A stretch of DNA of 64,000 nt, taken from positions 50,447,514-50,511,513 of the forward strand of contig JASCQW010000081.1 of the NCBI GenBank assembly GCA_030264375.1. Reading direction: 5' to 3'. Of this stretch, positions 1 to 64,000 are shown piece after piece. A program made the position numbers and the translations under genes. Origin of the DNA: Carcharhinus longimanus (Eukaryota). Below the pieces are notes generated by a model. The model did no database searches, was not told where the DNA came from, and saw only the letters and a program-made list of their open reading frames with translations. Positions within the stretch are counted from its first letter, which is position 1; the number at the start of each line of letters is the position of its first letter.

Positions 1-77
1 GATCAGCCATGATCTTATTGAATGGCGGGGCAGGCTCGAAGGGCTAGATGGCCTACTCCTGCTCCTGTTTCTTATGT
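1..77 (+). mobile_element. CR1 LINE 3' tail (young family)
   Basis: gatcagccatgatcttattgaatggcggggcaggctcgaagggc...cctactcctgctcct; near-identical inverted copies at 13788, 37612 and 49329. Confidence 0.8.
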
Positions 78-221
78 CTCTCAGGTGTTGGTTGGGGACA
101 GGCGCAGGGCTAGAAAGTGACAGAACTACCCTTGTCCTTTTTAATATGACATTGAATTTGAGAGTCCCTCACTGCCATAGTTGAGGACAGGGACGGTTCA
201 TAAAAAACAATAAGCTTCCCA

Positions 222-363
222 CTGACTGCACAGAGCCAGGGTCCCAGTTTCGATTACAGGCTTGGGTGACTGTGGAGTTTTCACGTTCTCCCCGTATCTG
301 CGGGGGTTTCCTCTGGGTGCTCCGGTTTCCTCCCACACTCCAAAGACATGTAGGTTAGGTGGA
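222..363 (+). mobile_element. HE1-like V-SINE fragment
   Basis: B-box-like sequence plus the V-domain core (ttctccccg...tgctccggtttcctcccac). Confidence 0.8.
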
Positions 364-2018
364 GGTGCAACCTGGCAATTTTCAACATCTAGGCTGTCAG
401 ACAAAGGCGTTCTCCTCTGATAGGTTCCTGTGCCCATTGGGGGCAACCTACCTAAGATCATACCCCCTCCTTAACCATCCCCGCTAACCAACAGGACTCA
501 GGGCCCCCCCCCATTCCCACTATCCACCCTTACTGAGGTGTGCCAGGTTGGCCTGTCCAAACTCCCAGATATTTGGGGCATGATCTGTCTGTCCCGCTGC
601 GCTGGTCGATTAGCATAGTGAGACAGGAATTTTGAGTGGGAGACGAAAAATGCGAATCATGGTCCTCCCAGGCCATTTTTGCCACATTATCATCTTCAAA
701 GAGTACGAAGCCAATTAAATTAATCACAATATTAATATAATTAGCGAGCCCAGGAAATTACAGTCCGGGCTCACTGAGTTTTCAAACCTTGTAGGTGGAG
801 GTCCTCACTGGCGAAGATCACAGATACTCCCCACCAATGGGCATCTGATGTGATGGTCTCACTGGTGGAACTGGAGGCCTTGAAGCCCCTCAGTGGTCAA
901 GGGCAGGAGTGAGCAGCACCCCTTGGGCAGTGCTAGCCTGGCATAGTGGCACTGCCCACTGGGCACCAGGCAGTGCCAAGAGAGTAAGGCCAGACCAGCT
1001 GGGGGTTCTGAGCAGGAGGTCAGTAGGAGGGTGGGGAGGGGAGAATTCTGCATCTTGGTCAGGGACCTGTTGGTGGGGTTTTTGATTGGGGGTTGATGCC
1101 AGCAATCGAGAGTCGGGGCCAGCGATTGGGGGAGGGTGATGGGGAACTGGCCATGGTCCTAGCAGTGGGACTACAGAGCTGCTCGCCAATCTGAGCATTC
1201 TAAAGCAGGACTCCCAGATGGGAGCAAAGTCCCACTCTGACTCAATTACGGTTGCTCCCCTCACCTGTGTGTGTGTGTTGTGAGAGGGGTGGGGGGGAGN
1301 NNNNTAGGGATGTCTCCATGCAATACTGGTGAACAGACAGTTCCTCTGACAAATCCGCACTCCTTCAATAATGCACTGAGAAGTGCTCCTGCACCAGACT
1401 GGGGCTTGAGCCCACAACCCTTCCAACTCATGACAAGGTATCTACCGATGTGACACCGTTGACATGCACAGACTCTACATAAGAGCGCTGGGAATCAATC
1501 TATCTCAGGACTTTACCAATTTTGCTTCTGAACTCTCTGCTGGTACACACATTGGGTGCTGTTCTGGCAACCTACTCTATGGATTCTTCTCACTTCCAGT
1601 GAGCTCTGATTCCCACTCAGATGGCTGAGATTTAGAATTCTCTACCCAAATGATAAATAACATAATGTGTTGTGTAACAAAAAAAGCAGCTTCTGACTGC
1701 TATCCAGTGACATCTCTTGGAAAGTGTGTGTGAGCAGAACAAGACTCAGTAGCAAAGCAATCGTCAATTGAGTAGTTTGTCCATTGTGCACACTCACACA
1801 AGAAAGGAACGTAGGAATTTTGAGGAGGTACCACAAAGCTGCCAAGTGGTACTATGTCCCAGCAAGACATTTGAACTTTCATAGAGATTGGGAGGAATGG
1901 GAAGTAATCCAGGGGAAGGGATGAAATCAATAAAGGGAAAGAAGTGCATCCAACTGTAAGACAAAGAGTAACTAGATTGTGTTGCTGTGAAGTTCCAGGA
2001 TTGGGTGCCTCTTTGTAC

Positions 2019-2177
2019 CTGCAGGAAATGTTCTTTATCCTGTAATCTCTCTTTCAGGCACTGGATGTTCTCCTGCTGGACATGGACTTCACGCTGATGC
2101 ACTCTCTCCAGGGCTTGATAGTGCTGCTCCTTCTCCTGGAGCTCCTGTCGGACTTGTTGCAGTGTGTTGCGCAGCTC
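2019..2177 (-). CDS. PDE4DIP: Shared exon: ELRNTLQQVRQELQEKEQHYQALE...LKERLQDKEHFLQ
   Basis: Acceptor tgtttcag, donor gtacaa; 159 nt, phase 0-0. Resembles human ELRKALQQLQEELQNK...HKEQLLQ. Confidence 0.93.
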
Positions 2178-2689
2178 CTGAAACAAGCCAGCAACAGCCA
2201 AAATTTACCGGTAGAATACCACAAAAATATAGATTCTCTGCACCAATTAGCAATCAAAGCAACTGCATGGTATAATTAATTTTGCAAGTCTAAAATTAGC
2301 TACAATATTGTTGACCCAGAAACAGTCAGAAAACAGTGGAAAATCCACGTCAACAGCAGATGCAGAGATTCTTTGATGAACTAGTACAAGAAATTTGATA
2401 ATCGTGAGACTTGGGTACGGTTAATGCATTATTCTTCACAAACATCTGTTCTAACTTTTTAATCAGATGTGCAGCCTTGTCTTTCAACCACTTGGGCCCT
2501 TTAATTTCATTTTCTTGGTCACAAATGTGCGGTAACTCAAAGGGGCTAACTTATATTTGGACTGCACAGGAATTTCCAAGTTGCTGTGTGGGCACTCAGC
2601 TTAGAAGGAATGTGCTCTTCACCTTAGGGACTCAGCTTCAAATTCAGCCAGTCTATTGTGTGAAAGTTTCTTTTGTTTTAGGTAGTAGT

Positions 2690-3090
2690 AACATTGAATC
2701 ATACAGCACAGAAGCAGACCCTTTGGCCCAACTGGTCCATGCTGACCATGGTGCCCTCCTGCTAGTCTCAATGCCCACATTTGGCCCATATCCCTGATTA
2801 TTTCCCATTCATGCACTTATCCAAATACTTCTTAATTGTTGTCATTTAAACCTGCCTTAACCACTTTTTCTGGCAGCTCATTCCATATGTGTACCAGTCT
2901 CTGTGTGATGAAGTTGCCCTTTATTTCCCCTCTCACCTTAAACCTATGCCCTCTAGTTTTCAATTCCCCTACATTGGGAAAAAGGCTGAGTGTTCATCTT
3001 ATCTACGTCCCTCATGATTTTATACACCTCAATAAGGTCACCCCTCATTCTCCTACATTCCAAGGAATAAAACCCGAGCCTAGCCAACTG
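2690..3090 (-). mobile_element. CR1 LINE 3' end fragment
   Basis: Reverse strand resembles the CR1 ORF2 C-terminus (RLGFYSLE..RMRGDLIEVYKIM) plus the 3' UTR hairpin. Confidence 0.75.
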
Positions 3091-3544
3091 CATGGCTCCA
3101 AGTGTTTTTTGGCACTGCTATTTGACACAATGGAAAATCTCAGAGGGGCGGGGAGAAATAATGGAATGGATGGATGGGGCCAGAAGTCTCCAGTCTGCAA
3201 GAGGAGGGTGAATTTAGACCGAGGGGCTTCTGATGAATGCCCACCCCTCCCCCACTTCCTGCCTGAGATCAAGGGTGGACGTTTTCTGTTCCCACCCTCA
3301 GTCAACAGGTGGCCGCCAACCTAAAAATTGAAGCTGGGTAGGGAAAGGCTCTTAAATGGCCACTTAGGAGCNNNNNNNNNNNATGGGGCATGGGTGGGCT
3401 TCCCATCCGAAGGCCTGTCTGTACCACCATAAAGGCGTGTCTGAGTCGCCCCCATGCTCCCCGTTTCACCTTAGAACCCACTGGGGAAGCATAAAATTCT
3501 GGACTTGGAAAACAAAGATTTTATTTAAAACACCAAATGCTCAC

Positions 3545-3784
3545 TTGATTGTGATTAATGGTAGCCTCCTTTTGCTGATGTATCTCCTCAAGTTCAGTCT
3601 TGATCAGTTCTTTCCTCCTTCTTGCTCTGGTCAGTTCATACTCTTTCTGGCGTAGTAGTCTCTGCCTTCGCTGCAATTCCAGCTGATTGGAAAAGGAGGT
3701 GCTTTGCAATTCCAGCAGCTCAGCTTGTTGTTGGGCATGTGGGGGTACTGCCTGTCCATTAATACTCTCACAGGATGTACAACG
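3545..3784 (-). CDS. PDE4DIP: Shared exon: RCTSCESINGQAVPPHAQQQAELLELQSTSFSNQLELQ...QKEATINHNQ
   Basis: Acceptor gggctatag (exact 5' edge less certain), donor gtgagc; 240 nt, phase 0-0. Resembles human AQQQVALLDLQSALFCSQLEIQ...QKEASWKHNQ. Confidence 0.88.
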
Positions 3785-5972
3785 CTATAGCCCAGAAGAA
3801 ACAGAAATGTGGAATGCCATGAGAAACAGGCAATATACATAAGCAATAATGAAGATAAAATGACATTTTTCATCTTGCAAATTTTGGGTGGAATGATTTA
3901 AATTAACATTTCTTACTTCAACATCTTCTACTATTATCCTTCTCTCAATGCATACTGTCTCCATTCTCAAGGTTAAGTGGTCAGGCAGATAGCCTACATT
4001 CAGGCCTCAACTTCCACTATCCTTGGCACAAAGGTAATGCACTTCCCATTACGGCAATTTGAGCACAAATCTAGACTTACACAAGTCTTGCAGTAGAGGA
4101 GGTGCTGCTCTATTGGAAGTGTGATTTTTCATATGAGGGACAGAATCACCTGCTCTCACTGGTGGTGAGTTTGGAGGTGGGAAGGAAATTTACTTAGGCA
4201 GGTAATGGTGTACCTGAACCCCACTGTCTTCCCACATCTACTAGAAATCGTTTCTGGGTGGGAATGGACCATGTTTGATGTGCCTACCCTGCTGCCACTT
4301 GAAGCCTTTAAGTAGCCAATTAATGACCACTTAAGAGTTTCAATCCTCTGCCAGTGAGTTTAACCCAGTTGTAAGTGGACCTATGGCATTCACGACAGGT
4401 GAACCCATGCATGCTGCTGGTCACCTTTGGCAGCTGGGATCCTTCCATCAAAGGCAACCCATGCCTGATCAAAGGACTAGACTTCCCCTGGAATGAAGAC
4501 CCTGGAGGTGCAAGTCCTGCCTTGTGAGAGCTATTGGACAATCAAAGGCCTGGAGTTCTTTGGCTTAGCAACACCACTAAGAAAACAATGGCTGCAGCTG
4601 GACAGTCATACCCTAGAGTCTGAAAATTGCTGAGGGCACAGGCTCTAGGTAACATATACTGGGTGGAAGGGGGGTGCAGATTGCTGGTTTGCACAAATTC
4701 GCTACATCAATGATTACACTTCAAAAGTATTTAATTGGCTGTGAAACACTCTGGCAGGTCCTGAGGGTGTGAGAGATCTAAGTAAACGTTGTTCAGAACA
4801 CTTAGCCCTCCTGTTCTGCTTTAGACAATGAGGGACAGTTGGAGCATTAGCCCAACATCTCATTTGAAAAACGGCACTTCCAACATAACACAAATTCATT
4901 CTTTTACTGTGGTTGTTCAACTCAAACAACAACCATTTTCTGCTGTGGTCGAACTGCTAGCAGCCTTTCATCACTAGGAGATGAGGTAATATATCAGGCA
5001 TACTGCTGTCTAAAATACTTAAATGATCAAACTCAACAAATCAGGGCTGTGTGATTGACCTACATCTTCTAGTTTGTGACACTGATGGGTGCATTGCCAA
5101 ATGCCCATGATGTTTCCTGTGACCTGATGATAGTACCCATTTTCAGCTCTTATCTTCCGATCCTGGCCAAAATAGAAATGGATCAGTGCTGTCTCACCAG
5201 GAAGTTCAGTGATCAAGAATACCCGGGAAGGAGAGAACATGCCCTTTTCATAGGTCAGTAGCTGCAGTATTCAGGTTAGTTTTTAAAGATCCAAGTCTTT
5301 TAATATGGATCAGTGAATGGGTAAGTTAGTGAATTGGTAGGTGTATAGGCAAGTGAATGGGTGAGGTGGGTAGTGCAGTAGGTGAGGGATTAGATGAATG
5401 GCTGAGGTGGGCGAAAGTAGATTGGTGGGTGAGTGGCTATTCAAGTGATTGGGGAGTAATCAGGTGGTCGGGGTCTGGTCGCTGGTTTTGCTGGAGGGGG
5501 GCGGGTTTCAAGGGTGATTGGGTCAGAAGGGGTAGTTGAGTCTTTCTGGGTGGTGGAAGTTGGTAGGGAATGTAGTCGTCATTGGATCGTCAGTAGGATG
5601 ATTTACACTGGCTAATCCCTGAGCTAGACCAGCTATCAAACTGTCTAACATTTCTGGTCTAAACAAGCAGGCAAATCCTGTGAACCTGGCCCAAGTCTGT
5701 CACTTGAGCTCAGTGTTCTCCGAGGATTCTGTGCACGAGAAATCAATCCTTCTGAAATTTAAAAGCCCAGGACAATTTCCACGTGTCCACATGTATCTGC
5801 ATGTCAGGGCTTCCACAGGGTCCCAACATGTATTGCCCTTAGAACAAGGCATAACGCTTGAGGAACACTAAGTTCAGAATTACAGACAAAATTAATGAAA
5901 GGCAAAAAAGGTTTGAAGTGCAGAGTTGTGCAGTCCAAGGCTACTTAAGTTACCTTTTCACTTGTTGCCTAC

Positions 5973-6065
5973 CTTCAGGTTTTCAAGTTGACTTCTATGA
6001 AGTATCTCCCTCAGTTTGGCCTGAGTCTCATTTTGGCCATCAATTACACGATAAAGCTCTTCAAC
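5973..6065 (-). CDS. PDE4DIP: Shared exon: VEELYRVIDGQNETQAKLREILHRSQLENLK
   Basis: Not in the ORF track; found manually. Acceptor atccag, donor gtaggc; 93 nt. Resembles human TEELYQVIEGQNDTMAKLREMLHQSQL. Confidence 0.93.
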
Positions 6066-6651
6066 CTGGATTGGGGCAGGGTTGGTGGAGAGGGCAAAGA
6101 CATTGGAATTTCAGGCCCTCAAAATATTATCACCATCTACAAAACTATCTAAAGTTTGCAGGCTGTGGCTGCTCTTCAAGGGAGAGGATTTATTCTGGTG
6201 CTATTTCATGTGTTAGAGGATAACTCCTGAAAGCAGTAAATACTGAAAATCTTCATACTACGTTTACAATTTTACTAACAGAAAGGCTGCTCCCTTCCCC
6301 AACCAGTCATCTGAAGAGGTTGCCCCCTACATTTGAGGAGCAAAGCTGCTCGGCTCTTCCGAATTATTATTTTAAGCGTACCCCTCAGAGGACTTATCCA
6401 TTCCTCAGTCAAGCTCAGCAGTTTCAAAGTGGCTTGGGGCTTCAGACCTGCCAAGTGATTGGGGCAGCAACTTGGGGGCTGGCCCTCCATCTTCATTTTG
6501 ATAGTGAGTGCAAAGGTGAACTCCTTTCTGTGATGGTCTCACTGTCAGCAGATGCAGGTATGGGACCTCCATTTATCCTGATTTCCAAATGTCTGCAGAA
6601 AATTCTACGCATGACATTTCTCTTCCAGTGTCTACATCGGAGAATTTTTAC

Positions 6652-6771
6652 CTCCTTTTCCTTGTTTTCCAAAGCCTCCTTCTGTTCCATCTGTGTTCTT
6701 TCCTGCTTCTGTGCTGTGTAGCGCATTGCCCTTAGTTCACTTTCCATTTCTCTTAAATTCTCCTGCAGCAT
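6652..6771 (-). CDS. PDE4DIP: Shared exon: MLQENLREMESELRAMRYTAQKQERTQMEQKEALENKEKE
   Basis: Acceptor cttccccag, donor gtaaaa; 120 nt, phase 0-0. Resembles human ILQEKLNEMSYELKCAQESSQKQD. Confidence 0.93.
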
Positions 6772-7244
6772 CTGGGGAAGTAAAGCCACGAGAGATTTAC
6801 CATTTGCAAAAAGAATGGTGGGAAAAGCTTTAATTAAAAAAAAATTAATTATCCAGGCTGGACTGGGATTTTGTTTTTGTTCCATGGACTGTTGGATGGT
6901 TATTTTTCTAAAAACCCCCAGCTGATGGGATAAAGTGAAAATGGAGTCCGCACAAGACAGTTAGCTTGCAATAGTTTGCTTGGAAAGTTAAAAGTCATGC
7001 AGTGGAAAACTTTTCCTGTCCAGTACATGCACCATTTTGGGGAAATAACAGAAACTCCACTGTACTTCAACCTGGTATTTCCACCCACCTTAACAGCAAG
7101 GATGACCAACCTGCAGTAGGATCAGTTGAGGCCTGACAACTTTATTCTTGCAGCATCAGCAGTTCTGTGCTAGAGACTCTGTTTATATATTGGCTCATCT
7201 TGTTAGAATTTTTTGTGCCTGAAGATTTGAAAACGATAGTTCTC

Positions 7245-7385
7245 TATTCCTTCGGAAAAAGTCATACTCAATTAAAAACATTAACTCTGCTTCTCCCTCC
7301 ACAGAAGCTGCCAGACCTGCTGAGTTTGTCCAGCACTTTCTGTTTCTCTTTCAGATCTCCAGCATCCATGGTATTTTGCCTTTAT
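7245..7385 (+). mobile_element. Penelope-type pseudo-LTR remnant
   Basis: ttaactctgcttctccctccacagaagctgccagacctgctgag...ccagca, a common elasmobranch PLE terminal repeat (recalled). Any upstream ribozyme core is decayed. Confidence 0.55.
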
Positions 7386-7894
7386 TGTCGTACTATTCCC
7401 TCACTGCTTTATAAATCCCAAATCAAAGCAGCAAAACACACAAAAAAATGGTCAAGACAAATAATGTTTCTGCAAAGACTGGTATAAGGGAACACTTCAA
7501 AAAGGATAATGTTTATAATGTACTTGAAGCTACTGAACTGACAGAGTGCCGGTCACAGTAATCATCTGAAGGTCCATGCAGTTGGATCTTTAGTGAAACA
7601 TTGACTTTTGTTAGCTCATGCTTGTCATAGCTTCACCGGCTTTCAAATACAGATGAATTATACTGAACTGAGTTACACTCAGCATCATGAGACATCTGTA
7701 AAAGGGAAATGAATGTAAACTTTGTATATGGACCCTGAGGCTCCATGGTACACAACTGTTTTACAACCCATGAATGCAAAAGCTCAGATCATCTTTATTA
7801 CAAAGCTTCTGAATCTGACCTCTAATTAAAAACAATTGTGGACATTTTTGTGCCCTAATCTGTTCTTGGGATGAAACTTTATAAACATACGGTA

Positions 7895-8310
7895 GGGTGA
7901 GAACCATAGCTCAGTTGATAGCACTCTCACTTGTGAATCATAAGGTTCTGGATTCAAATCACACCCCAGACACTTGAGCACAAAAATCAAGATGACACTC
8001 CTGTGCTGCACTGTGGAGGTCTTGTCTTTCAGTTAAGACACTGAACAGAGGCCCCATTTGCCTGCTCAAGTTGATATGAAATATCCCAAGGTATTATTTT
8101 CAGGAAGAGCACGGAGGTTATCCCTGGTGTCCCCGCCAATATTAATCCTTATTCAATATTAAAAAAAGATATTCCGAATAATGTCACACTGATATTTGGG
8201 GAGAACTAGCTGCTACATTTCCAACATTACAACAGTGACTATACTACAGTTTGTAGCCCTTTTGGATATTTGGTGGTCCTGAAAACCACTATATAAATGC
8301 AAGTCTCCTT
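7895..8310 (+). mobile_element. DeuSINE (SacSINE1-like), near full length
   Basis: tRNA-like head (agctcagttgatagca...ggattcaaatc), Deu-domain-like core (gtctttcag...gaggcccc...cctggtgtcc...ccaatatt) and tail ending tatataaatgcaagtct. Confidence 0.75.
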
Positions 8311-8928
8311 TGACTGTCTTTATGTTAGAACTTGAGAATCAAATGAGAGAGGATTTGATCAGTGTGGGCTGGGTTTGAATCCATGATGCAAAGATATATA
8401 ACATGTATTTATAATAAAGCTTTGAGAAACGTAGAATCCTCCTGAGTTTTTCTTAAAATAATAGTGTTTTATATAGTGTGATGTAGAATATTTTTAATTT
8501 ATTGTAACGCAGCAACTTTGACATCATCAATTCAATGAATGTGACTGCAAATCCAGTCAGTTCATTAACTATCACCACAGAGACAGTGTAATGTGATCTT
8601 AAAAAGGGAGGACATTGCTGTGTTTCAAACCAAATAGGCCAAATGTAGCATTACATTGTTGTCTGAGGTGAGCGAGGTTCCCACACAATATGCTTGCAGG
8701 CAACACTTCAAATCATTCCACTATTTCTGAGGGGTCTTTGTATGATGATTGTCAGAGGCAGTGATGGGGGCCATTGGTGTGGAGTGGGGGTGAGGAAAAA
8801 CTGGTTTTATGTTTTGCCTCCTTGGTTCTGGTCTCATGTCAGCAGCAGCACTGCTTGAAAGAACAATTTAGACCTGCATGTCCCTCACACACCAAACATC
8901 TTCCACTCCTAGCAGCACTCCAACTAAC

Positions 8929-9066
8929 CTTGTTGGCAGACTCGGTCTCCTGGATTCTGCCCTGCAACCCATGTACTTGGACCTGGGCTTTCTGCAGTTC
9001 AGTGACGCACTGTCCAGCTGCTGACTCATACTGATTCAACTGCTGCTGCTGCTCCTCAATCAAGTT
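8929..9066 (-). CDS. PDE4DIP: Shared exon: NLIEEQQQQLNQYESAAGQCVTELQKAQVQVHGLQGRIQETESANK
   Basis: Acceptor tctctgcag, donor gttagt; 138 nt, phase 0-0. End matches human LQEKIQQTEATNK. Confidence 0.93.
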
Positions 9067-10140
9067 CTGCAGAGACAAATGATTAAATATTAATTTGATT
9101 ATTCAAATATTTCAGTCTGGTATCGAAGCAGTGTAATCCTGTAGTTAGCCCATATTTGCCCAGGGATCCATATACTCAATGGTAATATTTTCCACTATTT
9201 CATGCTGTTCACTTTGCTCACAGCAAATCAGTGAAATTATGAAGAATCCCATAAAACAAATAAATAACAGCCTTGGTTCTGCAGTGTGGCATACTTGGCA
9301 TCGTTTTTTTTCTGCATGGGCACTGGGACAATATAATTCAAAATATAACACAGTTCAGGAATTGAGAATTTTGAAGCACTTGAACTCTGGTAAAATGTAG
9401 CCCTGCGTTCAGTCAGGATATTCAGTACTCTCTGGATATCACAGACTCAGTAAATGCATAAATATTCAACAGCATGGGGCATCAGAGCAGAGTCAAGTCA
9501 GTTTCTCACCTGAGGTGCATGTGATTCCCCCCTGCCCATGCGTAGTCAATTCACTAAAACCCAATCAGAAACAGAACTGCTATTTCCTCCCTACCCCAAC
9601 ATGGGGACCAAGGCCAACTGCTGCTCCTGCTGAGATCAGCTGAGGACAAACTAGGACCGTGGATTGTCCATGTGTCTCACTACATACTGCACTTATCCAC
9701 CGACACAATGGGGTGTCCCAAATTTATCAGTTTGTATAGTACAAGGTCACAGGAGTTGACATTCAGTCTACGGCTTTTTCATTCTCAGCTTGTGGTAATA
9801 GTAGTAGTAAACATGAATCTCAGCAGAGTGAGTTCATAAATGGAAAATTATCACAATATTTTTATTTGATAAACAAGATATCTTGACAGCAGGGGTGTAG
9901 CCATAAGATTACACTTAGCCAGAACAGTAGGGAGTGGTAAAGCAGGTGTTCCAAAATTTGCACACACACCAGCTGTTGTCCTCCTCCACCACCAACCTCA
10001 GCCTTCTGGCCCCAAATTTAAACTCTAGTTTTAATTTGAAACTTCCCTATCCTGAAACAGAATTTGACTAACAAAAACAAAATGGCATCTCCAGCGTAAG
10101 AATGTAAAAATACTCCGAATCCTAACAATGCTTAAATTAC

Positions 10141-10625
10141 TAGATTTACTAGGATGCTACCAGGACTTGATGGTTTGAGTTATAAGAAGAGGCTGGATAG
10201 ACTGGGACTTTTTTCTCTGGAACGTAGAAGTCTGAGGGGGGATCTTATAAAGGTCTATAAAATAATGAAGGGCATAGATCAGCTAGATAGCCAGTATCTT
10301 TTCCCAAAGATAGGGGAGTCTAAAATTAGAGGTTATAGGTTTAAGGTGAGAGGGGAGAGATACAGAAGTGTCCAGAGGGGCAACTTTTTCACACACAGGG
10401 TGGTGAGTGTGTGGAACAAGCTGGCAGAGGTAGTAGTAGAGGTGGGTATAATTTTGACTTTTAAAAAGCATTTAGACAATTACATAGGTAAGATGGGTAT
10501 AGGGCGATAAGGGCCAAATATGGGCAATTGGGATTAGCTTAAAGGTTTAAAAAAACAGGTGGCATGGACAAGATGGGCCGAAGGGTCTGTTTCCATACTG
10601 TAAACCTCGATACCCTTTGACTCTG
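10141..10625 (+). mobile_element. CR1 (HER1-like) LINE 3' end
   Basis: ORF 10154..10510 LPGLDGLSYKKRLDRLGLFSLERRSLRGDLIKVYKIMKG is the typical CR1 ORF2 C-terminus, followed by the gggccgaagggtctgtttc tail. Confidence 0.9.
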
Positions 10626-11765
10626 CCTTGGAATTACACCCCTGGGCAGAGAAGGACCAAGGTTTCCTTTGGGCCTGGAGGGGCACTTGCTTTTAATGCA
10701 TAAAATTGAAAATAAAATTCTATATTACCAACCCTATCTTCATAGAATCCCTACAATACAGACTCAATGGGCCAGATGGCCTCTTTCTGCACTGTAGGGA
10801 TTCTATGAAGTTTCTATCTTCATAGCTCCACAATTTGAGTGTTTCGATATTGGATATTCTTGTTACTAATCACTTCCAAAGAGTGATATATTATGTAAAG
10901 CGCACCTTATTTTGCTTTCATCTAGATAAATGATAGCATGACCCAAGGATTCTAACAAAAATGCTTACTTGTCAATACTGCCTTTGTAAGAATGAGGTTG
11001 AATGGCCATGGTTGGCCTGCCTGGCATTGAGACAACAGTTGTTCTTTAAAGTGAAAGTGCACATTCACTATGTTTACAGACAAATCTTCAAGAGAAGGGG
11101 TTCAATGAAGTTCCATTTTGCTAAATACCCTGCCTTACACCACAACTAGATCCCTTATCAACACAGACAGGACCTCTCACAATAGTTCCACACCTTCATA
11201 CAATCGACATACATTGCAAAATCAAGGTCACCAATACTTCCAGGCTCCGGTAATCCCAAAACCAGGACCGCATTTCTTGCTCCTAAATCATCTTACCAAT
11301 AAACTTATACCAGCACAATTTTCCTTTGTGGTAGCTCCTGATTTAGAGATCTCCTGAACCAATATGCTCAAATGCTTCCTAGACCCCTGGGACACAACTC
11401 CAAACCCTAATAACATTTTCCATTATTCCAATCCTTTACGAGTCTTGGCTTCCTCAACCCAGCACAAATCTTTCTCTATATTCTCAAATGCCAACACATC
11501 AATCCTTCCCAAAATGCACAAGCCTTTTCTAAATGCTGCCAGGCTCTGGGACAATCTACCTAATATTGACATTTATATGCGCTTCTCTATCAGAAACAAC
11601 TTGGAAAATCCTATCATTGTTTCCAATTTACCTTGGTCTTTAAAAAAGGTAATAGATAAAACTGACAAAAAAATGCAAGAGGTAGAATAATAACCACAGG
11701 CATATAAACATATTCATGTAATTCAATTTGAAGCATTGTAAATCAGACACAAACATTACATTATG

Positions 11766-12095
11766 GGGCAGCCTGGTGGCACAGTGGTTAGCACTTGCTG
11801 CCTCACACTGCCAGGGACCAGGTTTGATTCCCGGCTTTGGTCACTGTCTGTGTGGAGTTTGCACATTCTCCCCATGTCTACGTGGGTTTCCTCTAGGTGC
11901 CCTGGTTTCCCCCCGCATCCAAAGATGGACTGGTTAGGTGGATTAGCCGTGCTAAATTGCCCCTTAATGTCAATGGGACTAGCTAGGGTAAATGCATGGG
12001 ATTTTGGGGATAGGTCCTGGATGGGACTGTGGTCAGTGCAGATTTGATGGGCTGAATGGCCTCCTTCTGCACTGTTGGACTCTATGATTCTATAA
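11766..12095 (+). mobile_element. HE1-like V-SINE, full length, tail type A
   Basis: A box tggcacagtggttagc, B box, V core, and 3' tail gatgggctgaatggcctccttctgcactg...ctatgattctat. Confidence 0.9.
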
Positions 12096-13787
12096 ATCTA
12101 TGACACAAACTGTTGCCCTCTAACTCACCATGGATGACAGCTTGGACTTTGACCTGAATATAAGAATATAATGATTAAAAACAAAACAATATTATTTATT
12201 TGAGTTCAAAACCAACATAAGCTTCTAAAACATCATATAAATTAAACAAAGTTAAACTTGTACACTAGGCTACATATGTCAGCAGGCTGTCAATTCATAA
12301 GGAGACTAATAACATCTAATATAAAATGGATTTGAGGTTTAACTTCTTAAAAATTCTAATTCTCACCAACTCATTGCATTAGCTGTTTTGATATAACTAA
12401 TAAGTCAAGCTATTTGTAACTCATTGTAATTACAAGCAAACCTTCTTGCATTTCTTGCCAGACGAAGGTAAGCATTGCCAATGGGTACGTACCCGGCAAT
12501 GTAGAAACTGGATAGACAATAATAAGCAATTACAGGACTAATGAAAATGATGGGGTGGGGGGAGGGATGTAAGGGGAAGGGGCAAAGGGGCAGGGAGAGG
12601 AAGGATAGAATCAGAGATTCTAGGCCATAATGAGAGGGCCACGTGGATGAATAGGTGCAGCATGACAGAAATAAACTCTGCAGAAGAGTCTCCCAGCCAC
12701 TTTAATGGCACAAGAGGAATCATTTGGGTGCTATTACATTCTATTGCTATTTCAATGAGAAAATGAGTTCTACTGGACTAATTGTTGAGGTGTCTATTCT
12801 GCTGGATTCAGCATTGACTCTGATTAGTTAAATGCTGATGAACAGCATCAGCTACTTTGATGAGAAAGAACCATCAGATAGAATCCATAAGATCTCTATA
12901 GTGCAAAAGAGGCCATTTGAAAGAGCATGGGTGGAATGCTCCCAAGAAAATTTTGAATTTGCATAAAAACTGGAGTTGCTTTCAGTGGGACTTTCAAAAT
13001 GTATCTCCTACACTCTGTATCACATTGACCCCTAGTTAAAAATCTGTAAGTGGGGTGTATTTCCACTGGAGAAACCAGCAGCACAGTGCTGAGTGGACCA
13101 CTGTGCTTTTGCTAATCTGTCATAGCAGAGATTGGCGCATGCGCAGTAGCTCTGCACTGCTGGCCTCCCGATCACTGTCCAGCTCGATTGCTGACCAACA
13201 CAGCAACCCTGCATTGCTGGTTGTGCAACCTCCCAATCGCTGGGCTGCCAGATGTGTCTGGGCCAGCTCTGATGCTGACCCCCCTCAACCTGGCCCACTT
13301 CGATCCCCCCCACCTCCCTCCGCCTCCCCCCCCCACCGACTCCACCCGTGGCAGTCACAACCTTCCTAAATAATCTCCCCACCCACAGTCTCGACCCAGC
13401 CCTGATACCCCAGGAGGCGGACCGCCCCTCATCCCAATGGACAGGGCCAATCACTGGCTTACCCCTCTCTGTCATGGACCCCAAGTGCAGATTGGCAATA
13501 GGAACCCCCCCAACCCTCACTAATCATCTGCCCAAAGGCCCTGCTCCCTAATAGGCCCTGCCCTCCTCTGGCCCCACCCTCTTGTCTCTACCCGATGTCC
13601 AGCGGCCAGTGCCAAGTTGCCCCCCCCCACCCCCAGTATTGCCATTTTACCCCTTGGGAGGCAGACAGCCAGGTTTGCACTGCCAGTCTGGCAATGCCAA
13701 GGGGTCACCTCTCCCTTATCCCCGACCTCCTGAGGGCCTTCATGGTCCTCCTTCACTCCAACAGGATTGGATCACCAGCTCCCCAAT

Positions 13788-13861
13788 AGAACATAAGAAC
13801 ATAAGAAATAGGAGCAGGAGTAGGCCATCCAGCCCTTCGAGCCTGCCCCGCCATTCAATAA
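13788..13861 (-). mobile_element. Young CR1 3' tail abutting an assembly gap
   Basis: (agaacata)n terminal repeat plus a tail nearly identical to 1-77, 37612 and 49329. Confidence 0.8.
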
Positions 13862-14164
13862 NNNNNNNNNNNNNNNNNNNNNNNNNNNNNNNNNNNNNNN
13901 NNNNNNNNNNNNNNNNNNNNNNNNNNNNNNNNNNNNNNNNNNNNNNNNNNNNNNNNNNNNNAGATAGGTGCAATGTCTGGACACATTCGTTTTGCCTGCA
14001 GAGGACTGGTCTCTGCATAAATATATGTAACTCTAGCAAGATCTACATTGTGAGTCCAACTGATAAACTTATTCGTTGTTAGTAAATAAGCTTGAGTGTG
14101 TTAAGAATTACACTAAGTACTGCCCAATCATGGAGTTATATTTAGCATTAAATATGTGCTCTGA

Positions 14165-14760
14165 ATTTTATAAATTGGAAACAGCCAAAAGGACGAGTTG
14201 TTTGACATGATCCACCAGTTGTTGGGATGTTCGGCCCAAGTACCTCGCGTTGCACTGGCAGCAACATTCATATATCACATTACTCATTTGTGCAGTGGGT
14301 ACAATGTCTTTTTGGCTTGACAGCAACATCCTATTAATGGAAAATACCACTCGTGTTGCCACTGTATAGTACCAGCATGAAATAGCTAGTTTCACCTGTT
14401 GTTCAAATTTTTGAGATTCTTCACTGTTACAGCATCTTTTGAGGTAGACTGGGTATTTTTCAGGTCCAAAGGTGTGACCTGAACAAGAAATGATCTAACT
14501 GGGGTAGTCAGTACCTCGCAGGATAGCTTTGATGTGGCATATTTCAGCAAGATTCCATGGTGAGCAAACGGTTCAGGTCATATTTACCAAGACTCCCGAT
14601 AAGGGCAATCTTGTAGTGAGTGAAGCTGTAGGAAACCCAACGCACATACTGACGAATGAGGTTGGGCTTGTGGTAGACTGGACATAGGAGAGAAGCCATT
14701 CGCAGATTTCACAACTAACATGTTGAGAATTTGAGAACAGGATGGACCGCATTAAGATGT
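14165..14760 (-). mobile_element. Degenerate Penelope-like element (RT C-terminus plus GIY-YIG endonuclease)
   Basis: ORF 14168..14395 SNVIYECCCQCNARYLGRTSQQLVDHVKQ matches the GIY-YIG pattern (VIY..C.C...YIG.T); frameshifted RT-thumb remains upstream. Confidence 0.75.
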
Positions 14761-15015
14761 ACCAGGATATTACTTTTTGCAATTAGTAAATAGCCCTGTG
14801 TAAATGTTGGACAGGGATTGAGCTCATTAATGATTCCTCTCCCATTGTGAAAGGGCTTGCTAACTGTCATTATCTAGATTTACACAAGAACGTAGGCACT
14901 ACAATAGACATCAGCAGCTTAGGAGGACAAGAAACTGCACATGACAGCAATGACATGTATTATACCAGTCAGTCTGGTGATTGATGGATAGTATTATTGG
15001 CAGATGTCCCATAGA

Positions 15016-15108
15016 ATTGCTCAATGTGTTGGAATTTAAATCCTTTGCTACTGCTCAGAGTGTTGGAGTTTAAACCCCATAACATTGCTCAGTGTATTGC
15101 AGCTTATA
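15016..15108. repeat. Three degenerate tandem copies of a ~34-bp unit
   Basis: ttgctcaatgtgttggaatttaaa / ctgctcagagtgttggagtttaaa / ttgctcagtgtattgcagcttata. Confidence 0.6.
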
Positions 15109-17272
15109 GTTCTGTAGTGGAGAGGAAGGCAATGCTTTAGGAGCTAGAAAAGATTTGGTTTTAAAAAAAAGTACTTGTGAGAAGTGCTCAACATTGTTAG
15201 GTAAACACTTTATAAGTTCTTTTTAAATATTCATTCCTGAGACTGAGTCAATTAGTAATTTTGGGGTTAGAAACAGAAACCATCTCCAACGCACGCTGTC
15301 TGACTAGCTGAGAGAACCAAAATTAACTTTTCAAGTTGATCAGTCTTCAGAACTAGATGAAGCTTTGAGCTTGACAGAAGACTTTATACATATACTGAAG
15401 GATAAATACATGTTTCCTGGATTTGACCATTATAAATCATTTTTGTATAAATTTGCAGTGTGGTTTTATTTAGAATGCATTATTATGGATTAATGACATG
15501 GAGTCCACAATTATTGTTTGAAGGGATAGCCTCCAAAATTACACAAACAAATCCCAAATATTCATTACCCAAAATAAAATTACAACCAGAGATAACATTT
15601 TTGTTTATGTATCAGGTAAAAAGTAATATAAAATAAACTCAGTAGAATCAAGAGAGGGAAATTATTCCTGTTGCTAATACAAATGTGTTTGAGCATAAAG
15701 CACTTTCGCTAAAGTTAACTGAAGGAATTCTTCAGCTCCAGAATAAAGATGTGGGTGTGAATTAAATTGTTTTAAGAAATGAAAGACACTAGAGAGTGAT
15801 TACAGAGTTGCAATCTAACCCTGGGTTCCAAAGTCTAATCTAAATCAATTTAAATACATGAATGAATACTGTTATCTTTGCCCTTTGATTATATTAGATA
15901 CCTATTACATAAGCATGCTATTTAACATGTTTTACTTGATTATTTTCCTCCATATAAGCAATGCTAATTGATATGGGCATGTGATGGTCTGTTAACCAGT
16001 ATCCATGGCATTCAGTGAGTTACTGATCACAAGTTCAGCACTATGCATAACAGATCGTGTGCAGGCTTTGTTATCCTTTGGTGGACATGGAACTCACTTA
16101 AAAAATGACTAGTTACTGTGTTGGACAGACGATAGCATTGTTATTCCAGGGAGTTGAGATCAAATAGGTTGAAGGAACTGCTTTATCTGAACCTATCTGT
16201 AATTTTGTACAACTCCAGAGAGGCAATTGGGCAAAACTAAGTGAATGATCAGCTGACAATCAGTGTAGCATTTTCAGCATAACAGATTGTTCCGGCTATG
16301 ATCTCCCATACCTATAATAAGGAAAATTATATTATACCTAGATTAGGATCCATTTTCTATTTAATATGACATTCTTTATGCATACTCAAAACACAAGACT
16401 GAAATAACTGTTAGGCTGCACAAATGCAAAAGTCATAGGGAGGAATTTAATGTCACCCCCACCTGCACTTTGCCAAAGGTGATTCTGAGGCAGGGGGCTG
16501 CATTTCATTGGATGGGAACCCCGACACCTCAAATCTCTCCCCAATTGATCACTACGTTTATATCATTACTCATGCTTCTGGGGGAAGTTAGATTCTGGTA
16601 ACACCATTGCAGCATAAATTACACTGCGATGCCTTCAAGAGATGTTTTCACCTCCATGGCAACAGCAAAGCTAGGTTTTGGCTTTCAGCATTGGCCTTTT
16701 GGAACATCTAAAGCCAGAAACTTCAATTTTGAAACCACAGACAGAGGGCAGTGGGAGCCCTACATTTGTCACCAAAACTGGCAACACCGTCACAGATCTG
16801 ATCACCAGGGGACCCCAAGGGAACTGAATCCCTAACTGGCAGTGAGGACCCTGCCATTGGGCTCCTGGCTCCATGGGCATCACTTAATTGCTGAACCTTC
16901 TCCAGTAGAGTGGAAATCCTGCCTTGGACGGCTGCTGCTCAAAAGAAGCCGGAAGCTCTCCATCATCAGCTGTGCCACTGGAGTCAGTGACTGCTGCCAA
17001 TAATGTACTTGGAGCCTTCACCAGAGTTCATTCTGAGATTCCTGAAGAAAGATAAGTGAGATGGCGGTCGTTGCCAGGGAGGGGATTCAGATAAAACTGC
17101 AGGGTCGGCGGTCACAGTGGGCATCTCCTTCCCACCCTGAGTACCTTTGAATTAGGGGCTCTCTTGAAAGCCACAGGATGTGCTTGTTGGTCTCCTGGAT
17201 AGCCACTGTCCCATCTGCTGCTATGTGGTGGGTATTATGCTCAATGTTACAGGTGACAGAACTAACTTGGCA

Positions 17273-17535
17273 TTTAAATCTTTGTTTATTAGTGTCACAA
17301 GTAACACTGCAATGAAGTTACTGGGAAAATCCCCTAGTTGCCACACTCTGGTGCTTGTTCAGGTACATTAAGGGACAACTTAGCATGGCCAATGCACTTA
17401 ACCAGCACATCTTCCGGACTGTGGGAAGAAACCACAGCACCCGAAGGAAACCCATGCAGACACAGGGAGAACTTGCAGACAATGACCCAAGCCAGGAATC
17501 GAACCCAAGTCTCTGACGCTGTGAGTGCCACCATG
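17273..17535 (-). mobile_element. V-SINE, tail type B
   Basis: V core plus tail ...cagtaacttcattgcagtgtt..cttgtgacactaataaac. Confidence 0.85.
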
Positions 17536-17906
17536 TAAGCCAGTAAACACTAGTAATGGTGGTGGGATAAGGCCCTTAACTGGGCACTAATTGCCAATTA
17601 AGGGCCTCAATTGGCATCTGCTGCCAGCCTTCCTGCCTGGACTTAATTGGAGGAAGGTTTCAGATGGCAGGGTTCCCACCCAATGAAAACATTGTTGCCA
17701 TGTGTTACCAAAGGCTAACTGCCCCCAGAAGCAGTAGTGCTGATGTAAATGCAGTGATCAATGTTACTGCCCATCATTACCGCAGGTTACCAATGATGTT
17801 AATGATNNNNNNNNNNNNNNNNNNNNNNNNNNNNNNNNNNNNNNNNNNNNNNNNNNNNNNNNNNNNNNNNNNNNNNNNNNNNNNNNNNNNNNNNNNNNNN
17901 NNNNNN

Positions 17907-18200
17907 AGCAAGACCTCCCTGCTTTTATATTCTATCCCCCTCGCTATAAAGGCCAGCATTCCATTCACCTTCTTGATCACCTGAAGACTGGGTTTTTGCC
18001 ATTTGTGCACAAGGACCCCCAGGTCCCTCGGCACTGTAGTATGCTGCAGCTTTTCGCCCTTTAAATGATAATCCCTCCTACTACTATTTCTACCAAAGTG
18101 GATAACCTCACATTTGCTAATGTTATACTGCATCTGCCAGGTCCTCGCCCACTCGCTCAGCCTATCCAGATCTCTCTCCAGACTTTCCGCGCAATTCGTT
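17907..18200 (-). mobile_element. CR1 ORF2 RT fragment
   Basis: MQYNISKCEVIHFGR...RDLGVLVH...GMLAFIARGIEYKSREVL. Confidence 0.9.
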
Positions 18201-18657
18201 TTTCCACTGCCTCTGAGCAGTAGCAGTGGTTAGGATGCGTGGCCCAAATCAGCGTTCTTTATACAAATTCAGGGAGGATAGGGAACAAATTGAATGCAGG
18301 TATAAATTCAGCTTGGAGCAGGAGACATGGTGGTCATACATGGCTGCAAGATGGCCAAGAGTGGCAACTCAATATACCAGGTTATAATATCTACAGGAAA
18401 GATAGGTAAACTGATAGAGGGAAGAGTAGCCTTAATGATTAATGATAAAATTATTTTGATGATAACAGAAGATTTCATGAGATATATGTATGTACACACA
18501 CAATCTGTAAAGTAATGGAGACTTGATGAATAGAATTTAAGATTGTAGTGGGAGTTGCGATTGGGACCCTTTGTAACAGTTGTGAATTGGTAGACTATGT
18601 CAATGCAGAAACTGGACAGGCATGCACCAATGGCAAAGTGGTTTCCACTGAAGATTT

Positions 18658-18867
18658 TGGGTGCGATTCTGCAGCCTCCCAGCAATGTGTTTCCAGCCAG
18701 TAGTAGGGGGCACATTGTTTGCTAGCTGCGGGATTTGCTTGTCCCGTCTCTGTCAATGGGAATTCCCATTGACATCACCCCATGCCAGTGGGAAACCTGC
18801 AGGTGGGGATGGGCTGCCGGTGGGACTGGAGAATTCTGTCAGTGTGAATGACCGGAGAATTCCAGCC
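18658..18867. mobile_element. Putative non-autonomous DNA transposon (MITE-like) with internal palindromes
   Basis: Perfect palindrome gtcaatgggaattcccattgac; related GC-rich segments near 21260-21385, 33945-34070 and 49500-49630. Confidence 0.5.
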
Positions 18868-19039
18868 TTTAGCTTTCATTGGGATAAGCAGGTCAGGACA
18901 TGCCAGAAAGTAAGTTTCTTGAGTGTATTTGGGATGGTTTTCTGTTGCAACAAGAGTGTATGCCAAATGAGATTTAGCAGTGCACCAGATTTAGCTAACA
19001 GTCTAACATTGAGTGAACATTTACGTAATGTCAATCATT

Positions 19040-19487
19040 AGGAGAGGCTGGAGACAGAGAGCAGGGATGGTGGGCAGACACACTAATTGACAGAATACGA
19101 TGAAAGGTGTCTGGTAAGGATCTGTGTTGGGGCCTCAACTATTCACTATATTTATTAATGACACAGATGACGGGATCTAAATCCAAATGTTCTCATTTCC
19201 AATTTGCTGATGATACAAAGATAGGCATTGTCAGCAGTGTAGATGGAAGTGCAACATTACAAAGAGACATTGATAAATTCTCGGAATGGACGAAACTGTG
19301 GCAAATGAATTTCAGTGTAGCCAAGTGTGAGTTCATCCTCTTTGGACCTAAAAAGAATAGATCAATGTACTTCCTAAAAGGTGAAAGGATAGAAGTAGCA
19401 GAAGTCTAAAAAGATTAGTGGTATAGCTACATAGATGCTTAAAATATCATGACCAGGTACAGAAAATAATCAAAACATTAATGGAGT
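19040..19487 (+). mobile_element. CR1 RT fragment
   Basis: FADDTKIG...LQRDID..EW..LWQMNFSVAKCE in ORF 19107..19409. Confidence 0.85.
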
Positions 19488-19815
19488 GAACAAAGAACAA
19501 AGAACAAAAACAGCCCGGGAAACAGACCCTTCGGCCCAATGAGCCCGCGCCGCCATTTTAACATTACGAGTCCCCCCTCCACCCATAACCCTTATCTATG
19601 GTTATGGCATTCCACATTGAGGGAAACTAATTTAAGGACAATTTATTACCTCCAATCAGCCTAATAACTCATCTTTGGGGTGTGGGAGGAAACCAGAGCA
19701 CCTGGAGAAAACCCACGCAAGCACGGGGAGAATGTGCAAACTCCCACAGACACCGGCCCAAATCCATGTATCTGCACAGCACACAGTGATAGTCACTGAG
19801 CCGTCATGCTGCCCG
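19488..19815 (-). mobile_element. V-SINE variant, tail type C ending in (ttgttct)n
   Basis: Head gggcagcatgacggctcagtg, V core, tail ggcggcgcgggctcattgggccgaagggtctgtttcc...ttgttctttgttc. Confidence 0.8.
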
Positions 19816-20030
19816 TCAGATGGTCCAGTTTAAGCGTACACTAACAACGTGAAGCACTAGGCAACTCTCGAAGCAACATCCAAGAGTAGCCCTCGCACGA
19901 CCCACCGCATGTATGCTCCTTGTTGGACAACAAGGTGGACCGAATCTCCTGTGGATTAAAAGAGAAGACATATATGAGGCTGAATTATAGTTTTACCTTA
20001 ACTCAAGTATTCAATCAATGTTGAAGCCAT

Positions 20031-20282
20031 GCGCCAGGGTTCTGGATTCGATTCCTGGCCTGGGTCACTGTCTGCACGTTTTCCCCATGTCTGTGTGGGT
20101 TTCCTCCAGGCGCTCCGGTTTCCTCTCAAAGTCCAAATATGTGCTGGTTAGGAGCGTTAGCCATGCTAAATTCTCCCTCAGCGTACCCGAACAGGCACCG
20201 GAGTGTGGCAACTAGGGGATTTTCACAGTAACTTCATTTCAGTGTTAATGTAATCCTACTTGTGACACTAATAATTAAACGT
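20031..20282 (+). mobile_element. V-SINE, tail type B, 5' truncated
   Basis: V core plus cagcgtacccgaacaggcaccggagtgtggc...cttgtgacactaataa. Confidence 0.85.
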
Positions 20283-20569
20283 AAGAATCTTTTTTGGACA
20301 ATCACATAAAATTACACAGAATATAAAATATAGAAATAGGTCACTCAGCCGAGAGATTTATATTGCTATTCATATCTGCTCAAGCTTCCTCCCATATCTT
20401 ACTTCATCTCACCCTATCGTCATTTTTACATTTTCTCTTTTGAACGCACGCTAGTTTTCCTTTAAATGTGCCCTCACCTTCCATACCAACACTCTGAACC
20501 CCTCTCTGCTAAATCGGATCTCCGTGACCATTACTTTCTGAGCTTGTGCCATCCTCAGCATGTTTAGAA

Positions 20570-20848
20570 ATGTAGAAACTAGAAGGAGTCGAGCATTCGG
20601 CCTTCGAGCCTGCTCTGCGATTGATTATGATCATGGCTAGTCATCAAATTTAATATCCCTGATTCCCTCTTCCCTCCTTATCCCTTGATCCCTTTAGCCC
20701 CAAGAGCTATATCTAATTTCCTCTTGAACTGGGAAGTTGAGTTGAAACACCCAGAGGAAACCTGCACAGACGGTGACCCAAGCCAGGAATTGAACCCGGG
20801 TCCCTGGAGCTGTGAGGCAGCAGCACTAACCATTGTGCCACCATGCCT
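20570..20848 (-). mobile_element. CR1 3' tail next to a SINE 5' portion
   Basis: CR1 tail at about 20570-20730, then a tRNA-derived SINE head at about 20746-20848. Confidence 0.7.
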
Positions 20849-21064
20849 TCCATATGTTAATGGGTAAAGTTTTAACTCAATCAAAACCCTCCAACTTAGA
20901 GTGTTAAAATTGGGTAAATGATTCCAGATTGATGATGTGGACAATGTCAATTACTTGACATAAAGTCATGGTGGGATTATGTGAGATGAGTTGATACAGG
21001 ATATGATGACAACTCATTGAATGCAGGGCAGTTTTATCCTGTAACCCATGGGAGTTTTATTTAT

Positions 21065-21780
21065 CCTTCAAGGCAATCATTTGTCGCCCATGTCTAATTG
21101 TTCTTGAGAAAGTAGTGGTGAGCTGCCTTCTTGAACCGCTGGAGTACTTCTGGTGTAGGTACACCTACAGTGCTGATAGTGACAGTGAAGGAACAAGTGA
21201 TATTTTCCGATATCACCCGTGCTTGTTATTCTCCAGTCTCGCTGTAGTGAAGGGAGTTTTGGCAAATTCTCTGTTCTCTCTGGCAGGGGGCAACAGGGGC
21301 GAACAAGATCGGAGATTCCCACCCACAGTTCCACATCAGGATGATGTGTGGCTTACAGGGACACACGCAGATGGCAGAATTCCCTTATCCTCTGTCCTTC
21401 CGAGTAGTAAAGATCACAGATTTGCAAAGTGTTGTCGGAGGTGCATTGGTGAATTGCTGCTGCGCATCTCATAGATAGTTGAGTTGGCATTTTGCACTGG
21501 TGGTGGCAGTAGTGAATGCTTAAGGTGGTGAATGGGGTGTCAATCAATTGGGCAGGTAAATTCAGGATAGCATCAGGTTTCTTGAGTGTTGTTGGACCTG
21601 CACTCAACCAGGCAAGTGGAGAGTAGTCTATCACACTCCTGATATGTGCCTTGTAAGTGGACAGGCTTCGTGGGATTAGGGGATGAGTTATACACACCTC
21701 AGAATTCCCAATATCTGACCTGCTCTGATTTATGTGGCCGGTCCAGTTTCTGGTCCATGGTAATCCTCCAAAGTGTTGAT
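21065..21780 (-). mobile_element. Non-LTR retrotransposon 3' end (CR1/Jockey group) interrupted by a MITE-like insert
   Basis: ORF 21353..21697 YKAHIRSVIDYSPLAWLSAGPTTLKK; related 3' end repeated at about 22385-22570. Confidence 0.7.
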
Positions 21781-22578
21781 GATTTCAGCAGCATTTTGCT
21801 TTGGTATTGAGCTAGGCGAAAGACGCAATGCTAAAAGATGCAATGACTTTTCTCCTCGCTAAATATGTGTCAAAATCTGAATGTTACTGGAGTTCTGTCA
21901 AGGAATAAGCTAATTTAAAACCTCACCCTCACCAGTTCTTCATTAGAACATCTAGAATAAAAAGAAATTGTAGCAGCAGATTAATTTTTATGTGTTTATG
22001 ATGTGTAGCAGCAGATGGTTCCAATTAAAGTCCCAGCCTATCTGTAATGTCAAAATGTAATCTATTGCTTAAATCTACTCATTATTTAAGTGTCTATTTT
22101 TCAAATGAATACTGAAGTAATACTTGATAAAACCTTGCAATAAAAAGGCAATACCTTTCTTGCCTTCAAGTCAGGTCAAATATGAAGTTTCTGATGACAG
22201 CATGCCCACAAATTGCCTATTTTCATGCTATAATAATGTTCATTAGAATCACACACGCTTGGCAGACTTCTCCTTGCAACAGCTGAAGGGCCCTGCTCCC
22301 CATGTGCCAGCAGTTTTTAACAGCTGTGTTGAATGGCATCCAAAAAGTAGATCTTCAGCGAGAGTATTGAGTTGAACATGCCTTTTCTTATTCATTCCTG
22401 GGAAGCGAGCATTGCTGGCAAGGTCAGTGTTCATTTCCCTCTGCACTGTCCTTGAGAAGGTGTTAGTGAGCTGCCTTCTTAAACCAGTGCAAGCGTGATA
22501 GCAGAGGTGCACCCAACCGTGGGCAGGGAGTTCCAGGCTTTTCAGCTGGCTACATTGAATAAATGGCGATGTGGTTTG

Positions 22579-22770
22579 AATCATAGAACCCTACAGTGCA
22601 GAAAGAGGCCCTTTGGCCCATCGAGTCTGCACCGAACACAATCCCACCCAGACCCTACCCCCATATCCCTACATATTATACCCACTAATCCCTCTAACCT
22701 ACGCATCCCTAGGCACTAAGGTGCAATTTCTAAACATGGCCAATCAACCTAACCCGCACATCTTTGGACT
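22579..22770 (-). mobile_element. HE1-like SINE 3' half, tail A
   Basis: catagaaccctacagtgcagaaagaggcc tail. Confidence 0.8.
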
Positions 22771-23171
22771 TCTCTGTCCATTGACTGTAGATGCTATATA
22801 TGAAATGTGTTTGGGCAGTCTAAATACATTTCTTGTAGGAGCATGATCCTTCTATGGGAAAACTGGCACTACTTAACAATCTCATTCCAAGAGAATTGTG
22901 GCAAATCGAGAAAGTTACACTTTGGTACAAAGGGGATATCTTCTGAGGCCGGAGCCATGGCATACTGTGTGGGTAGACCAGAGGAAACTTTACTCTGCAT
23001 TGAGTTTGGATATATCTGACATGGGATTATTTGATGTTGCCACTTAAGGTTTTGATTTTAACTGGTTCACCAGGCAGAAACCAGGGGGCTGTTAAAAATG
23101 GGGTGGGGGGGGTGGGTATGCAAGGTTCTTTATTCACTCTTTTGCTGTTTGATCTCGCTGACTAGCAAACT

Positions 23172-23476
23172 GGGACAGCATGGTGGCAGAGTGATTAGCA
23201 CTGCTGCTCACAGCACCCGAGCACCTGAGTTCAAATCTTGGCATAGGTCACTGTCTGCATGGAGTCTGCATGTTTTCCCTATGTCTGCATGGGTTTACTC
23301 TGGATATTCCAGTTTCCTCCCACAGGCCAAAAGACATGCTGGTTAGGTGCATGGACCATGCTAAATTCTCCCTCAGTGTAACCGAACAGGTGCCAGAGTG
23401 TGGCGACTCGGGAATTTTCACAGTAACTGCACTGCAGTAAAATGTAAGCCTATTCGTGACACTAATAAACTTTAAA
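23172..23476 (+). mobile_element. V-SINE, full length, tail type B
   Basis: A and B boxes, V core, tail ending gtgacactaataaactttaaac. Confidence 0.88.
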
Positions 23477-24142
23477 CATTGCAAGGATACCCATCTCAAA
23501 TGAGTGGAGTCCTCTTGATTGACCTCTAACTACATTATTGGGGCCAGATCTGCTTTATTTTAAAAGTTGAAGCATGAGCAGTAGAGCAGTCCCAATTTCC
23601 CTTTAAATGAAACCTGCTGGGAACAGCAACTAAGGTTAGTGGAGGTCTAGCAAGTTGGGTTTAAACTTTTAAGGCCTTTTGACCTTAAATAAAATTCCCC
23701 AACCAAGCTGTAGCCATCCGCTGACATGTCCCAGGGACAGTTCACCTGGATTCCAATGCCAGGTTCCTATTATTTTAAAAACTAGACAGCTGTTTTCAAC
23801 AGACTTCATAGCAATTTTTGCTGGGAAGTAGGAAACTGACAAGCTAATGAGGCCCACTGGTTAAAATTGGCTGAAAATGCCTGCTCCTCCCCAACATATC
23901 GCTCTCTTTGTTGTGTTTCTGCCCAGTGGTTAAAATTGAGTGGTTAGTGTCTAATTCTCCAACACTGAAGCGAGGTGAGGTGCAGTGGTGGTAGATCACT
24001 GAGAAACTATCTTAAAAACACTCAAGTGTTGCACAGAGCTGTTCTGACAATGCTGATGGTTCTTGTTGTTTTTGATTGCGAAAAATGGGTTGTAGGAGTA
24101 ATAGCAAGACAACAAACTACAGAGACAGTCACATTTCAATAC

Positions 24143-25315
24143 CTGAGTGCAAATTGGAATATATTCATCAAGCATGTCCTGAAGGAGGTCCTCAAGATCT
24201 GCCATATCATCAAAGTTAAGGTGCATCCTAGGAGGTTCTAGGTATCTGCCAGCTAATTCATGGCCATGGTTTTGTAGATGTGACTTGGAAATTCCATCAC
24301 CCAAACTGCCACTTGACTGAGAGCCCAAAGGAGAGGGCCTGAGTGGAACTGGCAGTTTGCTGCCTTTTGGACTCAGAACAGGCCTGTATTCTACATTCTT
24401 CACTAAGTTAAGTACGAAGTCCAGTTTTTGGCTGTGCAACATAGGGTGAGTTGCTTGGCCATCAGAAAAGTCCGATTTGGGACTTTTGTCATCTTTGGCA
24501 CCTTTTTCTACTTGTGCCACTTCTCTGACAGGTGCAGAGGATTCCACTGCAGCACCAAGAGATTCAACAGAAGAGGCTGGAGACATTTTATCCAGAGAGT
24601 CAGCATAGACAGAAGTCCTAGACTCACACTGGGTAATGGACACAGTCTCATGTATGACCGGCATTGTCAGTCCTTCCTCAGCAGTCATGCTGCCCACCAC
24701 ACTACTTCCACACTTGATAGATGGATCACTAGAAACAGTCTTTGCTAATTTGCGGGGCACTCTGCAAACTGCCTCATAGTCTGCATCATTCACACGCAAG
24801 GCGGAACAGCTGCGACACTTCCGGGATTTGTAGCTGGAGGTCTCTGAAGTCTGGCAGCTATGAGTTTCCATGGCCTCCTCCCCCTGTTCTGTCCACGATT
24901 CAAATCCAGAATAGACAAAGTCATCCTGCAGCAGCGCGTGATACCGAACATCGGGGAGGTTGGAGACATCTGCCACGATATCCTCTCCCTTGCTGTCAGT
25001 GCTTGGATCCTCATTGTTTTTACGATATAGACTAGCTATGCAGTGCTTGATACGATCCTTCTCTACGAGCAGCTTCTGCAAACGCTCAATGGATAGTGCT
25101 TCAATCCTTGCAATAACTGTGTCAAACCTGTAGATACGGTCTAACATGAATGCACATTTGCTACAAGCAAACTCTGCTTTCCCATCTCGGGAGACCTCTT
25201 TGCCCAGTATGTGTGATAGGATAACCTGTAGGTTCAATTTGGAAGCTGTGTGAAAGATCCATCGTCGTTGGTTACCACATAGCTCTCGGGCACAGATTCT
25301 ACAAGCCTCCTTCAT
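24143..25315 (-). CDS. PDE4DIP: Alternative first coding exon of the short myomegalin isoform (SMYLE/MMG8 type), 391 codons
   Basis: ORF 23996..25315 starts MKEACRICARELCGNQRRWIFHTASKLNLQV...FACSKCAFMLDRIYRFDTVIARIEALSIERLQKLL, nearly identical to the recalled human MMG8 N-terminus. Donor cag|gtattg after ...YIPICTQ, phase 0. Contains the SKLP EB1-binding motif. Confidence 0.97.
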
Positions 25316-25499
25316 TTTCCAGCATGGAGTTGACTATTCACTAAAAAAATGATAAAGTGCACAAGATCAACCAGCAATGTCAAAATGCAAACAGAAATGT
25401 CACAACCCTGGTCAATCTGATATGTGGGCTTTGACCTTTGGCCTTGGCTTCTCAATAATAATGGAAAAGTCAATGGTTTATATCAGTAATAAATAACTT

Positions 25500-27150
25500 T
25501 GCTGCACCCAAGATTCAAATAACCAGGCCCGGCAGGAAGTCAACCTATAATCAGTGCTTGTAATCAAAGCACCGAAATTACGCAGGCTCCTTTCCTGTGA
25601 GGCTTGGGTTCCGCTCTGATGTTGAGGTGTCAGTCATTCATTTCGGTTAATGAATTCTATCTGCCGCCAATTCGGATAAATGATGGTTCCGACGCTATCT
25701 CGAACCAATTCAGGGCTTAGCAAGGCGGCACCAACTCACATCTTGTTGTAAAATGCGCGGTTTTAAAAATTATCTTCCAGAAAAAAAATCCGTGCAATAA
25801 ATTATCAATTGAACTCGGTACATCACATAGGCCAGCGATCCGGATTTCCTTTGTTCCCAGTTTAAACGCAGCCCTCATTAAATGCAATTACAGGTGAATC
25901 AAAAAGCGGGCGGTGGTTCGTACGTTTTGCAGAAACAGTATCCATTCCGCCTCCATTCCCTGAAGGATTAGAACTCAGAGACTATGTCGATGGGCAGGGC
26001 CAGCAAGTGTCATTGTAATCTATATATAAAAAAAATCCCTGGGGCCGCCGAATGAACACCGATCCCTTTCAGTCTGCACACGTTGCTGGGCTATCTTCTT
26101 GTCGGAGAGAACGTCGCACACGGTTCTGAGAATAACTCTTCATTTACTCCAGAGAAAGAACCACCTTACCATCCTTTGGTCTGCTTTGCTCCCACTCGGT
26201 GCTGAAGGCAGGGCAATTTAATATCAGACCGGGAGATACCGCCCACTCAATCTCAAACAAAGCAGCAGCCTGATAAGTAACGGGACAGACTGGAAGAGAT
26301 TGCCTATCGAAACTGATTCAATCACGTACCGTTATGTGGGTTTTCTGGATACAATGTCACCAGGACACAGGGAAAGCCGCTGTTTGCAACTATCTAACCC
26401 GGCAGTGATGTGGCAACACTGTAAAGTGTAGCTGCCTGGAACTGACAGTGTTCCAGGGATCTGGGACAAACCATACGCTACTCGGGGAGGATCCGCTCCA
26501 TTCTGAGCCTCCGAAACTCATTGCAATCTGACAAACCTCGCTGCAATTTACAACACAACAACCGATATTACGTTAAAATGCAGTTCCAGTAGGCACGGTG
26601 CAGGAATAAGGACTCCGAAGCGTCTGAGAGGAAACCACCTATCTTCACCCGCACCCGTCTGCGTTGTGATACGATAGGCCCGAAACATGTCCTTTGTCCA
26701 GTTTGGTTCCCCCCTCCCCCGCCGGGCACTGTCTGCCAACGCAGGAGGCTGCGGCACCAGCTCCGAGCCCTACTCCCCGGCAGGATAACTCTTTTTTAAT
26801 ATAAATAAATACTTCCTGCAGAAACTTGTTCCTGCTCATCAGTGTTGCAAAACAAGAACACTGCACGTTTCGTCTACCTGGCTCGATAGTGTTGTTCCTG
26901 GCCTGATTGGCATTGCAAATACGTCTGGTATCTTGTGTGTTGACTACCTTTAAAGGTGGGCGTTGTGCGAGGTCGGCGCGCATCGTAGGAAAACCCCCAC
27001 TGTCTGAGGGTACAGTCTCTTTAAAAATACAAGGGATCTATTGTTTTGCACTCTTCTCGCATGAAAGGCCCGCTGTCTCAGCTTGCTTTCACCCAAGAGG
27101 TTCAAATCCGAGAACAGCGTCAAGATGGTGTGATCCAACAATATATTTTT
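25500..27150 (-). promoter_or_regulatory. CpG-enriched internal promoter / 5' leader of the SMYLE-type isoform
   Basis: No recognisable repeats and visibly more CpG than the flanking introns; lies directly upstream of the alternative first exon. GC boxes near 25908 and 26710, CCAAT on the minus strand near 26905, AT-rich TATA/MEF2-like motifs near 26020 and 26795. TSS not determinable. Confidence 0.65.
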
Positions 27151-27861
27151 AAAAAGTCAAAACATCATTTTTATTAAAGAAGCTGTAAGAAGCCATCTTG
27201 AGTGGCGGTGTGCAAGACAATAGCAGCACATAACTCAGCTACAACACTCAAGAATCCCCAAGAAGACCTCTGAGAGATATGAGTTATTTCTCTGCCACTA
27301 GATGTTAAATTGATCTAGTAAACCATTAATATGTTTGTATTCAAGAAGCTGAATTGTCTGACAATAGATGCTGTCTGTGAGACCGAAACAAAAATAATCA
27401 TGTTTCCAGCATGAGTGACATTGCATCAAGTGAAGAGGTGAAGTAGTTTCCTGTTTATTTAGATAATGTGACAGTTTAATGGCATTAGGGGACATAATAA
27501 GATTATAAGGGAAGATTTTATAGGTTGATACAAATGCCAGCTGAAATGATAAATGCCAGTTTGATTTTATGATAATATAGTTTTAGTGCTCCCTCTGCAC
27601 CATAGATTTAGCAGATGACCTAGTCTGTGGACTCAGTGTAATACTGAAGGAGTGTTTTATGCACAAATGTATAGTTTTTCAATTGAGATGTCAAACTAAT
27701 ATATAGGTTCAGATCCTATGGCACAATTCCTATGGGTCAATACCAGAAGGCATAGTTTTAAGGTACGAATCAGGCCATTTAGAGGGTATTTCAGGAAAAA
27801 CCTTTTTACCCAGAGAGTTGAGAGAATCTGGAATTCCCTATCTGAAAGGATGGTAGAGGAA

Positions 27862-28565
27862 TTGTAAGAAGTCTCACAACACCCAGGGGAACAAGTTTAT
27901 TTGGCATCACAAGCTTTCAGAATGCTGCTTCTTCATCAGATGAGTGGAGGTTACAAACACGGCGTATATAGGCAAAGACACAACTGCTGAATGGACACCA
28001 CACAATTGCCAGGCAGGAGTGTTCCCTTTGAGTAGAGGAGCACTTCAGCATTCAAGGACATTCAGTCTCTGATCTTCAGGTAGGCGTTCTCCAAGGTGGC
28101 CTTCAAGATACATGAAAAAGCAGAATCACCGAGCAGAAACTTTTAGCCAAGTTCCACATGCATGAGGACAGCCTCAACGGGGATCTTGGGTTCATGTCAC
28201 ACTAAGCATAACCCCCACCATACTGCCTAGGTTTGCAAAATCCTGTTAACTGTCCTAGCTTCAGACAAATCACACCCCTTTAACCTGTGATTATCCCTCA
28301 CTCCATGCACACTGTTTGTACCTGTAAAGACTTGATTCCTATAAAGACTCACATTCCAACAATTCTTTGCATTCCAGTCTGTAATTATGTTGCAATTGTG
28401 ACTTTGCCTATTTATGCCATGTTTTTGAACTTACCTCCACTCACCTGATGAAGTAACAATGTTCTGAAAGCTCGTGATTCCAAATAAACCTGTTAGACTT
28501 TAAGCTGGTGTTATGAGACTTCTTACTGTGCCCACCCCAGTCCAACACAGGCATCTCCACCTCAT
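27862..28565. mobile_element. Truncated Penelope-like element with inverted pseudo-LTRs
   Basis: About 130-bp inverted repeats (27862-27990 and 28390-28527) flank a + strand GIY-YIG C-terminal remnant (EHFSIQGHSVSDLQV..LQGGLQ...EQKLLAKF). Confidence 0.85.
28441..28477 (+). ncRNA. Minimal type-I hammerhead ribozyme motif in a Penelope pseudo-LTR (degenerate stem II)
   Basis: tcac-CTGATGA-a-gtaac aat gttct-GAAA-gc-TC-gtga. Catalytic boxes intact, stem I tcac/gtga, palindromic AGCT in place of stem III. Confidence 0.7.
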
Positions 28566-28967
28566 CGTTGAAGAAGCATTTAGATGCTGTGGCACTTGAA
28601 ATGCCACAACATACAACACAACGGATCAGGTGCTGTAAAATGGGATTAAAGTAGATAGGTGCTTGATGGCCATCACAGTCACGATGGGCTGAAAGGTCTC
28701 TTTTTTTTGTGCTGTAAACCTCTGACTCTAACATGGATAATCTTCCAATACCCTCAATGATCATTAATAAAAATAGATAAACTGCTTGCAGTATCTTGCT
28801 GCCTGGGTTTGTCTGCTGTGTTTAACTACTTGACAACACTTCAAAACGTAATCACTCTCTCTTTTCCCCCTTTTTAGTTAATTGTCCCAATAACAATCTC
28901 AACTTATTTTTCATCTAGAAATTCATAGCATGATCAAAGTCTACATGGTTTTGAAAAGGAAATCTTC

Positions 28968-29305
28968 ATAGATACCCTACAATGCAGAAAGAAGCCATTT
29001 GGCCCATCAAGTCTGCACCGACCCCAATCCCACTCAGGCCCTACCCCCATATCCCTACATATTTGCCCACTAATCCCTCTAACCTACATATCTCAGGACA
29101 CTAAGGGACAATTTTAGCGTGGCAATCAACCTAACCTGCACATCTTTGGATTGTAGGAGGAAACCGGAGCACCTGGCAGAAACCCACGCAGACACGAGGA
29201 AAATATGCAAACTCCACACAGACAGTGACCCAAGCTGGGAATCGAACCTAGGTCCCTGGAGCTGTGAAGCAGCAGTGCTAACCACTGTGCTACTGTGCCA
29301 CCCAT
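28968..29305 (-). mobile_element. HE1-like V-SINE, full length, tail A
   Basis: Complete head, V core and tail on the minus strand. Confidence 0.9.
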
Positions 29306-30060
29306 GTTGTTTGACAAATTTATTAGAAATTTTTGAGGATGTAATCAGTAGGGTAGGTGACAGGGAACCAGCAGAAGGAGTACACTTGGATAAGGTATGA
29401 CACAAAACTTGAATGCACAAGACAAGGGTTCATGGAGTTGAGGTAATTATAGATGATTGATTCAGAGACAGGAAGCTAAAGATTGGAATGAACAAGGTAT
29501 TTCCCATTGACAGGCTATGGCTCGAGTGCGGCAAGCATCAGTTCTTGGGCCTCAACTACTTACAATCTATCTTAATGACTTAGACAAAGAGATGGAGAGT
29601 AATGAATGCAAGTTTGCTGATGATACAAAACTATGTGAGAACGCAAGTTTTGAGGAGAACACAGAGGCTGCAAAAATATTTGGAAAGTGGAATTAAAATG
29701 AGCGGCCAGTTTTTCTTTTCTTTAAAATAAAATTTCCGGTGAGTCAGCCCACTGACTCTCCAAAACAGCATCTCAACTAGGCCAAACCCCACCCTTTCCC
29801 CATAACCTTGCGCATTTACAATGGCCAATCTACCTAACCTACACATCTTTGTATCATGGAGGAAACAGGAACATCCAGAGGAAACTCATGCAGACACAGG
29901 GAGGACATGCAAACGCCACACAGTCACCCAAGGCTGCAATCGAACCTTGGTCTCTGGCATTGTGAGGCAGCAGTACTAACTACTGTGCTGCCCTGCCTCT
30001 TTTTTGAGATGACGAACTGAATGGCTTCTTTCTGCACCATAACCTTTCTATAGTTCTATG
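29306..30060 (+). mobile_element. CR1 RT fragment with a nested minus-strand SINE (about 29745-29995)
   Basis: tgtttgacaaatttattagaa...cttgggcctcaactacttacaatctat...tttgctgatgatacaaa (FADDTK). Confidence 0.75.
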
Positions 30061-31387
30061 AAAAAAAGACACTAAATCAATTCGACCACTTATACCTCAA
30101 AAATTGCTAAATGCTATACATGGTCCTTGTGCACTATGGTTCATTCTGTTGTTAAATGTGGAAGTGCAGCAGTCATTTTGCACTCAGAAAGCCTTCACAA
30201 AGAACAGAAGTAAATGACAGTGAGCTCATGGCCATACACCTACTGCCACAAAAGTCTGATAAGCAAACAGAATATTGGCAGTAGCTTACGATGTTCCTGC
30301 TGAATAGGAGAGCCAGCATGGGATGTTCCAGACGCTGAGGATCCTGATGATCAGACTGCACCTCCCATTGAAGGCCTCAGTTAAGATCATGGCCTTAGGT
30401 AAGTGTTAAGGGATAGACTATTTAGTAAGAAGACAGCTACATCATACTAAAAGCAGCAGATTTGGAAAAGAGATTTCAGACTGTAGTGGAGATTTTCTGC
30501 TCTCTTTCCAAAGGGCACCAGATTTTTTAAAAGCCAAAGTTGCAATGGGACAGGTGGCCGAGTGATATTGCGCAATCCAGCCCTTCGATGTTTTTTGACA
30601 GCGTCTAAAATATGCGACGAAAAGCCGGCAGTGCAACTGCCGAGTTACCCTCCACTTTTCTCACCCGAGNNNNNNNNNNNNNNNNNNNNNNNNNNNNNNN
30701 NNNNNNNNNNNNNNNNNNNNNNNNNNNNNNNNNNNNNNNNNNNNNNNNNNNNNNNNNNNNNNNNNNNNNNNNNNNNNNNNNNNNNNNNNNNNNNNNNNNN
30801 NNNNNNNNNNNNNNNNNNNNNNNNNNNNNNNNNNNNNNNNNNNNNNNNNNNNNNNNNNNNNNNNNNNNNNNNNNNNNNNNNNNNNNNNNNNNNNNNNNNN
30901 NNNNNNNNNNNNNNNNNNTTGGACAAAAAAAACTGATAAATTCCGGTGTATTTTTGCACAAAGCTTTGATGAGGAAAAATGCACAGATAAATTTCCTGCT
31001 TTCCTGCAAATATTGCCATTGCATTTTTTAAATATATCTACTTGAACTACTCAAAGACAGGGGCTTTGTTTCATGGGTCTACTTCAATGCCATGCTTGTA
31101 CGAGGCAGTGGTTTTCTAATCTCTCTCTGTATTTAGCTATGGGAAGACATGGTTTCAGCTGAGACCATTGTGGTGCAATACTTCAGGGTATTTCTGCTCC
31201 TTGAAAGGTCTCTCACTGGCTTTTCTGATACTTCAGTGACACCCCTGCTGCGGTACCATTAATATTCTGTTTTCACTGGAGGGTCCATATTGGCAACAGG
31301 CTTCTACTAGCAGCCTGATGCGCATTTTATTTTTTATGAGCCCCAAGCCAAGAAAATGGATCTTGATTGGGTTTTAGCGAGACATGT

Positions 31388-31670
31388 AAAAGTTTAAAGT
31401 TTATTTATTAGTGTCACAAGTAGGCTTACATTAGCACTGCATGAAGTTACTGTGCAAATCTCCTAGTCACCACACTCTGGCACCTGTTCGGGTGCACAGA
31501 GCGAATTTAGCATGGCCAACACATCTAACCAGCACATCTTTTAGACTGTGGGAGGAAACCAGAGCACCCAGAGGAAACCCACACAGACACAGTGAGAGCG
31601 TGCAGACTCTGCACAGGCAGTGACCCAAGCTGGGAATCGAACCCAGGTCAGTGACGCTCTGAGGCAGCAG
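31388..31670 (-). mobile_element. V-SINE, tail type B
   Basis: aaagtttaaagtttatttattagtgtcacaagtaggc tail plus V core. Confidence 0.88.
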
Positions 31671-32339
31671 TCTTACTCTGCTGGAATAGGAGAAAGTCCA
31701 GCCAATATTTGGAGTAGCAGACTGTGGCATTGTATGGTCAAACAAGCAATGCAAATCAAATCATAAATTTGAAACATTACAATTTTAAGATAAACCCAAG
31801 ACATTTTAGGTCTGATTTTCTTTTCTTTGCTGAAGTCACTGGTGTCAACTGGAGGAACAGAAGGGTCAGTTGGAATTATGATGGCTTCAGGCACATAACT
31901 TAAAATATTGGACCAATGCAATGAGATAAAACCTGTCTATATTTACATTCTTAATACCTTGCCAAGAAACTTGAGTGGTACAATGATGGTTATCTCTTGC
32001 AGTGAATTGCCCTTCACGGAACTGTTGTTAACATTGGTCATGCACATGACTAAATTCCACATAGGAGCAACATGGCAATTGAAGTTTTTCCAACATAATC
32101 ACTATATACTCCATACACTACAACGTGTATTGTATGTGTTCAATACTGGATCCATTAATTGAGATAAAGTGCAAGTATTCTTGCAAGATGAGAATAGGCT
32201 CCTTTTTTAAGCTTATAATTAGTAAACTGTTGTCTTACTAAGTAAAGCACAAAGTCCCAATATGATACACTGGTCATAACTTGTGGAAGCAAACAGGAAC
32301 CACATGCACAGTTTTATCATATTTGCCTGTGTGTTGGCT

Positions 32340-33030
32340 TGACTTAATGGCAGCAATTCTTAACTCACATAATTTAAGCTTATACTTCAGAGTGGTATTG
32401 AGGAATTGCTGCAATGTCAAAGTTGCCTGTTATCAGGTGATATGTTAAACAAAGGAAGAACAGGATGTTCTCTCAAGAATTCTGTCCAACATTCATCCCA
32501 GAACCAATGCCACCAAACATGATCTTGTTGTTTTTTCATTTGTTATTATCAAGAGGCACTTAAGTAGTAGGATATTCAAAGTAATATTCTAACAGTCCTC
32601 ACATATATCTTTGAGTGAATTAAATACATTTAACACTACATTTAATTATTATTTTCATATAGAAAATTTATACGAACAAACGTGTACGTCCAGGATGTCT
32701 CAAACAAGGATGAATTATTCTAAAGTTACTCATTATTGTTATAAAGATAAACATGTGCTAGTGCATGAGCTATAACTGGTTAATCTGATTTCCTGGTCTT
32801 GGCTGAGGAATAAATGTTGGTTAGAACACCTGGACAATTCCCAACTCTTCTTCAAAATGGTGTCACGTGACCTTTTTACATTCTGAACAAGCTGACACTT
32901 CCATGGTTTAAGGTCTCATCTGAAATACAGCATCTATCATTTCCTCAGTCTAGATTACGTGCTCAGTCCCTGAAGCAGAAGTGTGAACTCATAACTTCCT
33001 AACAGAGACAACAGCACTACCACTGAACCA
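32340..33030. mobile_element. Two decayed DeuSINE-like copies in opposite orientation
   Basis: Deu-like core on + at about 32400-32520 and on - at about 32790-33030. Confidence 0.5.
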
Positions 33031-33535
33031 AAATTTTAAAGTTTATTCATGAATAGAGTGAATCTCTTTAATTTGCCACTCTGGACAAATTGATTAAGAA
33101 AGATTAAGATTAAGATTGATTAAGAAAAGTTTGGAACTGCAGTCAAAAAATTAAACAATGTGTTATATGCATTATGGATTGTTTTGATGAAATGACAGTG
33201 ACTCAAGTTCAGGTAATCTTGAATGTGATGCAAACAAAGCTGTTTTGCTGCACTCAATTACACAACAGATTTAGTTGTGCTGTAAGTAATGCCCAAATCA
33301 GTTTACAACATTTTCAGAAGTCACCTGAATGAACTCAGTAGTTAAGAACAAGGAAGATTAAATAGTGTAAGTTCACAGTGCTCAGACATAATATTAAATC
33401 TGGCACCACCCATGCTAGTGAACATAATTAGCTCCACTGAAGGTGTGAATTCAGTGAAGCTAATAAAGTGGAATAAAATCAAGACACACAGCCTTATTGA
33501 AGTGGAATAGTTGACATAAAGAAATTTACACCTAC

Positions 33536-33589
33536 CTGCATTTCCTGCTGCGTCCGCAACTTCTCCCTGCCCAGTTCATCTTGCAAATC
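33536..33589 (-). CDS. PDE4DIP: 54-nt coding exon: DLQDELGREKLRTQQEMQ
   Basis: Strong polypyrimidine tract ttttttttctgttttgctag, donor cag|gtaggt, phase 0-0, open frame, coiled-coil-like. Fits between the 50935 exon and the 9066 exon. Confidence 0.8.
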
Positions 33590-34069
33590 CTAGCAAAACA
33601 GAAAAAAAATATTGGTTACTGTGAGGCAGGGCATTCCTTTATTCAGCAATCCGGTAATCCCTGAGAAATTGCACTTGGCCTTGGAGTACAGTTGACATGC
33701 TTTAACATTGCNNNNNNNNNNCATTGCAACGGGCAACCTCATTCTTTGTTCTCTCTATCAGTGGCATTCTCAAATAAAAACAGTAGTCACAAGCATTTCG
33801 AATTAAAACATCCATATTCAATTAGTTGGAACAAATATGTTCCCAGAAAGAAAAAAGATGTGGGACTCCCAACTCACCTCACACTCCTTCCAGATGCCAA
33901 AATACAGAGTTACGCTAAGGCATAAAAGAGCAGCTTATCACTGATATCAGGCCGGCCATTCACACCAGTGGGATTTTCTAGCCCGCTGCAGTGAACAGAG
34001 ATTTGACTGATTCTCCATCCTCACGAGAATACAGCAATGGGGCATGAATGGCCAGAGAATTCTGGCCCA

Positions 34070-34890
34070 GAGCTCAATACGTAGGTCATTCTGCTATTTG
34101 GATCTGCTCGGCATTTCAGTATGATCATGGCTGATCCTCTATCTCAATGCCATAGTTTTGCACTCTCCCCATAATCCTTGTCATGTTTACAGTCTAGAAA
34201 ATTTTATCTATTTCCTTCTTAAATATACTTTCACTTGGCCCCCACAGCCTTCTGTGGTGAAGGATTCCCCAGGTTCACCACTCTGAGTGAAGAGGTATTT
34301 CCTCATCTCGTTCTATCAAACCTACTTGTATCCTGAGACTGACTGTTTATTCTAGACCCCCAGCCAATAATGCAGAAAGTCTTGGGAAGTATAGAAAATG
34401 CAAGGATAAAATTGAAAGGAAGTTAGGAGAATAAAGAAAGGGCATAAAAACAAGTAAAAAATCAAGGAAATCCCAAATATGATTTATAAACTACATAAAA
34501 AATAAGAGAATAAGAGGAATGATAAAAAAACCAAAAAAACTAGTGTGTGTGTGGAGGCATGATTCTTGATGACTACCTTGCAGTTAAAAATGCAGACACT
34601 GTAATTAAGGAGGAGTGTGAAATATTGGATAGTGAAAGGGATTGTACATCTTTGAAGTAGATAACTGAGCAGGATCAAATGAAATGCATCACAAACTGCT
34701 AACAGAAGCAAGGCTGGAAATAGCTGAGCTCTGACCATTTTCCAATCCTATTTGGCCACAGCCATGTTGCTGGAGGAATGCTAATGTATTATTGTTTAAA
34801 AAGGGAGGAATGGATCGACAAAGTGATTACAAATCAGTCAGCTTAACCTCAGTAGACAACTTAGAGGAAACATTTGAGGAACAGTATATA

Positions 34891-34922
<32 letters not shown>

Positions 34923-35660
34923 CATAGAAGCACAAATTAATGAAGGTCCAGGTGTGTGGGTTAGGTTGATTGGCTATGCTAAACTAAAAAACCTAGTGTC
35001 GGGGGTTAATAGGCTAAATACAAAGGGTTACGGGAACCAGGTCTGGGTGGAACTGTTTGGTGCAAACTTGATGGGCCAAATGGCCTCCTTCTGCACTGTA
35101 GGGATTCTATGAAAGGGAATGTTTTGTCTGACTAACCTAATCAAATGTTTTGCGGAGATAACAAGTAGGATCAATGAGGGATTGCGTAGTCTATGTGGAG
35201 TTTAAGGCTTTTGACAAAGTCCCAGGTGACAGACTGGTTCGAACAAAAAAAAAGCCCACGAATTGAAGGACAAACAAAAAGTTGGATCCAAAATTGGCCC
35301 AGTAGCAGGGACAAAACTATAAAAATGGTTATTTTTGTGACTGGAAGGCTTCCAGCGGGATTCTGCAGGGTTCACTATAGAATCCCTTGCTTTTGTGTTA
35401 CATTTCAATGATTTAAACTTAAACATAGGGAATTATTAAGTAGTTTTCAAATGATACAAAAATTGGTTCATGGTTGATTGTGAAGAAGAAAACTACAGAC
35501 TGTAGGAAAGTTTCAATAGACTGAACAGATAGGCAGAAAAGTGGCAAATGATATTCGATCCAGAGAAGTGTGAGGTAATACTTTGCACGAGGAAAATAAT
35601 GAATAAGTGGTAGGATACTGAGAAATGTAGAGAAACAGAGGGTCCTTGGAGTGTCTGACA
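34070..35660. mobile_element. Cluster of CR1 fragments (minus 3' end, then plus ORF2) with a nested SINE 3' half and a (TA)n tract
   Basis: FKKGG...YKSVSLTSV and DDTK-like motifs; SINE at 34950-35112; (TA)n at about 34893-34918. Confidence 0.75.
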
Positions 35661-35934
35661 GACAAAATACAGGTTTTATGGACAGAGAAAGAGGGAGAGA
35701 GAGAGGTGATGGGACAACTTTTCCCCATTTTCTTCACCTCTTGGCTGACTGTGTCAAAACCTATTTTAAGAAAGAGCGTTTTAAAACTTTTGAGTATTGT
35801 GACATAAAGAATAGACATGAACAACCTTTCTGGTGAATTTAATTCAAAAGAAAGGATAAATGTTTATTTGCACAATATCAGAAAAATAAATACAACAAAC
35901 ATCCACTCCCTCAAATGCATAGCCATGCATAGAG

Positions 35935-36254
35935 GGGCAGCATGGTGGCAGAGTGGTTAGCACTGCTGCCTCACAGTGCCAGGGACCCAGGTTCAATTCT
36001 GGCCTCAGGTGATTGTCTGTGCAGAGTTTGCACCTTCTCCAATTGTCAGAGTGGGTTTCCTCCGGGTGCTTTGGTTTCTTCCGACACTCCAAAGATGTGT
36101 GGGTCAGGTTGATTTGCCATGCTAAATAGACCCTAGTCTCAGGGAGACTAGCAGGGTAAATACATGAGATTATGGGATAGGGCCTTTGTGGGATTGTTGT
36201 TGGTGCAGGCTCAATGGGCCAAATGGCCTCCTCCTGCATTGTAAGGATTCTATG
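35935..36254 (+). mobile_element. HE1-like V-SINE, full length, tail A
   Basis: Head ggggcagcatggtggcagagtggttagc, V core, tail gtaaggattctatg. Confidence 0.9.
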
Positions 36255-37369
36255 ATAAACACAAGAAAAGATGAATCCAGAAATGAGACATGCACTTAGA
36301 TTACTAACAAAGTAACAACAAACAAGTAATGTGTTTTTTTTAAAACAGTNNNNNNNNNNAAATGGAGGTTGAAGTTTCTGGGCTTTCATTCAAAACTGTG
36401 GCCATGTTTCGACAGAGAAAAAATATAGTCTTGCAGGTGAAAACAAATTGGCTCTTTTCATTGCCCGAGATTACTGGATTTTAAAGGCAGGTTTCTTTTA
36501 TTATTTGTTGCCTGTGTTCCCTTTGTGCTGCTGGTGCCAGACTGTTTTGCTGGTTTCCATTTTGGTGTAGTAAAGTGCTAATATCCCCCTCTTACTAGTA
36601 TTGGTCGTATGATGCAGTTTTAATGTACCTATTGTACACGGAGTGGACTGGGGCAATGGTGATTAATACACAATGGGAGGAATCAGGGGAGGGGGCAAGG
36701 TACAGGGAATGATTGCTATACTATCAACATACCAGTTTAATTAGCTCACTAAAAGCCCTACTTGACATTCCATCTTCAGTGCCGACAGGTCTGCTGGCCA
36801 TTGTCTTTTAAATCTCTTCCATTGAGATGGTAAAGAGCAGGCAACTTGCACCTGGAAAACTTATTTTAATTTTACGTAGCTTCCCAGTCATTTTGTTTCT
36901 CTGTTTGTCCAGAAACTTCACCTGACTTTCTGGAAATCACTTTGAGAGTGTACAGTGTTCGTTATTCCATGTAGCTGAGCCCACTGCCCTATTATCTTTA
37001 TGCACATGACGTGACCATCACATCTCCCCGAAAGAAAAGGGAAATTCCTTTGTATTTCATTTTTTGTTTTGTTACCTCACAGAGAATAAAAGGAAAGATA
37101 AACACAACAGCATTCATTCATACTCAGTCATTTGCAGGAATTCCTTAAAGTCATGGTCATTAACCTTCTACAACTTGTAATATTTGCTAGTTCTGAATGA
37201 GCAACCAATTTGTTACAGATTGGGATAGGTGGTGGGATAATCTTTCCCTGTTATTCGTCATCTTGCAATTGACTGCAACAAGTGCTGTGACTTAAAATAA
37301 CAGACATCAACAGGCTTTAAGATAAGTTTAAATATATAAAAAGGATAAATATTTATTTACATGACATAT

Positions 37370-38480
37370 AGGATAAGTAAATAAGGTGGTCAAGAAGGCA
37401 TACAGGATACTTTCCTTTGGTATTCAAAGCATAGGCACAAGGAGGTTATGCTAAAACTTCATGAAGCTTTAGTTTGCTCATAACTAGATACAGTTCTGGT
37501 CATCACATGACAATAGGATGTGTTTGTATTAGATATGGTGCACTGCAGATTTATGACAATGTTGGATTAGCTGGCCTTTTGTGCTGCAGTGTTAAATATA
37601 CAGAACCAATTCATAAGAACATAAGAAATAGGAGCAGGAGTAGGCCATCTAGCCCTTCGAGCCTGCCCCGCCATTCAATAAGNNNNNNNNNNNNNNNNNN
37701 NNNNNNNNNNNNNNNNNNNNNNNNNNNNNNNNNNNNNNNNNNNNNNNNNNNNNNNNNNNNNNNNNNNNNNNNNNNNNNNNNNCCGTGAAGACCGAAACAA
37801 AAAAGTTATTCAAGACCTCAGCCATTTCCCCATCCCCTACCACTAAGCCCCCCCTCTCACCAGCCTCTTCCTTTTTATATATCCACGTATTTATACATTT
37901 TGCAGATGTTTTCTACATTGGTCTCCAGCAAGCTTACGGAGGTTTTCACAAAATAATAATAATAAAACAAAAGATGATCAAGATACATGGAGGTTGTTAT
38001 GGTGTCATCTTCTGATCATCAGCAAGAAAAGATATCAACGGAATGGAGAATTTTAGCTATGAGGAAAGGCTGAGATTGTTTTATTAGGGATGGGAGAGAC
38101 CAATGGAAGATTCAATTGAGATGTTTCCCCTCCCCCTCCAAATATGTCAGGTCCAGATAGAAAGAGCTTATTTCCATTAGTAGAGAGGCCAATAGCCAGG
38201 GGACAGATGTGAAATAATTAGCAGAACAATTGGTAGTCTGTTGAGAAGAATGCTTTTCCCTCAGAGGGTGGTGGGGTTCTGGAACTCATTGCCTGAAAGG
38301 ATGGTAGAGACACAAATCCTCAAGGTATTTAAGTTAAAATACTTAGATATGCACTTGTAGTGTCGTAACCTACAGCGTTGTGGACCAAGAACTGGAAAGT
38401 GGGATTAGACTGAATAACTCTTTTGCAGCTGGCACAGTCAAGATGGGCTGAATGGCTGCCATCTGTGCCATAAGTATTCA
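37370..38480 (+). mobile_element. Old CR1 3' fragment containing a duplicated unique segment and a young inverted CR1 (37612-37865)
   Basis: CR1 similarity at 37370-37560 resumes at about 38040; nested ORF MAEVLNNFFVSVFT on the minus strand. Confidence 0.75.
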
Positions 38481-38911
38481 ACATTCTTTGTGAGTTGCTG
38501 TTGGGTTAACTGGCCTTTTGTGCTACGGTGTTAAATATACAGGACCAATTCCATGCATCTATACCTTTTGGTGTTTTCTGCATTGGTCTCCAGCAAGCTT
38601 ATGAAGATTTTCACAAAATAATAATGATGATGAAATAAAAGGTGAGCAAGATACATGGAAGTTATTATGGTGTCATCTTCTGATTGTCAGCAAGAAAAGA
38701 TACCAGATACTTCTCCTGCACTTAAACCCTTGCATAAGAGTTCCATAAGTTTTCAGCCTATTACCATACAGAACATCAAGCAGAAGCAAGTTACTTATCT
38801 GCGGAGGACAGAGTGTTTTACTTCAGCTTAGAGTGGCCAATCTTGGAGAAGTTTGTAACAGGAACTAATGTTGCACCCAGTTCTATATGGAACTGGCAAA
38901 ATAATAAGAGC

Positions 38912-39848
38912 CTTGATGTGGAGATGCCAGCGTTGGGCTGAGGTAAACACAATAATAAGTCTCACAACACCAGGTTAAAGTCCAACAGGTTTATTTGGTA
39001 GCACAAGCCACTAGCTTTCAGAGCGCTGCTCCTTCAACAGGTACGTGGGATTTCAGTTCACAAACAGGGCATGTAAAGACACAAACTCAATTTACAAAAT
39101 AATGGTTGGAATGCGAGCCTTTTACAGGTAATCAAGTCTTAAAGATACAGGCAATGTGAGAGGGTTACGCACAAGTTAGAGATATGTATTGTCTCCAGCC
39201 AGGACAGTTGGTGAGATTTTGCAAGCCCAGGCAAGTCACGGGAGGTTACAGGTAGTGTGATGTGAACCCAAGATCCCGGTTGAGGCTGTCTCTATGTGTG
39301 GGGAACTTGGTTATCAGTCTCCGCTCAGCGACTCTGCATTGCCATGTGTCATGAAGGCTACTGTGAAGAACGCTTCCCTGAAGATCAGAGGCCGAATGCC
39401 CATGACCGCTGAAGTGTTTCCCAACACGAGGAGAACACTCTTCCCTGGTGACTGTCGAGTGGTGTTCATTCATCCATTATCATAGCGTCTGCATGGTCTC
39501 TCCAACGTACCATACCGTGGGACATCTTTTCCTGCAGTGTATCAGGTAGACAACATTGGCCGAGTTGCAAGTGTATGTACTGTGTACCTGGCGGATGGTG
39601 TTCTCATGTGAGATGTTCACGGCACGTGACAATGCAACATCGCTGAGCAGAGACTGATAGCCAAGTTCCGCACACATGAGGACGACCTCAACCGGGATCT
39701 TGGGCTCATGTCACACTATCTGTAACTTCCACAACTTGCCTGGGCTTTCAAAATCTCACTAACTGTCCTGGCTGGAGACAATACACATCTCTAACTTGTG
39801 CTTAACCCTTTCTTCACTCACATTGTCTGTACCTTTAAGACTTGATTA
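38912..39848 (-). mobile_element. Penelope-like element with GIY-YIG remnant and inverted duplication
   Basis: YTCNSANVVYLIHCRKRCPTVWYVGET (GIY-YIG) and VGKHFSGHGHSASDL; 39625-39848 is an inverted copy of about 39130-39350. Confidence 0.88.
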
Positions 39849-39948
39849 NNNNNNNNNNNNNNNNNNNNNNNNNNNNNNNNNNNNNNNNNNNNNNNNNNNN
39901 NNNNNNNNNNNNNNNNNNNNNNNNNNNNNNNNNNNNNNNNNNNNNNNN

Positions 39949-40440
39949 CTCCTTAAAAATCCTCCACTGTTCCTCAGCCGCCCTACCAACCAATCTGCGC
40001 CCCCAATCCACATTCGCCAATTCCGCTCTCATCCTATCATACTCCCTTCTGTTCAAACAGAGGACACAGGTTCGGGACCCTACTTTCTCATCCTCCACCT
40101 GCATCAAAAATTCAACCATATTATGATCACTCATCCCAAGCGGATCCCTCACAAGAAGATCCCTAATTCTACCTGCCTTGTTACACAACACCAGATCTAA
40201 GATAGCTCACTCCCTCGTAGGTTCCATCGCATACTGTTCAAGGAAACTATCCCGATAGCATTCCAAGAACTGTCCCTCAAGCCCACCGCGTCCAACTTGG
40301 GTCATCCAATCAACATGCAGATTAAAATCCCCCAAAATTAATCGCCGTTCTGTTTCTGCACGCATCAATTATTTGCTCGTTTATAGCCCGCCCCACCTCA
40401 AAGTTATTATTTGGAGGCCTATACACCACACCCACCAGTG
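39949..40440 (-). mobile_element. CR1 ORF2 endonuclease fragment
   Basis: PLGMSDHNMVEF...YDRMRAELANVDW; YRPP and GDFN motifs upstream. Confidence 0.88.
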
Positions 40441-40499
40441 TCCTCCAGTTATCACCAGTTATCTATACCAAGCTGCTGCAGGCCCAGTTTCTAGTGATG

Positions 40500-41050
40500 A
40501 TGATAACAAATGACTGCAACAGGACATACATAGTAGCAGAATGGACAGACATGTGACTGATAGAATTCAATATACAGAAGTGTATGGTGATGCATTTTGG
40601 CAGAAGGGATAAGGAGAAGAAATATAGACATTATGGCATAAATAGAGGAGAGTTGGAGAGACTTGTGCATAGACCTTTGGAGGTGGTTGGGTATATTGGG
40701 GGAATAACTAACAAAGCATATGAGGTCTTGAGCTTCATAAATACAAGTCTTGAGTACAAAAGTTTATAAAGCTCTGGTTAGACTACAACTAGAGATTGCA
40801 CTCTCTATAAGAAGGACGTGAGAGTCCATAGGAAGGACATGAGGGTCCATGAGAAGGTGCACAGGGGAATTAGCAGAATGGTTTCAGGTCTGACCAGGAA
40901 CTCATTGCCAATCAGAATGATAGAAGCAGAGACACTCATTAATTTCAAAAGGAAATTAAATAGGCACTTCAGAGAAATAAACTTATAGGGATAGTGGGGA
41001 AATGGTACTAACTAGATTACTCCAAAGACAGCTGCCTTGGACTCGATGAA
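40500..41050 (+). mobile_element. Decayed CR1 3' fragment
   Basis: KCMVMHFGRR...KAYEVLSFIN..EYKS. Confidence 0.7.
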
Positions 41051-42439
41051 CCCAATAGAGTTATTATAGCACAAAACAGAGCTATCGTCAATTAGACACA
41101 CAAACCAGATTTTGAAACAAGTGAGGACTATTAATTCACAGAGCAACTTGCAGCAGTGAACAAGATAGCACTTAATATAATTTTCTCTTACTGCTTATCC
41201 CTTTCAGTTTCTTCCTCTCTAAACTAAACCATTTTCCTGTCTTTTCATTTACAGTCTGAGAATTATTTCTGATTAAAGGTAATTAAAGTTAATGATTTTT
41301 AATTGCTGTAATACCTTTCATATAACTTCTTAAAACTGTACCCTTATCTCATAGATCTTTTAACATCCTTTGGCTTACAAATCACTCACTGCAACACATC
41401 TATCCCCCACAATTCACAAATCATCCATCTCCAACTATAAAGTGATTTGAGTGATTTCAGGTGTAACATACGATATTCAAGACAGTGCATCCAAATTTTG
41501 TATCAACCTGGCTCTATGATCAACTGAAAAGCCATATGGTTGGAGATTTAAAAAAAATCAATGCCAAGCCCTGGCATTTTTCTTTTTCCTTGCCCACAAT
41601 CACTTAGGAGTGGGAATGGTCCATTACTAACCAGGAAGATTCTGCTTATTACTTTAATGTCTCTGTTGCCTATTTGACAATAGAAAGGACAATTAAATTC
41701 TCAAAGTAGCAACTTTCTACACAAGTATATTACAGACTGATTGGCCTCTTTGGTAACCTGGGATAGTCCTGTCCCACTCCAACATCCAGCAAATCTACTT
41801 GGAAGATGAACATCCAGGAAAAGGCCAGAAGAATTGATACTGGATTAGAGCACAAAGGCACCTGAAGGTTGTCAAATAGGGTTTCTCTCCTAAGAGTTCC
41901 ACTGGTCTATACTTGGTTCTTGGTGTTTAGTTAGCCAGTCCTCTTCTGCTTCCTGAACTGTCAGCCCAAAGATCGGTCTGACCCATGGTATCACAATCTC
42001 CACCATGGGTAAAGCAAAGTGGCATGTTCCAAATCTATTCCAGCTGGAAGGAGGATCAAGCTCTGTTCAGTTGGCACCAATCTGATCCAATGAGGCAACC
42101 TATTTGCCAAGGAGTCTGAGTTGCTGTGGCAACATTCACCTTTACCTGCATGTTGCAGGCTGGAGCTATGATTAGTGATGATAGTGGCTCCAAGTTCTTT
42201 CCATCACATGGCTGATCAGATTCTTGCTTTTACCACCAATCATTAATATATGGTGGAAGGATTTGTAAGTTGGTACTCAACTTTTTGCCCACATTATGAT
42301 TGCACCTTCCTTGGCCATCAAGTCCTAGAGCGGGACTTGAACTCAAGAGTTTTTTGGCTTAGAGGCAGGGACACTATCTATAGCACCATAGGATTTCCCA
42401 CAGCCAATCCTCTATTCGTGCTAATTCCTCCAATACCAT

Positions 42440-43560
42440 AGACCCTTATCTTATGCAGTGATCTTTTATATGGCATCTAATCAAATGCCCTTTAGATATC
42501 CAAATACATGACAGCTACTGGTTTCCGCCACTGGTATCATCTCAGCTTGGTACATCCTCAAAGGTCTCTTATTAATTTTGCAAAAATGATTTCCCTTTCA
42601 CAATAACCATGTTGACTCTGCCTGATTGTGTTATGATGTCCTGCAACTAACTCTATAATAATGGTTTCTAGCATTCATAAAATGACAGATATTAAATTAA
42701 CTGGTCTACAGTTACCTGATTTCTGAATTCCTCCTTTCTTAAATCATGGTATTGTATTAGTGTATTGTATTATTAGAAATATTGTATTTCCAATTCAGAG
42801 ATGTTTTTGGAATCTAGGGAATTTTGGAAGATTACAACCATCTATCCACTATTGTGCAGTCACTTCCTTTAAGCTCTTGGATGCAGATCTTCCGGTCCTA
42901 GGGATTTGCTACCAACCTTTAGCCACATTAGTTTTCCTTGTACTTTTATCTCTAGTGCCTGTGATTCTTTTACGTTCCACTATCCCCTACTTTTCTACTG
43001 TTCTTGGGATGCTGTTTGTGCCTTCTACTATAATGGCTGATGCAAAGTGCTCCTTCAAAGTTTCTGCCATCGCCTTATTTTCCATTATTAACTCCCCACT
43101 CTTATCCTTTTAGAGCCAATAGCTGACTTTAGCTATTATTTTCCATTTTATATCCTTTAGAAGTTTTTATCGACTGCCAAAGCTTTTCTGCCATCTTACC
43201 TTTTAATCTGTTTTCCCATTCCACTTCAGCCAACTTTGTCTTCATAACTTTCCAATTGTCCTACTTTAAGTTTACAGCACTAGTTTCAGATCCAAATTTC
43301 TCATCCTCAAACTGAAGGTGAAATGCGAATGTCATGATTATTCTTATCCAGAGGACAATGCACTATGAGGTCATTTATTAAGTTGTCTCACTACATACTA
43401 TCAGGTCTAAAATAGCCCATTCTCTGACTGGTTCCAGAGCATATTGATCTAAGAAACTGTCCTGAATACATTCTTTGAACTCACGCTCAAAGCAAATTTC
43501 GCCAATTTGATTAACCAATCTCAACGAAGATCGAAATCTCTCATGCATATTGTGGTACCA
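42440..43560 (-). mobile_element. Decayed, internally deleted CR1 ORF2
   Basis: Reverse strand shows endonuclease-like remains plus NYRPV.L.S and VMYLD..KAFD-like RT remains. Confidence 0.75.
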
Positions 43561-43819
43561 CCTTAAAAGCTTAAAACTATTTTAACCTCTTTTTTTCTTG
43601 CATGCGTACATGCACATGAGCATAGACGTACACACTTGCACTCCATTCTCTCCCTCACCACTGGGAATGAGTCTCTTCACCCCTCCCCCCCCCACCCCCC
43701 AGCTGACACCACACCCTCTCTCCACCACCTCTTGGCCTGCAGCCTCTTTCTCCCTCCCTGTGACCCTTAGAAACTTGTGTCCCCCAGAAGCTCGTGTCCC
43801 AGACACTGTAGCACTTTCC

Positions 43820-44527
43820 AGCAGTACAGTGGCACAGTGATTAGCACTGCTGTCTCACATCGCCAGGAACCCAGTTTCAATTCTGGCCTCGGGTGACTAT
43901 CTGAATGGGGTTTGCATGTTCTCCCCGTGTCTGTATGGGTTTCCTCCGGGTGCTCCGGTTTCCTCCCACACTCGAAAGATGTGCGGGCTAGGTTGATTGG
44001 CCATGGAAAATTGCTCCTTAGCAGGGTAGATATGTGGCGTTACAGGAATATGGTCTGGATGCGACTGTGGGGATTCTAATTTATGAATCTTCTCTACTTG
44101 GGCCCTGCAGCCTCTGATTCACCCCAGACCATTCAACAACTTCTTCCCTGGGCCTTGTGGCACCTTTTCTTCCCAGGCCTCACAGCTTCTCTCTCTCTCT
44201 CCAACACTGCAGCCTCTTTTTCTCATTCTTCCTGGATCCCACAGCCTCTCTCTCACTGCTCGAGCCCTACAGCCTCTCTCTCTCTCTAAACCCCTCAACA
44301 CCTTCTCTCCCTAGGCCCCACAGTAAATTTGCTCTCTTTTTAATAGAATCCCTACAGTACAGCGGCAGGCCATTCAGCCTATCAAGTCTGTGCCAACTCC
44401 CTCTGATAAAGCATCTTATCCAAACTGTAACCCTACATATTTACACTACTAACCTCCCTAACCTACATATCTTGGCACGCTAAGGATCTATTTGGCGTGG
44501 CCAATCAGCTTAATCTGCACATCTTTT
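43820..44527. mobile_element. HE1-like SINE (+, 43820-44080), CT-rich minisatellite, and SINE 3' half (-, 44342-44527)
   Basis: V core; repeated cacagcctctctctc units; tagaatccctacag tail. Confidence 0.75.
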
Positions 44528-44989
44528 TCTGGAACCCTTTTCCTTCCACTCTGAAATCCTCAATACATTTACCTCAGTCAGTGACAGCTGCTCATCCCAC
44601 ATTTGTTGCTCATATGCCTGTGATTGACAGAGCAACACCTAGCAGAATCTTCAACTTAGAAACATAGAAGGTAGGGGCAGGAGGAGGCCACTTGACTCTG
44701 AGTCTGATCCTCCATTCATCACAATCATGGCTGATTGTCCACCTCAACAGCCTAATCCTGCTTTCTCCCCATAACCTCTGATCCCATTCGTCCCGAACTT
44801 CTTTTACCTGTCTAACCAGCATTTTGAAAAGTGGCTCCAGAGGCCACAAAGACAGACTTTGTGGTACAGTCTGGCCTGCAAGCTGTACGTTGGGACAACC
44901 AGTTTTAAAACCCTCATTATATGATTTGCCAGTGCACTGCTCCCAGTGTGACTCAAGCGAAGATCATCCCAACAGTTGAGCTTCCTCTT

Positions 44990-45613
44990 TCCCCAGTTCT
45001 GGTGCCAATACTCTTGAATTTAAACCTATTAATTTCACCCAATCTTTCAGCCATGCAATCAACTCTCTGATCTTATTTTCCCTATGTCAATTTCATTGTG
45101 GCTTAGGTAGCAATCCAGATTATTACCTTTGTGGGTCTGTTTTTTAAATTTAGTTCAAAGCTGTTCATACTCCCTTGGCAGAACCTATGTAATTGGCACC
45201 CATGTGGACAACAACATCTGCATCTTTCCCCTTCCACTCCAAGCTCCTCTTCAGTTGTGCGAAGAGGTGCATAACCCTGGCACCAGGCAGACAACATAAC
45301 TTTCAGAACTCTCACTCTCAGCCACAGGGAACAATGTCTATCCTCCTAACTCTACCACCCCCTGCTACAACTACATTCCTTTTTGCTTCCTTAAGTTAAA
45401 TAGCCCCTGCAGCACAGTGCTGTGATCAGTTTGCTCATCATCCTTGCAGTGCCTGCTCTTGTCCAGTCAAACTGCAAGTACCTCAAACCTGTGAACAACT
45501 GCAAAGGTTGAGACTCCTACACTACTACCTTTTGGATTCCCATACAGTCACACCCCCCCTGACCACCAACCAGATCTAAAGTATCTAGCCTAAGGGTGTT
45601 ACTGCCTCTTGGA
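44990..45613 (-). mobile_element. CR1 ORF1 (SGNH esterase-like) remnant
   Basis: Reverse strand reads ...CLPGARV..., VVHMGANYIG (HVGTNDIG-like) and LKNRPTKVII. Confidence 0.7.
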
Positions 45614-47200
45614 NNNNNNNNNNNNNNNNNNNNNNNNNNNNNNNNNNNNNNNNNNNNNNNNNNNNNNNNNNNNNNNNNNNNNNNNNNNNNNNNNNNNNNN
45701 NNNNNNNNNNNNNNNNNNNNNNNNNNNNCATGCTACAGCTACAATGTATCAGCTGCCCTGCAGACTTTGGTTGCATTTAACTAATTAAATTTCAAATTTT
45801 GTTTCACTCAATGACTATCCCTTCTCATATTATGGAATTTAACTAGTTACACTCTAAATTTAATACAATACTTAAATTTCCCCAATACCACTTTAAACTA
45901 TTACCCCAGATTAGAGGGAAAAAACTTAAAATTGACCAATTACCTTCCAGCAAACCTACTTAATACCTCTGGACTTCAGCTCCCAGATCTCACTGTGCCT
46001 AGCTCCCTCTCTTGAACCACCTCTTTTTTGTAAAAGAACAGAACAGCACCTCTTCCTCCTCCTTCACTTTCCAAATTCTCTGATATAAGCATTCAGTCTC
46101 CAGCTGCACTTACTTCATGCTTATGATAAACTGCTGGTATTTGTACTAACTCAGGCCTGGATTGTTGGATTGGCAGAAATGGGGGAAAGGGCTGAAAATT
46201 TAAAGTGCCATCTACCATTTTTGCAGGGAAGGGAATGGGTCCGAATTGGGTTGGTGCAAGTGTGTTTTGGAAAAGCAGTTGCCCAATGTAGACAGTATCT
46301 ATCTCCACTAATATCTAATTTTAGTGACCCAGATGTGTGAAACATGACATGCACAGGTTAGTCCTGGTAGAAGTGGGTCTGAACTTTGTGGAATCTTTAG
46401 AAAAATGAGGTATCATTTTGAAGAGGTACGACCCTTTAGAAAAAGTCCCAGAACACTTTTGAGTAAGGTCAAGTGCCACTTGGGAGAGGTAAGGTGCCTA
46501 ATAGGATTGTTAAAGGTAATCTGTTAATTTCATTGAAATTGTCAATAGAGTCAACATGAACTGTTGAAGGCAGTAGTCAAAAGCATTAAAATGAACAATC
46601 AAAGGCAATTGTTCAGCTGTCCAAGGTATTTAGTACCTCTTTTGCACACCCAACAAGTAAACAAACTCAAATTAATTTAGGGACAAATTAAAAGGAGCAG
46701 CTAAGGTATTTAAATCTTTAAAGTGTCAGGACTGTTTAAAAAAAAGTTTGCTATTTCACTCTGTTGACAGAAGCCTTCCGAAATGGTGTGGCTCCCAGTG
46801 AACTCTGCCTCCTTGGAATGAAAATCCAAACTTTCAGGACATCTTTTCCAGGGTCAGGTTTGCACATGGCAAATGTCCTGATTCTGCACTCATGACCTGA
46901 GCAAAAATTCATACTTTAAATTCCAATGAGAGAGTCAGTCACTGTTGAATAGAGAAATGGTTCAAACTAGTTATCAAATTAACTACCCTGCAGGTGTCTC
47001 AAGGAAGGAAACTTGTTTATTACCAACCATAATGGAAATAAACTACAATTTACTGTTAAAGTTAAGCTAAATGCAAACTTGACTAGATTTTAGAAAGAAG
47101 CCAACCTTCAAAACTTGTTCATTTCCTGATTTCAGCAATTAAGTCTCTAGCAGCACTTTCATGTGGCCAACTCACCCTGGCCTGCTTACTGCAATAGAGG

Positions 47201-47270
47201 AAGAAGTCTCACAACACCAGGTTAAAGTCCAACATTAACCTAGTGTTGTGAGACTTCTTATTATGTTTAC
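47201..47270. mobile_element. Fold-back of Penelope pseudo-LTR termini
   Basis: aagaagtctcacaacaccaggttaa / ttaacctagtgttgtgagacttctt; same terminus as at 27865 and 38957. Confidence 0.75.
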
Positions 47271-47569
47271 NNNNNNNNNNNNNNNNNNNNNNNNNNNNNN
47301 NNNNNNNNNNNNNNNNNNNNNNNNNNNNNNNNNNNNNNNNNNNNNNNNNNNNNNNNNNNNNNNNNNNNNNGTGGGGCAAGCTTGAATCACAGAATGGCCT
47401 CATCTCCTATTTTCTATGTTTCTATGTTCACATGGTTTGTGAAGTGGAAATTGTTATTAAATCCATTTTTTTCTTTTGCAAATTGGCAATCTGTGGAGAT
47501 TGTAACATTTAAAGTTAAATATTTACCAGGCTTGTTACAGCCAGTATAAGAATAAAGAGGTAAAGTTGG

Positions 47570-48560
47570 ATCTGTACTGTTGGTTGGGCCACAGCTGGAG
47601 TACTGTATGCAGTTCTGGTCACTTCACTATAGAAAGAATGTGATTAGCCTGGTGTGGAAGCTGTTGGAGAAAATACCGAGAGACAGGATTTATTCACATT
47701 TGGAAGCAAATGGATTTGTTAGTGATGGGGGTACAGAGGAGATTTACCTGAATGTTGCCTGGGATGGAGCATTTGAGCTATTTGGAGAGATTGGATAGGC
47801 ATGGATTGTATTCTTTGGAGCAAAAAAGACTGAGGGGGAACATGATTGAGGCGTCTAGAGGTATGGACAATGTGAATAGGAAGCAGCTGTTTTGAGAGGT
47901 CAATCACAAGGGGGCATAGTTTTAGGGTGAGGGGCAGAAGATTCAGAGGGGATTGAGAAAAAATGTTTTCACTTAGAGGATGGGAATCTGGAACACACTG
48001 CCTGGGAAGGTAGTCGAGGCCGGAAACCTTACAATCTTTAAAAAGTATTTGGATGAGCGCTTGAAACATCATAACATTAAAGGATATAGGACAAGTGCTA
48101 GAAAATGGGAACTTTAGTGGTAGGTCGGTACAGACTCGATGGGTCGAGGGAATTTTCTGCTCCATTGATTCCTGTCTAGTAACAAGGGCTGGATCCTCTT
48201 GGGAGTCTTGTGATAGGTCACCAGATCAGTTCAAAGGGATCCAGTAGATGTGGTGCATTTGAATTTTCAGAAGGCATTTGATAATGAACCACATGAGAGG
48301 TTACTGTAAAAGATCATGCTGTTGGGGTGATCTTTAGCATTAATCGAGGATTGGGATAGCTAAAAGAAAACAAGTTGGGATGTGAGTCATTTTCAGGTTG
48401 TTAGACTAACTAGTGGAGTGCTGCAGGGATCAGTGTTGGGACCCCAACTATTTACAATCTGTATTAATGACTTAGATGAAAGGATTTACTATATTGTAGC
48501 CAATTTTACTGATGATACAAAGATAGGTAGGAAAGTAAGTTATGAGGACATCAAAGGGAT
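47570..48560 (+). mobile_element. Nested CR1 fragments
   Basis: PQLEYCMQFWS, a 3' end at about 48170, then SGVLQGSVLGPQLFTICINDLD...FTDDTKIG. Confidence 0.88.
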
Positions 48561-48819
48561 GATCTTACCATCGCACTACACTGCCATTTTTCCTATCTTG
48601 TCATCGCTCTGCTGAGTGTAGGTGACAGGCTTGACATTTAAGATGGTGATGAGGCATGGCTGCCATTGGACTTGAACATGCAGGAATATAGTAGCATGTA
48701 GGGGCTAAAATGATGAATGAGGAGGGGCAAGGAGGTGTCCTTACAGGTGTTGACAAAATTGTAAGCGGCTGGATGAGAGATGAAGCTGGAGCTACAAGGG
48801 ATGTATGAGAGGAGTCCAG

Positions 48820-49100
48820 AAAGACTACATTAGGTCCACTTATCCTGGCTGAGCAAAGAAGATCATTCATTTTCTTGCAGCATTGTTGCCCTGTCCTCTT
48901 TTGCAGTGAGCTGACAAAGGACTGTCTTTGCGTCGGGGGTGGGGGGTGGTGCTGACCTAACTGGATGGATGCCTTCTGGAGCAGGGGTAGAGTGCATCCC
49001 ACTTCTACTGCATTCCAATCAGCATTCTGGTTGTGGCTCCCTCTGAGAAATAAGATGAGGATTTCCTGGCTACAACAGATGTGGAACAAATGTTGGGTGC
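48820..49100 (-). mobile_element. PIF/Harbinger-type Myb/SANT protein remnant
   Basis: W..V...SSLQKRTGQQCCKKMNDLLCSAR resembles the trihelix Myb motif (RT..QC.KKWNDL). Confidence 0.5.
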
Positions 49101-49328
49101 CGTTTATATAGAGCTCCCCACTGATTGAAGCAATTAAGGTCGGGGAGGGCAGAGGGCAGGGTCACAAACAGCCATGGGGCCCCACAGTAGCAGGGCTGTG
49201 TCAGGTGTCTGTTGCTGCCAGAGTATAGACCTGCATATACGCAATTGCATCCTCTGCTGCTATCAGCTGTCAGTGATTTAGGCCATGTCCAGTCCCCCTA
49301 CTGGTAATATACAGATCTCACGATTTTT

Positions 49329-49420
49329 ACATAAGAACATAAGAAATAGGAGCAGGAGTAGGCCATCTGGCCCTTCGAGCCTGCCCCGCCATTCAATAAG
49401 ATCATGGCTGATCTGTCGTG
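49329..49420 (-). mobile_element. Young CR1 3' tail
   Basis: Same tail as 1-77, 13788 and 37612. Confidence 0.8.
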
Positions 49421-49879
49421 GCTCAGTTCCACTTTCATGATGGGCTATTCTGTTACTCAAATTTGTCTCTAATTATATCAATATCTATAAGTCCATGAAA
49501 CTGGGTAGAATTTTCCCATCCCGCCCACCACAGGAATCATAGTGGGTGGGAGATGGACCATGCAAAGGTTCGTTGACTTTAGGCAGAATTTTCTAGCTTT
49601 AGGGTAAGCACAGCCAGGAAATCCTGCCCATTGTCTTTCATACAGAAGCTCAGTGAAAACCCTGGGGAACTTCTCAAATTACAACATCACAAATGTTAAC
49701 AAGACTACTACTTGAGTCTACTACTTGCTTTAATGTATTTTTCAAAGATTAACTGACATGCTCAAAAGAATTATCAGTCAAGGGATGATATTCTGCAGTT
49801 CATAAAATCTTAATCCTTATTAGATTGCTGGTAAAAAGCAATTCCCTGATCTTTCTAAACATCTTTTGGAATTTTAACC

Positions 49880-50520
49880 CTGAAAAAGGTTTAGCAATTT
49901 AATGATGATGCACAGTTCATCAGATAATAGCCTGTAGACCACTGATTATTGGCAATGCACTTGACAGACTTTTTCACAGGCTCCGCTAGGTCCATAGTAA
50001 TTCTTTCAAAGGGTGCATTGAATCTGGGTCTATGGGGGGCTAATGAAGATTGGAGATTAGGTTTAGATCCTATAATTGCCATTCTCCATAGAAAATACAC
50101 AGCAGTGTGACTTCTTTATAACAACACCCAGCCAGAAAAATAAGGTTGATCTCAGCCTTTCACAAAGTGTCTAAATCCCATTCCTAACATCAGGTACAAC
50201 AAACTAAGACAGGCAACTAGACATTAAGACTAGATCTTGAAACAAATTAGGTTTTTTCATCCTTGTGATGGCTTTACTTGCATCATGGAATAAGCCATTG
50301 TTATGTATTATTTTCCCAAATATCTCTTAAAACCCTCTCAATTGTATCCCCGCCCAACTCCTCTCTCCAAGTGAAACAATTCCCTGTCTTTTGTTCTCAT
50401 AGGTTGGGTGTCATTCCTAATTAAAAGCAATTAAGGCCACCAATTTCTTAAAGCTATACTGCATTTCATATAACCATTGTATCCCTATCTCGGACTCAGA
50501 GCTTTCATTATCATGTGACT
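49880..50520 (-). mobile_element. Decayed Gypsy integrase-region fragment
   Basis: LAP...APFERITMDLAEP (PF.RI.MD..GP) preceded by FFW.GV zinc-finger-region remains. Confidence 0.6.
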
Positions 50521-50934
50521 AAGTGGAAGTCAATGTGTCCCATTCATAGCTGACACAAGTTTTTTTATCACATCAAGAATTCAGGAACAGAGGTCAGTGA
50601 CCTCAAATTGTGGCTTGCAAGATTATCTGTACATTAAACTGAATGGACAGAAAATTCAGTGGACTGTGAACTGGATGTACGAACCTCCATGTCTGTATGT
50701 TTGATATTTGCTCCCACTGCACACCATTCAGAACCAGGTGTATGAAATTATAACATTTACGCCAAACCAAACATCAACCAATCAAAATTGTGTGATATGA
50801 ATGCAAATATTTTTTACATTCAGTGGAATATATTAATTTCCACATTCGACATGATGAAGAAACATCTAATTTTAAGATTCATTAAATGGCAATCACATTG
50901 ACTTTTACATTGCGAGTTTTAAACAACCACTTAC

Positions 50935-51094
50935 TTCAACTTCATTTTCTTTCTGCCGCAGTGTGTCGGTGAGCTCTTCCATACGAAATTCTAGACCCCC
51001 ACCTTGATTATCCGCCACATTCTGATTTTCCTTATTTAATTGACTTATCTGAAGATCTTTGGTTCTAAGTGCTTGGGTCAGCTGATCTATAATT
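50935..51094 (-). CDS. PDE4DIP: Myomegalin long-isoform exon: IIDQLTQALRTKDLQISQLNKENQNVADNQGGGLEFRMEELTDTLRQKENEVE
   Basis: Acceptor ctcttgcag, donor gtaagt; 160 nt (phase 2 to 0), completing the Arg codon of the previous exon. Coiled-coil composition, similar to human RIEELNQSL. Confidence 0.9.
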
Positions 51095-51475
51095 CTGCAA
51101 GAGCACCAAAGATATTCACATCAGTCCGAAAATCCTAAATGAAAAAATATGGCCATTTAATCCTAATACTGTGTATAAAAGTATAGACTGCATGGTGACT
51201 TCATTAGTTTACTAGTGGAATACTGCATCCACTTCTATTGTGTTGCATTGCCTTTAAAATACCTTACAAGCTCAAACAGTAAAACATCTGTTAACTGCAT
51301 TATTGGGAGACATACAAGGAGGAATGGCTTTACTTTCAAAATGCTCAGAATATTAGCAAAATTTAACTGCAAATAAGGCCAATTTTACAAGTTCTGAGAT
51401 AGCGTTTTACAGACATATAAATATTATTTAAATTGCTGGCATATATTTTTGCAGAACAATAAAAATAATACTTCA

Positions 51476-51625
51476 CAGAATCCTTACAGTGCAGAAGAGG
51501 CTATTCAATCCACTGAGTCTGCACCAACTCTCTGATAGAGTGTCTTACCACACCCCCTCCCCCGCCCGATCCCCATAACCCCACACATTTCCCATGGCTA
51601 ATCCATCTAAGCTACACATTTTGGT
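51476..51625 (-). mobile_element. HE1-like SINE 3' part, tail A
   Basis: agaatccttacagtgcagaagaggc tail. Confidence 0.75.
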
Positions 51626-51629
51626 ATTT

Positions 51630-52565
51630 TGAAATTGATGAGTGCAGAGAAAGCTCAAAGTATAGATGTAGTTATAACAGAACCTATAAAAACTTTTGGA
51701 GAAACAATTAGAATTGTGTGATCAAATTTATATCAAAGGATATATTCCAAGTGATCTGAGACATTCATTACTTGTTAAATGACCTATGAAACCTAAAGCA
51801 ATAGAGCGCAGTAATTTTAGAACGATTAACTAAATAAGTTATCTCATTAAAGTGGTCTTGAAAATCACAATAGAAAGAAATAACAACACATTTGAAGAAG
51901 AACTTGGTGAAACACAGTCTGCATTTAGACCTGGGTTGGGCTTTTCCTGCCCTTCCCGACTTGGGATCTTCTGGTCCTGCTGAAGTCAACCCCCAGGTTC
52001 CCCAGCAAGGGACAGGCAAGTTAAGCAAATTGCCATTGCTTTCTGTGGGACTAGAAGATTACTCCCCGTGGTCAATGGTAAGCCGTCTCTGTCACGGGAA
52101 AACCCACTGCAGGGGGAGAGGGGGCAGGAAAGCTCCTGCCCTGGAGCAGGAATAAAAGGGGGAATATTTAACCCAAGAACAATCTTTAATAAATATCTAG
52201 AAGCAAACAAGAACATCTACCTGTGCTTCATAGACTACGAAAAAGCTTTTAACTGTTTTTATCACCAAAAGTTAATAGACGTGTTACAGAAATGTGACAT
52301 TGGTGGTAAAGAGATTTATCTAGAATTTATATTAGGACCAAACAGCATCACAAGAAGAGGGACAATGGGGTATGTTTCAACTGAAAAGAAGAGTAAGACA
52401 AGGATATGTGCTGTTACTAAAATTATTCAATCTGTACACAGAACAAATATTCAGATGTACCTCCAGGGGTAAAAAAATGGAGGCAAGAACATAACAAACT
52501 TGCAGTAATCAAATAGCATAGCGTTACTTGCAGAATCAGAAGGAGCCCTACAAAATATCATAGAT
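51630..52565 (+). mobile_element. Decayed RTE-clade LINE RT fragment with an unrelated insert (about 51930-52150)
   Basis: YLCFIDYEKAF, VRQGYVL..KLFNLYTEQIF and GGKNITNL motifs in shifting frames. Confidence 0.75.
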
Positions 52566-52876
52566 CAGGGTTTCCTAAACATTTTGAGCTGCAGAACACC
52601 TAGTGACTTCTCAAGTGTATAGAATCCAAACATTCGCAATGGTGGTGCCCTTTTTTTGTTGCAAAATAGATGCGAACACAGAAATCAAAAGAAAGACAAA
52701 CAAACCTTTTCTAGCTATGTCTATGTACATTTTAGGAATTAGGAAGAGGCACAGTCACAAAACACATTCACCAGCTACATGGGCCTCTCACATTAACCCA
52801 AGGCAGTTCCCATAACCCCTTAAACCTTGGAAGTAGTCCTACATTTCAAATATTAAAATAGGTCTCCTGTATTTAC

Positions 52877-53043
52877 CTGTTTTTTTCTGTTAAAACTAAT
52901 TCATTAGCTTCCCATAATCTTAGCTTCTCTTGGTTCTCCCAAATAGTATCATTTAGCTTCTTCTCCAATTCAAAACATCGTAATTTTTCAGCTTCTGCAA
53001 CAGAGTTTATCTTCTCTGCTTCATTCTTGGCCAGTCTGGCTTC
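52877..53043 (-). CDS. PDE4DIP: Myomegalin long-isoform exon: EARLAKNEAEKINSVAEAEKLRCFELEKKL...VLTEKNR
   Basis: Within ORF 52873..53055. Acceptor acacag, donor gtaaat; 167 nt (phase 0 to 2). Resembles human ESRLAKNEAARMAALVEAEKECNLELSEKL. Confidence 0.93.
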
Positions 53044-53644
53044 CTGTGTGTACAAGCACAGTAAGTAATGTATTAGGTATCTTTAAGTTTTATTTTTGAT
53101 TTTAAAAATCTTCAAATCTAGTAACTTCTTGAAGCAATCAGGTAGAATCATGTGTCCTGCTTTGTTTGCTGCTCTCAGAAAAAGATGCATTGACATATGT
53201 GTGTATGTACTTCCCTGTCAAAATGTGATTAAAAGAATCAATGCAAGTATAAAATAAGTGAGTCTGTTTTACATTTTGGAGATAGGACAAAATAGATATG
53301 TCACTCAGGTGAAATCCTGAGTGCAAGTAAGGTGGAACATGACTTATGCCTGCTCACTGTTTAATGGCTAATCCCATTATGTTTTGTGTGTCAATTTCAT
53401 TTAGGGGGAGAGCCTGACTACTTGAAAACCTGCAATTTCGTACTTGGATTTAATGATCCATATATTTCATGGTTCAAGGATCAGCTGCATTTACTGAGAA
53501 TGCAATACACAAAGCATATCATTTGCAATGACTTCCCGTCATTCTGTATTCTATCATTAAGACTTGGAGGCAGCAAAGTTCTGTCGTATTCTCACCTGGA
53601 AGTATTTCTGCACCCACTACACCTTGCATCCATTAATCCCACTA

Positions 53645-53940
53645 AAAGCTTTAAAAGTTTATTTATTACTGTCACAAGTAGGCTTATATTAACACTGGAA
53701 TGACGTTACTGTTAAAATCCCCGAGTCACCACACTCCGGTGCCTGTTTGGATACACTGACAGAGAATTTAGCATAGCCAATGCACCTAACTAGCTCGCCT
53801 TTCGTTCCTTCGGGCGACAGTGGGAGGATATCACAGCTCCCGAAGGAAACCCACAGATACGGAGGGAGAACATGCAGACAGTGACCCAAGCCGGGAATCA
53901 AACCCAGGTCCCTGACATTGTGAGGCAGTAATGTGCCACA
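53645..53940 (-). mobile_element. V-SINE, tail type B
   Basis: aaagtttatttattactgtcacaagtaggc tail plus head. Confidence 0.82.
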
Positions 53941-53959
53941 GTATTGCATACAATGCAAT

Positions 53960-54300
53960 ACAATGATACATAACTGTCATCACACCCATTCTGGGCTGCA
54001 TACCAATGTCAGAGATAGCCTCCTACCTTTTACCCTGGATAATGTATACCCTGCTGCCCTTATCCTCACTAGCATCATGTCTCCTTTACCCATTACCCCT
54101 GTTCTTGTTAATCTACATTGGCTTCTGGTATATAAAAACCTTGATTTTAAAGTTCAAGTTCAAATCCCTCCATGATTGCACCTTTTCTTATCTTTCAAAA
54201 CTCAATTAACCCTTCAACTTACAAATAACTCTGTGTTCCTCCAATTCTGTACCCCCACCCCTTCCAACTAAGCCCTGTGTTCGGGAATTCCCTCTCTAAT
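53960..54300 (+). mobile_element. L2 LINE 3' fragment
   Basis: PITPVLVNLHWLLV...DFK, a typical L2 ORF2 C-terminus. Confidence 0.7.
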
Positions 54301-54741
54301 CATTCTCCTGTGACAACATGATCCTTGGCTGTCTGTTAGACTTGTGGAAAGTCATCACAGATTTTGCACACAGGATCACTATTTGGCATGACTCAGATTG
54401 GGAAAGAAAATGGAGCAGAGGATGGAGTCAGTCATCTTCCCACTTGGTTTCTCTGTTTGGTACTTTTAAGCACTCTACACTGAAAATGAATACAATTCTT
54501 TAACTAATTTAATAAGCCTTTCTTTTGGAAATACATTGTGAAGTTAAGTGATGTAAAGTTTTGCCTAGTTGGGCTAGGAAGATGAGCTAAAAGGCATTCC
54601 ACATCTGTGCTTTGATTTCACAAAAGGTTTACTCCACATGATGGCGAGATGAAGGGACTAAGTCCTAAGTCCATGACTAAGAATAATTATAGTCATAACT
54701 AGCACAGACTAAGTCCATGGCTGAACCACATCTTCACTCAC

Positions 54742-54865
54742 CTCCTGCAGAAGCTGAATCTTATTTTGCAAGATGGCTTGCACATGCTCAGTCTCCTGTT
54801 GGCTCTCCTCATATTTCTGGTGGATCTCGGCCTCATTTTGATTGTGCAGGTTTTCTACAGCTTTC
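54742..54865 (-). CDS. PDE4DIP: Myomegalin long-isoform exon, just downstream of the CM1 region: KAVENLHNQNEAEIHQKYEESQQETEHVQAILQNKIQLLQE
   Basis: Manual reverse-complement translation. Acceptor ttgtcag, donor gtgagt; 124 nt (phase 2 to 0). Resembles recalled human myomegalin ADVENLNSQNEAELRRQFEERQQETEHVYELLENKIQLLQE. Confidence 0.93.
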
Positions 54866-55119
54866 CTGACAAACATAAGAGGAAATTATGACTTGCTCAA
54901 ACTTTAAGATATTCATCAGCTTTTCCATTGAATGAAAAGGCAATTAAACATGGACATTTTAACTATATGATACAATATCCGCATTCCCCTTAGCCATGAT
55001 CCTTCTTACCTACCAGGATTTTCACAGGAAAAAGTCTTGTGGGAGCTTTCACCTACTGCACAGCCATCATTGTTTGATGTATTATTTGGAATACATCTCT
55101 TTTGCTTGGTCAATAAAAC

Positions 55120-55375
55120 TATTAGGGAAATTAATGGAAAAAATAATTAGGGGTAGGATGTATGAGCATCTGGAGCGTTGCGGTCTGATTAGGGACACGN
55201 NNNNNNNNNNNNNNNNNNNNNNNNNNNNNNNNNNNNNNNNNNNNNNNNNNNNNNNNNNNNNNNNNNNNNNNNNNNNNNNNNNNNNNNNNNNNNNNNNNNA
55301 GGTGTAGGGTGATGTGGCGGCGCGGGCTTGTTGGGCCGAAGGGCCTGTTTCCCGTGCTGGGTTGTTCTTTGTTCT
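55120..55375 (+). mobile_element. Young CR1 LINE collapsed at a gap, with tail type C
   Basis: GKLMEKIIRGRMYEHLERCGLIRD before the gap; tail ggcggcgcgggcttgttgggccgaagggcctgtttcccgtgc...ttgttctttgttc after it. Confidence 0.8.
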
Positions 55376-56189
55376 ATTAAATGTTCTTTCTCTACTGTAA
55401 TTGTAATTCATTCCTGTATCTAAGATATTGTTATCACCCATGAAGTCTTGTAGCTGGGGTTTCTTAAGCATCTGCAGTTTTATTATTTTATTGGTGGCCT
55501 CTCCATTACAACAGAATGTGTAAACTTGTTATATCAATATATAGATATATTGTTTCCCAAGTTACTTTTTCAGTTTTGCATTTATTATTACATTGATTAT
55601 GAAAATAGAAAGTAGATGTTATACTAACATCCAGAAAGGTACATTGATTTAGATTTTTTCATGTTATATTTGAAGAAGCAGGCAAAAAAATGTCAGTTTT
55701 AAAATTTAAGTTTTTAATCCAACATAGATTCAGTGTCTTTCCATTTGTCTTAATTGAGGTTTCCTGTACTTTCAATGGTAAGTGGCAGGCAAGCAGATTC
55801 TTCATGACTACTGTCAGTGCCATGCTATGACCAATTAATTAATCCTCACATGCAAACAACACCAAACATTTAGTGAGCTGTTGCCCGAAGGTGTCTCTTG
55901 GACGTAATATGATGTTTCAGGACTATGTTTTTAAACTTAGGATAAAATGAAGACAGTTCTGTGACTTGTTCTGAAGTTGGCTTGACAACAAGCCTGGGTA
56001 ATTTTACTGCTAAAGACTAAAGGGAAGCCCTAATTGTTTAACTGGAAAGTAGATACAAGTTGTTCAAACTTGAAAACATTGGCAGCAACATTTCTGTTTA
56101 CAGAGCTTAGATTTCTAGTCTCAAAAGACCAGGAAGGTGCTGAGAATGTTGGGTTGTAAATGTATATGACTGAACTGGAGGTCATCGCT

Positions 56190-58860
56190 CTTGGAACGGC
56201 CGATGGTGAACCTCTGGTATCTTCGTCTTTCCACCGACACCATCGGTATTTGTTTTAACTGGCGTTGATGTAGGAAATAGAGATTGTCTCTGTGTCTGAA
56301 CAGAAGGTGAAGTGCCTGCTTTCCTCAATGATATCTGGTAAGGTAGGCGTTGTAGGAAGGTTCAAGTCAGCATTTTGTAAGTCTGATCCTGAATTTTCAT
56401 CAGGCTGCAGATTTGGCAGATCTGTTCTTCTCAATAACTGGTCTGCATGTGTTTCTCCTCTAAATAATGTCATCACTGATCTGGACAGTGCAAGGGACAG
56501 GTCCGATCTGCACAAGGACGGTGGCAGGAACCTGCGGAAAAGTTCTGAATCAAAATTCCTTGTTCTTAGTGGAAACTCTGTTTCACCTGGCCTTCCTGCT
56601 ATTCCACTTGTGCTTATTGTTGCTGTCACACAATCTCCTTAGAGTTTGGAAGTTTCAACAGATCGAATGTGGAACGCAGCTGCCTTTTTATCACGAGTAA
56701 GGCAGTAGAGTTCTTGGTCATGGAATGTGTGGTATTTCAGTAGACCAGAGGAATTTGTTAAGGCATTTGATAAGTGAACCTTGTTCCTTGGTTGCTTTTG
56801 AGGTGTGTTTCAGGGTTGACGAAGCATTCAGCTCATCCATTAGTAGCAGGATGATATGGTGCGGAAGTAATGTGTTGAATACTATTCTTTTATAGGAAGT
56901 TCTCAAATTCCTGAGAGACTAATTGAGGTCCTTTGTCATTTACCAGCTGTTCAGGAAATCCAAAGCAACTAAATATTTCTACTGGCTTCTCAATATCTTC
57001 TCAGATGAGGTGGATGTCATCACAGTGACCTCTGGCCATTTGGTGCAAGCATCAAACATTACTAAGAACATATGTCTCTTGAAAGGTCCTGCAAAATCCA
57101 CATGCACACATTGCCAAGCCTTTTCAAGCCATTCTCATGAATGCAGCAGTGCTAAGGACAACAGATTTCTTACCTATGCACAAGAAGAAAATCTTCTAAT
57201 TTTCTTCTCAATTTTCACATCCAATTCAGACCACCAAAAATAACTTCTTGCTATTTCCTTCATGCATACAACTCTGCAATGGACCTCATGTAGCTTCTTT
57301 AACACCTGCTCCCTCAACAGTGTGGAATGATCACTCTGAGCTCCCATAGAAGACATCCTGACTGCACTAACAGCTCCAATCTCCTGGTGCAATAGGATTT
57401 CAGGTTAGGTATTAGTTCCAAAGTTTTTCCTCATAAAATCATATCCATCACTTCTGAGAGCACAGGATCATTCCAAGTGTGTTTTCTTACTTATCTAGAA
57501 GTGTCAGATGTGTTGACTACTTGTTCAAATGGAAGATATTCCCTTCGAGCTGTGTGACAAACTGCCTGATTGTGACAATGTTGAAAATCCATCCACATTA
57601 CAATATAGACTTGACTGTCAGTACTCAATGGTATAAGCATGTGCAAAAAAAGGCAATGTCCATTTTTGCATTCTACTTGCTGCAAATGACAGAATTTCCA
57701 TGTGTAGTCCAAAAATGAGTGGATGATGATCCGTCAACAATGTAAACTCTCTCCCATACAGGAACTGGTGGAATTTCTCTATTCCAAAAATGATCCCTAA
57801 CACCCATTCAATCTGGGTATAGTTACTTACAGCTTTGCTCAAGATTTGAGAAGCAAAAACAGTGCATCTTTCTTCACCCGATAGCATGATATGGGAGACA
57901 ACCGCTCCTACACCGTAAGGGGATTCATCACAAGATAACCGTATGGGTCAAGTAGAAATCAAAGTGTATGGGAACTTTAGACTCAAACAATGCTTCTTTG
58001 CAATAATGCCTTCATGCTAGCCATTGATCCAACCGACCATTTCCAGGTCCTTTTCCGGCACACGAGGTTACGTAATGGTTTCAGAATTGTTGTCAGATTT
58101 GGGGCAAATCTTTCATAATAAGTTAATAATCACAGGAAGGAACTTAACTCATTAATGTTCTGAGCTGCAGGTGCCTCTGTAATGGCCTTAACCATAGAAG
58201 GAGATTTGTGAAGGCCAGTGGCATCAGTCATGTGTCCCACATATTCAATGACGATTTGGAAAAACTCACACATATCTTTGAGCTCTGAGACTATAGTCTT
58301 CCGATCTCTGGAAAGTGGCATCCAAAATTCAAAGATGTTCCTCTTGTCTCTTTCAATTATGAGGATGTCATCCAGATGGCACTGGACTCAGGTGCAATAT
58401 GTGTATACATTCTGTCTGTCTGCGAAGAACAGGGCCCTGTGTATTAATATGTCATTTCCAGTATAAGCAAATTCACCACACAGAGCCCAATTAACAATCT
58501 TAAATTGATTGTCAATGTGATTCTTAGCACGTTGAGGATTATTTATTCCACTGTATTGAACCAAGTGTAAACTTCCAATGAGCAGAACTATGCTGCCTGG
58601 AGCCCTTCTGACAGAAATCGAGGAATCACATCTAAAGTTGTATTTTGAGTTTTGCAAGCACAGGCTGGTTGGGTACAGTCTGTACTGTGTCTGTTGCAAA
58701 CAGTTATTGGGACATGCTGTTTGATATGATCCGCCAGTCTTTGGGAAGCATGACCTACATACCTAGCATCACTCTGGCACTGAATTTCATAGTCACATTA
58801 TTCATTTGTGTGACAGTGGCAAATACCACTTGTGTTGCTCCTGCATTGTAGTAACGTGAG
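56190..58860 (-). mobile_element. Degenerate Gypsy LTR retrotransposon pol (RT, RNase H, integrase)
   Basis: HLDDIL (RT), CD.SPYGVGAV and FASQ.LS...NY.QIE...KFHQFLYGREFTLLTDHHPL (RNase H), LHEVH...MKEIARSYFWW and DA..KWPEV (integrase). Many stops and frameshifts; LTRs not identified. Confidence 0.9.
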
Positions 58861-61094
58861 ACAGCTAGCTCCACCTGTTGCCCAAACTTCTGAGATATCT
58901 TGCCCTTCCAGGGTAATCAGAGGAAGATTGTGCACTTTTCAGGGCCAAACATGATGCCCTTGGGCCCATGAGTTTTCATGATATACAATGCAAAATGATC
59001 TGATTAGGGTAGCCATTGTCCCGCAGGATGGTTTTGATGTGGTTTATTTCAGCATTAAGTTTGCGTGGTGAACAAATGGCAAGGGTCCGACCTACAAGGT
59101 TGCTGAGAAGAGCAATCTTTTATCGTGTGGGTAGACTGTGGTAGTGAAATACTTGGCACTATGCAATTCTGACAGTGGTGGTCTGGGGCATTGGCCAAAC
59201 ATTGTCTGGAGGGTGGGGGAGGAAGTAGTAAGCATTTTTGGAGGTACAGAGGAGATGAGCATATGGAGTAGGGTGAGTATTTTTAGGGGTGGGNNNNNNN
59301 NNNCCCCCCCCCCCCCGCCCCCCCCCCCCCCCCCCCCCCCAAGATGAGCAATGTCAGGATTGCAAAGGATAAGCATTGTCAGGAATGAGGAGAGGGGTGA
59401 GCATTGTCAGGGATAGATGTTGGATGAGCATTATGGGGATGCAGGCTTGTTGTTTTTTTAAGGCATTCCTGATACATTTCTCATTGTTAATAATTATGCC
59501 ATGTCTAATATTAACAGCGGGAGAAGGTTGGGTTAAATAGCCAGGTAAGTTTTGGACATCAAGCCCAAATCTGAGTCACTGAGTTCAGTGTCAGAGACAT
59601 TCTCTCAGAAGGGCTGCAGGCAGCAAAGTTCTGCTCATTGGAAGTTTACACTTGGGTCAATAGTGTGTGGGTTGGGACATCCTCTGGATCCCAACCTGCA
59701 ACAGCAGCAAATATCTTAATATTTGCCACTGTTGCCATCGGAAGATCTGGGCCCTAGTCACTTTCTTCCAGGTTCAAGTTCCAGGTGAGGAAGAAATCCA
59801 ACTGCTACCTCCTCTGGATGTTTGGCAGCATTCTTGACTGAAGGGTGCCCCTTATAGGATAAAGACTCAACTTCCTCAGTAGAATGAAGCACTTTGAACG
59901 CAACATCTTCAAACAGTGCCACTTTCTACTTCACCTGTTTCAGAATTATAGAATATTTTATTAGTACCCTTTAAGAGCTGTTAGTCTCAGATAAACCATA
60001 CCTAACCTTTGTGCTCCCAAGCCCGTGGTGTGGCTTGTGGCAGGAATTTTAAAAATCACTTAAGTGAGTTGATGTTGCCAAATGTAGGGGTTTGAGCACA
60101 ATGACACCTCGACTCCTATACAGTTATTACGTATTATACAGAGCTTTGAAGAACAGCATGTTATCACAAATAGTATTGATCTGTATACAGCCTGGGAATT
60201 TTAAGTTTCTTGCAAATATGGGAAGCTTTGTTCCTCAGACTGTACATAGTCTGTACCCTTTTCCATGGTACATCAATGCACAGATGAGGTGGTCACATTT
60301 TGCTGCCAGTGCAGTTTAAGTTGTTGTGGAGGCTGCAGCTGTCATTAGCTATTAATAAAATGCTGCAATGGGAGCAGAGTGAAGTCTGTTGATGTGATAC
60401 TGAAGCAATGAGTCTCAGTGGGTTTTCAACATTCCTTCTGCCTCAGTTACACATCTTCCGGTCAAGATGATGGCTGACCTCAGCAAAGTAAAAGATTGCA
60501 TATAGCCGTCATGCTGGCCATGATCACGGGTGGCTGGACCCCAGTCTCTAGTCAAAGGTGTTCCTGGCTGACATATTTCAGGTTTAGTGACATATAACTT
60601 TGTTGCAGCAAAATCCTGAACTTTAAGCAACAGTTTATTTTATTTTAAGACCAGGTTGGCTTACAGCTCATCCACATAATATTCTTAGAAGAGTAAAGGG
60701 TTGAGATGCATGTTAAGACTGGTAGGTGTATAGTACCATCCATCCACCCACTCTTCCACTAGTTTCTAGTTCTTTATTTGTTTTATCTTTGATATTCTCT
60801 GTTTTTCCCTTTTATCACTTTTCCCTTTTCATGCATCCATCAATTCTCCTCGCTTCTCTCTTATCTCATTCTCTCTCTCTTTTCTGGTTCACACTGACTT
60901 TTCTTGTTCAGACACTGGAAGACAAAGGGCCTTAACTTCCTCGGAGCGGCGATCAGTGTTGGATTGCCACTCACTGCCCAAATACTTATGAGAGACAGGC
61001 CTGTCTCACCTAACCTTGTGACTCATGTTGGGTGAGATCCAGGCAGTGCAGCTCATCCCCAAGGCCCATGTTCAAAGTCCAGCTCTGTCAAAGT

Positions 61095-61480
61095 GAAATA
61101 TAGAAACTAGAAGCAGGAGTAGGCCATCCAACCTTTCATGTCTGCTCTGCCATTCATTTTGATTATGGCTGATCATCGAATTCAATATCCTGATTTCCCC
61201 CTTTCCCTCATATTCCTTGATCCCTTTAGCCCCAAGAGCTTCAACTAATTTCTTCATGAAATCAGATGTTTTGGCCTCAACGACATTCTGTGGTAGTGAA
61301 TTCCCTCTGGGTGAAGAAATTTCTCCTCACCTCAGTTCTAAAAGGATTACTGCTTATCCTCAAACAACGACTCCTGGTTCTGGGAACATTCTTTCTGAAT
61401 GTTAGAATTTTATAAGTTTTTGTGAGATTCCCCTCTCACTCTTCTAAACTCCAATGAATATAATGCTAACCAACTTAACT
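61095..61480 (-). mobile_element. CR1 3' end fragment
   Basis: Tail tagaaactagaagcaggagtaggcc plus C-terminal ORF2 remains; same family as 20570. Confidence 0.75.
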
Positions 61481-63049
61481 GGTGGGCATTACTAAGGTGC
61501 CAGGCTGGCTGTACTTTCCTTACTGGAGAGAACCTCTCCTGGCGAGGCCATAAAGGCAAGCAAGCCCAAATGATTGAGCGCTGAGCTTGCTAAACAGATG
61601 CAAATCTTAATTTAAATAAATTTAAATACATTATTCAGTCTCTCACCGGAGCTGATGTTTCGGCTCTCACGTGATTTTACTGGTTTGCTCTGCCAATCGA
61701 TGGGCAGGGCGAACCAGTAAAACTCCACCCACCCACTCTCTCACCCAGACTCGTTCACTCTCGCAATCTCTCGCCCAGACTCACTCACTCTCTCGCTCAA
61801 ACTCATTCACTCTCTCTCTCTCTCCCCCACCCAGCATGGGTGGTACATAGGTGAGAGTCAGACCCACGGGATGGGGTGGGGGATGTTGCGTATGCACGTG
61901 GTTAGTCTGGGGACGGGGGTAAAGTTAAAGTTTATTTATTAATCACAAGTAGTCCTGTGGGAGACGAAGTAATTGGCCAGGTCTTGACAATAGTTACTCG
62001 GAAATTAGAAGAGGTTTTACTTTAATTTAAATGTGATTTAGTCACATTTTCAGATTGTTTCTAGTGCAGGACAATTGCCCAAAAGTAGTTTGTGCTTCTG
62101 GGCAATTGCCATGCAAACTCTTATCTGAGAATTTTCAAAGGGAAAACACTGAGGTACAACTCATTCATTTTTATTGCTAGATAAATCAGCGGTTGTTTTG
62201 CATCTCACTTGATTCTTTTTTGTCTATCATTAACATTCATAAAATGAAAACCAGGCGAGATGCAAAACAGTCTGTTGATTCTTTATCATCTGCTTTTCAG
62301 CAGTGATGAAAGATAAAGTCATCTTGACTATCTTTTGTTTTTTTTTGGTTTGCATTCCTCTCCCTTTTCAGGCTTCCCTTCTTCAATTTTTGGTTCAGTC
62401 TCTCTCTTTTCTGGTTCATACACTTTCTCTCTCACTATCTCCTCACCTTCTGTTTTTTTCCTTTATAAGTTAATATCCTAGTCTCTCTTCTAGGCTCACA
62501 CCTTGTCGTTTTTCTCCCTTCAATCCCTGTCAGCTGCTCTTGTTGTCCATTTCAGGTTCTCTCCTTTTAGATTCACACTCACTCCTGTCTTAGATATAAA
62601 TGTCCTTGGTTGTGTCTGGAGCTATGAGTATACAACTCTTCAAAACTCAGTGCAGGTTCAATTTGAAAACCAGTACACATCCCCTTTAAAATACAGATTT
62701 CTACTTAGATATCCTTTTCTTTAATTTTTTGGAAGTCCATTGTTCATTTTTTAAAAATTCCACTCCTTGTTTTATTTATTTTGTTCTTCTTCTGGAAGAG
62801 GTCTGCATTCCTGTGTTATCCTGTGAATGAATTGTCAGTTAGCTGAAATTCCAGGGTCTATTGGCCTGTTAAAAAAAAAAAATCAAGCTGTCATTTTAAT
62901 CCTTCTGAATGCTGACCATGATTCAATTCATTGAATTGGCAATAAACAAACATAAAGCATTAAATGAAGTGGAAGCTGGCAGCTCATTCACAACTAGAAA
63001 TCTCCACTAACCTCCAACATTTCTGAAGAAAGAAGAATTCAATTCTTCT

Positions 63050-64000
63050 TGAATGTTTTCAGGATATTTTCTCAAAACAGCATGTTCTGGAGCCAGTGAG
63101 CAGGCTATAATAGACCTGGTATTGTGCAACAAGATCTCTTACTGAAGGCCCTTCCACGTAGCAGTGACCATAATATGATTGAATTTTACAAGCAGCTTGA
63201 GGAAGAGAGGAGTGGATTTGAGACTATGCCCCAAAATTTCCGGTCCTGCCTGTGGCAATCCCACATGGTGCAGGATCTTCCAGTCCCCAGGGGGTGGGGA
63301 CCATAAAATCGTCACCCATCTTTTTAGACTTAAATATGGGCAATTATAAGGCCATGAAAGCAGAGCTGGCTAAAGTGAACTGGCAAATTAGGTTAAGGGA
63401 TAGGTCAATAGAGATGCAGTTGCAAACATTTAAGGAAATATTTCAGAATGCACAGAAAAGATACATTCCAATTAGCAAGAAAAGGTCTGAGAGGTGGACC
63501 CACCATCCATGGTTAAATAGAAAGGTAAAGATGATGTTAAATTTATAGAAAAAGCATAGAATTGTATAAAGACAGGTGGCAGGGCAGAGATTGGAAAGAA
63601 CATCAGGAACAGCTAAGGATAACTAAATAAGGGAAGTTAGAGCACAAGAGAAAGCTGGCCAAAATGTAGAGATTTTATTTTAATAGATATTTTAAAGAGA
63701 AAGTGAGAATTAGTCCTTAGAAAGTTAGTCTGGAGAATTGATTATGGAAAACAAGGAGATGGTAAATGAATTAAGTGGGTGCATCAATCTATAGGATACA
63801 AACAATGGATTTTTCGGTCTTGCTGAGTGCCAAATTCTTGCTTGCAATGGTAATGAGGTCTGAATAGCAGCAAGTTTCAGACCACACCCCAGAAACTGCT
63901 ATAAATCAGGAAATGGAAGGGAGGAAAGAACTCAGGAAACCAGAGAAATACTGAGTAAATAGTTGGAGTTGTGGGCTGTTAAGTGCCCGGGTCCTGATAG
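63050..64000 (+). mobile_element. Decayed CR1 ORF2 (endonuclease and linker) with small inserts
   Basis: SSDHNMIEF, GNYKAMKAELAKVNW...FKEIFQNAQKRYIP...PWLN, and a K.PGPD motif at the window end. Confidence 0.85.

Follow-up and report, generated by a model that had tools for sequence, protein, structure and literature searches.

Positions 27862-28565 of the window, the 64,000-nucleotide stretch of Carcharhinus longimanus DNA that was analysed, very probably hold a single insertion, truncated at its 5' end, of a Penelope-like element with an endonuclease, likely of the clade Neptune. Its two hammerhead ribozyme motifs are carried as passengers, whose decay has likely been neutral and whose ability to cut RNA is likely gone. 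The description of the region as a Penelope remnant in the first-pass annotation is borne out by the endonuclease remnant, the layout of the pseudo-LTRs (pLTRs) and the matches to the repeat family. The insertion and its surroundings comprise the following features:

27734-27859, plus strand: left-hand part of a dispersed repeat that predates the element, collinear with its right-hand part in 9 of the 11 copies that are uninterrupted
27862-28565, no strand assigned: the whole unit, one insertion in the older repeat
27862-27987, minus strand: inverted, 5'-truncated pLTR without tail (the inverted arm), 76% identical to 28392-28526
27896-27901, minus strand: AAUAAA hexamer of the inverted pLTR, a putative signal read from the sequence
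27907-27943, minus strand: minimal type I hammerhead with intact core, on the PDE4DIP pre-mRNA strand
27980-27987, no strand assigned: inversion junction, about 8 nt common to the inverted arm and the start of the body, placed by alignments to relatives
27981-28199, plus strand: remnant of the C-terminal half of a GIY-YIG endonuclease with two in-frame stops, matching the relative L110
28200-28526, plus strand: 3' untranslated part and direct pLTR, 79-87% identical to family copies
28441-28477, plus strand: minimal type I hammerhead with intact core, antisense to PDE4DIP
28483-28488, plus strand: AAUAAA hexamer of the direct pLTR, a putative signal present in most family copies
28527-28565, plus strand: tail of 38-39 nt, at one end only, delimited by the family 3' ends
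28566-28725, plus strand: right piece of the older dispersed repeat, collinear with the left piece

The two arms of the unit (27864-27987 on the minus strand and 28392-28526 on the plus strand) are 76% identical over 135 columns with gaps of 5 nt and 6 nt, in agreement with the inverted repeats of about 130 bp noted at first pass. Besides the two gaps they differ at 21 of 101 aligned sites, and at 17 of 93 when only non-CpG sites are counted. The endonuclease remnant matches the end of the L110 frame, in which reverse transcriptase (RT), linker and endonuclease (EN) are joined, with 58% identity over 74 aa (E 4.9e-23). Only the last 74 codons of this frame remain in the window copy, which by truncation carries neither RT nor linker; a Pfam scan of four short endonuclease fragments from the window gave no match. 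In L110 a YIDD motif lies upstream of a C-x4-C-x2-C linker and a GIY-YIG-like motif, all in one frame with an N gap. A GIY-YIG-like motif is also found in the relative L109, the zinc linker being absent from the part of its frame examined. The Pfam GIY-YIG model matched one of these two relatives, L109, and did so weakly (16.7 bits against a cut-off of 22.6), the Pfam RT domain gave no match in either, and the frames of eight longer loci fetched for RT consist mostly of N runs.

The pLTR layout, the tail, the hammerhead and the endonuclease remnant place the insertion among the endonuclease-bearing Penelope-like elements. The accessible part of one survey gives a C-x2-5-C-x2-C linker between RT and EN for Neptune and Nematis (PMC8557442), and the linker of L110 matches this pattern. 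The clade is likely Neptune, a label that rests on the linker motif of one relative and leaves Nematis or another linker-bearing clade compatible with the sequence.

The family is large. The right arm gave 3465 first-look candidates in the 2.68-Gb assembly, 40 of which were scored, and the left arm gave 3361, its best relatives belonging to the same family; with at least 3465 first-look candidates, the family has thousands of copies in the genome. Two discrete 3' ends, 38-39 nt apart, recur among 46 fragments from 29 loci, 32 of them having the tail and 14 stopping before it, and the inverted arm stops where those 14 do. Within the 3 kb examined around each of the 29 sampled loci, a head-to-head partner on the opposite strand was present in 10 and was tail-less in 8. 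An inverted, tail-less pLTR copy is typical of Penelope-like elements (PMC8557442, PMC3846280), and the tail has been linked to two start sites of reverse transcription (PMC11167929), according to the accessible parts of these papers.

The window contains further repeats. A second, longer Penelope copy of another subfamily lies at 38914-39847 on the minus strand, followed by an N gap, with a frameshifted GIY-YIG and a tail; its hammerhead core, on the PDE4DIP pre-mRNA strand, reads CUGUUGA. At 47198-47260 a tiny head-to-head palindrome, too short for a hammerhead, is formed by the 3' ends of two pLTRs from the unit's own family, and tRNA-like SINE copies occur near the locus at 20782-20841, 28966-29300 and 29800-30000.

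The older repeat interrupted by the unit is presumably the end of a LINE. About 10-15 nt of the target are missing at the insertion point, and a search for a target-site duplication across the junctions found none of 5 nt or more, the longest direct repeat being 4 nt. Target duplications of 11-12 nt, read by eye, are present in three of eight related inverted units (L007, L009 and L010), and copies without a target-site duplication are described in the available text of PMC3846280. Alignments of the body to relatives begin at 27980 in three of four copies tried, and those of the arm reach 27983-27987 in both of two. The direct and inverted copies would have been laid down in one event by the element's own reverse transcriptase and endonuclease, and would have been joined through the microhomology of about 8 nt with a small deletion of the target. 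On this account the hammerhead is probably present twice because it is part of the pLTR. As far as they are described in the accessible parts of PMC8557442, PMC3846280 and PMC11167929, complex insertions of endonuclease-bearing Penelope elements share with the window copy the head-to-head pLTR, the one-ended tail (30-40 bp in those elements, 38-39 nt in the window), the 5' truncation, the C-terminal GIY-YIG remnant and the hammerhead in the pLTR. The window copy differs from them in its small target deletion without duplication, in lacking a second direct pLTR and in retaining only 74 codons.

The left junction is bridged by contigs of the sequencing runs X2, X16 and X17, the right one by those of X16. 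Runs X16 and X17 represent other organisms, with a divergence of about 2% (101 other letters in 4462), and in their contigs the hammerhead regions contain three and two differences. Compared with this divergence of about 2%, the 17 differences at 93 non-CpG sites between the arms make the insertion likely several times older than the split. Its presence in organisms about 2% diverged fits fixation by drift; a role is also compatible with it.

Both hammerhead cores are present at 28441-28477 (plus strand) and 27907-27943 (minus strand), as first annotated, and the minus copy reads exactly as had been quoted. The cores had been called facing; they are instead arranged head-to-head on opposite strands, with their 5' ends inward, and read away from each other. 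The pattern CTGANGA-N10-18-GAAAGCT has two matches in the 64-kb window, against 0.04 expected, and a count of two was reached in none of 100 shuffles of the window. The search with hammerhead models proposed at first pass did not recover the motifs: Rfam models applied to 20000-36000 with E up to 10 detected neither hammerhead and gave six weak matches, none to a hammerhead.

The core boxes CUGANGA, GAAA and UH are intact in both copies, as are the AGCU palindrome at 15.2-16.2 and an extra A between positions 9 and 10.1. Between GAAA and UH there is only the 4-nt palindrome and stem I has 4 bp, so neither copy has a helix III of its own or loop-loop contacts; the assignment to minimal hammerheads with a palindromic stem III stands. 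In the plus copy, stem I has all four pairs and stem II four of five, with a G-U at the junction and one U-C mismatch; the predicted cleavage site after C28473, also given earlier, is the H of the UH triplet. The minus copy has one U-G within stem I, three of five stem II pairs in the family register (one of them Watson-Crick) and the triplet CUU, with the predicted site after U27911. The G10.1-C11.1 pair has become G-U in both, and the earlier remark that stem II is mutated in both copies was correct.

The core boxes, the extra nucleotide before stem II, the 4-bp stem I and the palindromic 15.2-16.2 are shared with the minimal hammerheads (min-HHR) of Cervera and De la Pena 2014 (PMC4209133), in the accessible part of which opposite-strand motifs 100-700 bp apart are described, G10.1-C11.1 is listed as highly conserved and single motifs are stated not to cleave in vitro. 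Stem II has 5 bp with a 3-nt loop in the present family and 7-8 bp in the Schistosoma min-HHR, and the conserved G10.1-C11.1 pair is lost from both window copies. Sharks are not named in the accessible text of that paper, whose supplements may include shark motifs; a limited literature search found no report of shark Penelope hammerhead ribozymes, and shark copies may be in print.

In the family majority the motif consists of a 4-bp stem I, the core, an extra A, a 5-bp stem II with a 3-nt loop, GAAA, the AGCU palindrome and UC. The natural copy L027 (its positions 1560-1602), which is intact, adopts the fold of a minimal type I hammerhead with pair probabilities of 0.87-1.0. Among 73 sampled copies, which include the two window arms and, being the top of similarity searches, lean towards the window copy's own changes, 49 keep the core and 68 the AGCU palindrome, and core plus all nine pairs are kept in 12 when G-U is allowed and in 3 with Watson-Crick pairs only. 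With 49 of 73 copies keeping the core, two intact cores at one locus are unsurprising. Position 10.1-11.1 is G-C in 38 of 74 alignment rows, the family majority. Since the majority thus has this pair and a paired stem II, the ancestral motif qualifies as a min-HHR, and the window pair are damaged copies of it.

The stems of the family are complementary, 88% of cells being paired against 24.5-52.9% in slid registers. Of the compensating stems named in the first-pass annotation, the complementarity is clear. The covariation score over 74 rows was no higher than chance would give, 111 of 500 shuffles reaching it; covariation is in any case not to be expected among copies that decay within a single family. 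One stem II pair changes from G-C to A-U in 5 of the 74 rows, and no such change occurs in stem I. A-U replaces G-C at the fourth stem II pair in a subfamily comprising L026, L076, L087, L093 and others, and several subfamilies have a UA triplet and a U-G at the end of stem I.

At non-CpG sites, 71 other copies have 122 substitutions in 2199 hammerhead positions and 209 in 3790 flank positions (5.5% each). The plus arm of the window has 6 changes in 37 hammerhead positions against 5 in 71 of the flanks, and the minus arm 6 in 37 against 10 in 64; no conservation above the flanks was seen in either hammerhead or in the 71 other copies. The most variable hammerhead columns in the family alignment are mainly CpG sites, and position 11.1 has undergone CpG decay in 35 of 74 rows. 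As a side effect, this decay enables the extra A to pair in a shifted register and can rebuild a weak stem II. The decay of the hammerhead is likely neutral, both at this locus and in the family.

Folding predictions, which are equilibrium models, bear on what remains of the two motifs. The best stem II energies of the window copies rank 50 and 72 of 76 copies, and the isolated minus motif folds worse than 196 of 200 shuffles. In the isolated motifs a one-base-shifted stem II closed by A-U has a probability of 0.32 (minus, where four Watson-Crick pairs are possible) and 0.58 (plus), falling below 0.01 in longer context for both. The whole element RNA is predicted to form an arm-to-arm hairpin (z -10, equalled in stability by none of 20 shuffles) with an arm-arm duplex of -160.7 kcal/mol. 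In this context stems I and II have probability 0.000, and the hammerhead bases pair with the opposite arm, more than 300 nt away, with mean probabilities of 0.91 (minus) and 0.84 (plus). Both motifs are thus predicted to be buried by pairing between the arms. When two strands of each motif were folded together, stems I and II were swapped and no AGCU helix formed, as was also the case for intact L027; the method cannot score the hammerhead core. During transcription of the long PDE4DIP isoform, the antisense arm would be made first and would pair with the emerging sense arm, giving a long imperfect intronic hairpin instead of a ribozyme, and plus-strand transcripts would behave likewise. By these models the ribozymes are likely inactive, and the earlier suspicion to that effect is supported by the damage to stem II, the burial in the hairpin and a substitution rate like that of the flanks.

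The element sits in an intron of PDE4DIP, the gene for myomegalin, which runs on the minus strand. Relative to the element, the CM1 exon is about 67 kb upstream and the first exon of the SMYLE/EB-MMG isoform is downstream:

23996-25315, minus strand: coding part of the SMYLE/EB-MMG first exon, ATG at 25315, Pfam SMYLE_N with E 3.8e-66
25250-27249, no strand assigned: CpG-rich block recognised by CpG o/e, likely where the SMYLE/EB-MMG isoform has its internal promoter and 5' leader

The open frame of this first exon spans 23996-25333 on the minus strand. Its N-terminus also matches Pfam zf-AD above the cut-off (E 3.5e-7); the accessible text of PMC3575658 gives the same N-terminal region as having no predicted domain. 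CM1 (Cnn_1N) has two matches in the genome, one of them on the same contig and strand. Human CM-MMG and EB-MMG use alternative promoters according to the part of PMC3575658 consulted. With alternative promoters, the CM1 exon upstream and the SMYLE exon downstream, the element would be confined to the long isoform, provided that transcription of the short isoform does not begin upstream of the CpG block. This accords with the earlier placement of the minus copy on the PDE4DIP pre-mRNA strand of the long isoform.

The CpG o/e is 0.60-0.94 in 25250-27249 against 0.26 for the window. Two runs guessed to be RNA have deep contigs over the SMYLE exon, which stop at 26504 and 26359. One contig of such a run is unbroken from the SMYLE coding part to 26504, which suggests that a 5' leader of about 1.2 kb (25315-26504) within the CpG block is left unspliced. 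The minus copy had been placed less than 1 kb from the internal promoter region; for the element this holds with respect to the edge of the CpG block, 0.6-0.9 kb away, and not for the deep contig end at 26504, about 1.4 kb away. The bin 28736-28922 has zero cover in both runs guessed to be RNA and cover in both other runs, and X1 has zero cover at 23500-24060. Contigs end at differing places and repeats intervene, so these cover gaps were not counted as evidence.

With the ribozymes dead, the insertion could act in other ways. Its hairpin could affect A-to-I editing or splicing, and the pLTR AAUAAA could cause intronic polyadenylation on the minus strand or end a promoter-upstream antisense RNA on the plus strand. 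The insertion would then be a PDE4DIP transcript boundary, the hexamer ending antisense RNA or truncating the CM1 isoform, or an edited hairpin, and would shift the isoform balance. The strong predicted duplex of the arms agrees with such an effect, as do low-depth contigs from the runs guessed to be RNA, which extend from the SMYLE exon into the element to 28204 and 28494. In both arms AAUAAA and a GU-rich run after it lie directly 3' of stem I and may be a 3' end signal that belongs to the element itself. Nearly all family copies have the same arrangement, however, so the hexamer is a family-wide pLTR feature with no local gain; moreover, it would sit inside the duplex, and the contigs carry no strand information and may hold DNA. 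An effect of this kind is very unlikely; if true, it would mean that a Penelope end tunes the isoform balance, gamma-tubulin-binding against EB1-binding, of a microtubule-organising gene.

The two arms could also be independent insertions that came to lie head-to-head by chance. Their divergence at 21 of 101 sites plus two gaps is what such an origin would allow, and in the family the mean distance between paired arms (0.154, 16 pairs) is not below that between copies at separate loci (0.147, 2609 pairs), although equal distances are expected also if both arms decay from near-identical sources. A single older repeat, interrupted by the unit, encloses both arms, which no host DNA separates, and the inverted arm stops short of the tail, as inverted partners typically do. 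Two independent events are accordingly a highly improbable origin for the pair, and a single insertion is preferred.

Residual cleavage by the minus copy, through a shifted stem II or in trans with a further transcript of the family, would cut the long PDE4DIP pre-mRNA a short way upstream of the internal promoter and lower CM-MMG but not EB-MMG. Its sense orientation between the CM1 and SMYLE exons, its intact core with the shifted four-pair Watson-Crick stem II possible in the isolated motif, and the conserved intronic hammerheads of amniotes (PMC6155905, accessible part) speak for this reading. Against it, the motif has no helix III and no intact partner on the same strand nearby, the next copy, at about 39.0 kb, having a changed core base; G10.1-C11.1 is lost, most shuffles fold better than the isolated motif, the core is paired to the other arm in context and there is no excess conservation. 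A contig spanning the predicted site (27257-28244, from a run guessed to be RNA) indicates uncut molecules or DNA, and no more. Cores on opposite strands cannot form a cis dimer on one transcript; together with the inactivity of single motifs and the burial in the hairpin, this makes cleavage of PDE4DIP pre-mRNA unlikely. The accessible part of PMC11167929 reports that the Anolis hammerhead cut only with the element's protein and was dispensable for insertion; by this paper and PMC4209133, even undamaged motifs of the type show poor cleavage or none on their own. The effect on the gene inferred at first pass is not supported: the cores cannot dimerise on one transcript, are predicted to be paired to the opposite arm and are no more conserved than their flanks, and it is extremely improbable that the minus copy still lowers the long isoform.

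Several other classes were considered and rejected. The unit is not a MITE or a DNA transposon with terminal inverted repeats, the arms being pLTR ends that enclose an endonuclease remnant; nor an endogenous retrovirus LTR, the linked frame being YIDD RT, linker and GIY-YIG. Animal non-LTR retrozymes (bioRxiv 10.64898/2026.07.22.740005, seen in part) share with it type I hammerheads derived from Penelope-like elements in vertebrates, one chondrichthyan included, but are tandem same-strand non-coding units, whereas the window holds an inverted pair around an endonuclease remnant. The intronic hammerheads of amniotes in RECK, CTCL and DTNB, as described in the accessible part of PMC6155905, are likewise type I and on the sense strand of a vertebrate intron. 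They are conserved across lineages and have tertiary contacts, whereas the window motif is minimal, damaged and still within its transposon. A domesticated hammerhead of the RECK type is rejected, as there is no conservation above the flanks and no helix III or loop-loop contact of its own.

The layout, as far as the accessible literature goes, has already been described for Penelope-like elements, and the window copy is ordinary transposon debris. As it stands it matters little, being one of thousands of decayed copies of the end of a known retroelement. The family, with its two fixed 3' ends, inversion junctions and target duplications or deletions, is a usable record of Penelope-like copying, and intact natural copies such as L027 could test whether minimal hammerheads of vertebrates cut as dimers or require the element's protein.
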